This document shows, piece by piece, positions 1 to 64,000 of a DNA stretch of 64,000 bases. Position 1 is the stretch's first letter. Every line of letters begins with the position of its first letter. The stretch covers positions 132,122,001 to 132,186,000 of the forward strand of contig NC_058370.1 of NCBI RefSeq assembly GCF_018350175.1, read 5' to 3'. The notes under the pieces are model-generated. The model did no database searches. It was not told the DNA's origin and worked only from the letters and a program-made list of their open reading frames with translations. Both the position numbers and the translations under genes were made by a program. The DNA is from Felis catus (taxonomy: Eukaryota).

Positions 1-1285
1 TACTGGCACAAAAACAGACACTATCAATGGAACAGAATAGAGAACCCAGAAATGGACCCACAAACATATGGCCCTCTAATCTTTGACAAAGCAGGAAAGA
101 TTATCCGATAGAATAAAGACAGTCTCTTCAGCAAATGGTGGTGGAAAAACTGGACAGCAACATGCAGAGAAATGAACCTGGACCACTTTCTTACACCATA
201 TACAAAAATAAACTCAAAATGGATGAAAGACCTCAATGTAAGAAGCCATCAAAATCAAGGAGAAAGCAGGGAAAAACCTCTTCGGCTTCGGCCACAGCAA
301 CTTCTTACTCAGTATGTCTCCGGAGACAAGGGAAGCAAAAGCAAAAATGAACTATTAGGACCATCAAAATAAAAAGCTTTTGCACAAGGAAGGAAACAAT
401 TAGCAAAACTAAAAGGCAGTTGACAATTATCAAACTCAACACCGAGAAAAACAAATAACCCAGTGAAGAAATGGGCAAAAGACATGAATAGACACCTCTC
501 CAAAGAAGACATNNNNNNNNNNNNNNNNNNNNNNNNNNNNNNNNNNNNNNNNNNNNNNNNNNNNNNNNNNNNNNNNNNNNNNNNNNNNNNNNNNNNNNNN
601 NNNNNNNNNNNNNNNNNNNNNNNNNNNNNNNNNNNNNNNNNNNNNNNNNNNNNNNNNNNNNNNNNNNNNNNNNTGCACTGCTGGTGGGAATGCAAATTGG
701 TGCAGCCATTCTGGAAAACAGTATGGAGGTTCCTCAAAAAATTAATAGAACTGCCCTACAACCCAGCAATTGCACTACTAGGTATCTATCCAGGGAATAC
801 AGGTGTGCTGTTTCAAAGGGGCACATGCACCCCAATGTTTATAGCAGTACGATCAACAATAGCCAAAGGATGGAAAGAGCCCAAATGTCCATCGATGGAT
901 GAACGGATAAAGAAGATGTGATCTATATATACAATGGAGTATGACTCGGCAATCAAAGAGGATGAAGTCTTGCCATTTGCAACTACGTGGATGGAACTAG
1001 AGGGTATTATGCTAAGCAAAATTAGAGAAAGACAAATATATGACTTCCCTCATAATGAAGAATTTAAGATACAAAACTGATGAACATAAGGGAAGGGACA
1101 AAAATAATATAAAAACAGGGAGGGGGACAAAACATAAGAGACTCTTAAATATAGGGAACAGAGGGTTGCTGGAGGGATTGTGAGGGGAGATGGGCTAAAT
1201 GGGAAAGGGACATTAAGGAATCTACTCCTGAAATCACTGCTGTACTATATGCTAACTAACTTGGATGGTAATTAAAAAATTAATT
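1..1285 (+). mobile_element. LINE-1 3' end (degenerate ORF2 C-terminus + 3' UTR), carnivore/felid type, with internal deletions and an N-gap (513-673)
   Basis: ORF fragments [22 protein letters not shown] and CWWECKLVQPFWKTVWRFLKKL..PAIALLGIYP..CTPMFIA match L1 ORF2; followed by L1 3'UTR-like and A-rich end. Confidence 0.93.
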
Positions 1286-2257
1286 ACAATGAGTTGATGT
1301 TGCAAAATTGACACCCAGAGAAGTCACATCAGGGTGTATATCTGTTGATTATAGTTACTTCTTCATTCTCATCAAACTGAATATCATGATTTTATTTCCA
1401 TCTGAAGCATTGTTAGTTTTTCTCATTAGAGAGGTTAGTCATTTTAATATGTTTATCAATTACAAGATTTGTTAATATCTGATTACCAATCCATGCTGAT
1501 AAACTCAGAACAGATCCTGTATAGTGTTTGATTTGGGACTAGATGGGTTGATGAGGATGACCATAATTTGTGCTGAAAAGTATAATATAAAACAGGATAT
1601 ATAGCACATGTTAATGAAAGGAGTACCATTCATGAGAAATTTGCCTAAACAATTTATTGCGGGGTGGTGGTGCAGTCCAAGGAATGATTGTAGATGGAGA
1701 AAAGATATTTTCTTTTCAATTTCTTTTCCATTATTGAAAAGAATTTAATGCCCTCATTGTGCTAGCAGTACTTCCCTCTAAAGTTTACAGGTTTTTTTTT
1801 GTTTCTATTAAACATAGCTCCAGGGGCATATATTTAAAAAAAAGATGCTTTTTATGTACATACAATCTTCATTGAAGACTCAAAAGGTCAAAGAATGAAA
1901 TTGTTCATCAGAGTTAATACTGATAGCTTCTAGCAATGTGTGAATTCTTTTTAAGAGATTTTTAAAATAACATTTTTATTAGAGAGGCTTTGAATAACTC
2001 TTCTGTATCAAAGTTAGACCTGTGTTCGTTTTCCATCATGAAGTTGGTCATGCAGTTTTGGCCCATGCAGATGAATATTTTTACTTGAAAGCCTCATGTG
2101 TACTTTTGTTTGATACAAACTACAGAGGGAAATACATTTTCTTTTCCATGGCATTTACTATACAGTCCTTTTAATCTAGAGAGATCATATATTATAAAAT
2201 TGGCATTGCTTGTTTTTGAAAAACGCTTAAGCTTGAAACTTTTGATAAAGATATCTC

Positions 2258-2473
2258 GGGGCACCTGGGTGGCTCAGTCGGTTAAGCGGCCGACTTCGGC
2301 TCGGGTCATGGTCTTGCGGTCCGAGAGTTCGAGCCCTGCGTCGGGCTCTGTGCTGACAGCTCAGAGCCTGGAGCCTGTTTCGGATTCTGTGTCTCCCTCT
2401 CTCTGACCCTCTCCTGTTCATGCTCTGTCTCTCCCTGTCTCAAAAATAAATAAAACGTTAAAAAAATTTTTTT
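2258..2473 (+). mobile_element. Can-SINE (felid SINEC_Fc-like), full length
   Basis: GGGGCACCTGGGTGGCTCAGTCGGTTAAGC head, CT-rich linker, AATAAA/A tail; TSD AAGATATCTC at 2248-2257 and 2474-2483. Confidence 0.95.
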
Positions 2474-2574
2474 AAGATATCTCAAAGTCATTTGTGATCC
2501 TTATTTTGATCCTTGTCAAGATAAGAGTTATTTTTTTTTGTTTTTTTCATAATCTTTTTATAATACAGTCTTAA

Positions 2575-2751
<177 letters not shown>

Positions 2752-3420
2752 TAATAAGCATGTTTGATATTCTTAATGATACTACTTTTAAATTGGGAGG
2801 TTTCATTTCAAATTTGTTCTGTGGCAATATTCATAACTAAATTAATGTTCCTCAATATCTTAAACTAATTTGTATTTATTAGCAATATTTCTTAATACTT
2901 TTATAATAGATTTCTTAATTTGGCACATTTTTTATGAATCCAAATAACTTTCAGAATCAGGGAAGTAGCCTTGAATTTGAATGAGTTTGAATTAATAAAT
3001 CACTATATGGAGAGCACACTTTGATGAATACTAGAATAAGCATAGTAATTCATTTTAACTTTATATATTTTTGACATTAATTCATTTTAAGAGTAAGAAA
3101 TATTTTACTTACAGAGTATAAAAAGCTGAAGACTGAAGAATGTATGTGCAAGTTACTGCTGCTTTCAATTTTAGTACCTATAATAATACCATATTCCTCT
3201 CCTTGTTTAGTAGATTTATCTATAGATAAAGCTGATCTGATATAGTAATAAATAGTTAATAAGGTTTTCATTTTTTGAAATGATAAAATGTAAACCATGT
3301 TACCAAAATTTTCTATGGTAAATCATAATGTTATTGATTAGTTATATATTATTAATATGTCATGTGCTGGTATCACACAATCACATATTGTAATTGATAT
3401 AAAACAATCTGGGTGGCTAG

Positions 3421-3801
<381 letters not shown>

Positions 3802-3953
3802 TGAATGCAAGGCACTGTTCTGTATTCTTTGGGGGATATAGAGTAAGACCAAATACGTATTTTTGAAGGAACTTATCAACTAATGAGGGATATAAGAGAA
3901 TAATATAGTCGTAATGAAGGGTAGAATGTGATATTTGCCTTATGAAAGGTACT

Positions 3954-4430
3954 GGGCCACCTGGGTGGCTCAGTTGGTTCAGTGTCTGACTTTGGCTCAG
4001 GTCATGATTTCATAGTTTGTGAGTTCGAGCCCAATCAGGCTTGCTGCTGTCACACAGAGCCAGCTTCGGATCTTCTGTTCCCCGCCCCCGCCCCCCCGCC
4101 CCCCCGCCCCCCGCTGTGCCTGCTGCTCCCCTGCTCTCTCTCCCTCTCTCTCATAAATAAATCTTGGGGCACCTGGGTTGCTCAGTCAGTTGAGCATCCA
4201 GCTTCAGCTCAGGCCATGATCTCACAGTTTGTGAGTTTGAGCCCTTCATCGGGCTCTCTGCTGTCAGCACAGAACCTGCTTCACTTCAAATCCTCCGTAC
4301 CCCTTTCTCTCTCTGCCCCTCCCCAGCTCACGCTCGCGCTCTCTCTCTCTCTCTCTCTCAAAAAAAAAAAAAAAAACCAAAAAAAAAAAAAACAACATTA
4401 AAAAATACATACATTTAAAAAAGGAAAAAA
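3954..4430 (+). mobile_element. Two tandem Can-SINEs (~3954-4162 and ~4166-4430)
   Basis: Two SINE heads, each with CT linker and A tail; flanking GAAAGGTAC/GAAAGGCAC near-TSD. Confidence 0.9.
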
Positions 4431-4962
4431 AGAAAGGCACCAAAATATCTGAGGTGGTTCAAATAGAATGATTCTGAAGAAAAATAAAAGTCACATCTTT
4501 GGGGTGAGGGTACGAAGTCAGGTAAGACCTCAGGGAAGGGGTGGCATTTGTAAAAACAAGAAAGGGTTTTGAGTGGCCGAGATGTGGGGAGGTTAGGTGA
4601 CAGTTGTGGGCAGGTGAACCATGGAAGCCAAAGTGTGGTGTGTTAGCACGCGTTGGGACAGAGTAGCGTGGTCCTAGGGCTCAAACACAAAGTGCTTATT
4701 GCTGTATTTTGATCATTTGGAAGACCTAATGAGATTGCGAATGTTTTGCCTACAATCTCTCCTTGTAGCACAGAGCCTGGCACAAGACCAGTAAATACTG
4801 ATTGCAGTGAGTATTGGGTGTAAAGATTAAAAATTGTTGGAGTTAAGCAGCAGGTGATTATTGTGTGCTATACTGAGGGACTTTTGACTTTGACACGTAG
4901 CGAGGCATTAAAGACATTGGAGAAACATATTTGAGAAACTTGGTACTTCCATGTATGGAATG

Positions 4963-5081
4963 GTAGGGGTGACCAACCATTATGGTTTGCCCAGGACCGA
5001 GGGGCTTCCTGGGATGTGACCAGGGACTTTCATGCTGAAACTGAGAAAATTCTAGGTAGACCAGGATGAGTTGGACACCCT
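4963..5081. mobile_element. MER81-like hAT MITE
   Basis: Inverted termini TAGGGGTGACCAAC...GTTGGACACCCTG and internal GGTTTGCCCAGGAC resemble the MER81 consensus as recalled. Confidence 0.65.
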
Positions 5082-5560
5082 GCCAACGGTAGTACTCTCA
5101 AAACTCTTGTCATGCTCACCGAGATGAGGATATGAGTGCCTGGAGAAACCCAAGCATATTTATAGGCAGTGAGGAAGGACCCAGTTAAAGTGAGATACTG
5201 ATATTTAAATAGAAGTGATGACTTATGTATTAAGACCTGGGAATCAAGAGATGTTATCTTTGAAAAGGTGGAGAGGGGTCTCTTTTTTAGAAGATATCTA
5301 GATAAGATAGTTCTAGGAACTCAAAATGAGATGAAGACTAGAACATCAGATAAGAGGGGGGGGCAGAACAAGTGCAGCATTTTAAATTATTGAGAATGAT
5401 ATAAATGTCTAAAGGGGGAAAACAGTGCTTCATTTAAAATATGTTGAAGTAAAAAAGAGAAATCTTTGTGGTTGGAGTTTAATTATGAGAATAATTTGGG
5501 GATATTAGAAAATGGATTAAAATGACATGCAAAGAATTTATCTCCTGTGTTTCCCTCTAG

Positions 5561-5621
5561 GTTATTAAGTGACTCTCCATCTTGCAGAGAAAATGATTCA
5601 ATACAGTCAAGGAAAAATGAA
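5561..5621 (+). CDS. ROCK2: ROCK2 exon 10 (LLSDSPSCRENDSIQSRKNE)
   Basis: ccctctag|G...GAA|gtatgt. Confidence 0.96.
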
Positions 5622-6218
5622 GTATGTACAAATGTTTACTATTTAGTCACATGTTCGACTAATTTAGTAATATCCATGTGTTTAAAAAGTTCATTTGATG
5701 CTACTTTTTGAACCATTTTCTGGTGTTCTTTTTTGTAATACAGTTCACAAAACATTGAGATGATGGATTTATTTGACAGGTAGTATTGTGGAAGATAGGT
5801 GGCTAGTAAAAAGATGAATTAAACATAGCTTTTAGGCATAGTTTTAATAGCAAAAAAGTGATAGGTTTATAAACATCTACAATCTCAGAAAATTTTATAA
5901 TCTTAGTACTCTAAAAGAATATAGATAATAAGCTATAAGGGTACAGAAATTGTGGAGAAATTAATATTTTGAGTGGGAATGAATTCAAACAAAGGTTAAT
6001 TTTATCAAACTAACAATATTTTGCAGCCTCTATAATTTGTAACCATACACAAAAGTAAATCGTGCGCACGCATACACGTTAATGAGGATGCTAACATTTT
6101 CTCCTTAAAATTTATAGAAAGTAAAAAGATTGGTTAGATAATTTTGGCGTGATTTATTTTAGGAATTTTATAAAGCATGCATACATTTTAGATTTCCTTT
6201 TTGTTTTGTTTTAAATAG

Positions 6219-6230
6219 GAAAGCCAAGAG
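6219..6230 (+). CDS. ROCK2: ROCK2 exon 11, 12-nt microexon (ESQE)
   Basis: T-rich tract, aaatag|GAAAGCCAAGAG|gtatgt; supplies the ESQE of ...RKNE-ESQE-IQKKLY. Confidence 0.94.
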
Positions 6231-6649
6231 GTATGTTGATGTCACTTATGTTGAAAAACTGAGAAAAACACATCCCTCTGACAATGTTTTGATAGAGCCA
6301 TTTTCCACCTAGCATTTGGAGTGCTACATCTACTTAAGAGAGAAGTTCCCAGCCTTGTTTCTACCAAGTATTTCTTTTATTATTGCCCCTATGGATTTAT
6401 TGTTTAAGTATCTATTATGTAATTTTCTTATTTTTATTTATTAAGGATATATAACTGATAGTAAGAATTTTGAATGAACAAGTGAAAATAAGCGTGATCA
6501 AATTATACTAATGTAATAATAGCCAAAAGTAGTTAAACATGACTTGTTCATTGGCCTGTGTGTTCTTATTAGGGAAAAATGATAGTTTTGCTTAAGATGT
6601 ATAAAATATTTAAGAAACCATGAGTTTCTTAAAGAAACCTAATCACTAG

Positions 6650-6870
6650 AAAGAATATTGGCCTTGGAATCTAATAGACTTGGATTGATTTTTTGGCACA
6701 GCCACTTATTAGCTAAGCCATCTAGAGAGTTACTCACCTTTTTTGAGGTTCAGTTTCTTTATTGAGTACATACAACACTACCTACCACCTTTTTAGGGTT
6801 GTTGTTAGGGTTGTTGAGACAGTATTTGTAAAGTGCCTAACATGGTACCTAAGGCATAAAAGGCACTCAA
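6650..6870. mobile_element. MIR-like SINE relic
   Basis: Degenerate GCCACTTATTAGCT...TTACTCACCT...CAGTTTCTT...TAGGGTTGTTG...GTAAAGTGCCTAACATGGTACCT core. Confidence 0.6.
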
Positions 6871-6950
6871 AAAGTTGAGCCCTTTATGAAGGTAATGATG
6901 CTCCAAAAATGGATTATTTAGTACGTAATATAATTGCAGTTGGTTTAAAG

Positions 6951-7055
6951 ATCAACATATCTGGCCTAGAAGAAGATGTAAAGCATGGCAAGGAAATGAC
7001 TTATAATCAATTAGCCGTCATTCCTGGAAGACTTACTGACCGTAACTCCTTATAG
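6951..7055 (+). pseudogene. Degenerate intronic copy of ROCK2 exon 17 (pseudo-exon; INISGLEEDVKHGKEMTYNQLAVIPGRLTDRNSL*)
   Basis: 6957-6991 matches 9589-9623 at 32/35 nt with the first 20 nt identical; weaker downstream match RLTD vs RFTD. Confidence 0.75.
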
Positions 7056-7537
7056 TAGTGTTCCCGGCACTGTGTAGAAAGATATAAAGAAGAACTTAAA
7101 TTCTCATTTTTAAGAGAAGTAATGTATTTTTGAGCAAGTGCAGTTAAATATTCCAAATATTTGTTTCAAATATAGACCTTTTCATCTTGTAAGTACACTG
7201 TGTGACAGTATTTTTACATAAATAATCTGCAGAAGAACAGTGGAGCATATCAGAGGGTATCCTTTATTCATAATGAATGAGAGACTTGGCGTCATAGAAG
7301 AATTCTGCCAAGATTAGAGCGTCTCACTCGTATATTTACGTAATGTTTATATACATAGAAAGCAAGAGATGGAGAATTTTTTCCTTATGTTGGTAAAAGT
7401 CACATTAAGAAGGTACAAAAACTGTACCTGTAAAGGATCTTATATGAAGCTTAAAAAACAGCTTATCCTTCTCTTTAAGCCTCTCATATTTTAAATGTGA
7501 CCAAAATTTATAATTGTAGTTTCTTGTTTCCGGACAG

Positions 7538-7617
7538 ATTCAGAAAAAACTATACACGTTAGAAGAACACCTTAGCACTGAGATACAAGCCAAAGAAGAA
7601 TTAGAGCAGAAGTGCAA
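7538..7617 (+). CDS. ROCK2: ROCK2 exon 12 (IQKKLYTLEEHLSTEIQAKEELEQKCK)
   Basis: gacag|ATT...AA|gtatgt. Confidence 0.96.
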
Positions 7618-7768
7618 GTATGTTGTTTAGATAACGAAATGTTGTCTTTTAAAATTTAAGTTCAAACGTTTTACCAAAAAGGAAGAGTTATAATTATATG
7701 ATCATCTTTGAATTTATACTAAGTAAATGTTTTTATTGTAAATCACTGTTTCTTTTGAAATCCTTTAG

Positions 7769-7817
7769 ATCTGTTAATACTCGCCTTGAGAAGGTAGCAA
7801 AGGAGCTAGAAGAGGAG
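7769..7817 (+). CDS. ROCK2: ROCK2 exon 13 (SVNTRLEKVAKELEEE)
   Basis: tttag|A...GAG|gtaaag. Confidence 0.96.
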
Positions 7818-8412
7818 GTAAAGTTGCTGTATGCTTTTCATTAAAAGTTTTGTTTGCTACAAGTTGTGATGCCTGCCTTCCCTGCAGGGAGTTGTCTTAG
7901 AACCATATTAACACCCATCTTGATATATAGTAAGACCCACCTTATGTTGCACTGGCGAACAGGTTACAGGATAACCTTGGTGATAAGCCTCATTTTGTTA
8001 TGGGTTTGCAAACTTGAGTGAATTTAGAATGTGTAGATACTTCACGTAAAAAAAATTTGCATTTGTGTCAGTTACTTGGCTTAACAACAGAAAGTGACCA
8101 TTGTTTCTTCTTTTAAATTTCTGTTCCTAACATTTCAGATCTATAGTTTATATTAAGTGAAGATGGTTCAGTGGTAATGGAAGTTACGGAAAGTTTGACT
8201 TTCAGTAGTAAACCATTAACAGTATGGTCTTAATAATTTAAGAGAGGTGTGCTATTTTGAAAGTAATGGAAAACGTTACTGTAAGTTTTAACAAAACAGC
8301 AGTTACAGCCTTTTTTAAAGTTCTTTTTTATCTGCTTGAAATACTAAAATAGTGTTTTCATTTGATTTTTATACATACTTTCCTTTGATAGTAACTTTAA
8401 GCATTATTTCAG

Positions 8413-8548
8413 ATTACCTTAAGGAAAAATGTGGAATCAGCATTAAGACAATTAGAAAGAGAAAAGGCACTTCTTCAGCACAAAAATGCAGAATATCAGC
8501 GGAAAGCTGATCACGAAGCAGACAAGAAACGAAATTTGGAAAACGATG
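8413..8548 (+). CDS. ROCK2: ROCK2 exon 14 (ITLRKNVESALRQLE...KRNLEND)
   Basis: ttcag|ATT...G|gtttgt; part of ORF 8431..8778. Confidence 0.96.
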
Positions 8549-8653
8549 GTTTGTGGTGTAGAATATTAAATACTTACCAAGAAAAAAAATTAAATGTGTA
8601 TGTACGTGTGTGTTGTCGAAGCTTGCCACTGAAATGCTTTTTTTTAATCACAG

Positions 8654-8745
8654 TTAACAGTTTAAAGGATCAACTTGAAGATTTGAAAAAAAGGAATCAG
8701 AACTCTCAAATATCCACTGAGAAAGTAAATCAACTCCAGAGACAA
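8654..8745 (+). CDS. ROCK2: ROCK2 exon 15 (VNSLKDQLEDLKKRNQNSQISTEKVNQLQRQ)
   Basis: cacag|TT...CAA|gtaggt. Confidence 0.96.
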
Positions 8746-8978
8746 GTAGGTCAATCTCCATTTGTAATAGGATATTGAATTTTCTTGATGATAACTTACT
8801 AATTTTAATTGGAAATGTTACAGAAAGGCCTTTGCCTCTGATTTTAAAGGGAAATCATTAGGAAACTATTTTGAGGTTTGTTTCTTACTTTAGTTTGTAA
8901 CAGGCTGATAAACAGAAGTATTTTCATCATATACACTCGTGTTTGTTGTTGTCTGTTTGATTTTGAATGGAATAACAG

Positions 8979-9225
8979 CTGGATGAAACCAATGCTTTGC
9001 TGAGAACAGAATCTGATACTGCAGCCCGATTAAGAAAAACCCAGGCAGAAAGTACAAAACAGATTCAGCAGCTGGAATCTAACAATAGAGATCTTCAAGA
9101 TAAAAATTGTCTGCTGGAGACTGCCAAGTTAAAACTTGAAAAGGACTTTATCAATCTTCAGTCAGTTCTAGAATCTGAAAGGAGGGACCGAACCCACGGA
9201 TCAGAGATAATTAATGACTTACAAG
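8979..9225 (+). CDS. ROCK2: ROCK2 exon 16 (LDETNALLRTESDTAARLRK...GSEIINDLQ)
   Basis: aacag|CTG...G|gtatta; ORF 8997..9239. Confidence 0.97.
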
Positions 9226-9583
9226 GTATTATAAAGTAGAGATTGCACTTGAATTCATCTTGATGATTTATATTTCGGAAATAACTTTAGATGATGGATG
9301 TATGTGCTGGAATAGCACATTTCTGAATATACTACTCTGTTATGTGAAGCATAACATACGGAATGCATTGATAGAAAATTTTATGAATAGAAGGTTTGCT
9401 TTCAAATAGTGTGAAATATTTTAAATTACCAAAAACCACCTCCCAAAGTGACGGTTTGGGTTCCAGTTGACTTAGCCATAAAGCACTCTACCAACAATTA
9501 TGAAACTTCTCAAAAATTTTTATTCTTAATTTAACATATATATACTTTGTGGGCTTATTGTTTTTAAAATGTTGCAATTTTAG

Positions 9584-9690
9584 GTAGAATATCTGGCCTA
9601 GAAGAAGACTTAAAGAATGGCAAAATCTTACTAGCAAAAGTAGAGATGGAGAAGAGACAACTACAGGAGAGATTTACTGATTTGGAAAAG
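9584..9690 (+). CDS. ROCK2: ROCK2 exon 17 (GRISGLEEDLKNGKILLAKVEMEKRQLQERFTDLEK)
   Basis: tttag|GT...AAG|gtaaaa. Confidence 0.96.
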
Positions 9691-10045
9691 GTAAAACATG
9701 TTCAGCTTTATATTTTGTAGGAAAATGACAAAGAGTTTTAGATTGGAAAACTTAACTCTAAAATAAGGGGTATCGGTATGGTTTCAGTGGAGGTTTCTCC
9801 CTAGGGACCCAAGGAAAACTTAGATTTTGACTACAACGTATCTTTAAAACGATAGAAAGTTACAATGGCTTTTGGCATTGAAAAGTTTTTCTTTAAAACT
9901 TCTGTAAGCCAGGGATGATTTTTAGGTTGTGTGCAGTTAAGGTGTTATTTTTGTTCACTTGTCCATTCTTTCAAGTATTTAATGTTATCATCTGTGGTAG
10001 AAATCTCAGGATGCAGTCTTTGCTTGCCTTTAACAGCCCCACAGT

Positions 10046-10163
10046 GGGGCCTCCCGGCTGTCTCAGACGGTAGAGCATGTGACTCTTGATCTCTAGGTCA
10101 TGAGTTCAAGCCCCCACGTTGGACGTGGAGCCTACTTAAAAAAAATAATAAATTAAAAAAAAA
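10046..10163 (+). mobile_element. Short, older Can-SINE (tRNA-derived head + A tail)
   Basis: GGCTGTCTCAGACGGTAGAGCATGTGACTCTTGATCT...GAGCCTACTTAAAAAA. Confidence 0.8.
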
Positions 10164-10425
10164 TACGATCTAAGGAGTAGTACCTAAAGTCACTAATAAA
10201 GTACACAGATAATTCTAACACAGCGTGGTAAACAGACTACTCGAAGAATGGACAGGGTATATTGGACGCACAGGACGAAGGCCTAATCTGACAGGGCAGG
10301 ATTGGTGGGCAGGGCAAAGGCACATTCTGAGTTGGGCAGGACAGCAGGAGCAAAAGTACAAGATGGGAAATAGAAAAGGCACAGCTGGTTTATTTAACGC
10401 TAACTGCTCGATAGTTCTGGAGTAT

Positions 10426-10615
10426 AGAGCAGGGGTCAACAGATTTTAATCTTTTAAGCAAAAGACAATGAATGCTTTAGGCTTTGAGGGCCATATAATC
10501 TGTTGCAACTCAGCTCTGCTGCAATACGTAAAGGAATGGGTGTAGCTGTGTTCCAGTGAAATGTTATAAAAATAGACATCAGGCCAAAATGCACCTGAAG
10601 ACTGCAGTGTGGTTC
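10426..10615. mobile_element. MER58-like hAT-Charlie fossil
   Basis: CAGGGGTCAAC...TTTAGGCTTTGAGGGCCATA...GCAACTCAGCTCTGC...GCTGTGTTCCAGTGAAA resembles MER58A. Confidence 0.6.
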
Positions 10616-11327
10616 TCATGTCAAGTGTGAGGAATTCACTGACCAGAATGAGCTACAGACCTAGGCATGAGCTGGATCATGTGAGAGTTTGAATATTCTG
10701 TTAAACTTAATTTCTCTAGGCAACAGACCCAGCCACTGAAGGGCTTTAAATTAGATGCTCTTTTTAGACATACATTTAAGATAGATCGTCGTGTTCCATG
10801 TGTGGAGAATAAATTTGAGGAGGACAAGATAAGAGGGGGGGAGACTAGTCAGAGACGTTTTCAGTAACTCAGATGATGGAGACTTAACTGGTACGGTGGT
10901 TAAAAGGATGGAAAATGGGGGTGAATCTGAGAAATATCTGGAGATAGAATATTTGGTAGCACTTAGTGATGGCTCAGATAAGGCATATGTGTGGTATTTA
11001 AGGAGGACTTCTAGGCTCTTACATGGTGACAAGATATATAATGGTAACAGTAATTCATAAAGAATAAAGGGGAGAGAAGAATGAAGGGAAATAGCTCTTT
11101 CAGAAGAAATGATGACAAAATCTATTTTAGTCCTAAGTTTGAGGTGCCTTAGGATGTTCGTAAAGGAGTAAACTATGTTGAAGCTAGAAATGTTTGAGAG
11201 TCATTGGTACAGAAGTAGCTGAAGCTGCGTGAATGCAAGAGCCTATCTCGGAAAAGATTGTTTAGAGCAATGGTTTTTCAGGGCAGAGTTGATTCTTCTG
11301 TTGTTGGATTGAAAAACCTCATTTTTA

Positions 11328-11628
11328 GGCGCTCCTGGGTGGCTCAGTTGGTTAAGCATCTGACTCTTGATTTTGGCTCAAGTCATGATCTCAACAGTTA
11401 GTGAGCTCAAGCCCCGCCTTGGGCTCTGCCCTGACCGTGTAGAGCCTGCTTGGGATTCATTCTCTCCCTCTCCCCCTCCCTCTCTCCCTCTCTCCCTCTC
11501 TCCCTCTCTCCCTCTCTCCCTCTCTCCCTCTCTCCCTCTCTCCCTCCCCCTCCCCCACTTTTCTGCCCCTACTCTGCGCATGCTCACTTGCTGTCTCTCT
11601 CAAAATAAACTTACAAAAAGAAAAAAAT
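11328..11628 (+). mobile_element. Can-SINE with expanded (CTCTCCCT)n linker
   Basis: SINE head, C/T tandem array ~11460-11555, AATAAA/A tail. Confidence 0.9.
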
Positions 11629-12349
11629 CATTTTCAGTATTAAGGATTTATTTGAAAAACAAAAGAAATATTTACATATATGATACAAACTATAGAAACA
11701 AAGAATTAGAAAATCTTTTGAGGATATAGAGAAAATAGATTGACTTCTATTATTAAAGTGTCCCAACTTAAAACAAGTCTCCTATGTGGAATATCAGGGT
11801 AAATGGTAGAGGATCCTGAAAATTTGTCGTCAGATACAGCAAAGGGAAATATTAGATAGGTTTTAAAGGTGAGAAATAATGATATAGAAGCTTGAAGTGG
11901 CTGAAGAGCGCCACCTCCAGAGAAGACCAGCATTTAAGGAATAGCTGGGGGGAAACTTCATAGGTGACAGAAAAGATGAGAACAGGAAGTGGGGAGCCAA
12001 GTGAGTGCACTCAGGTATGTCAAGGAAATAGTTTCAGGGCAACAGTGAGTCAAAATGGGGTAACTACTGAAAAGTGTTTGTCGAATCTGGTGGTGAGAAT
12101 ATCATGTGTTACTTCATTGAGATCACACACTCTCAGTGCAGATCTCCAAATGGTAGGGTGGAGGGATGGGGCTGTAGGTTCAGCAGGAGGTGAACAGGTG
12201 GATTCCGTGGATCATTGTTACAAGAAGTTTGAGTGAAGGGGGGAGGGAAAGTATTGAACATTCTTCGCTTGTAAAAAACAGCTTTATCAGTTTTTGAAAT
12301 TGTGAGCCAGTCTTTTTTGTTGATCGCTGCTATTCTAAATCTTTAATAG

Positions 12350-12509
12350 GAAAAGAACAACATGGAAATAGATATGACATACCAACTAAAAGTTATACAG
12401 CAGAGCTTAGAACAAGAAGAAGCTGAGCATAAGGCTACGAAAGCACGGCTGGCAGATAAAAATAAAATTTATGAATCCATTGAAGAAGCAAAATCAGAAG
12501 CCATGAAAG
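12350..12509 (+). CDS. ROCK2: ROCK2 exon 18 (EKNNMEIDMTYQLK...KNKIYESIEEAKSEAMK)
   Basis: aatag|GAA...G|gtatgc. Confidence 0.97.
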
Positions 12510-15163
12510 GTATGCCTGTTTCCTAAGAGGGTTTTTCTGCAGCATTTTCCTAAGAATGGATTCTGTAGTCAACTCTTGATTTTGAGAAATATTTTTTTAT
12601 ATTTTATTGTCAAATATTGAGAACTGGAAAGAAAAACATTAGGGAAGCTTTACATACATATCATTTTTTCTCTTTATGGCAACGATCATTTCTAAGATGT
12701 AAGTCCTAAATACTGAATTATTCAACCAAATGTAAGGATCAGAGAGAAATGAATATTTCAGTGATAGCAATAGTAACAGGCATAAAGAGCATGAGGTTCT
12801 AGACTTATCTTTTCAGATTTGGGGGGATTTGCTATTTTTGTAATATTTAGTTTGACATTTACCAGTTTGTATAACAAAATTGTTGCCAGTTTATGCAAAA
12901 TAAGTATTTTGGAAATAGTAGTTGACCTAACTAGAATACAAGCTCGTTGAATATTTTGAACTCTGTCATGATGAAGATACTAGCTAGATCTGGTCAAAGT
13001 CATCCACTACTAATGAATATAGGGTAAAATAACAGAGTTAACTTTTCCACAAACCAGCCTGTATCTTGGAATTGTCTTAGGATAATTTCTTGTTTTCCTA
13101 ACTGACTGTTCATAATTATGAAGGATTTGAAATTCCAAAGGAAATTAATAAAAGACTCTTGCGAAAGATTCATAGAACTCTTAAGCAGAAATTTTATTTT
13201 AAATTGAAGCATAACATTTATGAATAATTTGGAAAAAATAGCCTTTTAATTAATGAATGAAATTTAAATTGGAGCTTTCTCGGTTAAAATCAGTTCAGTT
13301 TAAGGCAGTAATTAAGGATGTTAAGAGATGAAATGAGTGCTTTATTTAGAAAAATCTAATTACAAGAGTGGAAATTAGTGGGCCATGTTTCCCTGTCAGG
13401 GGCCTGGAAGATAGAGTTGAATTTCTTTTGAGGTGTAATTCAAGTGCAGTCACATTGCATTTCTCGCATTTGTAATACACACGTGTGACCACCACTCAAA
13501 ACAAGTCATAGAATCTGTGTTTTCATCACCTACTCAGTAAGTTCACTTATGCCCCCTGTCTGTTCTCTGTGCCCACATTAGAGTGATTGTTTTTTTAAGT
13601 GAGTATATCTGTCCATGTGTTATCTCTGAACTGATAAAAATGAACCAATTCAGAGTAATAGTACCTACCATTTTTTTTTTCAAACTCCTTTTTAGAATAC
13701 TAACATGAGATGTATGGTGACTTTCATAGTTTATAGGAGTACACAAAATTTAAATGTTGCTGGTGCTCAGACCGGCTCTAAAAGCCTTTGGCTTTTCCAC
13801 TGCCATTCCGTAGCTTCCTTGATTAAGACTATGGCTTACTAATGAAAACTAGTCATGTGACCTTGTCTAGTTACTTAACCTTTTTTGTGCCTTGTTTCTT
13901 CTTAGACAGGTGTAAGAGTTTTAGGTTGTTTTGAAGACCCAAGTGCAATGACACGTGAAAATGCTTAGAAATATTAGCTGTTATTAGTAGAACGTGAAGA
14001 ATAGTTTCGTTTTTTCCACACTTTTGAAGGCAGTTCATTGAAAAGTGAAAATTCATAGGCTTAATTTTCCCTTATATAACTTTGTAATACGATAATTCAA
14101 TATCGAGCATTAGGTATGAAACAGCAGAGGAGCCCAATTGGATTTGAAAAGATTTTCTAATCAGTACATCAAAAGGTAATCCTTTAATGGTAATAACTGA
14201 CATTTAATATGAAATCACTTGTTTAGACATAAACTTTGCCTGTTCTTCACTTTTAAAAGCCTTTTCTGATTAATAAAACAAATTAAAAGTTCATTACAAA
14301 TCATTTAGAAAATTCAGGAAAGTATAAAGAAGTAAGTAAAGATTAACCACAATTTTACTAATCAGGATGCTATTTTGTATATTTTCTGAAATTTTTATAC
14401 CCTTTTTGCTTTTTTTCTTTGAAAATAATACTGTGAACATTCTCTTTAGGTCTTTTTAACATTGTCCTTAAATACTGAGCACTTATCAAATTCTTCTTGT
14501 ATGCCAACCAGCTATTAAGTGCCACACAGATAGTAACTAAGAATCTTCATAACATCCCTGTAAGGGACAACAGGTACTGGTATCATTCTACAGATGAGGA
14601 AATTGAGCCTCAGAGAGCTTAACTAACGTGCCCTTGTAAATAATTAGGATGTGTCAGAGACAGGGTTTAACCTTAGGAACTTTGGTCCCAGCGGCTTGTC
14701 CTTTGCCATTTCCCCAAAGCATAATTGTCCTTCTCTGCATAGTAATATGCTAATATGGAAAGAGCCATAGACGTCATAGAATCTACCCGGGATGTTTTAG
14801 GGTAAGAAAAGTGACACCAAGAGGCACAGGGCAGCAGGAAAATAAAATACGTCTTTATTAAAAAGATGTAAGCCTCTTTTAGAATCATAAGTGAAGGCAC
14901 AATTTTACTTCAGTTAGAATAGATGTAATATTGCAGAGTGGTCGATTTTTCTGGACACTGGAAATAAAACTCCTGATTTCTAAGCGTGAAACTGTTGACA
15001 TTTCAAACACATTAGGGAGAGTGATGAAAATATTAAATTGGAAATTAAAAAAAATGTTTTTAAGGCAGCATCATTTACAACAGTTTTCATAGCATGGTGT
15101 CACGTATTTGATATGCCTTTTTGGTATGTGAATGCACAACTCTGTCCATTTTTGTGGCAATAG

Positions 15164-15324
15164 AAATGGAGAAAAACCTCTCAGAGGAAAGGACGTTAAA
15201 GCAGAAGGTGGAAAACCTGTTGCTGGAAGCTGAGAAGAGATGCTCTATATTAGACTGTGACCTCAAACAGTCACAGCAGAAAATAAATGAACTCCTTAAG
15301 CAGAAGGATGTGCTAAATGAAGAT
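15164..15324 (+). CDS. ROCK2: ROCK2 exon 19 (EMEKNLSEERTLKQKVE...KDVLNED)
   Basis: aatag|AA...GAT|gtgagt. Confidence 0.96.
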
Positions 15325-15656
15325 GTGAGTATGAAGTTTACTAATAAGTAATAATAAACTGTGTAATGAATTCATAGTCCGCGTAGGTTTATCCATAATG
15401 TTGGTTTCATAATTAAAATTTTTTTCTTATAATCTGTAACCTTTAATTTTACTGAATTTGGATGATAGCTAAATGAATCATAATTTAAAATTTTAAGTTA
15501 TTTTTACCCTAAAGACCATATTTTATTTTAAAAAGTATGACAACAGAAATACAAAAAATATTTTACTGTGAAGTGAATTAGCTGCCTAAGGACAAAAATC
15601 TGTTTTGCATGATCATATTTGCTGCAAGCTTCATTGATAAGAAAAATCAAAATCAA

Positions 15657-15735
15657 GGGGTGCCTGGGTGGCTCAGTCGGCTAAGCGTCCGACTTCAGCT
15701 CAGGTCATGATCTTGTAGTTCATGATTTCTCATTT

Positions 15736-15781
<46 letters not shown>

Positions 15782-15830
15782 ACTCTCATTCTCTGTCTCT
15801 CTCAAAATAAATAAACATTAAAAAAATAAA
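15657..15830 (+). mobile_element. Internally deleted Can-SINE with (CACTCT)n microsatellite
   Basis: SINE head, hexamer array ~15735-15788, tail; near-TSD AAATCAAAATCAA/AAATCAAAGTCAA. Confidence 0.88.
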
Positions 15831-15881
15831 TCAAAGTCAAAGTAATTTATTTATATACCAAGTATACAATTTATTTTTTAG

Positions 15882-16066
15882 ATCAGAAACTTGACATTAA
15901 AAATAGAGCAAGAAACTCAAAAGCGCTGCCTTACACAAAATGACTTGAAGATGCAAACACAGCAAGTTAACACACTAAAAATGTCAGAAAAGCAGTTAAA
16001 ACAGGAGAATAATCATCTCATGGAAATGAAAATGAGCTTGGAAAAGCAGAATGCTGAACTTCGAAA
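15882..16066 (+). CDS. ROCK2: ROCK2 exon 20 (IRNLTLKIEQETQKRCL...EKQNAELRK)
   Basis: tttag|ATC...AA|gtaagt. Confidence 0.97.
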
Positions 16067-17976
16067 GTAAGTAAATTGTTTGAGACAAAGTTTTATTCAT
16101 ATATATGAGTATCCACATGTAAATTATCTTAATTTTGGTTTACCTGGGGGTTTTCTTTTGATCATTTTCTTGACCACATTTGCTCTCTTTTTCTGTTTAA
16201 GTAATGTGTTGAGTGCCGCTGTTATCCCTCAAGATTACATTTGCTTCCCCAACGATTTTTTTTTTACTACTTCTACCTATTGCCGCCTCTGTAAATGAAT
16301 AACCAAGTATCACCAGGCATTTGAGGAAAGTGTTCAGTACTAAAGAGAAAGACTGTGATAAAGAAAAAGGAAACGTACCCCCAGATGAGGAATATATTAA
16401 GGAAAGAAGAGGAAAGCACAAACAAATAAAAAAAGCCTATTAGTAATAATTAGTATTGATCAAAACTTCTAGGAGATAGTACTTCCGTTAAACAAGAAGC
16501 CGGCATAAAGCAAAAAAGGCAGCCAGAATGAGAACGAGCTGTTAAAGATGAAAAATGACCGCATATACATTTATTAGGATGGTTTAAAGAAAAATTCAAA
16601 GAAATTTCATCGACTGTGGAAGAAGAGGGCGTGACGTAGAAGGTGTGTGGCCCAGGGGTTCTAGCCCCAGACAGAGAAGTCTAGAGAAGGAAGGAAGAGG
16701 AGGAAGTTGTTAGAGAAATAATGGAAAACAGGTTTCCCGTGGCGGGAAGAGAAGTCGTCGGATTGAAAGGACTCAACCGAAAATAAGTGAAGACAAGACC
16801 CGCATTTGGACGTGTTCTCGTCAAATTTCAAAAACAAGAGAAAGGGTGGGTGGGAGTATTGCGGTTCGCATCCCGGACTGGGGAGGCTGTGGTTTGTGGT
16901 TGATGGAGCAGGAAGCGAGGCTTGGCCGTATGGCTGAGGCCAGTGATACGGCTGTGTTAGGAGAGCTGGGGAGAGGTGAGGGATAGGAACAGCTAACTCC
17001 CCACTCTGGCAGCAGGGAACTAGTAAAGAAGAGTTTAAATTTGTGTCAAGAAATAAGCTGAGATGTGGAGGTAGTTACCAAAAGAACAAAACAGAATTGA
17101 AACGAAGTGAATTCCTCCAGGGGAGTGAATTGAGGGTGTGAAGACGTGTGGAAAGAGAGACCGCTACCTTTCTGGCCGATTTTTTCTGTGCCATTCTGTA
17201 CTTTTTCACTGTAACCATGTACGTATAATGGGTTATTTTTTTGAAAAGTACTTGTCTTAAATACCTAATAAATGTTAGGTGTTTAAAGTTACACGTAAGT
17301 GGATGATGGCAGCTCTTCGAGGATATTAAAATTATACTGAGGTTTGCTGCAAATGGGCTTAGCCGATGATGATGAGATCATTCCAAAAATTGACCTTTTA
17401 TATAGTATTAATCAGCATCTTTCCCATTTTTGACTCAGAATAATTAGAATCCTCGCTTTTAATAGCAGGCACCTCGATAGTAAAATACAGATATAACACA
17501 TAAAGTGACAATGAGTGATAACTTTCTTTATGTGGAGGTTTTAAGAGCCAGTAAGTAAACAAAGTGACCAAATTATGTTAAATGAGAATAAGAGTAAAAG
17601 CCTTAAGTAACACACAGATGGAAAACAGTATGATTAAATCATTTGGTCTGAGTCTTTCTTGCTGTGTATATTTTTAAATATCTAGGTGGTATTTAAATGT
17701 CTTTTCCCTATAAAATACTCAGACTAAACAGTAAATGTTCCCCTTAATGAATGCAGATGTAGTTCATCTTGCCAGAAAGAATCTACTGTGATAGTTCGTT
17801 ATTTACTCTTCTGTATCTGTACAGTGTATGTAGGGTTGAGTTTTTTGTAGATTTTGGAGCGTTTTTGTTTTCTAAGTGTATCATATATGTGGTGTTCTTC
17901 TCCAATTTGCCTTTTTCCCCTTAGCTTAGACTTGGAATAATTGTGATCTTTATGTTTTCTTAGTAACCCTAGGATT

Positions 17977-18190
17977 GGGGGTGCCTGGGTGGCTCAGTCG
18001 ATTAAGCCTCCATCTTCGGCTCAAGTCATGATTTCACAGTTTGTGGGTTTCGAGCCCCACATTGGGTTTTCTCCTGTCAGCACAGAGCCCGCCTCAGGTC
18101 TCGCTCTCTCTCTGCCCCTCCCCTACTTGCACGTTCTCGCTCTCTCTCTCTCTCTCAGAAATAAATAAACATTAAAAAAAAAAAAAAAAC
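17977..18190 (+). mobile_element. Can-SINE
   Basis: Head GGGGGTGCCTGGGTGGCTCAG, CT linker, poly-A. Confidence 0.9.
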
Positions 18191-18396
18191 AACTCCAGAA
18201 TTTATTTCAACACAAGGCTCACTTTTTATTTTACGTATTTTTTATTTAATTTTATTTCTTTATTGAAGATATATGCATACATATATGTAATAATGCATAC
18301 AGAAAAAATACACAAATGATATGTAGAGCTTCGTGAATTTTTACAAAATGTACAGATCTGTGCAATTTAAACATCTACATTTAAACATAAAAGCTA

Positions 18397-18615
18397 GGGG
18401 CGCCTGGGTGGCTCAGTTGGATAAGCATCCAGCTTCGACTCATGTCGAACCCATGAACCATGGTTCATGGGTTCGAGTGTCTCGTCGAGCTCTGTGCTGA
18501 CAGCTCAGCCTGGATCTTGCTTCCGATTCTGTGTCTCCTCTTCTGTCTCTATCTGCCCCTCTCCTGCTGGTACTCTGTCTCTCTCTCTCAAAAACAAATA
18601 AACACTAAAAAAAAA
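18397..18615 (+). mobile_element. Can-SINE containing a 32-bp perfect palindrome; host of an antisense SINE in its tail
   Basis: SINE head at 18397; TAAACATAAAA flanks the composite at ~18382 and ~18884. Confidence 0.9.
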
Positions 18616-18633
18616 TTTTTTTTTTTTTTTATT

Positions 18634-18862
18634 TAAAAAAAAAAAATTTTTTTTTTTCAACGTTTATTTATTTTTGGGACAGAGAGAGACAGAGCATGAA
18701 CGGGGGAGGGGCAGAGAGAGAGGGAGACACAGAATCGGAAACAGGCTCCAGGCTCTGAGCCATCAGCCCAGAGCCTGACGCGGGGCTCGAACTCCCGGAC
18801 CGCGAGATCGTGACCTGGCTGAAGTCGGATGCTTAACCGACTGCGCCACCCAGGCGCCCCCC
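18634..18862 (-). mobile_element. Young-looking felid Can-SINE (SINEC_Fc-like), antisense
   Basis: Reverse complement GGGGCGCCTGGGTGGCGCAGTCGGTTAAGC...TTCAGCCAGGTCACGATCTCGCGG with CpGs largely intact. Confidence 0.93.
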
Positions 18863-19199
18863 AAATTTTTTTTTTTAATAAAATAAACATAAAAACCTGT
18901 GTGTCTTTCCTCCCCTCTGGCCCCTTCGCAGTTATTTCTTCACTCATCCTAAGATGACCAATTCTCAGGTCCTCTTTTAATTCTACTAGTTGGGCAGAAA
19001 TGGCTGATCACAGTGAACGTGTGAGAATATGTAATTTAGTATTACTGTTCTAATATATCACTATTTGGTCTCAGCACCCACTTACACTCTTAAAAATTAT
19101 GAAGGGCCCCCCAAGATTTTTGTTTATGTGAGTTATATCTCATGATATTTTTTGTGTTAGAAATCAAAACAGAGAAAATTTTATTTGTTTAATTTACTT

Positions 19200-19243
19200 A
19201 CTTTAAATGTTTGTTTATTTTGAGAGAGCGTGGGAGCACAAAT

Positions 19244-19295
<52 letters not shown>

Positions 19296-19407
19296 CCCAA
19301 GCAGACTTGTGCTATCGGCGCAGAGCCCGATGCAGGCTCGAATCCATGAACCATGAGATTGTGACCTGAGCTAAAACCAAGGATTCTATGCTCGACTGAC
19401 TGAGCCC
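19200..19407 (-). mobile_element. Can-SINE with (GA)n microsatellite, inside an older hAT-like relic (~19070-19660)
   Basis: TTTATTTTGAGAGAG...(GA)n...GAATCCCAAGCAG...ACCTGAGC; near-TSD GAGAAAATTTTA. Confidence 0.85.
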
Positions 19408-19710
19408 CAAAACTGAGAAAATTTTAAAACACAGGAGCATACAAACATATTTCATTAGCTGTTGGAATGATGACATCATATGTTATAGAACTTTAAAAAA
19501 AAGTCTATACTTGTGAGAGAATGAGAATTTGAAAAAAACAAAAAAACCCACCACACTGGTGATTAGTATTACGAAAATAATTTGACCTCTTGGGACTTCT
19601 TTTTTTTAAAGGCTCCAGGGATGCCCACTGGTTCCCTAGGCCACATTTCAAGAGTTGCTGGTTTAATATATAGGTAGCTTATTTGAACCTTTGCTTTAAT
19701 GTCCCCACAG

Positions 19711-19780
19711 AGAACGTCAAGATGCAGACGGGCAAATGAAGGAACTCCAAGATCAGCTTGAAGCAGAGCAGTACTTCTCA
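19711..19780 (+). CDS. ROCK2: ROCK2 exon 21 (ERQDADGQMKELQDQLEAEQYFS)
   Basis: cacag|A...TCA|gtaagt. Confidence 0.97.
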
Positions 19781-20258
19781 GTAAGTTCCGGATACGTTAG
19801 TTTGAAAATTGTCGTGTTTGTAGAATTAAAAATTTGCTGCAGAATGAGGAAAACGATTCTTGTCTTTAGGATAGATTCTTCTAGCAAACATCAGACAGAT
19901 TGGGATAGGATGTTTTGTACCACACAATTCATATAGAAAGAATAGCTGGGCAAATGACTGTTGATAGCTTAACAGAAATCTATTATCATTGCTAGAAAAA
20001 TGGTTCTAAGCACATCAGTGAAGTTGATTTAAAAAAACACTGCTTTTTGAGGAAGAATTTTCATGAAGAAATTGTCATTTTAATGTTTGCATTTTTTAAA
20101 TCAGTTTTAAAATATGAAGTAGTAATGTCACCTTTGTTTTATTTAAGCCAACAAAATTTCCTTGTCTAAATTAGTAGTATACTTCTTTGCCTCTTTATCC
20201 TACCAATCTGTGTCATTTAATGAGAAATTCTGATACCCAGTTGAAAAGCAAGCTTCTT

Positions 20259-20483
20259 GGGGCGCTCGGGTGTCTGAATCCATTGAGCGTCTGACTTTCG
20301 GCTCAGGTCACAATCTAACAGTGTGTGAGTTGAAGCCCCACTTTGGGCTCTCTGCTGTCAGCACAGAGCCTGCTTCAGATCCTGTCTCCCTTTCTCTCTG
20401 CCCCTCCCCCACCCTCTCACACGGGCCTGCGTGTGTGCGCGCTTTCTCTCCCCCCCCCCAAAATAAATAATTAATTAAAAAAA
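20259..20483 (+). mobile_element. Can-SINE
   Basis: Diverged head, CT linker, AATAAA tail. Confidence 0.85.
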
Positions 20484-20700
20484 ATTTAAATCCAGCTTCC
20501 AAGTTATTAGCAGAACTTGTATTAGTTACTTGGTAGATTACTAGAAAAGCCCATTAAACTATTAGTTTGCTCAGTGTTCAGGAACATATTTGTGTTCAGC
20601 TTGACTTTTTGTGTAGATAGACCTTGAATATAGAAATAATGTTCCTGCTGATGGTGATAATGGCGGTGACATGTTTCTTCTGTTCTGTTTTGCTGTTTAG

Positions 20701-20804
20701 ACTCTCTATAAAACACAGGTGAGAGAACTTAAAGAAGAATGTGAAGAAAAGACCAAACTTTGTAAAGAATTACAGCAGAAGAAACAGGAATTCGAGGACG
20801 AAAG
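20701..20804 (+). CDS. ROCK2: ROCK2 exon 22 (TLYKTQVRELKEECEEKTKLCKELQQKKQEFEDER)
   Basis: tttag|ACT...AG|gtacag. Confidence 0.96.
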
Positions 20805-20965
20805 GTACAGACCGAGATTCTTATCTCTTTTGTTGATAACTGGGTACTCAGCTCCTAGAACAGTACCTGCTGTGCCCTCAGTAAGAATTTGTCGATGAAG
20901 TGTATTAGAAACTTTGACTTCCTAGTGAAAATTGAACATTAAAATTATGTATCATTAAAATGTAG

Positions 20966-21152
20966 GGACTCCTTGGCTGCTCAACTGGAGATCACCTTGA
21001 CCAAAGCAGATTCTGAGCAGCTGGCTCGTTCAATTGCTGAAGAGCAATATTCTGATTTGGAAAAAGAGAAAATCATGAAAGAGCTTGAGATCAAAGAGAT
21101 GATGGCTAGACACAAACAGGAACTCACTGAAAAAGATGCTACAATTGCATCT
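20966..21152 (+). CDS. ROCK2: ROCK2 exon 23 (DSLAAQLEITLTKADSEQLARS...KDATIAS)
   Basis: tgtag|G...TCT|gtaagt. Confidence 0.97.
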
Positions 21153-22504
21153 GTAAGTAAAGTTTTTTAGTCCTTTTTTGATTTTAATTAAATTACTGTA
21201 TCACACATGTTACTTAGAAGTGCTAGGAAAGTACTGCAGACAGAAATGAAAAGTTGTGTATTCTGGCTTTGGGACGTTTTATCCAGTTATCCACTAGCTT
21301 CTCGGTGTCGTTTGGTAGAAAGAGGCTCAAAAAAAGAACTACTTGCAATGGCTCTGCCTGTTGGTATATTCGGAGTGAAAGGACTAAAGGGAAAGGGAAA
21401 AAGCCAAAGCAGAAAACAGTGTAAACCATTTTTTTCTTGCTAAACAAATCTTAGTTCAAAAGAATCTTGAAACTACCATGAAGGTAGTCATATGTAAGTT
21501 GAAAAAAAATTATAATGAGAATTTCAAGGAGACGGAAAACATCAAGTAGTTGAATTTGTTTTATCAGTTATCCGGGTCATTGAAATGGTACATTGATTAG
21601 AACGTGTGGCATTGGAGCCAGGGATGCTTATTCCCGTTCAGCGGAAATAAGTAGGGAGGCCAGAAGTAGACTCTCGCACGTAAAGACCTTGGTCTGTGAG
21701 AGCAGTGTGGACAGACACATTGGTGGGAAAAGATACAGATGCAATGAAAGGTTTGGGATGACTCTTTTGTGTGGGAAGGAATGAAGTTAGATCCTTACCT
21801 TTTACAACATAACAAGAATAAATTCTAGCTATCTTAAAGATCTAAAGATGAAAAAGAAAAACTTTAAACAGAACAAAATCCAGAACTTACTGTAGCAGAA
21901 GACCACAAACTGCAGGGAGAAGATACTTGTAATGTTTTTATTAAACGGGATTTGTATCTAGAACACATATGGCACTCTCGAGCTCAATGAGAAGAAGTTA
22001 AACAATCCAAGAGAAAAATTGGCCAAAAGAGAAAACCCTAAAAACATAAGCAGATGCTTAACCTAAATACTCTTTAAGAAAGGCTAGATAAAATAACTTT
22101 GAAATACCATTTCGTATTCATTACAAAGGCAGAATTCAGTATCTAATTTCAAGTGTTTGAAGGGTGTGTGGGAAATGACATTCTTATTTAAAGCTATGAG
22201 GAGTATAGATTTAGTATGGTATAGTATAGTGTATAATGTGGCAATTTAAATATTATTTATTCTAAATATGAAAAATTAAATATTCATATAATCCAAAGAA
22301 AGTTGATGTTAAGATAAATATGGTAGAGAAATTCAGGTACAATTTTTAGAGCAGCATAAATGTTTGTAATAGCAAGAAATTCAAATGTCTTAGCAGTCAG
22401 TCTTCTCAATAGATGAATGGATAAATGGTATGTGGTAGAAGATGGGACTGCTGTATCAGTTAAAATGATTTAATTAGATCTTTACATATCAACAGTTTAA
22501 TTCT

Positions 22505-22713
22505 TTTTTTAAGTTTACTTATTTGGAGAGAGAGAAAGTACACATGCTTGAGCAGAACAGAGTGGAGGGCAGAAAGAGAGAGAGAGAACCTCAAGCAGGC
22601 TCTGTGCTCTCGGCACAGAGCCCAACACAGGGCTCCATCCCACAAACCACAAGATCATGCCTGAGCCGAAGTCGAAGGTCGGATGTTTAAACTCTGAACC
22701 ACCCAGGCATCCC
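22505..22713 (-). mobile_element. Can-SINE inside an old L1 3' relic (~21560-23050)
   Basis: Antisense SINE; near-TSD CAACAGTTTAATTCTT/CAACAATTTAATTCTT. Confidence 0.85.
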
Positions 22714-23340
22714 AACAATTTAATTCTTAATATGATCTCCAGTGAAAGCATTTACAGAAAGATACAGTGTGATGCTGTTTATGGACAATTTAAAATCACA
22801 TAAAACCATGGTATATGTTATGTGTTTGTAATAAAAGGATATAATCATTGATGGGAAGGATGAGCATATCATTCACAATAAAATTTCTTTGGGGAAGGAA
22901 GAATAGGAATAGGATTTGGAGAGAATAAAAAAGGATGTCAGCTTCTTTGTAAAATTTTATTTCGTTTTAAAATGTCCTGGAGGAAATACTACAGTTAAAA
23001 ATTTGTTTATTCTGCATGATGAAATGCAGAGATCTGTTATAGTATTTGTTTGTTTTTAGTTTATTAAATGTTTTTCTCATTAAAAATACCGCTAAGGATT
23101 TTTGAGAGAAGGGCAATGTTTTTGCTTCCTGGGGTGCACATGAAGTCTGTCACAGTCAGTGAAGTTTTCACCAAGGGTGAATTTCGATAAGGTTCCACAA
23201 AGCCACGAAGCATAGATACAGATGTACTTAGAAAAATAAGAATTTTAGCAACATTCTAGGATACTTTCATTTTGAATTATTGCTTTATAATGTAGATTTT
23301 GTAAATTGTGATATGATTTTCTTTCCACTTTCGTTCTTAG

Positions 23341-23434
23341 CTTGAAGAAACTAACAGGACACTAACTAGTGATGTTGCCAATCTTGCAAATGAGAAAGAA
23401 GAATTAAATAACAAATTAAAAGATGCCCAAGAAC
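23341..23434 (+). CDS. ROCK2: ROCK2 exon 24 (LEETNRTLTSDVANLANEKEELNNKLKDAQE)
   Basis: cttag|CTT...C|gtatgt. Confidence 0.97.
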
Positions 23435-23536
23435 GTATGTATGAACAAAGAATAAGGTTTATATTTTAAATATGCCTAATGTTTTGTCAGTTGTTGTAAT
23501 TATTAATATAATTTTTTGCGTTTTTCCATATTTCAG

Positions 23537-23631
23537 AGCTATCACGGTTGAAAGATGAGGAGATAAGTGCAGCCGCTATTAAAGCACAATTTGAGAAGCA
23601 ACTATTAACAGAGAGAACACTGAAAACTCAA
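23537..23631 (+). CDS. ROCK2: ROCK2 exon 25 (QLSRLKDEEISAAAIKAQFEKQLLTERTLKTQ; Rho-binding region)
   Basis: ttcag|AG...CAA|gtatgt. Confidence 0.97.
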
Positions 23632-24382
23632 GTATGTGTAATAAAGTCTAAATATGATTTTGAATTCTTTCAGTTTCTTCTCTCTTTTACATTTTACTTC
23701 TAGCATTACAGATTGGCTGTAGCAGTCATTGAATGAATCAGTATTTGTGAACCAATCACAATTACCTGATTTTTGCCAGATTAGAAGAAGCTAGATGTGG
23801 TTATTAACTTTGTCCAATTCAGTGTTTACTTACGGTTTCCTTAATTTTTCCATATGGAATCACACTCCCTCCTAATTTTTTATTGTAATCTGGTAAGTGT
23901 TTCTGCTTTTAAGAAACTAGAGAGAGTAAACATTTGAGCATCCTTCTGCCAACATTTATGGTTGTACATGCTGCGTGAATCTTTGCGGGTCCCACATGCT
24001 TAGTTCTCTGGTTGAACAGACTGTATTTTATTAATGTGATGCCAGTGCAGCATTCTCTTCCTCCAGGATAAAAGTGGATCTGCCTCGTAAAAGTCTCTCT
24101 AGGAACTAAAAACTCGCAGTAATAGAAGGTGACATTAGAGCAAACCTGATGTACTTTAAACATTTTAAATTATATTCCTTAGAAAACATGAGCGTGAGAA
24201 ACAAATGTAGGTTGGAGAAGGGTAACGAGTAATGGAGCGTGTGTTACTTAATATAGACAGTGTTTCTCTGTCACCCTGTATGTATAGGGAAGGAGATTAT
24301 TAGTGGTCATATAACTTGCTCTTGGTGAGTTATCAAGAAGCATCGATGTATTTTATTACAAAGTTATGTTTATGTTTTTAAG

Positions 24383-24562
24383 GCTGTGAACAAGTTGGCC
24401 GAGATCATGAATCGAAAAGAACCTGTCAAGCGTGGTAGTGACACTGATGTGCGGAGAAAAGAGAAAGAGAATAGAAAGCTACACATGGAGCTTAAATCTG
24501 AACGTGAAAAACTGACCCAGCAGATGATCAAGTATCAGAAAGAACTGAATGAAATGCAGGCT
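24383..24562 (+). CDS. ROCK2: ROCK2 exon 26 (AVNKLAEIMNRKE...KELNEMQA)
   Basis: ttaag|GCT...GCT|gtaaga. Confidence 0.97.
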
Positions 24563-24741
24563 GTAAGAATACTTTCTGAACTCTAGATTGAAGGCTTCTT
24601 TTTAAGAAGAATTGTTTTCATGTCTGCACATATTTTATTGGTTATAGGACATTTCTGTTACTTCATAATTGTTAATTGCATTAAAGGAAATTATGAGGTA
24701 TATGGCATCAGATTAATTTGATGTAATTTANNNNNNNNNNN

Positions 24742-24910
24742 NNNNNNNNNNNNNNNNNNNNNNNNNNNNNNNNNNNNNNNNNNNNNNNNNNNNNNNNNNN
24801 NNNNNNNNNNNNNNNNNNNNNNNNNNNNNNNNNNNNNNNNNNNNNNNNNNNNNNNNNNNNNNNNNNNNNNNNNNNNNNNNNNNNNNNNNNNNNNNNNNNN
24901 NNNNNNNNNN
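24742..24910 (+). CDS. ROCK2: ROCK2 exon 27, inferred inside N-gap 24731-24910 (expected QIAEESQIR...DDGFP, 169 nt)
   Basis: Not visible. The expected segment is absent elsewhere, the gap is 180 nt and is followed directly by a donor-like GTATGG; flanking phases (0 then 1) fit a 169-nt exon. Confidence 0.75.
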
Positions 24911-25258
24911 GTATGGATTTCTTTTCAGCTCTTAGGCTATTTTTATTAAACGACTTCGTCTTAAAGATGAAGCAATTGATTGTTTTAAGCCCTGTGATTG
25001 ATTCTGCTCTTGAGAAAAATGTTTGTCATTTCTTTAAGAAAAGCCTACTCCTTGGAGTGGGGATTCAAATGACAGTTTAAACTTACAGTGTTTATTGATT
25101 TTTGACAAAAATGTTTGCGAAACAATGCAAAAGAAAATTCCACATATTTGCTTAAGTTAGCTCTTTATGTATTACAGGAAGCTCTCTTTCCAGGTTTTCA
25201 TTTTATTTTCTCTTAACTTCTTTCTGCATTCTTACTTCCTCTCATGCTGGATGTTTAG

Positions 25259-61613: not shown

Positions 61614-62304
61614 CCATGGCAAGGACGTAAACCCCTTTCCTTTGTTCTTGGGGAGGCAGCGTCCTTCCTGTCCAGGGACCAGCACCAGCTGGAGCCCTTC
61701 CCTGTTCCCGGGGCTCAGCGCCCTTTCTACTCTCCGTAGGCACCCCTGTCCCCCCACCCCAGCTTGGTGTAAGCCGAGACGCTGGGTTGGCTTGGTGGCT
61801 CCAGCTTTGACACCTATAAGCTGTGTGGTTGTAGGTGATTCATTCAACCTCCTGGTCCTTCAGTCTTCTCCTCCGCAGGGTGGGTACATCAGCGGCTTCC
61901 CCGCACTCATCGGAACGTTGGCTCTCTTGGATTGGCACCACCAGCCGTGTGTCTTTGCGATTCTCTGGCTCGGTCGTGCCCTGACTACTACATAGGGCTC
62001 CCTGGCTTCTGTGGGAACCAGCCATTCGCCTAAGGAGCCTCGAGTCCTTGTAATAAATAGAGCCTGGTGTTTAGAAACAAAGACCTGGGATAAGATGTGC
62101 TCAGTGCTGTTGAGGCGTCAGGCGAATCTGCCCTCTTANNNNNNNNNNNNNNNNNNNNNNNNNNNNNNNNNNNNNNNNNNNNNNNNNNNNNNNNNNNNNN
62201 NNNNNNNNNNNNNNNNNNNNNNNNNNNNNNNNNNNNNNNNNNNNNNNNNNNNNNNNNNNNNNNNNNNNNNNNNNNNNNNNNNNNNNNNNNNNNNNNNNNN
62301 NNNN

Positions 62305-62772
62305 GGCAAGATTGGTTTCTGGGGAGACCCTTCTCCCCAGCTGTCTTCTCCTTGTGTCCTCATACAGGCTTTTCTCTGTGTGTACACATCCCTGGTCTCT
62401 CTCCTTTTTTTTTTTTTATGTTTATTTTTTTGAGAGAGTGTGTGCGCACATGTGCATGAGCAGGGGAGAGGCAGAGAAAGGGGGTGGGGCAGAGGATCCA
62501 AAGTGGGCTCTGTGCTGATAGCAGACCCGATGTGGGGCTCGAACTCATGAACCTTGAGATCATGACCTGAGCTACAGTCAGACGCTCAACCGACTGAGCC
62601 ACCCAGGTGCCCCCCTCTCGCTCTTCTTAAAAGGACATCAGTCCTGTCGGACTAGGGATCCACCCTTATGACCTCAGTTACCTCTTTAAAGGTCCTGTCT
62701 CCAAATACAGTCAGTTTGGGGGGTTAGAGCTTCCACATTTGAATTTGGGGGGGATAGAATTTAGTCCATAAT
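62305..62772. mobile_element. MLT1B/C-like LTR interrupted by an antisense Can-SINE (~62405-62614)
   Basis: GTCTTCTCCTTGTGTCCTCA...AAGGACATCAGTC...CACCCTTATGACCTC...CTCCAAATACAGTC...AGTCCATAA. Confidence 0.75.
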
Positions 62773-62804
62773 ATATATATTCATAATACTGTGTATATAT
62801 TGAA

Positions 62805-62841
<37 letters not shown>

Positions 62842-62866
62842 TATATATATATGTATATATATATCA
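62770..62866. repeat. (AT)n/(AC)n microsatellite
   Basis: Direct reading. Confidence 0.9.
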
Positions 62867-64000
62867 TGTATCACATACACCTGCTGAACCAGGATCTTCC
62901 TTTTAACAAAAACAAACACCCAGGGGCGCCTGGGTGGCTCAGTTGGTCGCCACGGCCCGTGGGAACCAAAGGGTCAACATAACTTCTCTTTGCGTCACAG
63001 ACTTGCACGCTTGTGAGGTTGCTCCCTATGGTAAATTCAAAACAAGTCTGGGCGAGCCTCCCAGACGGGGTCCCAGGAGACGACGGGACGTTCTGGAACT
63101 TTGAGGGGTCCGGAAGTTCTCTGCCAAGAAGAATGTGTTGGTGAAGGTTCAGTTATAGACCACATGGCCCCCCGCTTTCGTTAGCTTAATTATGGTCACC
63201 CAGTGTTGAGCAGCGTAAGGACGAGGAAGCAGATGTTGGAAAGAGTCTCTAAGGAACAGAAAACTCACTGAAGAACGTCCCCGGGAGGCGAACTGTGTGC
63301 GTGTGTCCCCCACCGCAGGAGGCTGCCTCCGCTGCTGCCCAGTGTTCTCGAAGCTGGGGCCTGCCACAGGGCATCCCGGCCCAGCTGTCCCAGAAGGACC
63401 CACTGCTGTATCTCTGTACTTGCGGAAGGGTCCTGGGGTTGTGCCTTCTGCATTCTGGGTCTCCTGGGGACGCACCTGCTCGGCAGGAGCTTGGTCACGC
63501 GAGAGGCCCGATTGCCAGGGCCAGCCTCATTGTGGCTCCACCGTCACAGACAGTGACTTCACAGGGCTGCGCCCTCAGCTTGCAGCATGGAGACTACAGG
63601 GCAAAGCTAGCAGGATCTGGGGAGCTTCGGACACGAGACAAAATTTCTGTTGCTCGTGCCTCCCTGGATGCTAGGGTGTGGGGGGAGTCATGCAGGGCGG
63701 ACCTGGTCTAAAACCGTTGGTGCTCTGATATGTGTGGGTGTCGAAGCTGAAGGTTGAGGGCTGAGGCCACCATAGGGTGAGTGGGAGCTTTTTGTCCAAA
63801 GTCCGTGCTGTGCAGCCCTGATTTCCTGTCGCAGACTGTGGGCCTAAAGTTCTCTCTTGTCCAGCAAGCGAGCGGGACGCAGGATTAAAATGCGAGAGAT
63901 GGCTAACGTCCGGGAGGAGACAAGTGCCTCGAGTAAGGGTCCTTGCCCCATTTTTATTAGGATCAGAAGGCTTACAAACATGGCCATGGACGTGCACAGA

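Follow-up and report, generated by a model that had tools for sequence, protein, structure and literature searches.

Intron 11 of the cat ROCK2 gene holds a short segment that reads like the start of exon 17 of the same gene, and this raises the question of whether the segment is a working part of the gene or the relic of an old duplication. The DNA analysed here (the window) is a stretch of 64,000 nt from Felis catus (NC_058370.1, positions 132,122,001 to 132,186,000, forward strand), which contains ROCK2 from exon 8 onward, introns 1–7 lying outside. Twenty-five ROCK2 exons, 3162 nt in total, were mapped and are numbered as in the original prediction. The exon at 3470–3629 is identical in 50 of 50 residues to solved ROCK2 chains, and the twelve exons from 2590 to 15324 could be joined into a frame of 452 residues without a stop. 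Exon 11 (6219–6230, plus strand) is 12 nt long and has phase 0 at both ends. Exon 12, according to the exon map, occupies 7538–7617 on the plus strand, and exon 17 (9584–9690, plus strand), which is 107 nt long and starts in phase 1, has AG/GT boundaries and an open frame.

When the 25 exons were compared with the window by blastn, exon 17 matched intron 11 with E 5e-9, the runner-up among the exons reaching E 0.02. The matching segment in the intron (6957–6991, plus strand; hereafter the copy) agrees in 32 of 35 nt with the 5′ third of exon 17 (E 5e-9 to 7e-8), and its counterpart, the donor segment at 9589–9623 on the plus strand, was placed inside the exon by the boundaries and open frame of the latter. 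This is the single strong donor match within the 64-kb window. The identity of 6957–6976 to 9589–9608 that had been claimed holds at all 20 positions, as does the extension to 32 of 35 nt: the match reaches 6991, with mismatches at 6977, 6978 and 6984. The copy lies 2632 nt upstream of its donor, on the same strand.

An assembly artefact had been named earlier as an outcome that would dispose of the segment, and the window does contain 11 assembly gaps. However, all 22 sampled words of 6860–7120 were present in 20 of the 24 sequencing runs listed, which come from 10 studies with 2 organism labels (one study may be the source). None of the 24 runs is recorded as RNA, so they speak neither for nor against splicing. 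Orthologues with matching flanks were found in seven protein clusters, and the copy carries three mismatches to the exon. The artefact is refuted by the runs and the orthologue clusters, and its probability is practically negligible. Scans for orthologous DNA gave 552 and 502 pattern matches in two metagenome collections, none of them confirmed, and no match in a motif scan of a genome collection; these collections are mostly microbial, and a null result was expected.

The age and the decay of the copy were read from proteins predicted across it in other lineages. A profile search of 42 candidate proteins gave seven matches, comprising one near cluster, with four near-identical members including the window's own sequence, and six distant clusters. 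The distant clusters are 59–70% identical to the frame of the window, and their flanks continue to match the window flanks in other frames. This level of identity is the expectation from neutral change of 0.18–0.26 per site, which we take to be the depth of the cat–dog split. On such protein comparisons, the copy would have a minimum age of about that depth. Each of the six has ISGLEED-V/T/L-KNGK, at most one residue being different. The Asn of exon 17 is kept in six of six, where the window has His, and the Leu of exon 17 is kept in two (P0009 and P0010). From these shared residues it follows that the copy began closer to the exon than it is in the cat. In a separate search, two of six matches (P0007 and P0008) were dropped as chance, being long repetitive proteins with 32–37% identity.

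The original prediction had presented the segment as a unit in frame with exon 11, and across the distant clusters this frame is not conserved, its end differing in five of the six. The stop is the same as that of the window in one (P0002); P0009 and P0010 end right after MTYN, the ATG being absent; and the remaining three clusters (P0006, P0012 and P0011/P0013) have shifted tails. These ends were read from proteins, not from DNA, and because lineages with a broken frame escape a protein search, the decay is understated. The flanks, judged by the same protein-level proxy, share 7–9 of 16 residues with the distant clusters on one side and 4 of 11 on the other, short of the strong conservation expected around a poison or alternative terminal exon.

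How far does the duplication extend? The segment had been described as a degenerate duplicate of the whole of exon 17, with a weaker match further on, and neither part of this description is borne out. About one third of the exon was copied (35 of 107 nt). The clear match begins 5 nt inside exon 17 and ends within it, so that the acceptor and the donor site of the exon are absent from the copy. Outside the copy, ungapped identity on the same diagonal is at background, with 9/30 and 8/30 upstream and 6/30 and 7/30 downstream (20–30%). The proposed later match fares no better: aligned with the remainder of exon 17, 6995–7095 reaches a score of 21, the average of 894 random tiles being 20.5 (p 0.41).

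The bases of this later match probably belong to a different element. The tail at 7004–7095 (minus strand) aligns on the opposite strand to 4725–4824, 20815–20914 and 10200–10299, with scores of 39.5, 39 and 38 compared with 21 against exon 17. Each of these scores matches or exceeds the highest of the null. The alignment to 20815 spans the exact bases of the later match. Since the tail fits dispersed remnants far better than it fits exon 17, it is most simply an old interspersed repeat, presumably related to the 3′ end of an L2 element, which it resembles. Neither the 20815 copy, which had been retrieved with the tail, nor the 4725 copy, already met in an earlier comparison, gives an independent test; of the independent ones, 3775 gave p 0.08, 29355 gave p 0.16, and 10200 was the top null tile. 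The tail at 7004–7095 was not recovered by a profile built from seven other remnants that had been chosen by eye. Upstream of the copy lies another old interspersed repeat (6694–6860, plus strand), with an nhmmer match to 14498–14656 on the minus strand (E 0.015), which we take for a MIR-like element.

These flanks bear on the possibility that a whole exon 17 with its surroundings was duplicated long ago and decayed heavily, and that its first 35 nt were later refreshed by gene conversion. Multi-species flank profiles do show a weak likeness to the surroundings of exon 17, their scores being reached by 16 of 330 tiles for the end of intron 16 (p about 0.05) and by 13 of 330 for the rest of exon 17 (p about 0.04). 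The DNA of the upstream flank gave p 0.009 by shuffling, and the Leu of P0009 and P0010 equals that of the exon. However, the profile alignments need gaps and are among several that were tried, the diagonal identity outside the block stays at background, and the downstream flank is much closer to the dispersed repeat remnants. A refreshed whole-exon duplicate is thus improbable.

The features of the copy point, with good though not complete confidence, to a proximal repair-mediated duplication which has since been drifting neutrally with the intron. A germline DNA break would have arisen in intron 11, between the two old repeat remnants. Its repair would have briefly used DNA of the same gene, 2.6 kb away, as the template, so that the beginning of exon 17 came to stand in the intron as a direct copy of 35 nt. 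The event would predate the split of the window's lineage from the distant orthologues, and the copy, lacking splice sites of its own, would then have changed together with the intron. Similarity ends sharply at both borders of the copy. The sequence has no poly(A/T) tail at the copy, and the longest repeat common to both flanks as a possible target-site duplication is 5 nt and does not abut it, although age could erase a short one.

Duplications of this kind are documented in PMC2671141 (Pace, Sen, Batzer and Feschotte 2009). As given in the passages of that study, 824 of 1136 human duplicons have their donor within 5 kb; such proximal duplications are 50–619 nt long (median 147), have repair-type ends and no poly(A) tails, and diverge at near the neutral rate, and 192 such events are reported for the dog. 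Among the 824 donors, four were partial exon/intron segments and two were full exons, both of the latter without coding constraint. The main text of the study makes no mention of ROCK. The ROCK2 copy shares with these duplications, so far as the passages describe them, its short length, an apparently single-copy state (one match within the 64-kb window), a donor on the same chromosome within 5 kb and more than 50 nt away, an intronic acceptor and the lack of poly(A). It departs from them in that its 35 nt fall short of the 50-nt minimum used in the study and that it lies beside, rather than inside, a recognisable repeat. It is also too old for its breakpoints to be read without an outgroup, and the empty site was not seen. 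Judged by its sequence, the copy is likely to be a member of this class, and the earlier view of it as a duplication relic that may be inert gains support.

Since no part of the copy reaches beyond a single exon, the 35 nt by themselves may have been templated by RNA. A fuller version of this idea is that a fragment of spliced ROCK2 mRNA, exon 17 followed by exon 18, was reverse-transcribed into its own intron and then suffered an internal deletion. The 20 residues after the copy do resemble exon 18 in order, with a score reached by 37 of 8781 intronic control peptides and by none of 5000 shuffles. At the DNA level, however, support for this resemblance is absent (p 0.12–0.16), and a multi-species profile does not favour exon 18, the scores being reached by 75 of 330 and 286 of 330 tiles. 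Half of the resemblance falls inside the repeat remnant, and the RLTD motif after the copy, which contributes to it, reads RVID or RLID in other lineages. Poly(A) and a target-site duplication are lacking, and the clear match spans no exon–exon junction. We regard this origin as highly improbable, and return to local repair as the preferred account of the copy.

A relic that drifts with its intron is expected to change freely, and the copied codons were examined on this point. The 12 codons of the copy carry 5 residue changes, compared with 9.1–9.5 expected from neutral simulation over an assumed tree (p 0.051–0.064). When the next 7 codons were added, p fell to 0.02–0.03, with a boundary chosen after the data had been seen. 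GLEED is invariant across the clusters (p 0.008–0.017), and the pairwise comparison with P0002 over the 19 codons gave p about 0.002. The Lys whose codon supplies a candidate splice AG (described below) is likewise invariant, at the protein level, where AAA and AAG are indistinguishable. Both the search and the anchoring favour a conserved block, and the search also favours an open frame; this inflates the deficit of changes, which still carries some weight. When the distant clusters were taken alone, no contrast was seen, with 8 changes in the 19 codons of the core and 7 in the 16 of the 5′ flank. The deficit is thus a hint from the sequence comparison, not evidence of function.

Such a deficit, falling in a GA-rich core 0.7 kb from a microexon, would suit weak retention of the copy as a cis element, such as a purine-rich site that binds a protein or acts as a decoy and so adjusts the splicing of the 12-nt exon. 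However, the statistics are borderline and come from proteins rather than DNA, and within the distant clusters by themselves conservation of the core does not exceed that of the 5′ flank. In addition, the window offers no complementary partner (best inverted match E 1.6; introns 1–7 lie outside it), and no Rfam family was found, the one match (E 3.8) lying elsewhere in the intron. A role as a cis element is therefore very unlikely.

The open frame through the copy was considered next to these results. It runs from stop to stop over 6879–7055 (plus strand), with an ATG at 6909 and 48 codons. It is a chance frame, and because gene callers predicted a protein from it, the orthologues came to light. 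An AG at 6949–6950 does open 34 codons from 6951 to the TAG at 7053–7055 in phase 0 with the exon at 6219–6230, as had been predicted. However, there is nothing unusual about the frame staying open behind the copy: 22 open codons occur at 3275 of 13834 intronic positions (24%), and 46 open codons at 778 of 12957. No Pfam family was found for the frame, a protein atlas gave no match of use, and a longer protein carrying the peptide of the copy was found in none of the nine candidates scored, which is a weak test. The frame 6909–7052 is present in public protein collections as a predicted protein of 48 residues. Such intronic protein calls can date intronic DNA and are not evidence of translation.

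Splice signals were scored with matrices made from the 25 acceptors and 25 donors of ROCK2 itself, with decoy AGs and GTs as the null. The candidate acceptor (AG at 6949–6950, in the context AAG, plus strand, phase 0), which is not the acceptor of exon 17, reaches 1.7 bits, at the 78th percentile of decoy AGs. Three of the 25 true acceptors score as low, and 24 of the 99 AGs of intron 11 score higher. It has an A at −3, as in 1 of 25 true acceptors, and 50% pyrimidines. A GT at 6978–6979 (plus strand), absent from the original prediction and created by one of the mismatches to exon 17, would close an in-frame 27-nt microexon (6951–6977) and scores 5.1 bits, at the 92nd percentile of decoy GTs. 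In four of the six distant clusters, Thr or Leu stands in place of the Val whose codon provides this GT. The donor first proposed (GT at 7042–7043, plus strand) scores 1.7 bits, at the 67th percentile of decoy GTs and below all 25 true donors, and the distant clusters either have Tyr at its codon or have lost that codon. Both of these near donors lack the G at −1 and the G at +5, a combination seen in 0 of 25 true donors. Several GTs farther downstream score 5–6 bits. Use of the donor after 7041 would, as claimed, shift the frame, giving a 91-nt exon and an early stop in exon 12. Neither AATAAA nor ATTAAA occurs between the stop at 7053–7055 and exon 12.

These data allow one to weigh the reading in which the AG at 6949–6950 serves a low-level alternative exon, be it the 27-nt microexon, a poison exon (with a donor after 7041, or later at 7118, 7123 or 7188) or a terminal exon giving a kinase-only ROCK2. 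In its favour are phase 0 with the open frame, an acceptor within the range of true sites, the better-scoring GTs downstream, the slightly raised conservation of the codons in the copy and the Lys at the AG, which does not vary. Against it, the acceptor is surpassed by 24 of the 99 AGs of the same intron and has 50% pyrimidines, the near donors lack two G positions that no true donor of the gene lacks together, the donor codons and the stop are not kept in the distant clusters, a canonical poly(A) hexamer is absent, and the weak test for a longer protein was negative. We consider such an exon quite unlikely. The suggestion of a poison exon or kinase-only product received no positive support, the splice sites being weak, the hexamer lacking and the frame end differing in most distant clusters. 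The premise that ROCK cut at its C-terminus is constitutively active agrees with the passages of PMC4653301. The inert relic remains the preferred reading, and we infer that the copy is never, or only rarely, spliced.

Other systems can be compared as far as the passages of the respective papers describe them. The copy resembles templated sequence insertion polymorphisms (PMC5110952) in being a short templated insert at a seemingly random place; those insertions have distant templates and are polymorphic, whereas the ROCK2 copy is local and common to several lineages. Tandemly duplicated, mutually exclusive exons, such as exons 5a/5b of SCN-alpha (10.1101/2025.08.16.670673), also show intronic homology to an exon of the same gene. 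Unlike in that case, exons 12–16 intervene in ROCK2, 35 of 107 nt are represented, the phases differ (0 and 1) and the splice sites were not copied. A literature search covering the main texts of part of the literature found no exon or copy in ROCK2 intron 11. The sole ROCK2 splice variant named in the passages of PMC4653301 is ROCK2m, whose 57-residue insert would be encoded by 25259–25429 and is unrelated to the copy; this 171-nt exon with AG/GT ends lies 3′ of the Rho-binding region and fits the muscle insertion.

Elsewhere in the locus, the exon that ends at 24562 does so in phase 0 and the exons after it open in phase 1. Given this clash, the assembly must lack one or more coding exons of ROCK2; within the intervening 24563–25258, the missing sequence probably sits in the N gap at 24731–24910. 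Towards the 3′ end of ROCK2, positions 32110–32172, with TTTTAG before them and GTAAGT after, form a short candidate for an alternative exon; they follow the exon that ends at 30524 and precede what is probably the last exon, near 39370. In intron 7, positions 1–1290 resemble LINE-1 sequence from the 3′ part of the element, and the dispersed short repeats of the window resemble the cat-family type of carnivore SINE.

Taken together, the segment is a real and old local copy of 35 nt, most likely an inert repair scar. An inert copy would be a neat case of templated repair at short range in which coding DNA was copied backwards into an intron of its own gene, and it would be usable as a presence/absence marker for mammal phylogeny, nothing more. 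There is a slim chance that, in carnivores, the scar next to the ROCK2 microexon has been co-opted, either as an exon that is seldom used or as a splicing element; the slightly low number of changes among the copied codons, together with the unvarying Lys at the AG, would then be the mark of this co-option. One form of co-option would be the 27-nt in-frame microexon, placing nine coiled-coil-like residues beside the kinase domain, and another a poison or terminal exon setting the level of ROCK2 or releasing a kinase-only form. If spliced, the copy would represent the birth of an exon from a repair scar in a dosage-sensitive kinase, and may offer a route to a form of ROCK2 without its autoinhibitory C-terminus.
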